From Laetmonice hystrix (Eukaryota), in contig OZ249447.1 in assembly GCA_965235115.1 (NCBI GenBank), forward strand, positions 1,860,001 to 1,924,000: a stretch of DNA of 64,000 nucleotides, written 5' to 3'. The translations under genes were made by a program, and so were the position numbers. Within the stretch, counting starts at the first letter, position 1, and the number at the start of each line of letters is the position of its first letter. Under the pieces are notes generated by a model that saw only the letters and a program-made list of their open reading frames with translations, made no database searches and was not told the origin of the DNA. Below are positions 1-64,000 of this stretch, one piece after another.

Positions 1-550
1 GTGTATAATTGTAATTAATTGTCAAATGTCAAATTGTCAATTGTCACCCCCGCCCTCGCCCCGCCCTTTTATCAATACTGAAACTCGACAACTGCTGCAT
101 CTGCGCCGACGACATGTTTCAGTTGCATGCTTCAGATAGGGAATGCCTCCCCCCCCCCCCCCATTTTCACAGCATCGACGTCCATAGGTGTATGTAGTTT
201 TGAATCCCAGCTTTCCTCTGGAGGAGTGTAACGAACAATAGATTTCAATAATTCTACTGTTCTGTCATATAATGTCATTCATTATGTCGGTTCCATATGG
301 TCAGAGCGGCTCCATGGTCCGAAGCTACAATAATGCTGCTGTGGTTTAATTGTTTGGTTATTGTTTCTGGTACTGGCAGCCAGACGCTCAGCACATGTGT
401 GTATGACAATCTCTATTGTATAAAACCACAGCGTGGAGAAAATGAACGCCTGTCGATATTTTATAACGAGACGACCTTTGACAACATGTGACAAAAGGTG
501 AAACGCACTGTCAGCAGAGCTTATCAATAATTGCCACGTCGGGCAAGGCG

Positions 551-1065
551 GGAATATCTTATGATACTGTAAAAGGTGTACTCTACAGTGATTTACATTC
601 AGGAATATCTTATGATACTGTAAAATGTGCACTCTACAGTGATTTACATTCAGGTATATCTTATGATACTGTGAAAGGTGTACTCTACAGTGATTTACAT
701 TCAGGAATATCTTATGATACTGTAAAATGTGCACTCTACTGTGATTTACATTCAGGTATATCTTATGATACTGTGAAAGGTGTACTCTACAGTGATTTAC
801 ATTCAGGAATATCTTATGATACTGTGAAAGGTGTACTCTACAGTGATTTACATTCAGGTATATCTTATGATACTGTAAAAGGTGTACTCTACAGTGATTT
901 ACATTCAGGAATATCTTATGATACTGTAAAAGGTGAACTCTACAGTGATTTACATTCAGGTATATCTTATGATACTGTGAAAGGTGTACTCTACAGTGAT
1001 TTACATTCAGGTATATCTTATGATACTGTAAAAGATGCAGTCTGCAGTGATTTATATTCAGGTAT
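551..1065. repeat. Minisatellite, 51-bp unit, ~10 copies
   Basis: Unit GGAATATCTTATGATACTGTAAAAGGTGTACTCTACAGTGATTTACATTCA; gives the 17-aa periodicity (GISYDTVKGVLYSDLHS) in the ORF track. Confidence 0.95.
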
Positions 1066-1393
1066 TTCACCTCTATAAATACATGTATAACATAAATTTA
1101 GGTTTTTAAAAATACGTAACCCTTCATGTACTATATACGTTCATATCGGGTGCGAGTGTCAGCCTGCTTACTCCAATGGCAAAATAAGATTGCACGTTTC
1201 TTTTTTCCTGATAGTTTTTGTTTTGCTAGTTGTCCCATAAAGCGTGGTACAATATCGTGTGCGTGGTGTGCGCCTCTGCCTGTACGCCAGGATGTAGCGA
1301 CGGGCGAATAATAGGCATTATGCAAGGTTAATGTATTTATGTATTTATGAATGGATGGGCTGAGGATCAATACAAGACACCACGGAACTATAT

Positions 1394-1598
1394 NNNNNNN
1401 NNNNNNNNNNNNNNNNNNNNNNNNNNNNNNNNNNNNNNNNNNNNNNNNNNNNNNNNNNNNNNNNNNNNNNNNNNNNNNNNNNNNNNNNNNNNNNNNNNNN
1501 NNNNNNNNNNNNNNNNNNNNNNNNNNNNNNNNNNNNNNNNNNNNNNNNNNNNNNNNNNNNNNNNNNNNNNNNNNNNNNNNNNNNNNNNNNNNNNNNNN
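1394..1598. other. Assembly gap (N run)
   Basis: Run of N. Confidence 0.99.
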
Positions 1599-1810
1599 CC
1601 CTCTTGTTCTTCCTCCTACTCGTCCCCATCCTCCTGCTACTACCTCTTAACGTCGGCAACTATATTCTCTGCTCCCTCCCCGTCCTATTCTTGCTGCTGC
1701 TGCTACACCTTAACGTCGGAGATTTGTATGCTTGCTGCGACTAAACGAGTGCAGGGATTTCATTGGGTAATGCCTGACGTGAGGTTCTAGAGCTCAAGTA
1801 CAAAAGGTTA

Positions 1811-3053
1811 TCACCTGTCTAATCATACACAAGGTGGTGAATTCACCTGTCTAATCATACACAGGGTGGTGTTTTCACCTGTCTAATCATACACAGGGTG
1901 GTGTTTTCACCTAATCATACACAAGGTGGTGAATTCACCTGTCTAATCATACACAGGGTGGTGTTTTCACCTGTCTAATCATACACAAGGTGGTGTTTTC
2001 TCCTGTCTAATCATACACAGGGTGGTGTTTTCACCTGTCTAATCATACACAAGGTGGTGTTTTCACCTGTCTAATCATACACAAGGTGGTGTTTTCACCT
2101 GTCTAATCATACACAAGGTGGTGTTTTCACCTGTCTAATCATACACAAGGTGGTGTTTTCACCTAATCATACACAAGGTTGTGAATTCACCTGTCTAATC
2201 ATACACAGGGTGGTGTTTTCACCTGTCTAATCATACACAGGGTGGTGTTTTCACCTGTCTAATCATACACAGGGTGGTGTTTTCACCTGTCTAATCATGG
2301 AGTGGCGGTGGCCTAGTTGGCATGGATGTCGACACCTTATGCTATGCGAATGGGTGCAGTAATCTTAGGGCCTGGGTTCGATTCCTGTAGAGGACTATAC
2401 AACTTTTCTCTTTAGGGACATTGTCAAAGTAATTGGGTTACCCCTGATGCCCGTGCATTTCAAAAGAAAAACACAGGGTGTTGTTTTCACCTGTCTAATC
2501 ATACACAGGGTGGTGTTTTCTCCTGTCTAATCATACACAGGGTGGTGTTTTCACCTGTCTAATCATACACAGGGTGGTGTTTTCACCTGTCTAATCATAC
2601 ACAAGGTGGTGTTTTCACCTGTCTAATCATACACAGGGTGGTGTTTTTTTCACCTGTCTAATTATACACAGGGTGGTGTTTTCACCTGTCTAATCATACA
2701 CAAGGTGGTGTTTTCACCTGTCTAATCATACACAAGGTGGTTTTTTCACCTGTCTAATCATACACAAGGTGGTTTTTTCACCTGTCTAATCATACACAGG
2801 GTGGTGTTTTCACCTGTCTAATCATACACAGGGTGGTGTTTTCACCTGTCTAATCATACACAGGTGGTGTTTTCACCTGTCTAATCATACACAGGGTGGT
2901 GTTTTCACCTGTCTAATCATACACAAGGTGGTGTTTTCACCTGTCTAATCATACACAAGGTGGTGTTTTCACCTGTCTAATCATACACAAGATGGTGTTT
3001 TCACCTGTCTAATCATACACAGGGTGGTGTTTTCACCTGTCTAATCATACACA
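1811..3053. repeat. Minisatellite, ~32-bp unit, interrupted by a SINE
   Basis: Unit CACCTGTCTAATCATACACAGGGTGGTGTTTT repeated on both sides of 2299-2470. Confidence 0.95.
2299..2470 (+). mobile_element. tRNA-derived SINE inserted in minisatellite
   Basis: A-box TGGCCTAGTTGG (~2310), B-box GGTTCGATTCC (2375-2385), A-rich tail CAAAAGAAAA; sits exactly between CTAATCAT and ACACAGGG of one repeat unit. Confidence 0.75.
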
Positions 3054-3247
3054 AAACATTTTATCCCAGCCATTTCAGGGATGAGCTACTCGTCGGCTAT
3101 CAAAGAAATAAAATTCTGACAGACATAGGCCATCATCGGAACATTTTCCAAAGCCCATCCGGGTAAACCTGATGCCAGTGCATTGGGATGAATTCATTCT
3201 GTCCACCGCAAATAAACCACACAAGGGGGTATTGTGAAGCCTACGGT

Positions 3248-3385
3248 TTTCGTGTTGTAACCTGATAGTCCTTATAAAGACTGGTGAAGCCTTGGTGTCA
3301 GTTTCGTGTTGTAACTTGACAGTCCTTATAAAGACCGGCGAGTTCTTGTTGTTGGTTTCGTGTTATAACTTGACAGACCTTATAC
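3248..3385. repeat. Degenerate ~50-bp tandem triplication
   Basis: Three copies of TTTCGTGTTGTAAC(C/T)TGA(T/C)AGTCCTTATA core. Confidence 0.75.
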
Positions 3386-3634
3386 AACGTTTTCCGTTAC
3401 CGTTAGCAATCTCTGCACATGTTAATTACCCCCACTGAGGGGTGGGAGATGTAGGAATAATTGGGCCAGTATATGACCATCCGTGCTATCCGATATAACC
3501 TTGTATCCCAACCCCTCCACCACGATGGTCAAATTGATCTACTACGACCACCACCACTCAGTCAGTATGATATCCTCGGACAGTAGATCGTGAAATATAC
3601 ACGCGTGTAGAACCCCCCCCGGTGTGATTTGTAC

Positions 3635-3693
3635 GGAAGCCCAGGAGTCGCATCTCGTGGTCTCGTGCTGGGCGATGCGACTCCTGGGCTTCC
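3635..3693. repeat. Perfect 20-bp inverted repeat with 19-nt loop
   Basis: GGAAGCCCAGGAGTCGCATC (3635-3654) is the exact reverse complement of GATGCGACTCCTGGGCTTCC (3674-3693). Confidence 0.9.
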
Positions 3694-4369
3694 ATAGATT
3701 TGTCTTTAACAACTGCCAGGGAGTGCGTGGGGAAGTGGGTGGGTGAGTGGGTGTTGATCTGGTGGTGGACACAGACCATACACAAAGGATTATTCCCCGC
3801 ACGTGACGCCAAGGGCTGGGTAGTTTACCTGGTCAATGTCAGAGGGCGCTGCTAACAGCCGGGTTGTGTTTATTTTTTCTGGTATAGAGAAGGTAAGTCT
3901 CTATAAATAGCCGAACACCTTTATACCAGCCAGACGGTAGGAGTCGATGAAACGACCATCTTGCGTGTTTCTGTGGACTGCGTGGCCTTGCCGATTCTCT
4001 CTGGTAAATCTACTGGGGTCCCTCAATGAAATCAACAGGTGCGTGAAACAGCAGGGGATCAATATAACTGCGAGAAAAAATGATTGAAAGATAAAAAAAA
4101 AACCGACCTAGTTTGTTCTTTTCTCTTCAAACCCTCTCTACAAATGTTCTTGTCTTTTAAATTTCGATCTTGTTCTTGTGATCATTCTTGTGATGACCCG
4201 AAATCTGATCATGACCCGAAATCATATTCGCTATAATGAATTCCCTTTTCAATTGAGTACAATGTAACGATGCATTGTGCCAACACAAGCAGTCCGCGTG
4301 CATCAGACGGTTCGAGCACTACATTACAGTAGAGTACATTAGACGATCACTTCGGCGACTTCAAACACC

Positions 4370-5962
4370 GTCAGAACTCTACCCCCGCCTTCCGTCAGCT
4401 CAGTCAGTCACTGTCAGAACTCTACCCCCGCCTTCCTTGAGCTCAGTCAGTCACTGTCAGAACTCTACCCCCGCCTTCCTTGAGCTCAGTCAGTCACTGT
4501 CAGAACTCTACCCCCGCCTAGTCAGGCTCAGTGAGTCACTGTCAGAACTCTACCCCCGCCTTCCTTCAGCTTAGTCAGTCACTGTCAGAACTCTACCCCC
4601 GCCTAGTCAGGCTCAGTGAGTCACTGTCAGAACTCTACCCCCGCCTTCCTTCAGCTTAGTCAGTCACTGTCAGAACTCTACCCCCGCCTAGTCAGGCTCA
4701 GTCAGTCACTGTCAGAACTCTACCCCCGCCTTCCTTCAGCTTAGTCAGTCACTGTCAGAACTCTACCCCCGCCTTCCTTCAGCTTAGTCAGTCACTGTCA
4801 GAACTCTACCCCCGCCTTCCTTGAGCTCAGTCAGTCACTGTCAGAACTCTACCCCCGCCTAGTCAGGCTCAGTGAGTCACTGTCAGAACTCTACCCCCGC
4901 CTTCCTTCAGCTTAGTCAGTCACTGTCAGAACTCTACCCCCGCCTAGTCAGGCTCAGTGAGTCACTGTCAGAACTCTACCCCCGCCTTCCTTCAGCTTAG
5001 TCAGTCACTGTCAGAACTCTACCCCCGCCTAGTCAGGCTCAGTCAGTCACTGTCAGAACTCTACCCCCGCCTTCCTTCAGCTTAGTCAGTCACTGTCAGA
5101 ACTCTACCCCCGCCTTCCTTCAGCTTAGTCAGTCACTGTCAGAACTCTACCCCCGCCTTCCTTGAGCTCAGTCAGTCACTGTCAGAACTCTACCCCCGCC
5201 TTCCTTGAGCTCAGTCAGTCACTGTCAGAACTCTACCCCCGCCTTCCTTCAGCTCAGTGAATCACTGTCAGAACTCTACCCCCGCCTTCCTTCAGCTCAG
5301 TCAGTCACTGTCAGAACTCTACCCCCGCCTAGTCAGGCTCAGTTAGTCACTGTCAAAACTCTACCCCCGCCTTCCTTGAGCTTAGTCAGTCACTGTCAGA
5401 AGTCTACCCCCGCCTTCCGTCAGCTCAGTCAGTCACTGTCAGAACTCTACCCCCGCCTAGTCAGGCTCAGTTAGTCACTGTCAAAACTCTACCCCCGCCT
5501 TCCTTGAGCTCAGTGAGTCACTGTCAGAACTCTACCCCCGCCTTCCGTCAGCTCAGTCAGTCACTGTCAGAACTCTACCCCCGCCTTCCTTCAGCTCAGT
5601 GAGTCACTGTCAGAACTCTACCCTCGCCTTCCTTGAGCTCAGTCAGTCACTGTCAGAACTCAGCTCAGTCAGTCACTGTCAGAACTCTACCCCCGCCTTC
5701 CTTCAGCTCAGTCAGTCACTGTCAGAACTCTACCCCCGCCTTCCTTCAGCTCAGTCAGTCACTGTCAGAACTCTACCCCCGCCTAGTCAGGCTCAGTTAG
5801 TCACTGTCAAAACTCTACCCCCGCCTTCCTTGAGATCAGTCAGTCACTGTCAGAACTCTACCCCCGCCTTCCTTGAGCTCAGTCAGTCACTGTCAGAACT
5901 CTACCCCCGCCTTCCTTCAGTCAGTCAGTCACTGTCAGAACTCCCGCCTTCCTTCAGTCAGT
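4370..5962. repeat. Minisatellite, 42/43-bp unit variants
   Basis: GTCAGAACTCTACCCCCGCC followed by TTCCTTCAGCTCAGTCAGTCACT or TAGTCAGGCTCAGTGAGTCACT. Confidence 0.95.
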
Positions 5963-6562
5963 CAAGTATAAACTGGTCAGGGGGTATTCTCTGGTCAAGG
6001 GGTATACTCTGGGCAAGGGTCAAGGGGTATACCATAAAGTATTGGAAGTCTTTCATCGATTTTGCGAGTTTTACTTCACACTGCTGCTACCTAGTTGCGC
6101 TGTTAACCTAATCGAAAGACCATCATTTAATATTGTTTATGGTGCAAAATTTAACCAGGCCATAACCTCCGTATATCAGTGTGTTCCCCCAATCTAACAC
6201 CATATACCATGATGCTAATCTTCCCACCACACTAGAGATTGCATTAAGTAATTAGTAATAAAATATGTATGATTATAAATGTACACTACAATAAGCGCCT
6301 GTGACCGTTCTATTCATATGGTGACCTATCCCCAGATCTCACGCCCATAATGGTACCACCAAACCACACCTTTCACCTGCACTGCACCCTTTCATTGTGC
6401 TAGTTTCCGACTATTTGACGCAGTCATAAATGTCTTCTTTGTTAGTGTAAAAAGGTACATGGAAGACGCATTATTGAATTTGGTTGAAATGCATTGATGT
6501 AATAAATTCCGAATAAAGGTAATAAAGATATAACTCTCAAAGCAGTTTGACACATCTACCTC

Positions 6563-7184
6563 TAGTAGTCCACCAGTAAGTTATAATAGTCCATCAGTAT
6601 GTTATAATAGTCCACCAGTAAGTTATAATAGTCCATCAGTATGTTATAATAGTCCACCAGTAAGTTATAATAGTCCATCAGTATGTTATAATAGTCCACC
6701 AGTAAGTTATAATAGTCCATCAGTATGTTATAATAGTCCACCAGTAAGTTATAATAGTCCACCAGTAAGTTATAATAGTTCACCAGTAAGTTATAATAGT
6801 TCACCAGTAAGTTATAATAGTCCACCAGTAAGTTATAATAGTCCACCAGTAAGTTATAACAGTTCGCCAGTAAGTCATAGTAGTTCACCAGTAAGTTATA
6901 ACAGTTCACCAGTAAGTTATAACAGTTCACCAGTAAGTCATAGTAGTTCACCAGTAAGTTATAACAGTTCACCAGTAAGTTATGGTAGTTCACCAGTAAG
7001 TTATAATAGTTCACCAGTAAGTTATAATAGTTCACCAGTAAGTTATAATAGTCCACCAGTAAATTATAATAGTCCACCAGTAAGTTATAACAGTTCACCA
7101 GTAAGTTATAACAGTTCACCAGTAAGTCATAGAAGTTCACCAGTAAGTTATAACAGTTCACCAGTAAGTTATGGTAGTTCACCT
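6563..7184. repeat. Minisatellite, 21-bp unit, ~29 copies
   Basis: Unit GTTATAATAGTCCACCAGTAA; 7-aa periodicity in ORF 6562-7182. Confidence 0.95.
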
Positions 7185-7748
7185 ATAAGTTAGTCCCAGA
7201 TCCTTGGGGGTATCCTTCTCCCCTAGACAAAAAAATCAGTTCGGGCGTGTATGAGGTATGGAAGTGGCGCCGTATTCTCCGCCGTACAATGATTTCCTTA
7301 GGGATTGCTAGAATACGTATTAAAGAAGAATTCCTCCCGTGAACGTACACCCATCGTCCACCTCGTTCGATTCGGCCCTGAGGGGTATCAACCGCCGTGA
7401 CCCCGGTCTGACCCGAGTAAAAGGAGCAAGGCTCACCTGCAGGCCAAGGACCAGATCTCTAGGAAGTCATAGGATGGAGGAGGCTGATATCTCCTACCCC
7501 TCAGGGGTCTGTCATCAACTAATGGCACCCATTTATAAGTGGGTAATCCTCTGACGACAAGTCGCCTCCAAGGCCAGCTTTTATGTCACAGTGTCTACAT
7601 GGGCCCCTGTACAATTCATGTGAGTAATTTCTGCCAGTCTCCCGAGGCTAGGGAAACATCTCGCCAGGGCAAGCACTAAATATCTGTCGTATAGCAAGAC
7701 CCACATTTGTGTATCCTGTATATTATTTACCGGTTCTTTACATCCTCT

Positions 7749-10700
7749 CTTTCTATCGATGTTATCTAATACCCAGAGATATCCTTTCTATCGATGTTAT
7801 CTAATACCCAGAGATATCCTTTCTATCGATGTTATCTAATACCCAGAGATATCCTTTCTATCGATGTTATCTAATACCCAGAGATATCCTTTCTATCGAT
7901 GTTATCTAATACCCAGAGATATCCTTTCTATCGATGTTATCTAATACCCAGAGATATCCTTTCTATCGATGTTATCTAATACCCAGAGATATCCTTTCTA
8001 TCGATGTTATCTAATACCCAGAGATATCCTTTCTATCGATGTTATCTAATACCCAGAGATATCCTTTCTATCGATGTTATCTAATACCCAGAGATATCCT
8101 TTCTATCGATGTTATCTAATACCCAGAGATATCCTTTCTATCGATGTTATCTAATACCCAGAGATATCCTTTCTATCGATGTTATCTAATACCCAGAGAT
8201 ATCCTTTCTATCGATGTTATCTAATACCCAGAGATAGCGTTTCTATCGATGTTATCTAATACCCAGAGATATCCTTTCTATCGATGTTATCTAATACCCA
8301 GAGATGTCCTTTCTATCGATGTTATCTAATACCCAGAGATATCCTTTCTATCGATGTTATCTAATACCCAGAGATATCCTATCTATCGATGTTATCTGAT
8401 ACCCAGAGATATCCTTTCTATCGATGTTATCTAATACCCAGAGATATCCTGTCTATCGATGTTATCTAATACCCAGAGATATCCTTTCTATCGATGTTAT
8501 GTAATACCCAGAGATGTCCTTTCTATCGATGTTATCTAATACCCAGAGATGTCCTTTCTATCGATGTTATCTAATACCCAGAGATATCCTTTCTATCGAT
8601 GTTATCTAATACCCAGAGATGTCCTTTCTATCGATGTTATCTAATACCCAGAGATGTCCTTTCTATCGATGTTATCTAATACCCAGAGATATCCGTTCTA
8701 TCGATGTTATCTAATACCCAGAGATATCCGTTCTATCGATGTTATCTAATACCCAGAGATGTCCTTTCTATCGATGTTATCTAATACCCAGAGATATCCT
8801 TTCTATCGATGTTATCTAATACCCAGAGATATCCTTTCTATCGATGTTATCTAATACCCAGAGATATCCTTTCTATCGATGTTATCTAATACCCAGAGAT
8901 ATCCTTTCTATCGATGTTATCTAATACCCAGAGATATCCTTTCTATCGATGTTATCTAATACCCAGAGATGTCCTTTCTGTCGATGTTATCTAATACCCA
9001 GAGATATCCTTTCTATCGGTTATCTAATACCCAGAGATATCCTTTCTATCGATGTTATCTAATACCCAGAGATGTCCTTTCTATCGATGTTATCTAATAC
9101 CCAGAGATATCCTTTCTATCGATGGTATCTAATACCCAGAGATATCCTATCTATCGATGTTATCTAATACCCTGAGATATCCTTTCTATCGATGGTATCT
9201 AATACCCAGAGATATCCTATCTATCGATGTTATCTAATACCCAGAGATATCCTTTCTATCGATGTTATCTAATACCCAGAGATGTCCTTTCTATCGATGT
9301 TATCTAATACCCAGAGATGTCCTTTCTATCGATGTTATCTAATACCCAGAGATATCCGTTCTATCCATGTTATCTAATACCCAGAGATATCCTTTCTATC
9401 GATGTTATCTAATACCCAGAGATATCCTTTCTATCGATGTTATCTAATACCCAGAGATATCCTTTCTATCGATGTTATCTAATACCCAGAGATGTCCTTT
9501 CTATCGATGTTATCTAATACCCAGAGATATCCTTTCTATCGATGGTATCTAATACCCAGAGATATCCTTTCTATCGATGTTATCTAATACCCAGAAATAT
9601 CCGTTCTATCGATGTTATCTAATACCCAGAGATATCCTTTCTATCGATGTTATCTAATACCCAGAAATATCCGTTCTATCGATGTTATCTAATACCCAGA
9701 GATATCCTTTCTATCGATGTTATCTAATACCCAGAGATATCCTATCTATCGATGTTATCTAATACCCAGAGATATCCTTTCTATCGATGTTATCTAATAC
9801 CCAGAGATATCCTTTCTATCGATGTTATCTAATACCCAGAGATATCCTTTTATCGATGTTATCTAATACCCAGAGATATCCGTTCTATCCATGTTATCTA
9901 ATACCCAGAGATATCCTTTCTATCGATGTTATCTAATACCCAGAGATATCCTTTCTATCGATGTTATCTAATACCCAGAGATATCCTTTCTATCGATGTT
10001 ATCTAATACCCAGAGATATCCTTTCTATCGATGTTATCTAATACCCAGAGATATCCTATCTATCGATGTTATCTAATACCCAGAGATATCCTTTCTATCG
10101 ATGTTATCTAATACCCAGAGATATCCTTTCTATCGATGTTATCTAATACCCAGAGATGTCCTTTCTATCGATGTTATCTAATACCCAGAGATATCCTTTC
10201 TATCGATGTTATCTAATACCCAGAGATGTCCTTTCTATCGATGTTATCTAATACCCAGAGATATCCGTTCTATCGATGTTATCTAATACCCAGAGATATC
10301 CTATCTATCGATGTTAATTAATACCCAGAGATATCCTTTCTATCGATGTTATCTAATACCCAGAGATGTCCTTTCTATCGATGTTATCTAATACCCAGAG
10401 ATATCCTTTCTATCGATGTTATCTAATACCCAGAGATGTCCTTTCTATCGATGTTATCTAATACCCAGAGATATCCTTTCTATCGATGTTATCTAATACC
10501 CAGAGATATCCTTTCTATCGATGTTATCTAATACCCAGAGATATCCTTTCTATCGATGGTATCTAATACCCAGAGATATCCGTTCTATCCATGTTATCTA
10601 ATACCCAGAGATATCCTTTCTATCGATGTTATCTAATACCCAGAGATATCCTTTCTATCGATGGTATCTAATACCCAGAGATATCCGTTCTATCCATGTT

Positions 10701-10760
10701 ATCTAATACCCAGAGATATCCTTTCTATCGATGTTATCTAATACCCAGAGATATCCTTTC
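7749..10760. repeat. Minisatellite, 35-bp unit, ~85 copies
   Basis: Unit CTTTCTATCGATGTTATCTAATACCCAGAGATATC, highly homogeneous, no spacers. Confidence 0.97.
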
Positions 10761-11067
10761 CACAAACCGAGAAGGTTTCTCTCGTGTTCCCGTTTCTACG
10801 TAACGAGCCTGTCGTGCCTGGTTCGTGGAGCCCAGCATGAGTGACACGATTGTGACATTGATCACCTGGGAATGACAAACGTTCCGTGTCTTGGCTGACT
10901 GTTTGTCCAAGCCTGTTATCACTGGAGAAACAAACGTCAGTTTAACGTTATCGGCCAGGTGGGTGTGGCAAACAAGAAGTAACCGGGACACATTTATCAC
11001 GCGTTCACTACAGCACTGGTTTGTGACTCCTCGAGATTAAGTGTCACACATTTCGTGACTCCCCGCC

Positions 11068-12989
11068 GGTCGTCCTGTAACAGTCGCTGTGACTGACTCT
11101 CCGTCAGTCGTCCTGTAACAGTCACTGTGACTGACTCACCGTCAGTCGTCCTGTAACAGTCACTGTGACTGACTCCCCGTCAGTCGTCCTGTAACAGTCA
11201 CTGTGACTGACTCACCGTCAGTCGTTCTGTAACAGTCACTGTGACTGACTCACCGTCAGTCGTTCTGTAACAGTCACTGTGACTGACTCACCGTCAGTCG
11301 TTCTGTAACAGTCACTGTGACTGACTCCAGTCGTCCTGTAACAGTCACTGTGACTGACTCCAGTCGTCCTGTAACAGTCACTGTGACTGACTCCAGTCGT
11401 CCTGTAACAGTCACTGTGACTGACTCCAGTCGTTCTGTAACAGTCACTGTGACTGACTCCAGTCGTTCTGTAACAGTCACTGTGACTGACTCACCGTCAG
11501 TCGTTCTGTAACAGTCACTGTGACTGACTCACCGGCAGTCGTCCTGTAACAGTCACTGTGACTGACTCACCGTCAGTCGTTCTGTAACAGTCACTGTGAC
11601 TGACTCTCTGTCAGTCGTCCTGTAACAGTCAACGTGACTGACTCCCTGTCAGTCGTCCTGTAACAGTCACCGTGACTGATTCCCCGTCAGTCGTTCTGTA
11701 ACAGTCACTGTGACTGACTCCAGTCGTTCTGTAACAGTCACTGTGACTGACTCCAGTCGTCCTGTAACAGGCACCGTGACTGACTCCAGTCGTCCTGTAA
11801 CAGTCACTGTGACTGACTCACTGTCAGTCGTCCTGTAACAGTCACTGTGACTGACTCCAGTCGTTCTGTAACAGTCACTGTGACTGACTCACCGTCAGTC
11901 GTCCTGTAACAGTCACTGTGACTGACTCCAGTCGTCCTGTAACAGTCACCGTGACTGACTCCAGTCGTCCTGTAACAGGCACCGTGACTGACCCCAGTCG
12001 TCCTGTAACAGTCACTGTGACTGACTCACCGTCAGTCGTCCTGTAACAGTCACTGTGACTGACTCACCGTCAGTCGTCCTGTAACAGTCACCGTGACTGA
12101 CTCCAGTCGTCCTGTAACAGGCACCGTGACTGACTCCAGTCGTCCTGTAACAGGCACCGTGACTGACTCCAGTCGTCCTGTAACAGTCACTGTGACTGAC
12201 TCACCGTCAGTCGTCCTGTAACAGTCACCGTGACTGACTCCAGTCGTCCTGTAACAGTCACTGTGACTGACTCACCGTCAGTCGTCCTGTAACAGTCACT
12301 GTGACTGACTCACCGTCAGTCGTCCTGTAACAGTCACTGTGACTGACTCACTGTCAGTCGTCCTGTAACAGTCACTGTGACTGACTCCAGTCGTTCTGTA
12401 ACAGTCACTGTGACTGACTCACCGTCAGTCGTCCTGTAACAGTCACCGTGACTGACTCCAGTCGTCCTGTAACAGTCACCGTGACTGACTCCAGTCGTTC
12501 TGTAACAGTCACTGTGACTGACTCCAGTCGTTCTGTAACAGTCACTGTGACTGATTCACCGTCAGTCGTCCTGTAACAGTCACTGTGACTGACTCCAGTC
12601 GTTCTGTAACAGTCACTGTGACTGACCCACCGTCAGTCGTCCTGTAACAGTCACCGTGACTGACTCCCTGTCAGTCGTTCTGTAACAGTCACCGTGACTG
12701 ACTCACCGTCAGTCGTCCTGTAACAGTCACTGTGACTGACTCCAGTCGTTCTGTAACAGTCAACGTGACTGACTCCCTGTCAGTCGTTCTGTAACAGTCA
12801 CTGTGACTGACTCACCGTCAGTTGTCCTGTAACAGTCACTGTGACTGACTCCAGTCGTCCTGTAACAGTCACTGTGACTGACTCCAGTCGTCCTGTAACT
12901 GTCACTGTGACTAACTCCAGTCGTTCTGTAACAGTCACTGTGACTGACTCACCGTCAGTCGTTCTGTAACAGTCACTGTGACTGACTCT
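11068..12989. repeat. Minisatellite with interspersed 33- and 38-bp units
   Basis: GTCGT(C/T)CTGTAACAGTCACTGTGACTGACTC followed by CA or ACCGTCA. Confidence 0.95.
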
Positions 12990-13759
12990 CTGGATCAATC
13001 CATCTCTCCATCCGGACGGAATAATCGATCATAGGATCGATCATATGTAGATAGTTTGTAAGATACAGACAGGATAGGACCAACAATTTATGAAAACATA
13101 GGGCAATACACAGATAGAGGGAAACTTTGGCGAGTCGGCAGTATGAGTCTAACAGGACTAAAAAAAACTCGCTAAGTTTGTAATGTTCCGATAAGTCACT
13201 TAGTCTGATGCCTCCTGGAACGCGCGCTGTACAAGCCACTCTAAGACGCCTGATTCCGGTACATTGGTGTCCAAGGACAATTCGCCCCACGGACATTTGC
13301 CCATCAGACGGACGATAAGCGGATTGACAGAGGGCTGATGTCGCCTAGTGGTGCCCGACAGCCGACAAGAACCCACTCACTCCCCCTACCGGCCAGCCGT
13401 GCTCCAACAGATGAGATGTGACGTCACGAGCAGCCACCTGAAGCACTTTCCTCCTTGGTCCACAGGAAATGGCATTGATCATACAAGCTGCTAGCAATCC
13501 ACGTAATCATATTAGATCGTGAAGAAATCACATGAACGGGTTTTTACAAACGGTCGACTGTCAATATGTGGGGGAGCCCAGATCTGTAGGCGACAAATAC
13601 ATCATCTTGTCACTTCCGGTTTACTTAGTCATTTGTGTTCCTTTTCGTATATATATCCTACATATTGTTTTCCGTTTCGTATATACCCTACATATTTTCC
13701 CTTTCTAAAGTCCTTAAAACGCCGACTGTCTTTTGTTTCAATGAGTCCAAAATGCAGAT

Positions 13760-14028
13760 CAGGGCCCGGTTTTTTTGTTTACTTTTCCACCGTGAGCAAG
13801 GGTGAGCTGAGCTGAGCCAGGGTAAGCATGAGCTCATTCTCGCTGTTTTCGTGTTTTTTTGGGTTGCTTTTTTCCATGAGGCGTGCTCATGGTGAGCAAG
13901 CTCGCGGAAAAACACCCCCAAAAAAACGAAACAGTGAGCAAAACGGTGAGCATGAGCTTCTGCTCACCCTTACTCAGCTCAGCTCACCCTTGCTCACGGT
14001 GGAAAAGTAAACAAAAAAACGGGCCCTG
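13760..14028. mobile_element. MITE/foldback element with CAGGGCCCG termini (hAT-like ends)
   Basis: ~57-bp near-perfect TIR (CAGGGCCCG...GTGAGCTGAGCTGAG) with looser symmetry extending to ~110 bp; no 8-bp TSD found, so superfamily is tentative. Confidence 0.8.
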
Positions 14029-14788
14029 CATGGACTGCTAGGTTAGATAAGGCCTTAGACTACACAAATCAATACAGGTATAGGTATACACACATCAAGA
14101 AAAACTGTACGGTGTATAAGACGGTAGTAATTCAGAAGCTCTATGGTGTAGACTTATTATGTGACAGCTACATGGTAGCACGTGTTCCAACGTTTTCATC
14201 GCCAAGTTGATCAATTCGTTGTCAGTAATGAAGACACTTGATTGGTTGGTAGAGGAGACGATATTTAGGTCTCGGGACGCTGATTGTGTCGCCGGTATGA
14301 TTACCTCTGACACGGCAGACACTGAGGGGGCAAGTCTCATCCCATTTATCCATACACATCACAACGACAAATCGATTCCTTGGCACTTTGATGTATGAAA
14401 TCATTCCGTGTGTGTTGTTATCAATCTACTCGTGGATCTGCCGCGGAATTCTCGCCTGTCGAGGACACAATAGGCGCCTGCAATTGGTTATTGTCACAGC
14501 TCGAGCCACAAACCATGCTCACTGCTTGCTACCCGTTCCTATCCTAAACTGGGCCTCTTAACCCAACAGTGGCCTTCAAGTTATCGCTAATCGTTGCAAT
14601 CCAACATTGGGCTTACAAGTTACCGCTACTTGTTCCCATCCAACACTGGGCCTACAAGTTACCGCTACTTTCCTGCCCCCCCCCCCCCCGAGCAAAATTG
14701 AGAACCCCCTTTCTAATGCTCCAGGAAATTAGGCCTTCGGCGCTCGCCCAGGCCCGCCCCCAGCCCGCTGCCCGGCAACGACCCCTCT

Positions 14789-16477
14789 GTACAAGCGGAC
14801 TTATTACGATGTCACACCTGTGATTTCTGTACACACCTGTGATTTCTGTACAAGCAGACTTATTACGATGTCACACTTGTGATTTCTGTACAAGCAGTCT
14901 CATTACGATGTCACACCTGTGATTTCTGTACAAGCAGACTTATTACGATGTGACACCTGTGATTTCTGTACAAGCAGTCTCATTACGATGTCACACCTGT
15001 GATTTCTGTACAAGCAGACTTATTACGATGTGACACCTGTGATTTCTGTACAAGCAGTCTCATTACGATGTCACACCTGTGATTTCTGTACAAGCAGTCT
15101 CATTACGATGTCACACCTGTGATTTCTATACAAGCAGACTCATTACGATGTCACACCTGTGATTTCTGTACAAGCAGACTCATTACAATGTCACACCTGT
15201 CACACCTGTGATTTCTGTACAAGCAGTCTCATTACGATGTCACACCTGTGATTTCTATACAAGCGGACTCATTACAATGTCACACCTGTGACACCTGTGA
15301 TTTCTGTACAAGCAGTCTCATTACGATGTCACACCTGTGATTTCTGTACCAGCACACTTATTACGATGTGACACCTGTGATTTCTGTACAAGCAGTCTCA
15401 TTACGATGTGACACCTGTGATTTCTGTACAAGCAGTCTCATTACGATGTGACACCTGTGATTTCTGTACAAGCAGACTCATTACGATGTGACACCTGTGA
15501 TTTCTGTACAAGCAGTCTCATTACGATGTCACACCTGTGATTTCTGTACCAGCACACGTATTACGATGTGACACCTGTGATTTCTGTACAAGCAGTCTCA
15601 TTACGATGTCACACCTGTGATTTCTGTACCAGCACACGTATTACGATGTGACACCTGTGATTTCTGTACAAGCAGTCTCATTACGATGTCACACCTGTGA
15701 TTTCTGTACAAGCAGTCTCATTACGATGTCACACCTGTGATTTCTATACAAGCAGACTCATTACGATGTCACACCTGTGATTTCTGTACAAGCAGACTCA
15801 TTACAATGTCACACCTGTCACACCTGTGATTTCTGTACAAGCAGTCTCATTACGATGTCACACCTGTGATTTCTATACAAGCGGACTCATTACAATGTCA
15901 CACCTGTGACACCTGTGATTTCTGTACAAGCAGTCTCATTACGATGTCACACCTGTGATTTCTGTACCAGCACACTTATTACGATGTGACACCTGTGATT
16001 TCTGTACAAGCAGTCTCATTACGATGTGACACCTGTGATTTCTGTACAAGCAGTCTCATTACGATGTGACACCTGTGATTTCTGTACAAGCAGACTCATT
16101 ACGATGTGACACCTGTGATTTCTGTACAAGCAGTCTCATTACGATGTCACACCTGTGATTTCTGTACCAGCACACGTATTACGATGTGACACCTGTGATT
16201 TCTGTACAAGCAGTCTCATTACGATGTCACACCTGTGATTTCTGTACCAGCACACGTATTACGATGTGACACCTGTGATTTCTGTACAAGCAGTCTCATT
16301 ACGATGTCACACCTGTGATTTCTGTACCAGCACACGTATTACGATGTGACACCTGTGATTTCTGTACAAGCAGTCTCATTACGATGTCACACCTGTGATT
16401 TCTGTACAAGCAGACTCATTACGATGTCACACCTGTGATTTCTGTACAAGCAGTCTCATTACGATGTCACACCTGTG
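14789..16477. repeat. Minisatellite, 40-bp unit, with higher-order structure
   Basis: Unit ACAAGCAGTCTCATTACGATGTCACACCTGTGATTTCTGT; a rare variant block recurs 618 bp apart (15183 and 15801). Confidence 0.95.
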
Positions 16478-17384
16478 TACCCCAGGAGTACACGAATGTA
16501 CACATGTATCGCAGGGGTAGTAGAATGTATACGTGTTAAGAAAGCTGCCGCAGTAATGAGGGATTAATGCTCTTTCTATGCCTTCTGCTGCTGAACAAGC
16601 TGATTTCTCCAAGGATGCGCTAATTAATTACATAGGTTCATTTTCCCCGGAAGCCATCTGCTCTTCCACGAGCCCAAAGATCTCCTATCCAGGTTTCGGC
16701 AGGTGGAGGCTTGCAGCAGTGACGCCGAACTAATACGACTGGCTCCTGCTAAGCCACGTCTCGGTGGCGGTGCACCTTATCATTACCTTAGTTTTCGTTG
16801 CTACCTGCCGCATGGTCAAGATGCGCAGCACGTGGACAACATGATGGTGGCGTGGCGTGAAGGGGCGGGCGGCCGGCTGCCGTGGAGTCTGACCCTGCCG
16901 GGAGGTGTGGCCGGCCCGGCGGGGAGGGAGGGAGGGAGCAGTGATCACCATCGATCTTCACCACCGGCCGAGTCGTTCACTGGTGGTGGCCGCCGTGCGG
17001 CTCATTTGCCCTCATCGACCGGCAGGCCACGTGCACAAAACAGCCAGGTCCCAGGTGTTGAACGGGAGCCAGCCAGTGGACAGGCCGCCTTACCTGAGCT
17101 CGAATCTCCCGGGCTTTGCGACACGAGGCGACCGCCGGACACCAATGAAAGGAGACAAGGGTGACTTGCAACTGTCAACGTCTCTGTACAACACTGATAC
17201 AATCTCTCCGTGAGGCTTGAGGCGACGATTACAGACCGAGAGGACCTGGAGAACGTCCATGATGGGATCAACGCCCACGCCTGGTTAGGGACGAGCAGAG
17301 GGAGGTGTGTCCTGGCGTCAAGACTGTCTTGGGTTGTTGGGTTGGCCTGGCTTAGACCTGTTTCAACTGTGTCTATAAGCGTCA

Positions 17385-17878
17385 CAACCGTCTTGGATTG
17401 ACGTGGCTCGGACCCGTTTCAACAGTGCTGTGTGTATAGGCGTCACGACCCGTTTCAACAGTGCTGTGTGTATAGGCGTCACGACCCGTTTCAACAGTGT
17501 TGTGTGTATAGGCGTCACGACTGTCTTGGATTGACGTGGCTCGGACCCGTTTCAACTGTGTCTATAAGCGTCACGACCGTCTTGGGTTGACGTGGCTCGG
17601 ACCCGTTTCAACTGTGTCTATAAGCGTCACGACCGTCTTGGGTTGACGTGGCTCGGACCCGTTTCAAATGTGCCTATAAGCGTCACAACCGTCTTGGGTT
17701 GACGTCGCTCCGACCCGTTTCAACTGTGTCTATAGGCGTCACGACCGTCTTGGGTTGACGTGGCTGGGACTCGTTTCAACAGTGCTGTGTGTATAGGCGT
17801 CACGACTCTCTTGGGTTGACGTGGCTCGGACCCGTTTCAACTGTGTCTATAAGCGTCACGACCGTCTTGGGTTGACGT
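17385..17878. repeat. Minisatellite, ~56-bp unit with 37-bp sub-units
   Basis: GTCTTGGGTTGACGTGGCTCGGACCCGTTTCAACTGTGTCTATAAGCGTCACGACC repeated. Confidence 0.9.
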
Positions 17879-17892
17879 GCGTGGCACGGGTC

Positions 17893-17952
17893 GGCTGGAG
17901 CAGCTGGTAGATCGGCTGGAGCAGCTGGTAGATCGGCTGGAGCAGCTGGTAG
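17893..17952. repeat. 21-bp tandem triplication
   Basis: GGCTGGAGCAGCTGGTAGATC, about 3 copies. Confidence 0.85.
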
Positions 17953-19594
17953 AAAGACATCCCACCATGTCACCCCCATTATGATCACGACGTTGACCCT
18001 TCTGAAAGACGAAAACACCTGCCGACCGGACAGAAAAACCATATTTTTCCATTTGTTAGACTCGGGCAAGTGTATTAACCGCACACAATAATGTGTATGT
18101 CGGCGTAGCGCGCCTTCTATCGCACGGCCACGGCCTAGTTTCGGGTTGGATTACCGTTTCGTAATCTTGTGTCAAATTAGGAGACCACGGGAGGATGAGA
18201 CGAGGTGAGATCATTTAATTAGTAACGTCCTCATCCCCACAGAGCTGACCTTTTGTCGGACGGACCTATCATCGGACCTCGCCACTCGCCGGCCACTCAG
18301 AGTGCATGTACAGATTGCTCATGGCTGTTATCATCAAACATTTAGAGAGAGAAAACTTGGATGACCTGCTGCGCGAGCAATCTAAGCCACCGGCCTCTTA
18401 TCTTTGTTGTGGATATCCGTCGTTTTATATGATGAAGCGGGCCGTCCCCGCCGGTCAGACCACACCACATCAGAAGCTGACGAGCACAAGGCGTTTGGGC
18501 GCAATGAATAATGTAACAGCCGACTGAAGACTTGACGTCCGCTTGATTGCATATATATCTGTTTTCCTGGCAGAAATCGATGGACTTGAAAACGTCCATT
18601 GAAGTAACCTTGTAGGAAGACTGCTCCGTCTCGTCCACTCAAGATCTATTGGCGCGCCTTGATTTGAAAGTTCAGCAATGAGCCAATTTACAATACAAAT
18701 CTACTAATCAGTTGGTCGCAGGTCGTGGTACCCTGCCCGTAAACGGAATACACCGCCTAGTGAATACTTCATGGGCAGCATTGGTTTCTCCCCCTCACTC
18801 CGCAGGGTATAAGGGATTATACCGGCGGGCATTGCATTGACTACACAAGGTGCCTTTGATCAGTCCCGCTATGTGCAACGTCGTCTATTTTACATCTCTC
18901 AACTGAGCGAGTCCTAACAATACAAAAAACGATGCAGTCGAGAGTCAGCATACAGCAATGAGCGGATGGATACACGTGATGGCGAGGTGTGTATGAATAT
19001 TTAATTATAATTGTCTGAATGCCAGGACATGGTCAAAGTATGTCGACAAGACTGTTTGCCATCACAGCAGTGAAACGGGTGGATCACCGGATTCAATGGC
19101 CAGTGTTTACTGCGATACGATAGGTATCCTTGTAACTGACCATCATATCAAGCGGCAGTACTCGAGGTAAAATGAGCCAGGGAAATCGTGGTCCTACATT
19201 GACGCTTAGACCATCGTGCTTCCCAGGAAACGGCCTATTTGTTGCCCAGCGGTAACCAAGTGAAATGCATTAGACCAGTAATTGGGATTCGCTCGTTCAA
19301 AGACCCGTTAAAATATACAATTACTCAGATCATGGTAAGGACGATGCTTAGATACTCAGATTCTCTGAGCGACAATCCACTAGCCAGGGTGATGGAGTAA
19401 AAGGTGAAGTCTCGCGAGGAGAAGCGAGATTAAGAGAGCGTCATTGATTGGCGGGTTGCTTGGAGTGATTCCAGGTTATTTTTAGTGCAGGCGCCGCTAG
19501 CTTCTCGTGTATTGGAACTATCACTTCATCACGCAGCATACACCTGTAGCAACACTTAAATCAAGCTCAGAGACCACGGAGAACTGAAGAGTGT

Positions 19595-21409
19595 ATGGAC
19601 ACAATGGAGACTGTACAAAGTACAGAGTCCAGTGACGCTGGTACCGCTACTCCTGACAACACAACTTATATTACTCCACAGGAGGACTCACACGGGGGAT
19701 ACGACTGGCTCAATATCATTTATTATGCAGCGTTCTTGCCCCTTGGGTTTCTGGGAAATCTTTTGTGCGTTATCGTTGTTGGATACATCGTAAGGCATCA
19801 AGCAAGTCGTCGAAATGTACCAGATATTTTGGTCGGATTTTTATCGGCCGTAGAACTATTCTCCATCCTGAGTTTCCACAGTATTTCTGTGGTCGCTATG
19901 GTGATTGGTAAGTGGGTGTTTCCACATACTATATGTACAATTCAAGCTATCTGTGTAGGTCTTTACCTGAAGTTGGAGTTCCTTGTGCAGGTATGTATAT
20001 ATGTGGATCGATACCTAGCCCTCACCAAGCCCTTTCGTTATCAACAGTGCAGCTCGAGCAAGCTCGTACGTATGGTCATCATTGTTATCATAGTTGTCAG
20101 CATTATCACCAGCACACTCATGATTGTGACGTCATACCCGGGCGTTCGGTTACTAACGACGTGGTACTTGTGTGTGTATCAACTCGACAGTACCAGTATC
20201 GCCCCTAACTGTGTGTTGGGAGTGGCCTACTTGCTGTTCGTTATCGGATTTATCTTAGTTATTGTATGTAATCTGCATCTTGTGAAGAATTTATGCCGAT
20301 ACCATGGTCTGGGCAGTTCCAACATCATCATACATGATCTCACAGACGTCATTCAGGCGCAGGACAAAGACACAAAAATTCCTCCACATGCACTTTTGGA
20401 ACTGGCGAATTCTGTCGTCATGTCCCACCGACACTCTTCAAGTGGAGCAGCTCGCTCGTCAACGCCCCGTTCATCGTCCTCAGTCAAGTATGGCAACACG
20501 CTTACACCCGACCCAAACAACGTCCACTCTCGCGAGAAGACGCCTCAATTTCTCGATATTCCGCACCAGAAACCACGTGCGAGTAGTGTGAATGCGACTA
20601 CTGACGCTGAAAACGTGAATATCTTTCATCATTTGAATTCATTGAGGCCGAACCCGTGTGTCTCCGAAGGTTGTCTGAGAGGCTCTCAGAAGTCTATACA
20701 TCTTGAGGTCTTTGATCGACAAAAGCCAAACGCAGGTCTGGTCAATAATTGGGGAACATTCCGATCGAACTCGTTGTCTCGAACCCTGAACCCCTGTGGC
20801 GATCACTCGTCGGAGGCGTCTACCGGTATTGTGATCACTGTTGACGAACCCTCAACCTCCGATCCTCGTCTGGACTCTGTACGGACTCAATCCACAGAAC
20901 TCCTCAACAAGAGAGACGACGAGGACGAGGAGGAGGTAACGTTTTCACAACAATGTGTAGGTCCTCCTCGCATTGTACTGAATGGAGATTTAAGACGGTC
21001 TCAGAGCCTAGCAAGCCTCTCCCCAGAAACTGCCCCACTAAATCCAGAAGATCTGCCACGGAGAGAGAGCTGGAGGTCGACGTGTTCAGTAAAGACGGTT
21101 ACCAAACGTAATTCTATATTATCCAAATCTCTTTCGGTTGACGATGGTTTAAACAAGGGAACCTCATCGAGAAAACATTCCCGGGATTACCGGTGTAGCA
21201 TCACCCCCAGTATATTACGTGATAATCATAGTGTGTCACTAGGGCGACCCACGTCTCCTCTTGTAAGAGAATCTTACATTCAACGCCAAATGTCAAAGGT
21301 TCTCCGGTTGGTGGACAAGGCGCTGCGAAGACAGAAACGTGAAATAGTATTGGCCAGGATCGTTCTGCTCAACGCATGCGTGTTCGTGCTGACTTGGCTT
21401 CCGTTTATT
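19595..21409 (+). CDS. Class A (rhodopsin-like) GPCR, prostanoid/EP4-receptor-like; coding exon 1 (TM1-TM6, 605 codons)
   Basis: 607-aa ORF with GN in TM1, C in TM3, DRYLAL-PF-Y after TM3, CN in TM5 and FVLTWLPF in TM6. Donor ATT|GTAAGT at 21410, phase 0, at the end of TM6 as in prostanoid receptor genes. Family call is from recalled motif similarity, not a search. Confidence 0.9.
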
Positions 21410-21786
21410 GTAAGTTAAAGAGTACTAGGGTAAAAAACTACAATCTTGTTAAGCATCACAATAACTGTGTTTCCCTTATAACATTAGGAGTTTAATGGGT
21501 ATCACTACCTCTTTATTCACGCTCCTGATTACTTAGTCTTTGGATACATTCCTATATATAGCGATTTCTCTCGTGTCTGGTTGTACCTAAGTAAAATATA
21601 TATTCGTGTGGTACTGGATCCACTTAAATTTTATTTGGTCAAATTAGCAATTTCGACCTATCCAAACTGATATTTCAACAATAGATTTGGAAAAGTAACG
21701 TTAATTTATTTTTACTCCAAAGTTGAACTTCTACGGTTGATTATGTATAATTACGCTACCGGTGGGTATGGGTGAGAATATTTTAC

Positions 21787-21864
21787 ATGTTTACATCTCT
21801 GTTTGTGTGTAGATGTTTACATCTCTGTTTGTGTGTAGATGTTTACATCTCTGTTTGTGTGTAG
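21787..21864 (+). repeat. 26-bp tandem triplication of the GPCR splice acceptor
   Basis: ATGTTTACATCTCTGTTTGTGTGTAG x3; AGs end at 21812, 21838 and 21864. Confidence 0.92.
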
Positions 21865-22063
21865 ATAGCATCAGTGTTCACCTGGTTTGGAAGTGTATCA
21901 AGCCCGATGGTTGGAGATATCTGCCTGAAGCTGGTCTTTTCAAACGCTGTCCTCAACCCGCTGTTTCATGGTTTATGCCGGAGTAACTACAGAAAAGGAT
22001 TCGCCTACACCACTGAGCTCATTCTACACTACGCTACGTGTAAGATCGTCAAGCGGCCAAACG
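21865..22063 (+). CDS. GPCR coding exon 2 (ECL3, TM7, helix 8)
   Basis: After GTAG|: IASVFTWFGSVSSPMVGDICLKLVFSNAVLNPLFHGLCRSNYRKGF, in frame with exon 1. Probable donor ACG|GTGAGC at 22064; read-through would end at the stop at 22140. Confidence 0.8.
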
Positions 22064-22207
22064 GTGAGCCCAGCACGTTTTTCTCCCCACTTCCTCCCGT
22101 TTGCATGCACCTTTGTTATCTATACACTGTTTTCCATTAAAGATGCTGAATTCTCTTCCTACATTAACAAAGAAATAAGACTATATCATATGGGCTGACC
22201 TTTTCAG

Positions 22208-22362
22208 ATGGGACGAGGCATACAGTAAGACGCCTACGCGCCACTCAGGTCCTGGCGTACCTGTGCCCCTTTATTAAGTTACCGGATATGAGAAAGAATA
22301 TTATAGCTCGAAACATCACGCAGTATTTTCGCCAATTTGTAAAATCCACAAAAAATAATTGA
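22208..22362 (+). CDS. Possible final GPCR exon (C-terminal tail)
   Basis: CTGACCTTTTCAG| acceptor is phase-compatible with the donor at 22064 and open for ~50 codons to TGA; no homology support. Confidence 0.3.
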
Positions 22363-22562
22363 CAATATTCCTTTAAGTTACCGGATATGAGAAAGAATAT
22401 AGCTCGAAACATCCGGCTTATAACAATGAATGGACATGAGCGCCCCCCCCCCCAACAGGTATGATATTGTGTTCCTAACAGGCTTGGTTATCAGATCCCC
22501 TCCGCCATCCGGCGGCGATATTGGATCCCTTCCCCCAACAGGATGTGATATCAGATCCCCTC

Positions 22563-23117
22563 TCCCAACAGGCGGTAATAACCCCCCCCCCCCAACAGGC
22601 GGTAATACCCCCCCAACAGGCGGTAATACCCCCCCAACAGGCGGTAATACCCCCCCAACAGGCGGTAATAACCCCCCAACAGGCGGTAATACCCCCCAAC
22701 AGGCGGTAATAACCCCCCAACAGGCGGTAATACCCCCCCCCCAACAGGCGGTAATACCCCCCCCCAACAGGCGGTAATACCCCCCTCAACAGGCGGTAAT
22801 ACCCCCCCAACAGGCGGTAATAACCCCCCAACAGGCGGTAATACCCCCCCAACAGGCGGTAATACCCCCCCAACAGGCGGTAATACCCCCCCAACAGGCG
22901 GTAATACCCCCCCCAACAGGCGGTAATACCCCCCTCAACAGGCGGTAATACCCCCCAACAGGCGGTAATAACCCCCCAACAGGCGGTAATACCCCCCCAA
23001 CAGGCGGTAATACCCCCCCTCCCCAACAGGCGGTAATACCCCCCCAACAGGCGGTAATACCCCCCAACAGGCGGTAATACCCCCCCAACAGGCGGTAATA
23101 CCTCCCCAACAGGCGGT
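22563..23117. repeat. C-rich minisatellite, ~20-21-bp unit
   Basis: C(6-10)AACAGGCGGTAATA(A) repeated; G-runs on the minus strand. Confidence 0.95.
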
Positions 23118-26070
23118 GACGCAGAGAGAGATATTGTTCTAACAGTACAGAACACACCGTTCAGACCTGACGCACACAGAGATATTGTTCTAACAGTACA
23201 GAACACACCGTTCAGACCTGACGCACACAGAGATATTGTTCTAACAGTACAGAACACACCGTTCAGACCTGACGCACACAGAGATATTGTTCTAACAGTA
23301 CAGAACACACCGTTCAGACCTGACGCACACAGAGATATTGTTCTAACAGTACAGAACACACCGTTCAGACCTGACGCACACAGAGATATTGTTCTAACAG
23401 TACAGAACACACCGTTCAGACCTGACGCACACAGAGATATTGTTCTAACAGTACAGAACACACCGTTCAGACCTGACGCACACAGAGATATTGTTCTAAC
23501 AGTACAGAACACACCGTTCAGACCTGACGCACACAGAGATATTGTTCTAACAGTACAGAACACACCGTTCAGACCTGACGCACACAGAGATATTGTTCTA
23601 ACAGTACAGAACACACCGTTCGGACCTGACGCACACAGAGATATTGTTCTAACAGTACAGAACACACCGTTCGGACCTGACGCACACAGAGATATTGTTC
23701 TAACAGTACAGAACACACCGTTCGGACCTGACGCACACAGAGATATTGTTCTAACAGTACAGAACACACCGTTCAGACCTGACCCACAGAGATATTGTTC
23801 TAACAGTACAGAACACACCGTTCAGACCTGACGCAGAGAGAGATATTGTTCTAACAGTACAGAACACACCGTTCGGACCTGACGCACACAGAGATATTGT
23901 TCTAACAGTACAGAACACACTGTTCAGACCTGACGCACAGAGATCTCGATATTGTTCTAACAGTACAGAACACACCGTTCAGACCTGACGCACAGAGATC
24001 TCGATATTGTTCTAACAGTACAGAACACACCGTTCAGACCTGACGCACACAGAGATATTGTTCTAACAGTACAGAACACACCGTTCAGACCTGACGCACA
24101 CAGAGATATTGTTCTAACAGTACAGAACACACCGTTCAGACCTGACGCAGAGAGAGATATTGTTCTAACAGTACAGAACACACCGTTCAGACCTGACGCA
24201 GAGAGAGATATTGTTCTAACAGTACAGAACACACCGTTCAGACCTGACGCAGAGAGAGATATTGTTCTAACAGTACAGAACACACCGTTCAGACCTGACG
24301 CAGAGAGAGATATTGTTCTAACAGTACAGAACACACCGTTCAGACCTAACGCACACAGAGATATTGTTCTAACAGTACAGAACACACCGTTCAGACCTGA
24401 CGCACACAGAGATATTGTTCTAACAGTACAGAACACACCGTTCAGACCTGACGCACACAGAGATATTGTTCTAACAGTACAGAACACACCGTTCAGACCT
24501 GACGCACACAGAGATATTGTTCTAACAGTACAGAACACACCGTTCAGACCCGACGCACACAGAGATATTGTTCTAACAGTACAGAACACACCGTTCAGAC
24601 CTGACGCACACAGAGATATTGTTCTAACAGTACAGAACACACCGTTCAGACCTGACGCACACAGAGATATTGTTCTAACAGTACAGAACACACCGTTCAG
24701 ACCTGACGCACACAGAGATATTGTTCTAACAGTACAGAACACACCGTTCAGACCTGACGCACACAGATCTCGATATTGTTCTAACAGTACAGAACACACC
24801 GTTCAGACCTGACCCACACAGAGATATTGTTCTAACAGTACAGAACACACCGTTCAGACCTGACGCACACAGAGATATTGTTCTAACAGTACAGAACACA
24901 CCGTTCAGACCTGACGCAGAGAGAGATATTGTTCTAACAGTACAGAACACACCGTTCAGACCTGACGCACAGAGATCTCGATATTGTTCTAACAGTACAG
25001 AACACACCGTTCAGACCTGACGCACACAGAGATATTGTTCTAACAGTACAGAACACACCGTTCAGACCTGACGCACAGAGATCTCGATATTGTTCTAACA
25101 GTACAGAACACACCGTTCAGACCTGACCCACACAGAGATATTGTTCTAACAGTACAGAACACACCGTTCAGACCTGACGCACACAGAGATATTGTTCTAA
25201 CAGTACAGAACACACCGTTCAGACCTGACGCAGAGAGAGATATTGTTCTAACAGTACAGAACACACCGTTCAGACCTGACGCACACAGAGATATTGTTCT
25301 AACAGTACAGAACACACCGTTCAGACCTAACGCACACAGAGATATTGTTCTAACAGTACAGAACACACCGTTCAGACCTGACGCACACAGAGATATTGTT
25401 CTAACAGTACAGAACACACCGTTCAGACCTGACGCACACAGAGATATTGTTCTAACAGTACAGACCACACCGTTCAGACCTGACGTACACAGAGATATTG
25501 TTCTAACAGTACAGAACACACCGTTCAGACCTGACGCAGAGAGAGATATTGTTCTAACAGTACAGAACACACCGTTCAGACCTGACGCAGAGAGAGATAT
25601 TGTTCTAACAGTACAGAACACACCGTTCAGACCTAACGCACACAGAGATATTGTTCTAACAGTACAGAACACACCGTTCAGACCTGACGCACACAGAGAT
25701 ATTGTTCTAACAGTACAGAACACACCGTTCAGACCTGACGCACACAGAGATATTGTTCTAACAGTACAGAACACACCGTTCAGACCTGACGCACACAGAG
25801 ATATTGTTCTAACAGTACAGAACACACCGTTCAGACCTGACGCACACAGAGATATTGTTCTAACAGTACAGAACACACCGTTCAGACCTGACGCACACAG
25901 AGATATTGTTCTAACAGTACAGAACACACCGTTCAGACCTGACGCACACAGAGATATTGTTCTAACAGTACAGAACACACCGTTCAGACCTGACGCACAC
26001 AGAGATATTGTTCTAACAGTACAGAACACACCGTTCTGAACTAACGCACACAGAGATATTGTTCTAACAG
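23118..26070. repeat. Minisatellite, 51-bp unit, ~58 copies
   Basis: Unit GAGATATTGTTCTAACAGTACAGAACACACCGTTCAGACCTGACGCACACA; occasional GAGATCTCGATATTG variant. Confidence 0.97.
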
Positions 26071-26157
26071 TCATAATCAGGTGGTCAGTTTTGCTGGTGG
26101 AGAAAACCGGAGTGTCCCAGGGAAAACCACCGACCTTACAGAGGTAACTGCCAAACG
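26071..26157 (-). mobile_element. SINE body fragment
   Basis: Minus strand reads GGTCGGTGGTTTTCCCTGGGACACTCCGGTTTTCTCCACCAGCAAAACTGACC. This closely matches my recollection of a widespread invertebrate SINE motif (GGTCGGTGGTTTTCTCCGGGTACTCCGGTTTCCTCCACC). The tRNA head is not seen. Confidence 0.6.
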
Positions 26158-27054
26158 AGCAGGGAAAAATATTGTTCTAAAAGACATAAGGGTAGCCAAA
26201 TGGCAAAAGGTATCATACTCTGACAGGGAAATATGAGAGGACCTGAAATGCTTTCCTCTAGTTGACATTAAATCGGATGGGTTGAAGAAGAAGGTCAATT
26301 GCTGCTCATTTAAGGCAAAGGCTTGTCAAAAATCACATTCGAACCGCCGCAAGGCCGCCATATATAGACCTACTCACCGTTCACAGTAGTGGTTGGGAAT
26401 TAATGCCCCCCCCCCCCCCCCCCCATTCCAAGAAGTCATATGTCGAACATGACAACGGTATCAAAATCACTGGCTTTAGTAGCGCAGCCAATGTGGCACT
26501 GTCCGGAAACGTGTTATTAAAGGTCTCTGTGCTTGGCGCTGGAGATCGCGTAATTTGTAATCCATGTTTCTGTGCTTCCATTGAGTCCCATATTTAACGT
26601 CGCATTTAACGCATTTCATTCGAACCACCATATGCCCCCCCCCCCCCCCGAGTGGGCCTGGTAGATAGAATACGCATATAATAAATAACATTACTATAAT
26701 AGTCAGTAGTAGCTGACGGTTTGGCGCCATTGGATAGGAACATGCTATGTGTTGGCTGCCTTCGACTTGTTGAGAAGTTGATACATTTTGACGCAAAATA
26801 TTCAAAATCGTCTGTCTCTGTTTGATGAGGGGTTGATCCTTTTTATCCTACTTGTGGTTTCATAGAAGTCTGTGGTCAGAGTTTGTGAAATGTCAACTGT
26901 CATCGAGTCGGAGGACATGTGTCAGCAGATGGATCACTGTCTACTCAGACTCACGGTTCTTACACCACGTCATTTAAATATTCATGAAACGCCGACCACC
27001 TTCGGCTTTCTACCCAGACTTCACTGTAAGTCACCTGAAGTTGTGATTAACCAC

Positions 27055-28305
27055 TGACGTTAACAAGTTGTATCTCTACTGTAACGGCAACAACTTGGAT
27101 CTCTACACTAACGGTAACAACTTGTATCTCTACAGTGACGGTAACAACTTGTATCTCTACAGTGACGGTAACAAGTTGTGTCTCTACAGTAACAACTTGT
27201 ATCTCTTTAGTGACGGTAACAACTTCTATCTGTACAGTGACGGTAATAACTTGGATCTCTACAGTGACGGTAACAAGTTGTATCTGTACAGTGACGGTAA
27301 CAACTTGTATCTGTAAAGTGACGGTAACAACTTGGATCTCTACACTAACGGTAACAACTTGTATCTCTACAGTGACGGTAACAACTTGTATCTCTACAGT
27401 GACGGTAACAACTTGTATCTCTACAGTGACGGTAACAACTTGTATCTCTACAGTGACGGTAACAACTTGTATCTCTACAGTGACGGTAACAAGTTGTGTC
27501 TCTACAGTAACAACTTCTATTTGTACAGTGACGGTAACAACTTGTATCTCTACAGTGACAGTAACAACTTGTATCTCTACAGTGACGGTAACAACTTGTA
27601 TCTCTACAGTGACGGTAACAACTTGTATCTCTACAGTGACGGTAACAACTTGTATCTCTACAGTGACGGTAACAACTTGTATCTCTACAGTGACGGTAAC
27701 AACTTGTATCTCTATAGTGACGGTAACAACTTGTATCTGTACAGTGACGTTAACAAGTTGTATCTCTACTGTAACGGCAACAACTTGGATCTCTACACTG
27801 ACGATACAACTTGTATCTCTAGAGTGACGGTAACAACTTGTATCTCTACAGTGACGGTAACAAGTTGTGTCTCTCCAGTAACAACTTGTATCTCTTTAGT
27901 GACGGTAACAACTTGTATCTGTACAGTGACGGTAACAACTTGTATCTGTACAGTGACGGTAACAAGTTGTATCTCTACAGTAACAACTTGTATCTCTTTA
28001 GTGACGGTAACAACTTGTATCTGTAAAGTGACGGTAACAAGTTGTGTCTCTACAGTAACAACTTGTATCTCTACAGTGACGGTAACCAGTTGTATCTCTA
28101 CAGTGACGGTAACAACTTGTATCTGTACAGTGACGGTAACAACTTGTATCTCTACAGTGACGGTAACAAGTTGTATCTGTACAGTGACGGTAACAAGTTG
28201 TGTCTCTACAGTAACAACTTGTATCTCTACAGTGACGGTAACCAGTTGTATCTCTACAGTGACGGTAACAACTTGTATCTCTACAGTGACGGTAACAACT
28301 TGTGT
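27055..28305. repeat. Minisatellite, 27-bp unit with 21-bp deletion variants
   Basis: Unit GACGGTAACAACTTGTATCTCTACAGT. Confidence 0.95.
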
Positions 28306-28733
28306 CTCTGCTACCTGCCTGTCAGGTCCGAATCGTCGCATCCGACATCCAGATAAATCCGGGGGTATTGTCATCACTTTCAAGTTCGACCTTTTGATTT
28401 TTGGGGGGTTATTTTCGATGTATGTAATTTCAACATATTACGGCCATTGATGGGAATATAAATGTAAAAGATCTAGAGAGGCAAAGCCACTTGATGCCGT
28501 AAGTCGTATTCAGTAGTTCTGCGTCGGAGATTTTATAAAACCAGACATTTGCAAGTGAAATTAGGTGGGAAATGACGTTTTGGATCTAGGGAGGCCTTGC
28601 TTCCAAGACATTTCCGGTAAGAGAGGACTGTGGCAGGCAGTGGTGCTCAGACCGTACATAGCGTGACTTTTCCGCTCCGCGGCTTTTGCTTGGTGACCGC
28701 TATTAAGGAGACCGGTGAAGAAATCGATATGTA

Positions 28734-29069
28734 CTGTGGCCAAAAAGTACAAACATTCTCAGCTGGAAGATTTCGATCCCCGGCTCACATGTGTCGGTAC
28801 TCGGGTTACAGATTTCGCTACTCCGGTCAGATGTTGCTACTCGGGTCTTCGATTTCAATCCTCGTCTCGCAGATTTCGGTACTCGGGTCCAATGTCCCGA
28901 GTAGTGAAATGTGCGAGCCGAGTAGCAACATTGGACCTGAGTACCGAAATCTGCGAGCCGAGGATCGATATCGATGAACTGAGTAGCAACATCTGACCGG
29001 AGTAGCGACATTTGTGACCCCGAGGATCGAAATCCTCCAGCCGACAATGTTTGTACTTTTCGGCTACAG
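28734..29069. mobile_element. Tc1/mariner-like MITE/foldback, TA-flanked
   Basis: TA|CTGTGGCCAAAAAGTACAAACATT ... AATGTTTGTACTTTTCGGCTACAG|TA; ~46-bp imperfect TIR; interior made of inverted (G)TACTCGG sub-repeats. Confidence 0.75.
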
Positions 29070-29595
29070 TAGATATGAGCCCCACGGTCAGTCTGCCGTC
29101 TGTTCTGACATGTATGAACAAACCACACACACATTTTTACGTCCCGTCCATGATCAGCTGGCCAAGTAAAGCAGCATCTAAATGGACCATTTAACAAATA
29201 GTCACGTCCGAGCGTAACGGATGGCAGAATGACGTGTCTGACTGCGCGTCTGATATAGTGGACGGTAGTCCAGACACCCTCTTCACCAGGCTTTCCAAGG
29301 ACAGTGGCCGGTAATATAGTAATACACTCACGCAGGCTATAGCCTTCACCAAACTCCACTTTGCAGGGTTGAAAGCCAGTACCTTGCCTATAGCTAAAAG
29401 AGAGCTCTCCAGATTAATAGCGTTCCGCCCAACAGTTCTTGTGGAAATAGTCGAGTGAAGGTTGGCCACTAACGATCGCACAGAGTAACAATTGGATAGA
29501 ATTCGCAGAAAATGATCAGTCATGTTTTTATTAAGGGAATCACAAGGCCAAAGTGGGGAATTCGGAACCACCTAGCGATGAGAGTTGGTCACTTA

Positions 29596-31640
29596 GAAAG
29601 GCTCCAAGTGTGATAGAGCCCGTTCAGTGTGCCTGTAAACACGTTGAAAGGCTCCAAGTGTGACAGAGCCTGTTCAGTGTGTCTGTAAACACGTTGAAAT
29701 GCTTCCACTGGGATAGAACCTGTTTAGTGTGCCTGTAAACACGTTGAAAGGCTCCAAGTGTGATAGGGCCTGTTCAGTGTGCCTGTAAACACGTTGAAAG
29801 GCTCCAAGTGTGATAGAGCCCGTTCAGTGTGTCTGTAAACACGTTGAAAGGCTCCAAGTGTGATAGAACATGTTCAGTGTGCCTGTAAACACGTTGAAAG
29901 GCTCCAAGTGTGATAGAGCCTGTTCAGTGTGCCTGTAAACACGTTGAAAGGCTCCAACTGTGAAAGAACCTGTTCAGTGTGCCTGTAAACACGTTGAAAG
30001 GCTCCAAGTGTGATAGAGCCTGTTCAGTGTGTCTGTAAACACGTTGAAATGCTTCCACTGGGATAGAACCTGTTTAGTGTGCCTGTAAACACGTTGAAAG
30101 GCTCCAAGTGTGATAGGGCCTGTTCAGTGTGCCTGTAAACACGTTGAAAGGCTCCAAGTGTGATAGAGCCCGTTCAGTGTGTCTGTAAACACGTTGAAAG
30201 GCTCCAAGTGTGATAGAACCTGTTCAGTGTGCCTGTAAACACGTTGAAAGGCTCCAAGTGTGATAGGGCCTGTTCAGTGTGCCTGTAAACACGTTGAAAG
30301 GCTCCAAGTGTGATAGAGCCCGTTCAGTGTGTCTGTAAACACGTTGAAAGGCTCCAAGTCAGTCGGAACGACCGAGCCATTTCCGGTTTACTTTCCTTTC
30401 GGGAACTGGACTCGGACAGTGAAAGCGCCATCTTGCTTTGCTGACGTCACCAAACTATTTTCAAAATGTAAATACAGACATATTTGTCGGGGGGAATAGG
30501 GGGCCTATACAGCTACACCGCGTATCCCGTATGAGCCCCGGCCGACGCGATGTGAGCCCGTCACTTTAGCCCGCTGGGTTAAACCCAGTGAGGGTCCCGT
30601 CAAAGCAGACGGTAGCAACTCGCTCACCGCGGCGGGCAGTCGGGAGGAGCGACGGCAGGCCACACCACGCGTGCACCTGCCAACATGCTGTCCGTATCAC
30701 CCGCGTATGTCGACTGAAGTGACGAGCAAACGAAGGCTGTCGCTCGCACATATTGTACAGCAATTAGAAATTCTTCCAAAGGAGTCTCGATTAAATTCGT
30801 AATATATCGCACACGCCGTGCACTAGCCTGACTAGGCGTAGGTATCGCCATGCCTATGGCTATGACAATGTTGTCATCGTCGTCGTGTGCGTCGATGGTC
30901 GTGTGGCTGTGGGCGCCGCCATTATGGTAAAAATCGGACTACAAAAATCGTATTTTGACATCAAATTATGTGAACATGTTACTTGTTTGCTCATTATCAA
31001 CACGTACAGTCGGTGAAATCTTGTTTACAATGCACACAACACCTAAAACAGTACGTCTATCTACTGCACTACTTTTTCAATCGGCCGAATCAATGAGCAC
31101 ATGGCCTATCCGGCGGATTCCCGTAAAATCCACGTAAAATCCGTACACTTTCACTGTCCGAGGCCTGCTTCGCCCCGGATATGACCTAGAAACAGCCAAT
31201 CAGAAGCAGCGTCGGTCGTTCCGAGTGGCTCCAAGTGTGATAGAGCCTGTTCAGTGTGTCTGTAAACACGTTGAAAGCCCCCAAGTGTGATAGAGCCTGT
31301 TCAGTGTGCCTGTAAACACGTTGAAAGGCTCCAAGTGTGATAGGGCCTGTTCAGTGTGTCTGTAAACACGTTGAAAGGCTCCAAGTGTGATAGGGCCTGT
31401 TCAGTGTGCCTGTAAACACGTTGAAAGGCTCCAAGTGTGATAGGGCCTGTTCAGTGTGTCTGTAAACACGTTGAAAGGCTCCAAGTGTGATAGAACCGGT
31501 TCAGTGTGCCTGTAAACACGTTGAAAGGCTCCAAGTGTGATAGAGCCCGTTCAGTGTGTCTGTAAACACGTTGAAAGGCTCAAGTGTGACAGAGCCTGTT
31601 CAGTGTGCCTGTAAACACGTTGAAAGGCTCCAAGTGTGAG
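29596..31640. repeat. Minisatellite, 50-bp unit, split by a DNA transposon at 30360-31227
   Basis: Unit GAAAGGCTCCAAGTGTGATAGAGCCTGTTCAGTGTGCCTGTAAACACGTT; variant GCTTCCACTG recurs at 29701 and 30051 (7-unit period). Confidence 0.95.
30360..31227. mobile_element. Non-autonomous DNA transposon with 9-bp TSD (Mutator/MULE-like)
   Basis: TIR CAGTCGGAACGACCGA / TCGGTCGTTCCGAGTG (1 mismatch); TSD GCTCCAAGT on both sides; second perfect 15-bp inverted pair at 30411-30425 and 31148-31162. Confidence 0.85.
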
Positions 31641-32401
31641 AGTAACCACGTTGAAATGTTCCCACTGGGATACGGCCCGTTCAGTGTACCTGTAATTGAT
31701 CTCTAGCTCCCTCTCCCCTGTCTGGAACCGACGGGTGGGGGTTATCTCAGGTGGTGGCTCACGGATACCTTACGGACACCTCGTAATCTACATTAACATG
31801 GACTACAACTGACAAATGATACACTTTGCCACCACTCACCCAATGAAGCAATAGCCCCCCCCCCCCCCCACTCTGCCAGCATCCCACGGGGGCTTACTGT
31901 ACCTGGACTATTACCTATACCTGCTTCTATACAGATATAGAGCGTTCTTCTCATTAGTAGAGTGCGTTGGAGAATAAACCAATCAAGAGGTCTTAGACAA
32001 ATTGGCGCCCACAATCCGTCGCTGTCCTCCGGTGATCTGGGCCAATTACAGCCGCCGTCTCTGTGACAGAGGTCCTTCGTCGTCCCGTCTTGACGTCGTC
32101 TACACGCCCGTAACGCTGCAGTGGGCGGAGGAGGCGTGCCAGGAATAAGACAATTAATGACACGTATTTTTTGGTGCAGTGTAAAGGCCTTTTACTTGAG
32201 GGATGGTGTGCACGTGCGAGATGATTGATATTAGTAGGATGTTGGAAGGAATAATTGTTGCTGACATTTACTCAGGTCGGTCCGAGGGGTGAAGGCCGAC
32301 ATCTGCCGATGCCATTTCCATGATGTTGATGGACAGCAGCACCAGACAAGGACATTCCGCCAGATTCCACCAAAGTAATTGCTAGATTGTCGATCGAGTA
32401 G

Positions 32402-33340
32402 TACCGCATTGACGCACTTTTAGGCGAGTGCGCCTAAAAGCGGATTTTTTGAAGCTGGTCGGTCTGTCGTTGGACGGTGTTTGCTAAAATTAAAATAGGC
32501 CTACTGTCATCCACGCTGGGTGGGGTGGCGCATTGGTAAGACTCTCGCTCGTTGGCCAAAAGGGTCTGTCACGTTCGGGTTCGAATCCCCTTCGAGCCAG
32601 AACAACTTGCACTTCACGAAGAAGTTACATGTCCTTGCATGCAGTGTTGACCAGTCAGTGTGCACACCTGTGGCGGTTACTTTCCCACAATTCTTTTGGC
32701 AGGGGTTCGGATTAAGGTCAGGGATATGTTTTTGGGAGGTGTATAGGGACCGGGATTAGGGATAGGGTCAGGGCTAGCGATCTTTACTTCAAACCAAATT
32801 TCGTGGGGTTTGTTACCACGGGGGATGTACCCCTGTGGCACACGCTGTAACATAACGTGCCGCACCAGCCGAGTACGTCACGACCACCACGACAAGTGGT
32901 AGACACGTACTTCGCTCTTTGTCCTCGTCATATTTTTTTTATTATGGTGGAATGTTTCATAATTTGAAAAGTCTGCTGCAAACCCTCGGATATGCAACTA
33001 TTTAAACGTTTTCTCCAAAGAACAGTGCCCTTATTTCAGATATCTACGGTCGGCCTACCAATTGGCATGAACGAACTGTCATGTGCTTCTCCCGCCCCAA
33101 TATACATGTATCTGTCGACTAGCTAACACCCGTGCGCTGCACGAGTTTGTACTTGAGCACCATTGTTCGCCTAAATGAAGGGGGACCGCTACAGGCGGGT
33201 AAATGCGGCTGTGTAAAAGAGCACACGGTGCCCCGAAATGATCAGACATGTATGTTTATTTAGCACTACAAATATACGTATACCGTATTTACGCACTTTT
33301 AGGCGTGTGCGCCTATAAGAGGATTTTTGCGTTTTTTGAG
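32402..33340 (+). mobile_element. Two same-orientation remnants of a Tc2/pogo-like MITE left end
   Basis: TACCGCATTGACGCACTTTTAGGCG at ~32402 and TACCGTATTTACGCACTTTTAGGCG at 33281; no matching right TIR found. Confidence 0.4.
32515..32600 (+). mobile_element. tRNA-derived SINE head
   Basis: A-box TGGCGCATTGGT (32526), B-box GGTTCGAATCC (32578); acceptor stem does not pair, so it is not an intact tRNA. Confidence 0.6.
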
Positions 33341-34046
33341 GAAATTTCAAAATAAAAAATCGTCAGATATAGGCGCATGCGTCTAGAGATAGTGGTCGAG
33401 TCTATGAGTATGGCTGGTTCATTACTCATCAGTCAAATCTGCGCATCCCTTACGTCAGATTTATGGCTACTGATAGCTTTGAAATATTGAAGATGGGTTA
33501 AATATTGTTAGAGTAACCATCTAAGCGGGTTTGTAAATACACACAGGTCTATCCTAGAAAACACCCCCCCCCCCCCCGTCATGTAACACGGACGCCCGCA
33601 CCCCCATTACACCCCCTCCACCCTCACACACAGTGAACGAGATCATGAGGGTTTTTTTACTGTCAAGCCGAAATGAGCCAGTTGCGTGTTTTCTACCATA
33701 CATGTTATACGAGTGAGGACGATTTTCTGTGGGAACCCACATTATGATCGGGTTCACTGTAGTCCTCCCTCTCTATGACGGCCGCCAACGTGTACAGATA
33801 ACTCAAAGCGAGATACCCGACACCTTGGGAGAGGGCTGATTATATTCCAGTTGATCTCTGGTATTGAAGGTTAGAATAATTCATCTGAATTAATTATGTG
33901 GCTTCCAGGAAAACAGTATTTATAAAATAGGATTTTCGGGATGTGCAATGAAAGACTTCATAGAAATGTTTGAAGGCCTTTCAAATATGGAAACAACATC
34001 CCTTGTGTTTATATTGTTACGTTCTCGAAGGGTGTTAGAGTACGAA

Positions 34047-34655
34047 ACGGGGAACAGTCTGTCAACAATCTGGGTACCGGGGAACAGTCTGGGAACAATA
34101 TTGGTACCGGGGAACAATCTGGGAACAATCTTGGTACCGGGGAACAATCTGGGTACCGGGGAACAATCTTGGTACCGGGGAACAGTCTAGGAACAATCTT
34201 GGTACCGGGGAACAGTCTGGGAACAATCTGGGTACCGGGGAACAGTCTGGGAACAATCTTGGTACCGGGGAACAGTCTGGGAACAATCTGGGTACCGGGG
34301 AACAATCTAGGAACAATCTGGGTACCGGGGAACAGTCTGGGAACAATCTGGGTACCGGGGAACAGTCTGGGAACAATCTGGGTACCGGGGAACAGTCTGG
34401 GAACAATCTGGGTACCGGGGAACAATCTAGGAACAATCTGGGTACCGGGGAACAGTCTGGGAACAATCTGGGTACCGGAGAACAGTCTGGGAACAATCTT
34501 GGTACCGGGGAACAGTCTGGGAACAATCTTGGTACCGGGGAACAATCTGGGAACAATCTTGGTACCGGGGAACAATCTGGGAACAATCTTGGTACCGGGG
34601 AACAATCTGGGAACAATCTGGGTACCGGGGAACAGTCTGGGAACAATCTTGGTAC
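34047..34655. repeat. Minisatellite, 30-bp unit
   Basis: Unit GGGAACAATCTGGGTACCGGGGAACAGTCT. Confidence 0.95.
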
Positions 34656-36110
34656 AGTAAATGCAGAAACATTCTGTGGACTTTGACCTCTCCGAGATCT
34701 GGAGGTGTGTATTTTTCGTCTTCCAGACAATCTTGGTATCCACACAACAATAATTCCAGCGCCGGATCAAGCGACCACTTTCCATAGTCTTACAACCGGC
34801 GCCATTTTGTTAAACCCACATCCGGGGTCAAGGTCACGAAGGGAGCAGTCATTTCAGACGTTGGCTATTAGTTAGGCGCCATAATGGAGGAAATGCTGTT
34901 TGGTCTAGAATAATGAATGCTCCCCTGCTGGTCGCCAGTGCGCATGTTTTGAACATGCGCAGTAGAACAAACAGTATGGCGGCTAACGGCAGTGAACCAG
35001 CGCGATTCGGAATTTCGAAAGTCTGATTTATTAAAACTTTGGGCAAAAATCCTCGGAAAAGTGTGCAGCAGAGGAACAGAAGTTGGGCTGCGTTAGAATT
35101 GACACCTCAACTGGCAGTAGTTACGATGGATTTTGCACAGCGAGTGATTGACATGGGAGGTAGGGTTTTTCGCGTTAGCAGTGTCTGTCCCTACTGGGAC
35201 GATACTCCGTCTATATGGGTGGATGAATGGATCCAGCTACCTTACATGGGCAAGGGTCACTCATTATGGGGGTGGGGGGAGAACCCTGCTTTTGAAAAAT
35301 TTCGGGGGAGGGGGGGGGCACAGCCCCCCCCCCCCCCCAATCCGCCACTGATGGTTCGATGATATTTGTATCCGTACGGGAACCTCAATATTTGCAGTCA
35401 TAGATTGGGTTTGTACTATAGTAGCATGACGTGCGATCTTCCATTCGCCGTTTCCATCGTTTCGTAACGTGATGTATAGTGCGGGATTATATCTCATCTA
35501 TTCCCTCGGTTCGGAAAATGTTATTATTTGGACGATGGCAGACAATTTTCCGCCTGATGGCTCCGGTTTTTATCGTGGCTGCATTTCGTTCAGTGCGCCC
35601 TCTGGCGGGTATGGTCCGTCATGCAGATCCTCCTCTCTGATATTGTGAGTAGATTAATCTTAGTGCGCGCAGCAGACGCCAGGCAGCGCTGATGGATGGC
35701 TGTCAGCACTGTATGCTGCAGCGTTTAGAAGAAAATAGTAAATTAGTCAGATATAGCGAAATTATTGACCGCCATGTGAAGTGCCCCAGGCCTCCACCAG
35801 GGGGCGTAGTTTAGGAGTATGGCCCCCTGGTGGATTTAATTGAACTGTCATTGTGGCCCCTTAAGTCCGGTCGGTAGGTGGTTTAAAGGACACCCCGTAC
35901 ATAACCCGTATGAACATCACATGACAAGAGGCATCTGAGCGTCTCTAGTGCCCTTGGAGGATGTTCAAGGGCTTTATATAAGACGAAACGTTGAATTATT
36001 AAAGTGCGCCTTACATGTTATGGGTAGGTCAGTCAGTTCGTGATCGTCTAAACCATAGGTTGTTGGCTATAGGCCGACAGTCCCTCCGTACCGTTTCTAT
36101 ACCTTCAATC

Positions 36111-36573
36111 CCACCCCACAGCCTGTAGTACGGCCGTCCCTGTATCCTAGACCTCCCACACCACAGTCTGTAGTACGGCCGTCCCTGTATCCTATACCTC
36201 CTACCCCACAGCCTGTAGTACGGCCGTCCCTGTATCCTAGACCTCCCACACCACAGCCTGTAGTACGGCCGTCCCTGTATCCTAGACCTCCCACACCACA
36301 GCCTGTAGTACGGCCGTCCCTGTATCCTAGACCTCCCACACCACAGCCTGTAGTACGGCCGTCCCTGTATCCTAGACCTCCCACACCACAGCCTGTAGTA
36401 CGGCTGTCCCTGTATCCTAGACCTCTCACACCACAGCCTGTAGTACGGCCGTCCCTGTATCCTAGACCTCCCACACCACAGCCTGTAGTACGGCCGTCCC
36501 TGTATCCTAGACCTCCCACACCACAGCCTGTAGTACGGCCGTCCCTGTATCCTAGACCTCCCACACCACAGCC
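36111..36573. repeat. Minisatellite, 45-bp unit, ~10 copies
   Basis: Unit CCTGTAGTACGGCCGTCCCTGTATCCTAGACCTCCCACACCACAG. Confidence 0.95.
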
Positions 36574-36928
36574 TAGAGGTGAGATATTATCGCAGGTAGA
36601 GGTGAGATATTATCGCAGGTAGGGGCGAGATATTATCGCAGGTAGAGGTGAGATATTATCGCAGGTAGAGGTGAGATATTATCGCAGGTAGAGGTGAGAT
36701 ATTATCGCCAGGTAGAGGTGAGATATGGCCTATTATCGCAGGTAGAGGTGAGATATAATCGCAGGTAGAGGTGAGATATTATCGCAGGTAGAGGTGGGAT
36801 ATTATCGCAGGTAGAGGTGAGATATTATCGCAGGTAGAGGTGGGATATTATCGCAGGTAGAGGTGAGATATTATCGCAGGTAGAGGTGGGATATTATCGC
36901 AGGTAGAGGTGCGATATTATCGCCAGGT
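36574..36928. repeat. Minisatellite, 23-bp unit, abutting the 45-bp array
   Basis: Unit TAGAGGTGAGATATTATCGCAGG. Confidence 0.95.
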
Positions 36929-37797
36929 TAAGACTTGATCTGGTTGAAACAGATTATTGATTAATAGGATGGTTTGGGTTTCAGTGTTGACGTGTATCAT
37001 GCCGGAACCAAGGGATCATGCACAGGATCAAACCTGGCACCTGGCAACTGTACCCTCATTGGAAAATAATAAATGTATAAAGCCCAACAACTCAGCAACC
37101 CCCCCCCCCCCCCCCACACCCACACCCACAGAGATCTAGGCCTATTCACATCGAGAGCTCGCCGAGATGTCATAAAGCCAGGACGTAGAATAGGTTCACG
37201 ATCTAAGCCTTATCACTTCTATACTAGAAACGCATGTTTTACCATGAAGAAACTATTTTTATTTTTACAGACGATCGTATTTTCTACGAATCCCGTAAAA
37301 AGAAGAGGCGGCGTCAGCTCCAAGCGGCTGAGCATACCCGGATGGAGAAAAACCGAATTCGCCGCCAGAGTGCGCTCATCGTACTCACTCGTCGGTTGAC
37401 GCAGGCGCGGTTATCGCTAGCTCCGGGTTCGCCACCAGATGGCGTTCCGTCAGGGGCGTCCCGTCTCAGTCATAGCGCACGCACTTCAGACTTCATACCT
37501 TCCGACCAACTACAATGTTTGTTTGATCGACTAATTGACAGCGAGAGTGACTCGTCCAACCTATCCAGTGTCGACTACGAGGCTCTGGGCATTGACATTG
37601 AGGACCCGGATGTACTGTCCAACATGTTACCGGAAATCTCGGTGATGGCAGCGTCTCGCTGTGACCTCAGTGAAGAAGAGGCTGCTGACCTTGACCTAGA
37701 TTATGAGGTTCTCGTGACCAGGTCTTAACGATCGAGCCCAGGGGCGACAGGTTAACACCTGTTATGTTTCGTGTACATTTATTAATACCCTGAGCCG

Positions 37798-37989
37798 GGG
37801 GTGTAGCCAGGATTTTCCGAGTGGGAGCGATATCCGGTCGCCAAGTTGAAACCGCGCACATGTGCATAGATCTATCACCAGTAAATCACAAATTTAACAG
37901 CGTTGTTATACATGTATAATTCAATTTTTACTCGCGTTTGTTTCGTTAAAAGTTCCATTTCTAGTACTACAGCCCCCTGGCTACACCCC
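37798..37989. mobile_element. Small MITE (PIF/Harbinger-like ends)
   Basis: Perfect 14-bp TIR GGGGTGTAGCCAGG / CCTGGCTACACCCC; superfamily inferred from terminal sequence only. Confidence 0.6.
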
Positions 37990-38206
37990 AGCCCTCAGCT
38001 ATAGATATAGATTCCTGACTGGGCTGAGAGAGCCTTTGTTCCTGTTAATGTTATTATAGTCATTGTCCTAGCTCAGTAAAGGCCGAGACTAATGGGAACT
38101 GGGCTGTTCAGCAATGATATAACAATAAAATACACCTGCGGATATTTCTGTAGCTGTAAATAGTGATGTCACTAAACTGCCAGTAAAAATCTTGTGCCAG
38201 TAAAAA

Positions 38207-38466
38207 TCAGCAATGAGGGACATTCTGTGTTCAGCAATGAGGGTCATTTTGTGTTCAGCAATGAGGGTCATTTTGTGTTCAGCAATGAGGGTCAGAAAAG
38301 AGGGTCATTCTGTGTTCAGAAATGAAGGCCATGTTGTATTCATGAGGGTCATTTTGTTCAGTTGGTTCAGCTATATTGTCAGGTAACAGTCCACATGCAG
38401 TCTCCTACATTTTGTTCAGTTGGTTCAGCTATATTGTCAGGTAACAGTCCACATGCAGTCTCCTAC
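38207..38466. repeat. 24-bp short array followed by an exact 58-bp tandem duplication
   Basis: CAGCAATGAGGGTCATTTTGTGTT, 4-5 copies; 38351-38408 = 38409-38466. Confidence 0.85.
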
Positions 38467-39164
38467 ATGCATGGCCGAAAGGTCAACTGAGCGGGAGTGG
38501 CAAACATGGACACCCCCGATTGTCTGTCTATAAAGGTATAATGTTTATTGTGGGCCAGAGAATAGACTAGTAAAACCACCTCTTACACCTCCCCCGAAAC
38601 TATTACCCACATCTCAATGGTCGTTATGGTTAGTTTCCGTACATATTCTCTGGTTCTCTTTAAGATAAAACTTTGAGAATTAGAACGTTTTCCCCTTGTA
38701 AACATTGTAAGATCCGTACTGCCCCGAAGCAGTCGCATACCTAGACCTTCAAGTTTACGTACCTGATGATCGTACAGACGCCATGGACAGCGATGTTTGG
38801 GAACTCTCCGACCTTTGCACACTTCAAACAGGTTACTGCTCTCTGTAAAATATAGACCTTGTAATATGTATAGTTGCCACGCTTGGAGCTAGGTTTAACT
38901 ATTGTCATTCAACAGACCTTCCCTATACAGGCATTCCCGGCAGCATTAACTCAGTTTATGATTTTCTATGTATTACGGGCATTATGTTTATTATGTGTAT
39001 CTGTACGCCAATAAATCAACTACAAACAGACCTTTCTCAGCTTCACCAGGAACCTTCCGAAATAAATACCCTGTGCACCCCAAGGTATATACATGTGATG
39101 TCTTACTTTTAAACAAAGAACCGGAGAAAACAAAACTCCAAGGAAATTACTTCCGTGTTAGCCC

Positions 39165-39287
39165 TTTCATATATGAACATACTCCGGGGGTTCGAACCCT
39201 TTCATACATGACCATACTCCGGGAGTTCGAACCCTTTCAGACATGACCATACTTCGGGGGTTCGAACCCTTTCATACTTGACCATAC
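39165..39287. repeat. 35-bp tandem repeat (~3.5 copies) carrying B-box-like GGTTCGAACCC
   Basis: CATGACCATACTCCGGG(A/G)GTTCGAACCCTTTCA(T/G)A units. Confidence 0.8.
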
Positions 39288-39523
39288 TTTTAAAGAAGTC
39301 CGAACGCTTTCATTGCTCCAAGAGCGCGGAACATGCAGTGACGCCATCTAGCGGTGATGTTATACAAACATTGGCAGGCGACGAGTCCACCCTCCAGTTT
39401 TCGGTACGAAGAAAAGTAATAATGGACGAGGCGAACCATGTCCAATATCCTCTTATCGGAGGCCCGTAAACTGTATAGTGGAAGAACTGCCATCCAACAT
39501 TTGCTTTATTATAGGCTACACTT

Positions 39524-39727
39524 ATGCTCATTCTGGGTAAGCGATTGTCATACGCATTGCTAAAACGACGACAAAACCGTAAAAAAAGACGATGGTACAT
39601 GAGACCACTAAATGTGAGAAGGACTGTAAATGGTGAATTTCACTGGCCGGTCAAAGATATTTGTGCTAATCAGGATAACGAAATTCACTCCTTCAATTAT
39701 TCCATCATCCTCGGCCGGAGAAAATGA
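39524..39727 (+). pseudogene. PIF/Harbinger transposase N-terminal fragment (degenerate)
   Basis: KRRQNRKKRRWYMRPLNVRRTVNGEFH resembles the basic RRxW-xxP---RR---GEFH leader of animal Harbinger transposases. No DDE domain follows and element ends are undefined. Confidence 0.55.
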
Positions 39728-40006
39728 CATTTTCCTAGCGGTCATCATTGGTGGTCAGTGACCCGCTCAAAGGCAAAGCGCATGCGCAAAAAGTTCAATT
39801 TCCAAGATGTCGAACGGATTTGCCGACGATACGAGCGCGCGCGTCGTGTTATGGAGTGCAATGGACTCGAGTCCGCTTGAGCCCAATTATGTAACACTCA
39901 GTTACGTTGTCGGCGGATTGTCGGTGACCAAAAATATCCGTTTCGCATGGGGGTCAGCGGCCAAGTATGAATATTGGGCTTCAGATGAGCACCCCCCCCC
40001 CGCCCC

Positions 40007-40473
40007 TAGCCTGGTCCCCTGTGCCTACCATACGCATCCGCTATGTTAGGCCAGGTGCTGGCTAACAGAAAGCTGCGAAACGGAAGTGATTAAACTCAAA
40101 GCACTTCCGCATCCGTTCCGTTGGTCAGCGTTAACAGAGTGACCGACTTCTGCTTGGAGCGTGGCCATGGATATCCAGAACTAACCTGGGGAAAAATTCG
40201 CGGCCGGGAGTGGCCAATATGCCCATGCGTATGCAGACCGTAGCAGGTGTGGGGACCGATGACGCTATGTTTACTTCCAGAAGAACGAGGGCATTTAACA
40301 CTTGTATTTTAAAGGAACTGACGAAAATATCTGTATCTTGTTGGAGAATTACGGAGGGTACGGAACTACCTCGTTTGCGTCCATGTTTTCGATGGGCCAA
40401 TCACAATGCTCGCTTCGATTAGCCTTCACCAGGCTCAATATACGTAGTCAATGTAGAGCTGGGGACCAGGCTA
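40007..40473. mobile_element. Non-autonomous element with TAG termini (Academ-like)
   Basis: Perfect 13-bp TIR TAGCCTGGTCCCC / GGGGACCAGGCTA, flanked by C-rich sequence; no clean TSD. Confidence 0.65.
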
Positions 40474-42115
40474 CACCCCCCCCCCCCACCGTCCCCAAAA
40501 ATAAAAATAAAAAACAGAAAGCCATTGGACCTAGCCTATATTCATACAAATTCAGTGTTGAAGGCTTATGATTGGTTGGCCCCCGTGCCCCCCTCCCCCC
40601 GGATCCGTGCCTGAGTTGATAGACGTTACAAATCTACTAGCAAAACTCTCCGATATTACGTGGAAATGTGCCCCGTGAGTTACCACTAGATGGCAGTGCA
40701 GGGTCCACCTGACTCCCCTGGTGGCTCGGCTGTTACGCTCTCTAGTGATGTTTGCGCCAGTCATGCCTGCAGATATATGTCACGACTAAACGGAAAATAT
40801 ACGTTTATTGTCCTTTTTATTCTACTACACAGCAATATAAGACGCTAGCTATGGAGTCCACGCACGCCATCGCCACCTGGTGTTGGGGACGCAGGAACAT
40901 GTCGACGAGAAGCCTGGAGGTATAATATTGTGGCGACACCACGTCCGGTTCACACACACATTTTATCACTCTCATCGTTATGTCCTATACATATCTCTCT
41001 CCTATACTCAGGTTGAGTCAGGTTGGGCTACAAAATGTTTATGGGCCTCAGTCCTTCTCTGACAGCATTTTACCCTGACATTGGGCCGGGCCTCAGGTCT
41101 TCTCTGACAGCATTTTACCCTGCCATAGGGCGCACAAGTCTCGTGTCCTGGATATGCAAATGAGCTGAAATAGCCTCGAAACGCGTCGCTCTGGTAGGCC
41201 GAACACCCGCAAAGGGTCATGGGATCGAGGCTATCGCTCTGGCACCTAAACGATTGTTACGTCACAATTCCCCCATTGCTTTAACACAGGATGAGAAAAC
41301 ACACTTTCAAACATCGACCAGATTTTTAATAATTTTGACATCTAAACCATAAAACGTATTTTTTCATACGTACAACAGGTTGGTGCTCTTGTTTTGTAAG
41401 GTACAACTTTGAATGCGCCCTAGCAATGAAATGATAATATTTAGAAGTTGGCAGCTGCCGGCTCCTATGGGAGTCGCAATGCTAAAGTGACGAGACTATG
41501 ATCGCGTGGGTGCCAAACGTCACAGTTCTCGAGATTTCTTGTGCTGTATCGTGACCTACTTGCGCCCCCTATTGCTACACGAGTCGTAGTTTCACAATGA
41601 AACACGCCCACTTACCAGATCGCTGGACTCCAGGGGTTCTATAGTCTTTATGACAGGTTTAATACACATAGTAAATGGGTTTAATATGTTGTACCGTAAT
41701 TCAAATAAATAGTTTGCCGGAAACTACCCACTGGAAATGTAATGACGGGCATTGATGGACAAAATACAAATAAATAACATTAAATAACGTAATACGTTAA
41801 ACGGTTCCCCTGACCCTTGGAACAAAAACACGAAATTTAAAAAGGCTTAGCCCTTCCGTCTCCGTATCAAAAACGTAAAGTGTTCTTTCCTCCTCATTCA
41901 AATAGAGTTACCATACCCATGGAGACCTGAGTCGCCATCTATCGGATCCATGTCACACTGACATCACACACTCGTCCAACCGATACGGGAGCCCTGTACA
42001 CAATCATCGGTTTCAAGAAAACCGGGTTCTCTGTTCTGTGTCAGCCATTTTATGCTCTCAGTGTACTCGGCATTTAGACCATTAGACACATGGCATGCTT
42101 TCCTGCAGCTTTAGG

Positions 42116-42429
42116 CTTACACTAAGTCTTGTAACAATCTAATTAAAATTAGATCTTAGTTATTTCGCATGCGCTACATACTAGGATCTAACGGCATCCC
42201 GTATGGGGTCACCTCAGGCTGACCTTTGACCCAGATTCAAGTGTGCCTACGAGCGCACACCGAAGATTTCGTAGGCGGCTTGTTGATTGGCTGAATCCCG
42301 AGGTCAACCTGAGGTGACCCCTAATGGGATGTCCTTAGATCTAGACGTATGGAGCGCAGCCAGCACCGACACAGCCGAGAGAGACGCGGAATACCAAGAT
42401 CTAATTTTAATTAGATTGACACTTGTAAG
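42116..42429. mobile_element. Foldback element/MITE with long imperfect inverted arms
   Basis: CAATCTAATTAAAATTAGATCTT and GGGGTCACCTCAGG(C/T)TGACC blocks each occur as inverted pairs. Confidence 0.7.
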
Positions 42430-42542
42430 TGCTATCTGGGAGACCATTCACCTCACCATCATCCATGTTGGTACTTCTATCCGATATTGCACGTTACGAT
42501 AAGAACATAAATCACTAAATTAAAAACCGAGAAATGGCTCCG

Positions 42543-43015
42543 TGTCTGGGACCGCTTGGCCAGTATCGTCCTTGAGCTCCTTGTCTGGGACCGCTTGGCC
42601 AGTATCGTCCTTGAGCTCCTTGTCTGGGACCGCTTGGCCAGTATCGTCCTTGAGCTACTTGTCTGGGACCGCTTGGCCAGTATCGTCCTTGAGCTCCTTG
42701 TCTGGGACCGTTTGACTAGTATCGTCCTTGAGCTCCGCGTGTCTGGGACCGCTTGGCCAGTATCGTCCTTGAGCTCCGCGTGTCTGGGACCGCTTGGACA
42801 GTATCGTCCTTGAGCTCCTTGTCTGGGACCGCTTGGCCAGTATCGTCCTTGAGCTCCTTGTCTGGGACCGTTTGACTAGTATCGTCCTTGAGCTCCGCGT
42901 GTCTGGGACCGTTCGACTAGTATCGTCCTTGAGCTCCGCGTGTCTGGGACTGTTCGACTAGTATCGTCCTTGAGCTCTGCGTGTCTGGAACCGCTTGGCC
43001 AGTATCGTCCTTGAG
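42543..43015. repeat. Minisatellite, 39/41-bp unit, ~12 copies
   Basis: Unit GTCTGGGACCGCTTGGCCAGTATCGTCCTTGAGCTCCTT. Confidence 0.95.
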
Positions 43016-43110
43016 CAAACGTACGTAATCAGTTGAAGGACGATTGTTCTATATGAAGTTCGACAGGAAATCGTCACATGTGGTACGATGATATTGTATC
43101 ACTGACGTCA

Positions 43111-43242
43111 TCAGTCTGATATGACGTCACTGACGTTGCGCAGAATGTTTGCGGTTGTCATGGTAGCGGGATCGTCCGTATTCGTCATAACGAGGGCGAA
43201 TTTAAAGAGTACAACGACGTAAGAGAGGATGAGGCCGAACAC
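43111..43242 (-). CDS. Gustatory receptor-like (GRL/7TM ion channel), last exon (TM7b and tail)
   Basis: TGATTGCAG| VFGLILSYVVVLFKFALVMTNTDDPATMTTANILRNVSDVISD*; phase 0; SYxxxLxKF corresponds to the TYxxxxxQF signature. It is the only good candidate I found scanning 7.4 kb by eye. Not in the ORF track. Confidence 0.75.
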   Translation of the reverse strand: MFGLILSYVVVLFKFALVMTNTDDPATMTTANILRNVSDVISD

Positions 43243-44058
43243 CTGCAATCATACAGCCAGTAAATGTCAACACAACAACTGTTCGTTAATATAAACCGAC
43301 GACAACAAACTTTGGAATATAAGGTAACGTTTTTCTTTCTTTCTTTATGTTTTTGTTGCCCCAAACGATTGAGGTGTTTGTGAGGGGACGATAGTAGGGC
43401 GCATGCGTCGTCTCCATGCTCCAACCCATGCACGGCTGGCGGATGTGAGAGGACTTCCGGCAGGCAATTCTTCTGAAGTTTATTTTGACTGATGGTCGTG
43501 CTTTGTTGTCCGCCAATAGCCTCTCTATGGAGGCGCGCTAATTACATTGAGCTGAAGGCTCAGCCAGGAGGGTGTTTAGACTGCTCGGAATGGCTAATGG
43601 GACTATCCGGAATGGTGGTCACATGTAACATGTACAAGTATAACTGCTCGAGGTGGTAAGACGCCATTGCTTTCTGTGGTGACAAATATCTCACTGCGCA
43701 ACTTACACCCGTCTAATTGGTGCTTTCCCAGCATAATTATAACAAAAACTACTACGCCATAATGTACAAACCGATAATGTAGTTACCAACAACGTAATTA
43801 CTTATCAAATGTAAAATACAAAATCTAATTACAAAGGAAATGTAAAGGATCCTCACGCTTTTTCAAAGTAACTGGGCTGATTTATTTCGTTGTAAAAGCT
43901 ACACAAAAGTTGGCTTCCCATATAATCATTGTATTTAGCTATGTGTAAAATGATGTGCCCTGTTTTATAGATTATGTTCAATCCATGCAGATGAAATGAG
44001 TCTAGGTTTATCGAATATTTATAACCCATATAATCACTCCGCGTCCTGTATGAAACCA

Positions 44059-45030
44059 CTCTGAACAAGACTTCCCCCTCAGGCTACTACCACAGCCTCA
44101 CCCTGGCTCCGACAAATAAACAGGACACATGCACTCTGAACAACACTTCCCCCTCAGGCTACTACCACAGCCTCACCCTGGCTCCGACAAATAAACAGGA
44201 CACATCCAATCTGAACAAGACTTCCCCCTCAGGATACTACCACAGCCTCACCCTGGCTCCAACAAATAAACAGGACACATGCACTCTGAACAAGACTTCC
44301 CCCTCAGGCTACTACCACAGCCTCACCCTGGCTCCGACAAATAAACAGGACACATGCACTCTGAACAAGACTTCCCCCTCAGGCTACTACCACAGCCTCA
44401 CCCTGGCTCCAACAAATAAACAGGACACATGCACTCTGAACAAGACTTCCCCCTCAGGTTACTACCACAGCCTCACCCTGGCTCCGACAAATAAACAGGA
44501 CACATCCACTCTGAACAAGACTTCCCCCTCAGGTTACTACCACAGCCTCACCCTGGCTCCGACAAATAAACAGGACACATGCACTCTGAACAAGACTTCC
44601 CCCTCAGGCTACTACCACAGCCTCACCCTGGCTTCGACAAATAAACAGGACTCATGCACTCTGAACAAGACTTCCCCCTCAGGCTACTACCACAGCCTCA
44701 CCCTCGCTCCGACAAATAAACAGGACTCATGCACTCTGAACAAGACTTCCCCCTCAGGTTACTACCACAGCCTCACCCTGGCTTCGACAAATAAACAGGA
44801 CTCATGCACTCTGAACAAGACTTCCCCCTCAGGCTACTACCACAGCCTCACCCTGGCTTCGACAAATAAACAGGACTCATGCACTCTGAACAAGACTTCC
44901 CCCTCAGGCTACTACCACAGCCTCACCCTCGCTCCGACAAATAAACAGGACTCATGCACTCTGAACAAGACTTCCCCCTCAGGCTACTACCACAGCCTCA
45001 CCCTCGCTCCGACAAATAAACAGGACACAT
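44059..45030. repeat. Minisatellite, 75-bp unit, ~13 copies (GRL intron 3)
   Basis: Unit CTCTGAACAAGACTTCCCCCTCAGGCTACTACCACAGCCTCACCCTGGCTCCGACAAATAAACAGGACACATGCA. Confidence 0.95.
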
Positions 45031-45868
45031 CCACTCGTAAAATCTGATGACTCTCACTGTCACACCCGGTTAAAGCCCTTTGAAAGGTTTCAGGGACACA
45101 AAAACAACTCAAAACGTGGGAAAAACGGAATAAATTCGGACAAAACAAAAAGGTCAGAGCTTTGGTGAAAAGTGTTTCCATCCCTAAAAGGGCGTTTTTT
45201 TGTTTTGTAAAGAGGATTCCGACTTGCCACATGGTTCCTTGACAGGCGTGACACTTCCCCTCGACTGCACCCTAACCCTCGGGGGCAACCCTAAGGCGTT
45301 TGATTGATTGCAAAATGACTTGGTTTTCATTCAGAATCGCCTTTTATTATTTAAAGTATAGATAACAGCTGTGAATCCCTCAGAGCCCTCGGGAGCTCTG
45401 GTCACCAAATCAGAGGTTTTATGGAGCCTTGCCACCACCGGTGTTACTGGTGACGTCGTGTTCCCAAGATCGCAGAAAGGCCACTTTAAGTCAGGACGGG
45501 TATCAACCCTTGGACCTTGAAGATCAAGATGAAAAGACTGACAGCCTCTTAGAGACAAAACGACGAGCAGGAGGAGAGAGCAGAACAAATAAAAGCACAA
45601 TCCCGGCTTTCGCCCCCCCCCCCGCCCCACGAGCAGAGACCAAGGTATGTTCCCATCGCCCGCACCAGGCCGTTCAGATTCAATAGGAATGTAACTCTCC
45701 GGGCAAGGAGTCGTAAAGGTGCCTTTCATTGCTCCCCGATATTTCAGTGCCTGGTGATTTATTGCCGCGCCTTGTAAACGGCTGGCGCAGGCATGTCTCA
45801 GAGGGCGACCGAATGATTGACATCTCTACAAATACTTCAAACCATTCACCAAGGACGACCATCGACCA

Positions 45869-47140
45869 CTGTCCCTCATGTCACACCGCAGGCTGCAACC
45901 CTTCTACCATACTCGTCCTTGACGCACAATCTCAGTCTGTCCCTCATGTCACACCGCAGGCTGCAACCCTTCTACCATACCCGTCCTTGACGCACAATCT
46001 CAGTCTGTCCCTCATGTCACACCGCAGGCTGCAACCCTTCTACCATACCCGTCCTTGACGCACAATCTCAGTCTGTCCCTCATGGAAGACACAACCGCAG
46101 GCTGCAACCCTTCTACCATACTCGTCCTTGACGCACAATCTCAGTCTGTCCCTCATGTAAGACACCACCGCAGGCTGCAACCCTTCTACCATACTCGTCC
46201 TTGACGCACAATCTCAGTCTGTCCCTCATGTAAGACACCACCGCAGGCTGCAACCCTTCTACCATACTCGTCCTTGACGCACAATCTCAGTCTGTCCCTC
46301 ATGTAAGACACAACCGCAGGCTGCAACCCTTCTACCATACTCGTCCTTGACGCACAATCTCAGTCTGTCCCTCATGTAAGACACAACCGCAGGCTGCAAC
46401 CCTTCTACCATACTCGTCCTTGACGCACAATCTCAGTCTGTCCCTCGATGTAAGACACAACCGCTGGCTGCAACCCTTCTGCCATACTCGTCCTTGACGC
46501 ACAATCTCAGTCTGTCCCTCATGTAAGACACAACCGCTGGCTGCAACCCTTCTGCCATACTCGTCCTTGACGCACAATCTCAGTCTGTCCCTCATGACAC
46601 ACCGCAGGCTGCAACCCTTCTACCATACCCGTCCTTGACGCACAATCTCAGTCTGTCCCTCATGTCACACCGCAGGCTGCAACCCTTCTACCATACCCGT
46701 CCTTGACGCACAATCTCAGTCTGTCCCTCATGTCACACCGCAGGCTGCAACCCTTCTACCATACTCGTCCTTGACGCACAATCTCAGTCTGTCCCTCATG
46801 TCACACCGCAGGCTGCAACCCTTCTACCATACCCGTCCTTGACGCACAATCTCAGTCTGTCCCTCATGTCACACCGCAGGCTGCAACCCTTCTACCATAC
46901 CCGTCCTTGACGCACAATCTCAGTCTGTCCCTCATGTAAGACACAACCGCAGGCTGCAACCCTTCTACCATACTCGTCCTTGACGCACAATCTCAGTCTG
47001 TCCCTCATGTAAGACACCACCGCAGCCTGCAACCCTTCTACCATACTCGTCCTTGACGCACAATCTCAGTCTGTCCCTCATGTAAGACACAACCGCAGGC
47101 TGCAACCCTTCTACCATACTCGTCCTTGACGCACAATCTC
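45869..47140. repeat. Minisatellite, 68/73-bp unit (GRL intron 3)
   Basis: CTGTCCCTCATGT(AAGA)CAC(A)ACCGCAGGCTGCAACCCTTCTACCATACTCGTCCTTGACGCACAATCTCAGT. Confidence 0.95.
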
Positions 47141-47627
47141 GGTTTATCTCGAGTTTTCTCGTCGATAATGGAAACGTCACCAGAGGGAGACGCCTGCCCC
47201 TCCAGCTGCCATGTTCAAGATGGCGTGTTGACTGACTCAAACACACGTGACGTCGGCCTCGGGTTCTGTGGCGGCGACCAGGTGCCATGTACGACGACTG
47301 CCAATGTTAGCGGGTCCAAGGGGACCCTTTAAAACTCGCGCCCACACCTGGGTGCCCACCCTAGCCCGCCTGTCTCTAATTGGGCCGGGATCAGGCCGAC
47401 TCGACATTCATTCAATCCCTCTCAGATGTTGGTCAGTCGGGGCGGGCCATTGTTTTTAATTAATTAAGTTGGCCTTTGTCGGCCTTTGAAAGTTATGGGG
47501 TTAAAGAAAGCGTGTAGGACTGTGTATATTTCGTGTGAGGGCTATAACAGTGAACGTGTATGGCTTTCGGGCTCGACCTCCGTGTGGGTATACCACCAGA
47601 TCATTCATGACGTGAACACAATAATAA

Positions 47628-47905
47628 TGATCGGATATTTACATCTGAGAACTAACGATCGTATATTTACATCTGAGAACTAACGATCGTATATTTACAT
47701 CTGAGAACTAACGATCAGACATTTACATCTGAGAACTAACGATCGTATATTTACATCTGAGAACTAACGATCAGACATTTACATCTGAGAACTAACGATC
47801 GGACATTTACATCTGAGAACTAACGATCGTATATTTACATCTGAGAACTAACGATCAGACATTTACATCTGAGAACTAACGATCGGACATTTACAGCTGA
47901 GAACT
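47628..47905. repeat. Minisatellite, 28-bp unit, ~10 copies
   Basis: Unit GATCGTATATTTACATCTGAGAACTAAC. Confidence 0.95.
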
Positions 47906-48655
47906 CCTTCGCATGCAGTCTCTACATCCCACTGGATAATTATAAACTTTAACACGTTCTGTTAGATGAGTTACTGACGCTAGAAAGAAACAAAAACTTC
48001 AGGAAAACTGGTGCTTAACGCTTGTGAATGGGAGTGGATAATAATTACACCCTCTCATAGTAATAAACATCAGCTTATATTTCATTACATAATCTGACAA
48101 TCAAGATTTGACGATTCAATTTAAATAAAAAAATCATGCCACGAAGGTTGAATGAAAAGGATACGGAAATAAATAATCTAAATGATGGACCCAGTATGAT
48201 ATCACTGATTGCGATTAGTGTAGCACAGTTTTATGACGATAGAACAAACAGTGCTATGCCACAGATGGCTGGATGGCTGCTTTATTAAAGAGACACCTTC
48301 CCCGATCGGACCGCGTACCGGCGGTTTCAGATTGTCTCCACTCGTTCAGTTTCGACCCGTGTGTGCTGTATGCAATCAGCAGACAGACTGATGCTGCTAC
48401 CAACAACATAACGCTATTCTGTCGCCATTGCTGTCTGTCTCGCTACTGTTGCCCACAATGTCCGGCAATGAAAGACGAGTATTTGAGATCCCAAACACAG
48501 AGCAAACGGAGAGTCTAAACTTCTAGTCTAATAGAGGTTTATCAAGTTTTGGTGCAGTTATATGACGGTCTATCCAGAGGTGAAAGACAGATTGAATGAA
48601 ATGTGCCCATGGACACTGAAAATTTGATCCAGACATCCAGGGCATAAAGAACAAC

Positions 48656-49545
48656 TGGACACTGGACACCGCATGGCACAACATACAGGACATGGCACTG
48701 CATGGCACAACATACAGAAAAACATGACACCGCATGGCACAACATACTGGACATGGCACTGCATTGCACAACATACAGGACATGGCACTGCATGGCACAA
48801 CATACTGGACATGGTACTGCATGGCACAACATACTGGACATGACACTGCATGGCACAACATACTGGACATGGCACTGCATTGCACAACATACTGGGCATG
48901 ACACTGCATGGCACAACATACTGGACATGACACTGCATGGCACAACATACTGGACATGGCACTGCATTGCACAACATACTGGGCATGACACTGCATGGCA
49001 CAACATACAGGACATGACACCGCATGGCACAACATACTGGACATGGCACTGCATTGCACAACATACAGGACATGACACTGCATGGCACAACATACAGGAC
49101 ATGGCACTGCATGGCACAACATACTGGGCATGACACTGCATGGCACAACATACTGGACATGACACTGCATGGCACAACATACTGGACATGGCACTGCATT
49201 GCACAACATACTGGGCATGACACTGCATGGCACAACATACAGGACATGACACCGCATGGCACAACATACTGGACATGGCACTGCATTGCACAACATACAG
49301 GACATGACACTGCATGGCACAACATACAGGACATGGCACTGCATGGCACAACATACTGGACATGACACTGCATGGCACAACATACTGGACATGACACTGC
49401 ATGGCACAACATACTGGACATGACACTGCATGGCACAACATACTGGACATGACACTGCATGGCACAACATACTGGACATGGCACTGCATGGCACAACATA
49501 CTGGACATGACACTGCATGGCACAACATACTGGACATGGCATGGC
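48656..49545. repeat. Minisatellite, 29-bp unit, ~30 copies
   Basis: Unit ACATGGCACTGCATGGCACAACATACTGG. Confidence 0.95.
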
Positions 49546-49563
49546 ATGGTACCGTTATGACCC

Positions 49564-49798
49564 GTCTATACCTGTTTGTGAAGGGTCTGTCTGTTGTGAA
49601 GGACCTTCCGTTATGACCGTTTAGAGCTGGGCCCACTCATCCCGGTCTATACCTGTTTGTGAAGGGTCTGCCTGTTGTGAAGGACCTTCCGTTATGACCG
49701 TTTAGAGCTGGGCCCACTCATCCCGGTCTATACCTGTTTGTGAAGGGTCTGCCTGTTGTGAAGGACCTTCCTTTATGACCGTTTAGAGTTGGGACCCA
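49564..49798. repeat. 81-bp tandem repeat, ~3 copies
   Basis: GTCTATACCTGTTTGTGAAGGG... starts at 49564 and again at 49645. Confidence 0.92.
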
Positions 49799-50127
49799 CT
49801 ATTATCTCTGTCGTTCAGCCATTCAGTACACCCCCTCCCTCCGACGTTTCTCAGAAGGCGTTTCATTAGCAAACACCAACGAACATTTCCTCTCGACCTT
49901 TTTTAAATGCCACGAGGGGAAGACTATTTCCCGTCAGCCCTACTCAACAGATCTAGGTTTTCCCTAATTCAACCAGCTGAAAGGTCAAGGACCGTTTCTA
50001 CCCGTACTCTGCATTGAATGTGTAGCGAGATTCCATCCTCACTTCCAGTATATGTCTACTCCTAGAATGTGGGATTTAGCCTACTGCCAACATCGCCCCA
50101 TCGGAGGCCTTTGAAGTGTGAGATAAG

Positions 50128-50345
50128 GAAGTAATCACAATAAACAGAGTAAGCATATTCATACAAGTAATCACAATAAACGGAGTAACCATATTCATAC
50201 CAGGAAGTAATCACAATAAACAGAGTACCCATATTCATACAAAGAAGTAATCACAATAAACAGAGTAACCCTATTCATACAAGTAATCACAATAAACGGA
50301 GTAACCATATTCATACAAGGGAGTAATCACAATAAACAGAGTAAC
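50128..50345. repeat. ~36-40-bp tandem repeat, 5-6 copies
   Basis: AAGTAATCACAATAAACAGAGTAACCATATTCATAC core. Confidence 0.9.
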
Positions 50346-50653
50346 GCATCTTCATGAAAAAAGGAAAATCTAAGGGGGGCCCGGGCCCCCTAGGCCCCCT
50401 GGATCCCCCATTGTCGTACGCTTCCGGGTGTAGGACAGTGACGACCACATGGGAGAACCCACAGGTGGCAAACCACTTCACAAGAGATTTCAGATTTCTT
50501 CATCGATTAAACCCTAATGTTTAGTTTTTCTGTTTAAATTTACGACAGCATTAGTGTTTGTAGCGATGAGATATGCCACAATGTATTAGTATGGTATGTT
50601 GTATATTGATATCTCTTATCGTAATATATAATTTCCCCGATCCCGATACTCAC

Positions 50654-50737
50654 CATGATGAGTAACGTTCGATCTATTCGTATTAGTTTCCACACTGTCA
50701 ACCCGATATGGTCGGTGGTCACACGGTTCAGGAACAC
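50654..50737 (-). CDS. GRL exon 3 (TM7a region)
   Basis: CTTTGCAG| VFLNRVTTDHIGLTVWKLIRIDRTLLIM |GTGAGT; 84 nt, phase 0/0; the F---V------GLT-W-L--ID pattern is typical of Gr/GRL proteins just before TM7b. Confidence 0.88.
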
Positions 50738-50775
50738 CTGCAAAGATTTTGTTTTTAAATAAGGGGATATTTCCT

Positions 50776-50930
50776 NNNNNNNNNNNNNNNNNNNNNNNNN
50801 NNNNNNNNNNNNNNNNNNNNNNNNNNNNNNNNNNNNNNNNNNNNNNNNNNNNNNNNNNNNNNNNNNNNNNNNNNNNNNNNNNNNNNNNNNNNNNNNNNNN
50901 NNNNNNNNNNNNNNNNNNNNNNNNNNNNNN
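50776..50930. other. Assembly gap (N run) in GRL intron 2
   Basis: Run of N. Confidence 0.99.
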
Positions 50931-51379
50931 AGTTCGAGGTTCTACGAAAGGGAAATGCAGCCCTTTGCATTGCAAGTTTTGTCTTTGTAGACGACACCAA
51001 AGCACGCAGCGATAAACAAGAAGAAGTTCAGGTCTCGCGGCACTGAAACTAAATCCGACGTACATCGACCCACCGAACACTTTTGTTAATGGGGAAACAA
51101 GATTCTCGATGTTTAGCGATATGCCCGAGAGGATAGACGAATACACAAAGATTCCATGTCGTTACACTCATAAAAAACAGGATGTGGAGGATCTGAATTC
51201 AAGGCATTAGGGGAACTTCACACAGTCTATATCTTAGTTCAATGACTACAAAAAATTATAGATGGGCTGTTAGGTTAGAAGGCCTGAGACGACATAAATC
51301 AATAAATGTATACCCACAGAAATGGAGAAATCTAATGAAATTCAACATTCCAGTTTCCTGTTGTCGCTATGAAGCGATC

Positions 51380-51514
51380 GTCTCATGGCTGGTTGTTGGC
51401 CTGGCACTGACTTGAACAGCCAATGAAATCCATCGGGCGATGAACCAATAAATTTCATTGGCTGTTCAAGTCAATGCCAGGTCAGGGTTTTTTTTCAACA
51501 ATCAGCCATAAGAC
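51380..51514. repeat. Long hairpin/foldback in GRL intron 2
   Basis: 30-bp arms (51400-51429 / 51452-51481, 1 mismatch) plus outer 19-bp arms (2 mismatches). Confidence 0.85.
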
Positions 51515-51524
51515 CAGTCATAAG

Positions 51525-51780
51525 CCGGGGACACACAGGGGCGTGCGTGCGTGCGTGCGTGAAGAGGCGTGCGTCAAAATGGGCGACGCGCCTCGAAACG
51601 CGCCTGTCTGGGCCAGTCACGCGCGCGAAAAAGTCGACGCGTGCGTCAGAAACGGCTGACGCCTGCGTGATTAGCGACCCACACAGGACGCGTGAATCAC
51701 GAGGCGTGCATAAAAATGGCCGACGCGTCTCGAACGCGCCTCGAAACGCGCCTGTCTGGGCCAGTCAATAGTGTAAGGCC
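51525..51780. mobile_element. CpG-rich remnant, possibly Harbinger-type MITE
   Basis: Repeated ACGCG motifs; internal direct repeat CGCGCCTCGAAACGCGCCTGTCTGGGCCAGTCA; ends GTGTAAGGCC|TTA; left TIR not matched. Confidence 0.35.
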
Positions 51781-52280
51781 TTAGCTAAGCTAACAGTCCA
51801 TGTCGTCATTTTGGAGGTACTGAACTAAGAGATAACCGTGAATGGCTTCAACAACAGCCTACTGTCCACACGTTTCACACGTAAAACAACCTTCATCATG
51901 AAAATCAATCCTGTCCATAAAATCAAGAGCTATACAGAAACTTTGTATTTTTCCAAAAAAAGATTGATAGGGCATTGAAGATTCTATGAACAAATACATG
52001 GGCCTTGAGACATCTCAGGACACGAATACGTTTTCCTTGACAAGTTTTCATTGAAGAAAGGGAAACGTGACCAGCTTTCCTCGCCAACTCGTTGGAAAGC
52101 TGGTTGTGCCAGCTTTTGAGCGAGGAAACGTGACCATAGGCGACGAAAACTTGTTGGTAATCTACACGGGCACATTACTCGTCAAGGAAAGTTGTCAAGG
52201 ACAACTCGTGTTCGTGTAGAATAGGATCTTCTTCCATCAGGTTCTTTATGAGGTAAAGATTATAGACACCTGGGATCTGT

Positions 52281-54470
52281 TTGTACAACAAATACTTTAT
52301 AGTTTCGGTTTGATAGGAGAAGACGAGAGAGGTTTGTACAATAAATACTTTATAGTTTCGGTTTGATAGGAGAAGACGAGAGAGGTCTGTACAATAAATA
52401 CTTTATAGTTTCGGTTTGATAGGTGAAGACGAGAGAGGTTTGTACAATAAATACTTTATAGTTTCGGTTTGATAGGAGAAGACGAGAGAGGTTTGTACAA
52501 TAAATACTTTATAGTTTCGGTTTGATAGGAGAAGACGAGAGAGGTCTGTACAATAAATACTTTATAGTTTCGGTTTGATAGGAGAAGACGAGAGAGGTCT
52601 GTACAATAAATACTTTATAGTTTCGGTTTGATAGAAGACGAGAGAGGTCTGTACAACAAATACTTTATAGTTTCGGTTTGATAGGAGAAGACGAGAGAGG
52701 TTTGTACAATAAATACTTTATAGTTTCGGTTTGATAGGAGAAGACGAGAGAGGTTTGTACAACAAATACTTTATAGTTTCGGTTTGATAGGTGAAGACGA
52801 GAGAGGTTTGTACAACAAATACTTTGTACAACAAATACTTTATAGTTTCGGTTTGATAGGTGAAGACGAGAGAGGTTTGTACAATAAATACTTTATAGTT
52901 TCGGTTTGATAGGAGAAGACGAGAGAGGTTTGTACAATAAATACTTTATAGTTTCGGTTTGATAGGAGAAGAAGAGAGAGGTTTGTACAACAAATACTTA
53001 GTACAACAAATACTTTATAGTTTCGGTTTGATAGGTGAAGACGAGAGAGGTTTGTACAATAAATACTTTATAGTTTCGGTTTGATAGGAGAAGAAGAGAG
53101 AGGTTTGTACAACAAATACTTTGTACAACAAATACTTTATAGTTTCGGTTTGATAGGTGAAGACGAGAGAGGTTTGTACAACAAATACTTTGTACAACAA
53201 ATACTTTATAGTTTCGGTTTGATAGGTGAAGACGAGAGAGGTTTGTACAACAAATACTTTGTACAACAAATACTTTATAGTTTCGGTTTGATAGGTGAAG
53301 ACGAGAGAGGTTTGTACAATAAATACTTTATAGTTTCGGTTTGATAGGAGAAGAAGAGAGAGGTTTGTACAACAAATACTTTGTACAACAAATACTTTAT
53401 AGTTTCGGTTTGATAGGTGAAGACGAGAGAGGTTTGTACAATAAATACTTTATAGTTTCGGTTTGAAAGGAGAAGAAGAGAGAGGTTTGTACAATAAATA
53501 CTTTATAGTTTCGGTTTGATAGGAGAAGAAGAGAGAGGTTTGTACAACAAATACTTTGTACAACAAATACTTTATAGTTTCGGTTTGATAGGTGAAGACG
53601 AGAGAGGTTTGTACAACAAATACTTTGTACAACAAATACTTTATAGTTTCGGTTTGATAGGTGAAGACGAGAGAGGTCTGTACAATAAATACTTTATAGT
53701 TTCGGTTTGATAGGAGAAGACGAGAGAGGTTTGTACAATAAATACTTTATAGTTTCGGTTTGATAGGTGAAGACGAGAGAGGTGTGTACAATAAATACTT
53801 TATAGTTTCGGTTTGATAGGAGAAGACGAGAGAGGCATGTACAATAAATACTTTATAGTTTCGGTTTGATAGGTGAAGACGAGAGAGGTTTGTACAATAA
53901 ATACTTTATAGTTTCGGTTTGATAGGAGAAGACGAGAGATGTTTGTACAATAAATACTTTATAGTTTCGGTTTGATAGGAGAAGACGAGAGAGGTCTGTA
54001 CAATAAATACTTTATAGTTTCGGTTTGATAGGAGAAGACGAGAGATGTTTGTACAACAAATACTTTATAGTTTCGGTTTGATAGGTGAAGACGAGAGAGG
54101 TTTGTACAATAAATACTTTATAGTTTCGGTTTGATAGGAGAAGACGAGAGATGTTTGTACAATAAATACTTTATAGTTTCGGTTTGATAGGAGAAGACGA
54201 GAGAGGTTTGTACAATAAATACTTTATAGTTTCGGTTTGATAGGTGAAGACGAGAGAGGTTTGTACAATAAATACTTTATAGTTTCGGTTTGATAGGAGA
54301 AGACGAGAGATGTTTGTACAATAAATACTTTATAGTTTCGGTTTGATAGGAGAAGACGAGAGAGGTTTGTACAATAAATACTTTATAGTTTCGGTTTGAT
54401 AGGAGAAGACGAGAGAGGTTTGTACAATAGTTTATAGTTTGGGTTTGAAAGGAGAAGACGAGAGAGGCAT
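52281..54470. repeat. Minisatellite, 53-bp unit with 69-bp variant (GRL intron 2)
   Basis: Unit AAATACTTTATAGTTTCGGTTTGATAGGAGAAGACGAGAGAGGTTTGTACAAT; a 16-bp internal duplication in a central block of units. Confidence 0.97.
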
Positions 54471-54580
54471 GTATTCCCATGTATACGGAGTCTGTCATTG
54501 TGAACGTCACCTACAAACTGTAGGAATATCTTTCAAAATTTAACACTTTGCGTGTAAGAAGAAGTAAATGACGAACGTAC

Positions 54581-54655
54581 CTGAACAGATATACCCTCCT
54601 GGGTAGTACAGGAACGTAGGTCAACATCGTGGATGATAGTTTTGGGGACTTTAGC
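54581..54655 (-). CDS. GRL exon 2
   Basis: TTTCTTTCAG| AKVPKTIIHDVDLRSCTTQEGISVQ |GTACGT; 75 nt, phase 0/0. Not in the ORF track. Confidence 0.82.
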
Positions 54656-54851
54656 CTGAAAGAAATCGGCGACGACTGTAAATGATTGCGTGCAGTCAGG
54701 TCCTCAAATATTGTTCTGGAATAATTTTCTTTTAAACATGAAAACAAAATCTGATACGTTCTCTATCATTCTGCCATGAAGTAAACTAAAACATATTTGA
54801 ATGTTTTAGCTGTTCGTTGTTACTGAGAATATGATTAATATCGATACCTAC

Positions 54852-56027
54852 CGCTGCGCACAGCGACGCTCCCGCCACAGTAATGCAGACGACATGCATG
54901 ATGGCGATAATAAAGAACACTACACTGGCAGCTAACGCCATGGCGTCTTGGGCAAAGAGTTCTTCATTTTTGATAAGTACAAATATAAAGGCACATATTG
55001 TCGGAATATCAAACAGGTAGGTCAATAAGTTAAATAGCGACAACATGTCGTCGAGAGTATCAGTCACTTTACACAACAGCAAATGTCGCTGTCTGTTACC
55101 CTCAATGTCAGATCCAGTTCCGAGGTGAGGGCGCCCCCTGGTGTCAGGGGTAACTATTGACGACCGGAAGCCGGACGAAAACTCCTGATACTCCATTTTC
55201 AGCAAAACGCAGATGATAACGAGCACGATGTTCGGCTGTATCCAACAGAATGCGATGTAATAATGAAATACGAAGTAGATAGCCGCCACATAGATGGGAA
55301 CAGGGCCTTCTAGATTAAAGGGCATCAGAAACATTCGAGTAAACTCCGGTAACTTGATGCTAAATAGAACTATCCCGACTACAGCGAACGAGAGAATCAT
55401 GACGTTAACTGACATTGCTACTCGACATGCGAATCCTTTCAGCTTCTCCGTCGGTACTCCCCTGTATCTATTTTTATATGACTGCCACAGGCGCATGAAC
55501 CGACCGATGTGTCTGTAGTTACTGATGATAAAGACGGTGACACTGAGAGCACACTGAAGGTTCCAGATGTGGATGACTATCTTCATGAAGAGCCGGGTAC
55601 CATGAGAGTCAGGCTCCACGTAGGCGGCAAAGTATCTGAGAGCGTTGAACCAGAGGAGGCAGAGAACCATGACACAGTAAAATGTACAGAATTGAAACCA
55701 GCGCCCCTCACGGTCGCGGAGAACGAGTCCGTAACATTTGAGGCTGATGAAGAGTGGTCTCATGACCTTACCGATACTAGCCGTGCTGTCCTCTCCTGGA
55801 GCTTCTCGTACTCCTGGAGGAACCATGGAGTGACAACTGCGATCAGAGCTTCGCTCAGACGTATCCGAAGTTCCTCTGCTCTGAGAGAGAAGTGGTGTAC
55901 CTTGTTGGGGGAGGTGTGTTGCCGCTGGTAACGGGGTCGGGATGGTAGGGATCCGGTGCACGACTTTGCCATTCACGTTTACGTATGTGTGCCCGTGCCT
56001 CGTAGTCATTTTTTGCCCGTCCGGCAT
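54852..56027 (-). CDS. Gustatory receptor-like (7tm_7 / 7TM ion channel) exon 1 (N-terminus, TM1-TM6; 392 codons)
   Basis: Six hydrophobic helices; LKCYGL before TM1; WIQP in TM4; IEGNRQRHLLLCKVTDTLDDMLS matches the Gr 'R--H--LC--V--LD--FS' motif; donor GCG|GTAGGT, phase 0. Confidence 0.9.
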
Positions 56028-57429
56028 TTGTGGGAAGTTTCATCTGACTGGGGTTTTTACCCAATCAGGAGGCAGGTAACAAAACATGGGCGGGCCTCTC
56101 CAAGTGAAGGCCTTGGCGTGTGGGTGTGTGTTTGTGTGTGTGAAACGGTATGTGAACACGTTTCTCATTGGTTCCTCGCCAGGACAGCACAATTAAAGGA
56201 CTTCCGGTCAAGAAACGTATGCGTGAAAGGCAAAAAGCCTAGAGCCGCACCCTACTCTCAGCGTGTCTCCTTACTGGAAATCTTGCTCCCAATGAAGATC
56301 CTGAAAGCAAGCAAAGGAATCACACGTTAAGAAAGGTTTAGGACATAAAGGTCAGATGGCAATTTTGCAAAATTGCAAGCAAACCTTATAAAATATGAAC
56401 GCCCGTGCTGATTACAGTTTTTAACGGATTGGGGCGATTCATTTTAACAGTAAATAAAACTTCTGCTTCGTCAGCATGTTTCTCTCCCGACCGTTCCCAT
56501 AGCTGCAGACAGCGCTGACAACTAATAGGTAGTACTGTTATAATTGTTCAGCAATCCAGCGAAGTGGTCTTGTAAATCGAGTCGCAGTCAAAGTAAGCAT
56601 GAAAGAGAGTAACAATACAAGCAGCAGAGAATACTTTGGGGAGAGTAGAAAGTAAGCTAAGTGGATAAAACGGGGCATTACAACATCCAAGGAATTAACA
56701 GAAGTAGAAATTTGACATTTGATCAGCATTCGATATACTGTAGTACATTTCTTTATACAGTGCTGTCACTGCATCAAGAGAATCACCGCGATGTCGAATA
56801 AAGCGCGACCATTTTGTTTGAGAGTTATTAAATATTAAAATATTGCGATTCGACTGATAGTCCGTAAGACTGATACTTGAAACTGTCATAACATAGAGTT
56901 TCTAGGGTAACGGAGTAAGTGGTGTTGCTAGGTTACCGTCTAATCACTGTGGCACAAAGTCAGAAATCATCAAGTCGGTACAGCACTGTCAAGATGGATC
57001 GGTTTCGACCTCATTGATATTATTAGGTCATCATTTACTGAAATATCGAGTTAATCCTGGTTGTATTATAAGATAGAAGATGTGAGAGACACTAGTCGCG
57101 CATACATTGGACCAGATCACCAGCGCGTCTGTGCTGATATACATCCGCGCCCAGATTGATCTCGCGAGATTGATGACGAGATGAGAACGCGAGGAAATGG
57201 ATGCCGGGGTGTAGTGACAGTTCAGATAGTCAGTGATCTTCACTGCTTCCATGCACATTGTCGCTATGGACTGGCTGATCGAGGCTTTCTCTAGATAAAG
57301 ATACACTGATGACTGTCTGCACATTGGATCATTGGATCAACTCCTGCCAACCTCCCGGCTAGAGTTCATGTCATTGAGTGCCGCTAGAGGGCGGCCATCA
57401 CACAGCACAGTCAACGCGTCCAACCGGAC

Positions 57430-59880
57430 CGATACAATAGATGTGAGGGCCTGGCTATATCCGCTTGAGGTTCACACCGGGCCGATACAATGGATGTGAG
57501 GGCCTGGCTATATCCGCTTGAGGTTCACACCGGGCCAATACAATAGATGTGAGGGCCTAGCTATATCCGCTTGAGGTTCACACCGGGCCAATACAATAGA
57601 TGTGAGGGCCTGGCTATATCCGCTTGAGGTTCACACCGGACCAATACAATAGATGTGAGGGCCTGGCTATATCCGCTTGAGGTTCACACCGGGCCGATAC
57701 AATAGATGTGAGGGCCTGGCTATATCCGCTTGAGGTTCACACCGGGCCGATACAATGGATGTGAGGGCCTGGCTATATCCGCTTGAGGTTCACACCGGGC
57801 CAATACAATAGATGTGAGGGCCTAGCTATATCCGCTTGAGGTTCACACCGGACAGATACAATAGATGTGAGGGCCTAGCTATATCCGCTTGAGGTTCCCC
57901 CCCCCGACAGATACAATAGATGTGAGGGCCTGGCTATATCCGCTTGAGGTTCACACCGGGCCAATACAATAGATGTGAGGGCCTGGCTATATCCGCTTGA
58001 GGTTCACACCGGGCCGATACAATGGATGTGAGGGCCTGGCTATATCCGCTTGAGGTTCACACCGGGCCAATACAATAGATGTGAGGGCCTAGCTATATCC
58101 GCTTGAGGTTCACACCGGGCCAATACAATAGATGTGAGGGCCTGGCTATATCCGCTTGAGGTTCACACCGGACCAATACAATAGATGTGAGGGCCTGGCT
58201 ATATCCGCTTGAGGTTCACACCGGGCCAATACAATAGATGTGAGGGCCTAGCTATATCCGCTTGAGGTTCACACCGGGCCAATACAATAGATGTGAGGGC
58301 CTGGCTATATCCGCTTGAGGTTCACACCGGACAGATACAATAGATGTGAGGGCCTAGCTATATCCGCTTGAGGTTCACACCGGGCCAATACAATAGATGT
58401 GAGGGCCTAGCTATATCCGCTTGAGGTTCCCCCCCCCCGACAGATACAATAGATGTGAGGGCCTGGCTATATCCGCTTGAGGTTCACACCGGACAGATAC
58501 AATATATGTGAGGGCCTGGCTATATCCGCTTGAGGTTCACACCGGGCCGATACAATAGATGTGAGGGCCTGGCTATATCCGCTTGAGGTTCACACCGGGC
58601 CAATACAATAGATGTGAGGGCCTAGCTATATCCGCTTGAGGTTCACACCGGGCCAATACAATAGATGTGAGGGCCTGGCTATATCCGCTTGAGGTTCACA
58701 CCGGACAGATACAATAGATGTGAGGGCCTAGCTATATCCGCTTGAGGTTCACACCGGGCCAATACAATAGATGTGAGGGCCTAGCTATATCCGCTTAAGG
58801 TTCACACCGGGCCGATACAATAGATCTGAGGGCCTAGCTATATCCGCTTGAGGTTCACACCGGGCCAATACAATAGATGTGAGGGCCTGGCTATATCCGC
58901 TTGAGGTTCACACCGGACCAATACAATAGATGTGAGGGCCTGGCTATATCCGCTTGAGGTTCCCCCCCCCCGACAGATACAATAGATGTGAGGGCCTGGC
59001 TATATCCGCTTGAGGTTCACACCGGGCCAATACAATAGATGTGAGGGCCTAGCTATATCCGCCTGAGGTTCACACCGGGCCGATACAATAGATGTGAGGG
59101 CCTGGCTATATCCGCTTGAGGTTCCCCCCCCCGACAGATACAATAGATGTGAGGGCCTGGCTATATCCGCTTGAGGTTCACACCGGGCCGATACAATAGA
59201 TGTGAGGGCCTGGCTATATCCGCTTGAGGTTCCCCCCCGACAGATACAATAGATGTGAGGGCCTAGCTATATCCGCTTGAGGTTCACACCGGGCCGATAC
59301 AATAGATGTGAGGGCCTGGCTATATCCGCTTGAGGTTCCCCCCCGACAGATACAATAGATGTGAGGGCCTGGCTATATCCGCTTGAGGTTCCCCCCCCGA
59401 CAGATACAATAGATGTGAGGGCCTGGCTATATCCGCCTGAGGTACACACCGGGCCAATACAATAGATGTGAGGGCCTGGCTATATCCGCTTGAGGTTCAC
59501 ACCGGGCCGATACAATAGATGTGAGGGCCTGGCTATATCCGCTTGAGGTTCACACCGGACAGATACAATAGATGTGAGGGCCTGGCTATATCCGCTTGAG
59601 GTTCACACCGGGCCGATACAATAGATGTGAGGGCCTGGCTATATCCGCTTGAGGTTCCCCCCCCCGACAGATACAATAGATGTGAGGGCCTGGCTATATC
59701 CGCTTGAGGTCCCCCCCCCGACAGATACAATAGATGTGAGGGCCTGGCTATATCCGCTTGAGGTTCACACCGGACAGATACAATATATGTGAGGGCCTGG
59801 CTATATCCGCTTGAGGTTCCCCCCCCCCGACAGATACAATAGATGTGAGGGCCTGGCTATATCCGCTTGAGGTTCACACC
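57430..59880. repeat. Minisatellite, 53-bp unit, ~46 copies
   Basis: Unit GATACAATAGATGTGAGGGCCTGGCTATATCCGCTTGAGGTTCACACCGGGCC; poly-C variants; the CAATGGAT variant recurs at 57488, 57753 and 58020 (5-unit period). Confidence 0.97.
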
Positions 59881-60305
59881 GTTCCCCCAGTTCACAAACT
59901 GATAGAGCGATCGTACCCTGCGATAGACGGTCGGAAATTGTGTTGGGGTTTCTATACGCTGTGACTCTGCGACCTTTGTTGTAGAATAATCTTTTCTACC
60001 TGTCATGGCATCACGATGTTTCATCACACCCTCTCCCGTTATTCCCCTAATATTCGTAGGGAGTAAGCACTTAGAGTATCAATGGTGCCCTAGAGATATC
60101 AGCTCGGTCGCTTAATGTTCATCCGGTGATGTTCCACGTGTAATCTATATGCAAACCATAATTAGAATCTTACTCCGCGTTACACGGCGGCGGAGACAGA
60201 CTGTCACCTCGGTACTGGTCGCACAGAACGTGGTAAACAACTACAGACGTAGCCATAACGATAACACAGCTGTGGGAATACTAGGGACACAGAATATCTA
60301 TAACT

Positions 60306-61470
60306 CAGTGGGGCTGATGATATACCCATTGGGAAAAAGCGAGAAAATCCTTACAGGCTTCACGGTGCATCTTTTGGGGCCAGTTGGTAGATATTATACT
60401 CTGCAGTGCGGCACGAACCGTTTAAGGACAAGTGGTAGTGTGAGGCCAAAAATTTTTTTGAGACAGATTTTTTTTTAATTTTGCAGATAAACAGAGTATG
60501 TTATCCTCTTTCAAAATTCAGCAAAAAAATGATACCTCATCGGCTTAGTTTTTTTGTTAAGAGCGTTTGAAGTTGGTATTTTCTTCATGTTAATGAATAC
60601 AGTTTGCAATTTCTTTTTTTCTTTTTTTTTACCACTTTTTTTGTCAGAACGGTGTTATGACAAATAGAAGTGGTAAAAAAAAAAAAGAGAGAAAAATGTT
60701 TTGACTTTGAACCTTTTTTACTTGGTGTAAATGAGCAAAAGTGAAAATGTTCAAAATCAAACTTTTTTTTTTTTTACCACTTCTATAACTTGAAGACCGT
60801 TATGACAAATGGAAATGGTGAAAAAAAATTCTAAACACTAATTATTAATTAACATGACGAACATATCAATTTCAAACGCTCTTAACAAAAAAACTAACCC
60901 GGTGAGGTATCATTTTTTTTGCTGAATTTTGAAAGAGGACAACATACTCTGTTTATCTGCAAAATTTAAAAAAAAACGGCTCCAAAAAATTTTTGGCCTC
61001 ACACTAGCACTTGTCCTTAAGTGGAGCACTACAATAATAACTGAAGGATTACAAAGGTTGTTCTGCAAGCGGCGTTGTCGAACATGTTTTTTCCGCCATC
61101 TTGAAATTGTCCTGGCCATCACGTAATCTAGATCTGGGGAGCAGCTCGTCCCTGAGACCCCGGCTTCGGCTCAGCTGACTGTTTGTCGACCTCGGTAGCA
61201 CGTCACAAAGAGTTGGACTATAGCTACGATATGCTCCCTGAAAGAGGGAGTGCTCACGGAGAGAGAGAGGCCTTATGGGAAGATGGCGTCCAGGAGAGCG
61301 GTCAAAACGCCGCTGGCAGGACAATCTTTGTAATCCTTTGGTTATTATTGTAGTGCATCACTTAAACGGTTAGTGCCGCACTGCTAAATATAATATCTAC
61401 CGGCCCCAAAAGATGCATCGTGAAGCCTGTAGAAGGATTTTCTCGCTTTTTTTCATCATCAGTCCCGCTG
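60306..61470. mobile_element. Outer foldback element with long TIRs, left arm interrupted
   Basis: 60306-60425 joined to 61021-61076 is the reverse complement of ~61306-61470 with scattered mismatches; CAG...CTG termini; no TSD seen. Confidence 0.8.
60426..61016. mobile_element. Kolobok-like MITE (TTAA TSD, GG termini) nested in the outer element
   Basis: TTAA|GGACAAGTGGTAGTGTGAGGCCAAAA ... TTTTGGCCTCACACTAGCACTTGTCC|TTAA; inverted arms ~170 bp. Confidence 0.88.
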
Positions 61471-61601
61471 AAAGGAACAACTGCAGGGGATGATCGTACT
61501 GGCTATCTATAATACAGCGCGTGCTGTGGGAACTGTAAACGTCTGCGGTACAAACGTCGTCAACATACCAGGGACACAGAATACCTATGACACATTGCGG
61601 G

Positions 61602-61685
61602 CTGTGGGTGTGCTGTGGGTGTGCTGTGGGTGTGCTGTGGGTGTGCTGTGGGTGTGCTGTGGGTGTGCTGTGGGTGTGCTGTGGG
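61602..61685. repeat. 11-bp tandem repeat, ~7 copies
   Basis: GGGTGTGCTGT repeated. Confidence 0.95.
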
Positions 61686-62024
61686 CAGGTCGATGTGCAG
61701 GTCATCCGTAAAACCTCAGCAGGAAAACCTGACGGGTCTGTCTGCCTTCTCTTCTGAACTAATACATTGCCTAAGTCGGCTCACTCCCTAACTGCCAACC
61801 AATACATATCCTACATACATATGTTGTCTATGAACATATGTATATGTATATATGAACACATCTATCAGGGATAACTGGGATAGGTCTACTCTATCTCAGA
61901 CATGTCGCATGAGGCAACCAAATGACAGGGCACCCCGAAAGTACTTTGAATCTAATTCTTTTAGGACTCAACTTGGCATCTCTGTCTTTGTGGACTTGTG
62001 GAGCCTGTGGAGTGCATGGGAAGG

Positions 62025-63138
62025 TCATCCTTATCACCGGGAGGGAGGTGTGTGTGTGGGTGAGGGGGGGGGGGTATGCACAGTGGACTGGTGATCACCG
62101 GGAGGGAGGTGTGTGTGTGTGGGTGAGGGGAGGGGGGGCTATATGCACAGTGGACTGGTGATCACCGGGAGGGAGGTGTGTGTGTGGGTGAGGGGGGTGT
62201 ATGCACAGTGGACTGGTGATCACCGGGAGGGAGGTCTGTGTGTGGGTGAGGGGAGGGGGGTGTATGCACAGTGGACTGGTGATCACCGGGAGGGAGGTGT
62301 GTGTGTGTGGGTGAGGGGGGGGGGCTATATGCACAGTGGACTGGTGATCACCGGGAGGGAGGTCTGTGTGTGGGTGAGGGGGTGTGTGTATGCACAGTGG
62401 ACTGGTGATCACCGGGAGGGAGGTGTGTGTGTGGGTGAGGGGGCTATATGCACAGTGGACTGGTGATCACCGGGAGGGAGGTGTGTGTGTGTGGGTGAGG
62501 GGGATGTATGCACAGTGGACTGGTGATCACCGGGAGGGAGGTGTGTGTGTGGGTGAGGGGGGTGTATGCACAGTGGACTGGTGATCACCGGGAGGGAGGT
62601 CTGTGTGTGGGTGAGGGGGGGTATGCACAGTGGACTGGTGATCACCGGGAGGGAGGTGTGTGTGTGGGTGAGGGGGGTGTATGCACAGTGGACTGGTGAT
62701 CACCGGGAGGGAGGTGTGTGTGTGTGGGTGAGGGGGGGGGTGTATGCACAGTGGACTGGTGATCACCGGGAGGGAGGTGTGTGTGTGGGTGAGGGGGGTG
62801 TATGCACAGTGGACTGGTGATCACCGGGAGGGAGGTGTGTGTGTGGGTGAGGGGGGTGTATGCACAGTGGACTGGTGATCACCGGGAGGGAGGTGTGTGT
62901 GTGGGTGAGGGGGGGGGGGTATGCACAGTGGACTGGTGATCACCGGGAGGGAGGTGTGTGGGTGGGTGAGGGGAGGGGAGGGGGGGGGGTGTATGCACAA
63001 TGGACTGGTGATCACCGGGAGGGAGGTGTGTGTGTGGGTGAGGGGGGGGGGGCTATATGCACAGTGGACTGGTGATCACCGGGAGGGAGGTCTGTGTGTG
63101 TGGGTGAGGGGGGGGGTATATGCACAGTGGACTGGTGA
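62025..63138. repeat. G-rich minisatellite, ~55-62-bp unit, ~19 copies
   Basis: TATGCACAGTGGACTGGTGATCACCGGGAGGGAGGT(GT)nGGGTGAG(n). Confidence 0.95.
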
Positions 63139-63762
63139 ACTCAATGCGTTAATGTTAGCGAGGCAATTCCTTTTATCTCTGGTTACATGCTCTATGCGTT
63201 CCTTCTGATTGGTGTACGATTCACAAGACTCGCCATGCAGTGTCCCCTATCAGCTGGTTCCATACTAATCTAACAGACATTTTCCTGCTCGTTTTTCCAT
63301 TATTGTCTCTCCTGTTTCATATGGCTGAACACACAGACAGCACAAAGGACGTTCGTGCAGTGCCAGGCGGCCTTCCTGAGGCACGTCCAATACAAAGTCA
63401 GTTTATGATCCGGATGCTATGTTGATGAAATATAATGCTATCATATTGATGATTAAGGTCGCCGTTAGTGAATACTAGTGCAACGAAGGAGTAAAAATTC
63501 ACAGAGGATGCCATACAACTTATGTGCCTCTTTCCATCAAAGCCTAAATGTACATACATGCTATGCTGATATGGTCTTGTAGTTGTCTGTCCCTTTGGGG
63601 AAAAAGATCAAAGAATGTCGTCTTCGTGAGAGGCGTTTATTCAGTTGCTGCGTTCTCCGACTAGACAGGAGCCTTGCCGTCAGACGCGCAGGGACTCGCC
63701 GCCCGATGGCTGATCGTAAAGATTTAGGGTTTAGACTCGGACAACCCCCCCCCCCCCCCGGT

Positions 63763-63995
63763 GGGCAGCGGTGGCCGAGCGGTTGGAGGTGCTGACCGAG
63801 GGTCAGTTCGAACTGGTAACTCCCCCTGCAGGTCCAGCCCGCCCGGTGCTGCCGACTGGGTTAGCAGGTTGGGCAGGGGTTTACCTATAAGGGAACCCTT
63901 GCCATCGATATCGATAAGAGTAAAGCATTGTCCCGGTGGGCGGGTTTCCACTGCTTCATCATCACCATCGCCACCATCATCATCATACAACATCA
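63763..63995 (+). mobile_element. tRNA-derived SINE with (CAT/CAC)n tail
   Basis: A-box TGGCCGAGCGGTT, degenerate B-box AGTTCGAAC, simple-repeat tail at ~63955-63995. Confidence 0.6.
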
Positions 63996-64000
63996 TCGTG

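What the first reader, a model, noticed from the sequence alone, without database searches (positions are those of the whole stretch)
43198..43224. Pore-lining signature TYxxxxxQF replaced by SYVVVLFKF (Gln to Lys at the gate position)
Seen: the last exon encodes SYVVVLFKF. Established: in insect Or/Gr structures the TM7b helix lines the pore, and the conserved Gln next to a hydrophobic gate residue turns toward the lumen on opening of these cation channels. Inference: four lysines at this ring could change selectivity (reduced cation or even anion permeation) or gating, which would be a new behaviour for the family. This depends on the exon assignment and alignment register.
Basis: partly seen in the sequence, partly recalled or inferred. 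Interest (0 to 1): 0.7.

Follow-up and report, generated by a model that had tools for sequence, protein, structure and literature searches.

The report
Lysine-type pore motif in a GRL channel gene
The stretch is the real, conserved last exon of an intact gustatory-receptor-like ion-channel gene whose pore helix carries Lys where insect receptors carry the gating Gln; this Lys (or Arg) marks an old subfamily in worms and is already allowed by the published family motif, so the gene is ordinary but its ion selectivity is an open, testable question.

Summary
Observation confirmed. Window 43224..43198 (minus strand) encodes SYVVVLFKF, and the motif occurs only once in the six-frame translation of the window.

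- **Exon assignment and register hold.** An orthologue 73% identical in exon 1 has the same exons and the identical 9-mer (12 synonymous vs 1 non-synonymous change in 20 codons). An intron-less 504-aa homologue (P0011) aligns without gaps across all three junctions. A family profile places the Lys in the column of the gate-adjacent Gln of solved Gr64a and Gr43a.
- **The Lys is not private.** All seven genes of this subfamily in the genome carry K or R there, and about a dozen more distant paralogues carry Q. K also occurs in Capitella, Owenia and Macrostomum homologues.
- **It is not new to the family.** The published animal-GRL motif is (T/S)Yhhhhh(Q/K/E)(F/L/M) (Robertson 2015, as quoted in PMC7746228).
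- **The functional inference is untested.** Altered or anion selectivity has not been measured. MhOR5 Q467R is strongly impaired, so a basic residue is probably not neutral.
- **No RNA data were found.**

Verdict: new member of a known kind; modest interest.

The parts
54852..56027 (-). Exon 1 (392 codons from the first ATG): N-terminus and helices S1-S6 of the GRL. It ends at a phase-0 GTAGGT donor.
   Evidence: 417-aa open frame. Pfam 7tm_7 E=1.9e-10, 41 bits against a cut-off of 26.6, profile positions 2-292 of 370. Donor read. Eleven paralogues examined in the same genome all end exon 1 at the same position with a GT donor.
54581..54655 (-). Exon 2 (25 codons), phase 0 at both ends (tttcag acceptor, GTACGT donor).
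   Evidence: One of the few DNA matches outside exon 1 to the orthologous locus L013 (80% over 75 nt). Sequence and splice sites. 13 synonymous vs 2 non-synonymous codon differences from the orthologue.
50654..50737 (-). Exon 3 (28 codons): end of S7a and start of S7b (..HIGLTVWKLIRIDRTLLIM), phase 0 at both ends. A masked N run (50776-50930) lies 38 nt upstream in the intron; it was left untouched.
   Evidence: DNA match to L013 (75.5% over 98 nt). Splice sites. 16 synonymous vs 3 non-synonymous codon differences. Exon-3 homologues were found for all six subfamily paralogues.
43111..43242 (-). Exon 4 (43 codons plus TGA): the rest of pore helix S7b and the extracellular C-terminal tail.
   Evidence: Phase-0 acceptor ttgcag. 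The orthologous exon at L017:15241 follows a tttcag acceptor; the first 20 codons show 12 synonymous and 1 non-synonymous difference. Gap-free alignment with the intron-less homologue P0011 across the junction.
43198..43224 (-). TM7b signature SYVVVLFKF = residues 452-460 of the 488-aa model. S452 is the hydroxyl-ring position, Y453 the lipid-contact Tyr, V456 the inner hydrophobic gate position, K459 the column of the gating Gln, and F460 the outer plug position.
   Evidence: Residue roles are taken from BmGr9 (T436, Y437, I440, Q443, F444) in PMC11100771 and assigned here by alignment, not measured.
43201..43203 (-). Lys459 codon (AAA).
   Evidence: AAA in the orthologue too, AAG in P0011. 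No variant in the sample's contigs.

Best explanation
Shown: the stretch is part of the terminal coding exon of an intact, selectively constrained gustatory-receptor-like (GRL, 7TMIC superfamily, Pfam 7tm_7) gene. [quoted passage not shown] Its S7b pore helix carries (S)Y-hhhhh-(K)F. Lys459 falls in the alignment column of the Gln that, in solved insect receptors, faces lipid in the closed channel and swings into the outer pore when the neighbouring hydrophobic plug swings out. The basic residue is a trait of a whole subfamily. All 7 members in this genome have K or R, and so do homologues in the annelids Capitella and Owenia and the flatworm Macrostomum. The more distant paralogues keep Q. 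The variant falls inside the published GRL motif (T/S)Yhhhhh(Q/K/E)(F/L/M).

Inferred, with my odds:
- The protein assembles into tetramers through its S5-S7a anchor domain, like ORs and GRs (about 0.7; homomer or heteromer is open).
- In the closed state F460 plugs the mouth and the Lys side chain snorkels toward the outer-leaflet head groups.
- On opening, the S7b twist brings the basic side chains to the outer mouth. There they change gating or permeation relative to Q-type paralogues, most likely lowering cation and especially divalent flux (about 0.55 that there is a measurable difference).
- A full switch to anion permeation is possible but less likely (about 0.15).
For: Gene and family:
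- Pfam 7tm_7 above its curated threshold.
- All four splice sites canonical and phase 0.
- The model aligns colinearly and without gaps to the intron-less 504-aa homologue P0011, which carries the identical 9-mer.
- The orthologue at 73% exon-1 identity has the same exons and motif, with 41 synonymous vs 6 non-synonymous codon differences over exon 2, exon 3 and the first 20 codons of exon 4.

Register:
- K aligns with Q in a 12-protein alignment.
- The profile aligns '..tYfvvlvqf' onto VTYELVLLQF of Gr64a and ATYLVILIQF of Gr43a.

Fold:
- The AF2 model of P0011 has pLDDT 81 and pTM 0.78; the S7b helix spans 454-484 and contains K473.
- The top 24 Foldseek PDB hits are all insect GR/OR/Orco chains, TMt 0.63-0.71, and nothing else scores below E=0.1.

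Subfamily trait:
- Own-genome genes read SYVFVLIKF, SYLFVLIKF, TYIVILLKF, SYMVVLMKF, SNFFVLLRF and SNVFVLLRF, against TYF..LLQF/QL in the C8, C19 and C21 arrays.
- The seven genes score 416-493 bits to the subfamily profile; the next gene scores 64 bits.
- Named K-type homologues occur in Capitella, Owenia and Macrostomum.
- An AU test does not reject a single K/R clade (p=0.13).

Tetramer: four copies of P0011:255-504 give ipSAE 0.66 against a best control of 0.00. Runs agree in at least 89% of contacts and partner pLDDT is at least 69. The mark was reached by 21 of 30 solved homo-pairs and 0 of 23 single chains. The interface (319-333, 411-440, 446-458) corresponds to the anchor domain.

Residue roles: BmGr9 Q443/F444 switch (PMC11100771). 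MhOR5 Q467A and Q467R are strongly impaired, while Q467N is enhanced. Orco Q472 faces lipid in the closed state (bioRxiv 10.1101/2021.01.24.427933).

Known motif: PMC7746228.
Against: - No expression data: no RNA run holds exon 1.
- The structure and tetramer predictions were made on the 31%-identical proxy P0011, not on the window's own spliced protein. The tetramer pass may be recalled from solved OR/GR complexes, and the calibration used two copies rather than four.
- No coordinates were available, so the side-chain direction of the Lys was not measured.
- The family motif tolerates Q, K and E, so the position may only need a long polar side chain, and the Lys may be nearly neutral.
- The inner hydroxyl ring (S452) typical of the cation pathway is kept, which argues against a wholesale change of pore chemistry.
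- The tree backbone is weak. The ML tree needs 4 state changes, and the clade tested by AU was defined after the tree had been seen.
Confidence: 0.8

Rival explanations
1. K/R-type GRLs are specialised partner subunits that work only in heteromers with Q-type GRLs, in the way insect tuning ORs (with a degenerate motif) work with Orco. One or two basic residues then tune a pore whose Gln ring is supplied by the partner.
For: The genome encodes both types: 7 K/R genes and at least 12 Q genes. The motif is much less conserved in heteromeric tuning ORs (PMC11100771). Non-functional Orco Q472A is partly rescued by co-expressing an OR.
Against: Apart from K/R, the motif (S/T, Y, hydrophobic core, F/L) is well kept, and it is invariant between orthologues, unlike in tuning ORs. 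The homotetramer prediction passes its controls (weak evidence). No co-expression data exist.
Confidence: 0.25
2. The Lys is a near-neutral polar substitute for Gln. The channel is an ordinary non-selective cation channel, and the K/R pattern only reflects shared ancestry.
For: The published GRL motif allows Q, K or E at this position. Outside insects the motif is only partly conserved. Two Owenia members of the same group have T or I there. The open MhOR5 pore is about 9 A wide at this ring.
Against: MhOR5 Q467R is strongly impaired. K/R is kept in all 7 own-genome members and across annelid and flatworm homologues, and the 9-mer is invariant between orthologues despite 12 synonymous changes in 20 codons.
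Confidence: 0.3
3. The exon is not part of a working gene: a chance open frame, a pseudogene remnant or an assembly artefact.
For: No RNA evidence. The 7.4-kb and 3.8-kb introns are packed with tandem repeats, and a masked gap sits next to exon 3.
Against: The frame is intact and the splice sites are canonical. The orthologue has the same four exons with synonymous changes far outnumbering non-synonymous ones. The model is colinear with the intron-less homologue P0011. The motif is unique in the window. Contigs agree.
Confidence: 0.03

Closest known systems
Animal gustatory-receptor-like proteins (GRLs) as defined by Robertson 2015, with TM7 motif (T/S)Yhhhhh(Q/K/E)(F/L/M); e.g. Capitella teleta R7UUM2 (TYSVILLKF)
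   Same: Pfam 7tm_7; long first exon followed by three phase-0 introns; motif fits exactly with S, Y, K and F; the K variant is shared with the Capitella, Owenia and Macrostomum proteins.
   Different: Nothing categorical. This gene is a new, unannotated member with very long repeat-filled introns. Its closest named relatives are only about 20-30% identical.
Bombyx mori Gr9 / Drosophila Gr43a and Gr64a (solved fructose/sugar-gated tetrameric cation channels)
   Same: Same fold (Foldseek TMt 0.64-0.69 for the proxy model). Same S7b signature register. The hydroxyl position, Tyr, inner hydrophobic gate position and terminal Phe are all present.
   Different: Lys instead of the gate-switch Gln (Q443 in BmGr9). 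The hydrophobic helix continues about 4-5 residues beyond KF (ALVM), whereas in Q-type proteins the hydrophobic stretch ends at the motif. The ligand is unknown. Sequence identity is 11-16%.
Machilis hrabei OR5 (homotetrameric odorant-gated channel) and its Q467R mutant
   Same: Same column. In MhOR5 the Gln rotates into the open pore, and an engineered Arg there strongly impairs Ca2+-reported activity. This makes the mutant the nearest experimental analogue of a basic residue at this site.
   Different: In MhOR5 the basic residue is an artificial mutation in a Q-adapted background. Here it is natural, old and conserved, so the rest of the protein has presumably adapted to it.
Insect tuning ORs with Orco
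   Same: They are precedents for subunits that lack the canonical Gln yet work, because a partner supplies it.
   Different: Tuning ORs have a generally degenerate motif. Here only the Gln position differs, and it is fixed as K/R.

Membership tests
GR/GRL family (7TMIC superfamily, Pfam PF08395 7tm_7) | Significant match to the 7tm_7 profile above the curated threshold | tested here: met
   Exon 1 alone: E=1.9e-10, 41 bits against a cut-off of 26.6, profile positions 2-292 of 370. The full-length homologue P0011 covers profile positions 3-366.
GR/GRL family (7TMIC superfamily, Pfam PF08395 7tm_7) | TM7 signature (T/S)Yhhhhh(Q/K/E)(F/L/M) near the C-terminus | tested here: met
   SYVVVLFKF at residues 452-460. 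Motif definition taken from PMC7746228, which quotes Robertson 2015.
GR/GRL family (7TMIC superfamily, Pfam PF08395 7tm_7) | Conserved C-terminal phase-0 introns, the last one just before the exon that encodes the TM7 motif | tested here: met
   Three phase-0 introns after codons 392, 417 and 445. The first position is shared by all 11 paralogues examined. The feature is described in bioRxiv 10.1101/2022.12.13.519744.
GR/GRL family (7TMIC superfamily, Pfam PF08395 7tm_7) | Seven-helix fold with long S4-S6 and a split S7a/S7b, similar to solved OR/GR structures | tested here: met
   Tested on the proxy P0011 (31% identical, colinear); the window's own spliced protein could not be submitted. pLDDT 81, pTM 0.78, helices 263-311, 315-363, 377-416, 424-437 and 454-484. 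The top 24 PDB hits are all GR/OR/Orco.
GR/GRL family (7TMIC superfamily, Pfam PF08395 7tm_7) | Tetramer held by the cytoplasmic anchor domain, with S7b lining a central pore | tested here: inconclusive
   Prediction only. ipSAE 0.66 against a best control of 0.00; runs agree in at least 89% of contacts; partner pLDDT at least 69; interface at 319-333, 411-440 and 446-458. The pass may be recalled from solved relatives, and it was made on the proxy, cut to residues 255-504.
GR/GRL family (7TMIC superfamily, Pfam PF08395 7tm_7) | Ligand-gated cation conductance | not testable with these tools
   Needs electrophysiology. No ligand is known.
Canonical insect-type GR pore (TYhhhhhQF with the Gln/Phe gate switch) | Gln at the penultimate motif position | tested here: not met
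   Lys459 occupies that column. All seven subfamily members in this genome have K or R.

The most novel reading that the evidence does not exclude
The K/R-type GRLs, an old spiralian subfamily to which this gene belongs, form channels whose outer-mouth ring of basic side chains reverses or strongly shifts charge selectivity (anion-permeable, or monovalent-only with Ca2+ excluded). That would be the first non-cation-selective members of the OR/GR/GRL superfamily. The same genome offers natural K-, R- and Q-type paralogues for comparison.
Probability: 0.13. Interest if true: 0.8.

Novelty: new member of a known kind. Interest (0 to 1): 0.33.

Why it matters
No function is known for almost any non-insect GRL, and the determinants of ion selectivity in the OR/GR/GRL channel superfamily are poorly mapped. 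This locus shows that a basic residue at the gate-switch position is kept under strong purifying selection in a defined subfamily alongside Q-type paralogues in the same genome. That provides a clean natural experiment: K- or R-type against Q-type, plus reciprocal point mutants. It can test whether this position sets charge selectivity or gating. As a sequence observation, however, the Lys is already covered by the published family motif, so the finding is not a surprise to specialists.

Tried and rejected
- Single-sequence phmmer of P0011 against PDB chains gave only spurious hits. A 12-sequence profile was needed.
- A word-based homologue search limited to the C-terminal 100 residues of P0011 found only P0011 itself.
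- No paper in the held library uses K/R forms of the motif string or links 7TMICs with anion conduction. Robertson 2015 is not held, so what it says about K-type GRLs was read only through PMC7746228.
- No RNA run holds exon 1, so expression and splicing could not be checked with reads. The single read-laying run was used on DNA contigs of the same sample instead.
- Contigs for the closest orthologue P0001 (89% identical) and for P0004 and P0005 could not be fetched because the files were too large. The contigs for P0003, P0009, P0013 and P0015 were too short to reach the last exon.
- blastn between the window and the orthologous locus found only the exons, so the introns are unalignable.
- The window's own spliced protein was not sent to the structure or complex tools, because they accept only unaltered translations. 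P0011 served as proxy.
- Pseudogene or chance-ORF reading: rejected (see rivals).
- The idea that Trp in IGLTxW contacts the Lys was dropped. That residue lies about 20 residues upstream, at the S7a/S7b junction on the cytoplasmic side.

Full report
**1. The observation**

The reverse complement of window 43198-43224 reads SYVVVLFKF. The plus strand gives an unrelated peptide. The 9-mer lies in a short open frame that begins right after a ttgcag acceptor and ends at TGA 43113..43111. A scan of all six frames of the window for [ST]Y + five hydrophobic residues + [QKR][FL] returns this site only. Contigs from three runs of one sample cover the codon without difference; the only variant is at 43067. 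These contigs are probably the assembly's own source, so they exclude an assembly slip but give no independent support.

**2. The gene**

Upstream on the minus strand a 417-aa open frame (56039..54789) matches Pfam 7tm_7 above its curated cut-off. The match is E=1.9e-10, 41 bits, covering profile positions 2-292 of 370, so about 80 C-terminal profile positions were missing. The frame is interrupted by a GTAGGT donor after codon 392.

Two short conserved blocks between exon 1 and the last exon came from a blastn against the orthologous locus of another species (L013/L017, 73% identical in exon 1). Apart from the tail of exon 1, they are the only intronic-region matches. Both are bounded by AG and GT in phase 0 in both species.

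The model has four exons:

| Exon | Window coordinates (minus strand) |
|---|---|
| 1 | 56027..54852 |
| 2 | 54655..54581 |
| 3 | 50737..50654 |
| 4 | 43242..43111 |

The product is 488 aa, and Lys459 is the residue in question.

Three lines support the exon assignment:
- The orthologue has the same last exon behind a tttcag acceptor, with the identical 9-mer.
- Codon comparison gives 12 synonymous vs 1 non-synonymous difference in the first 20 codons of exon 4, 16 vs 3 in exon 3 and 13 vs 2 in exon 2. This is strong purifying selection.
- A 504-aa homologue from a 2,080-nt intron-less JGI contig (P0011, 31% identical) aligns without a gap across all three junctions. It carries the same SYVVVLFKF, encoded with AAG rather than AAA.

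**3. The register**

In an alignment of 12 full-length GRLs the K of P0011, Capitella P0062 and Macrostomum P0079 stands in the column of Q in the canonical TYxxxxxQF proteins. A profile of that alignment hits solved Gr64a, Gr43a, BmGr9, Orco, OR28 and MhOR5 chains (E from 1e-10 to 1e-4). It aligns its motif onto VTYELVLLQF of Gr64a and ATYLVILIQF of Gr43a.

An AF2 model of P0011 (pLDDT 81, pTM 0.78) shows the long S4-S6 helices, a short S7a (424-437) and an S7b helix (454-484) that contains K473. Its 24 best PDB matches are all insect GR/OR/Orco chains, with TMt 0.63-0.71.

Four copies of P0011:255-504 are predicted to assemble:
- ipSAE is 0.66 against a best control of 0.00.
- Runs agree in at least 89% of contacts, and partner pLDDT is at least 69.
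- The mark was reached by 21 of 30 solved homo-pairs and 0 of 23 single chains.
- The interface (319-333, 411-440, 446-458) is the anchor-domain region.

This pass may be recalled from solved relatives. It was made on a proxy, so it only shows likeness.

**4. Is the Lys private?**

No. The genome (627 Mb, 35 contigs) holds at least 26 GRL exon-1 matches. Seven score 416-493 bits to the subfamily profile, and the next scores 64 bits.

The last exons of those seven read:

| Gene | Motif |
|---|---|
| this gene | SYVVVLFKF |
| L002 | SYVFVLIKF |
| L003 | SYLFVLIKF |
| L004 | TYIVILLKF |
| L005 | SYMVVLMKF |
| L006 | SNFFVLLRF |
| L007 | SNVFVLLRF |

About a dozen more distant paralogues in tandem arrays on C8, C19 and C21 read TYF..LLQF or ..QL.

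Among 150 HMMER representatives, the full-length proteins nearest the subfamily carry K:
- Capitella teleta R7UUM2, TYSVILLKF
- Owenia fusiformis, AYIIILLKL and GYMIVLWKL
- Macrostomum lignano, SYTLLFVKL

Two Owenia paralogues in that group have T or I at the position. The Q-type hits come from bivalves, Lottia, Ptychodera, Owenia and Capitella.

A tree built on the exon-1 region only has a weak backbone and needs four state changes. An AU test does not reject a single K/R (plus T/I) clade (p=0.13). The group was defined after the tree had been seen, so this shows compatibility, not proof. From the nearest named relatives the host is probably an annelid; this is an inference.

**5. What is known**

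- **BmGr9.** F444 plugs the closed pore. On fructose binding, Q443 swings in to make the mouth hydrophilic. T436 forms a hydroxyl ring and Y437 holds a pore-penetrating lipid (PMC11100771).
- **MhOR5.** Gln467 rotates into a 9.2-A open pore. Q467A and Q467R strongly impair function, while Q467N enhances it.
- **Orco.** Q472 faces the lipid in the closed state. Q472A homomers are dead but are partly rescued by an OR partner (bioRxiv 10.1101/2021.01.24.427933).

However, the family motif for animal GRLs is published as (T/S)Yhhhhh(Q/K/E)(F/L/M) (Robertson 2015, quoted in PMC7746228). Outside insects the motif is known to be only partly conserved. SYVVVLFKF is therefore a textbook GRL motif, not a departure from it. 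I found no paper in the held library that tests the permeation of a K-type GRL or links the superfamily to anion conduction. Robertson 2015 itself is not held.

**6. Mechanism (inference)**

The subunit most likely forms tetramers. In the closed state F460 would plug the mouth while Lys459 points outward and snorkels to the head groups, as Gln472 of Orco points into lipid. The opening twist would bring the basic side chains to the outer mouth.

Given the MhOR5 Q467R result, a measurable effect on gating or cation (especially divalent) flux is more likely than not. A true anion channel is possible but unproven. It is made less likely by the retained inner hydroxyl ring (S452) and by the family's tolerance of Q, K and E.

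Two descriptive co-variations with K/R were seen:
- The five residues after the motif are more hydrophobic (mean Kyte-Doolittle hydropathy (KD) +0.4 vs -1.0), and the model helix extends 11 residues past the Lys.
- A Trp in IGLTxW of exon 3 is nearly universal in K/R genes and rare in Q genes.

Neither is corrected for phylogeny.

**7. Verdict**

It is a new member of a known kind, carrying a known motif variant. The functional idea remains an open hypothesis that ordinary experiments can test.

Noticed in passing
window 42537-43016, 44057-45036, 45882-47140, 47625-47905, 48650-49549, 50126-50355, 52279-54467: The introns and 3' flank of the GRL gene are packed with long tandem arrays (periods 39/160, 75, 73, 28/84, 29, 40, 53/159 nt; up to 2.2 kb). 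The 39-nt array starts about 95 nt beyond the stop codon. The orthologous locus shares none of this at the DNA level.
   Followed up: partly
window 43103-43110 and 43122-43129: Two perfect CRE-like palindromes TGACGTCA lie 19 nt apart and flank the stop codon of the GRL gene. The window holds 5 copies in all, against 1.5 expected by chance.
   Followed up: no
L006:3849-3899 and L007:3512-3562 (G000 C5, tandem pair about 5 kb apart): Two subfamily paralogues read SNFFVLLRF and SNVFVLLRF. They have Arg instead of Lys, and Asn instead of the otherwise near-invariant motif Tyr that contacts the pore-penetrating lipid in BmGr9.
   Followed up: no
exon 3, window 50654-50737, and homologous exons (L004:3356, L018:2590, L020:786, L003:2780, L019:871): Trp in the IGLTxW segment (S7a/S7b junction) accompanies K/R in nearly all subfamily members. 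Q-type GRLs mostly have F, L, Y, I or M there. The reason is unexplained.
   Followed up: partly
P0028 and P0042 (Owenia fusiformis): Inside the well-supported group that holds K-type Owenia and Macrostomum proteins, two Owenia paralogues have Thr or Ile at the Gln/Lys position, so the basic residue can be lost secondarily.
   Followed up: partly
window 50776-50930: A masked N run lies 38 nt upstream of the exon 3 acceptor, inside intron 2. It was left unfilled, and no reads were laid over it.
   Followed up: no
window 43067: G>A difference in the contigs of two of the four runs of the same sample, in the 3' flank of the gene. It is probably a heterozygous site.
   Followed up: no
G000 C8:21.23-21.26 Mb, C19:4.60-4.61 and 6.49 Mb, C21:10.44 Mb, C7:32.48-32.50 Mb, C18:3.47 Mb: Q-type and more divergent GRL genes sit in tandem arrays with about 4-5 kb spacing and short introns. 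This contrasts with the 12.9-kb, repeat-filled K-type gene in the window.
   Followed up: partly
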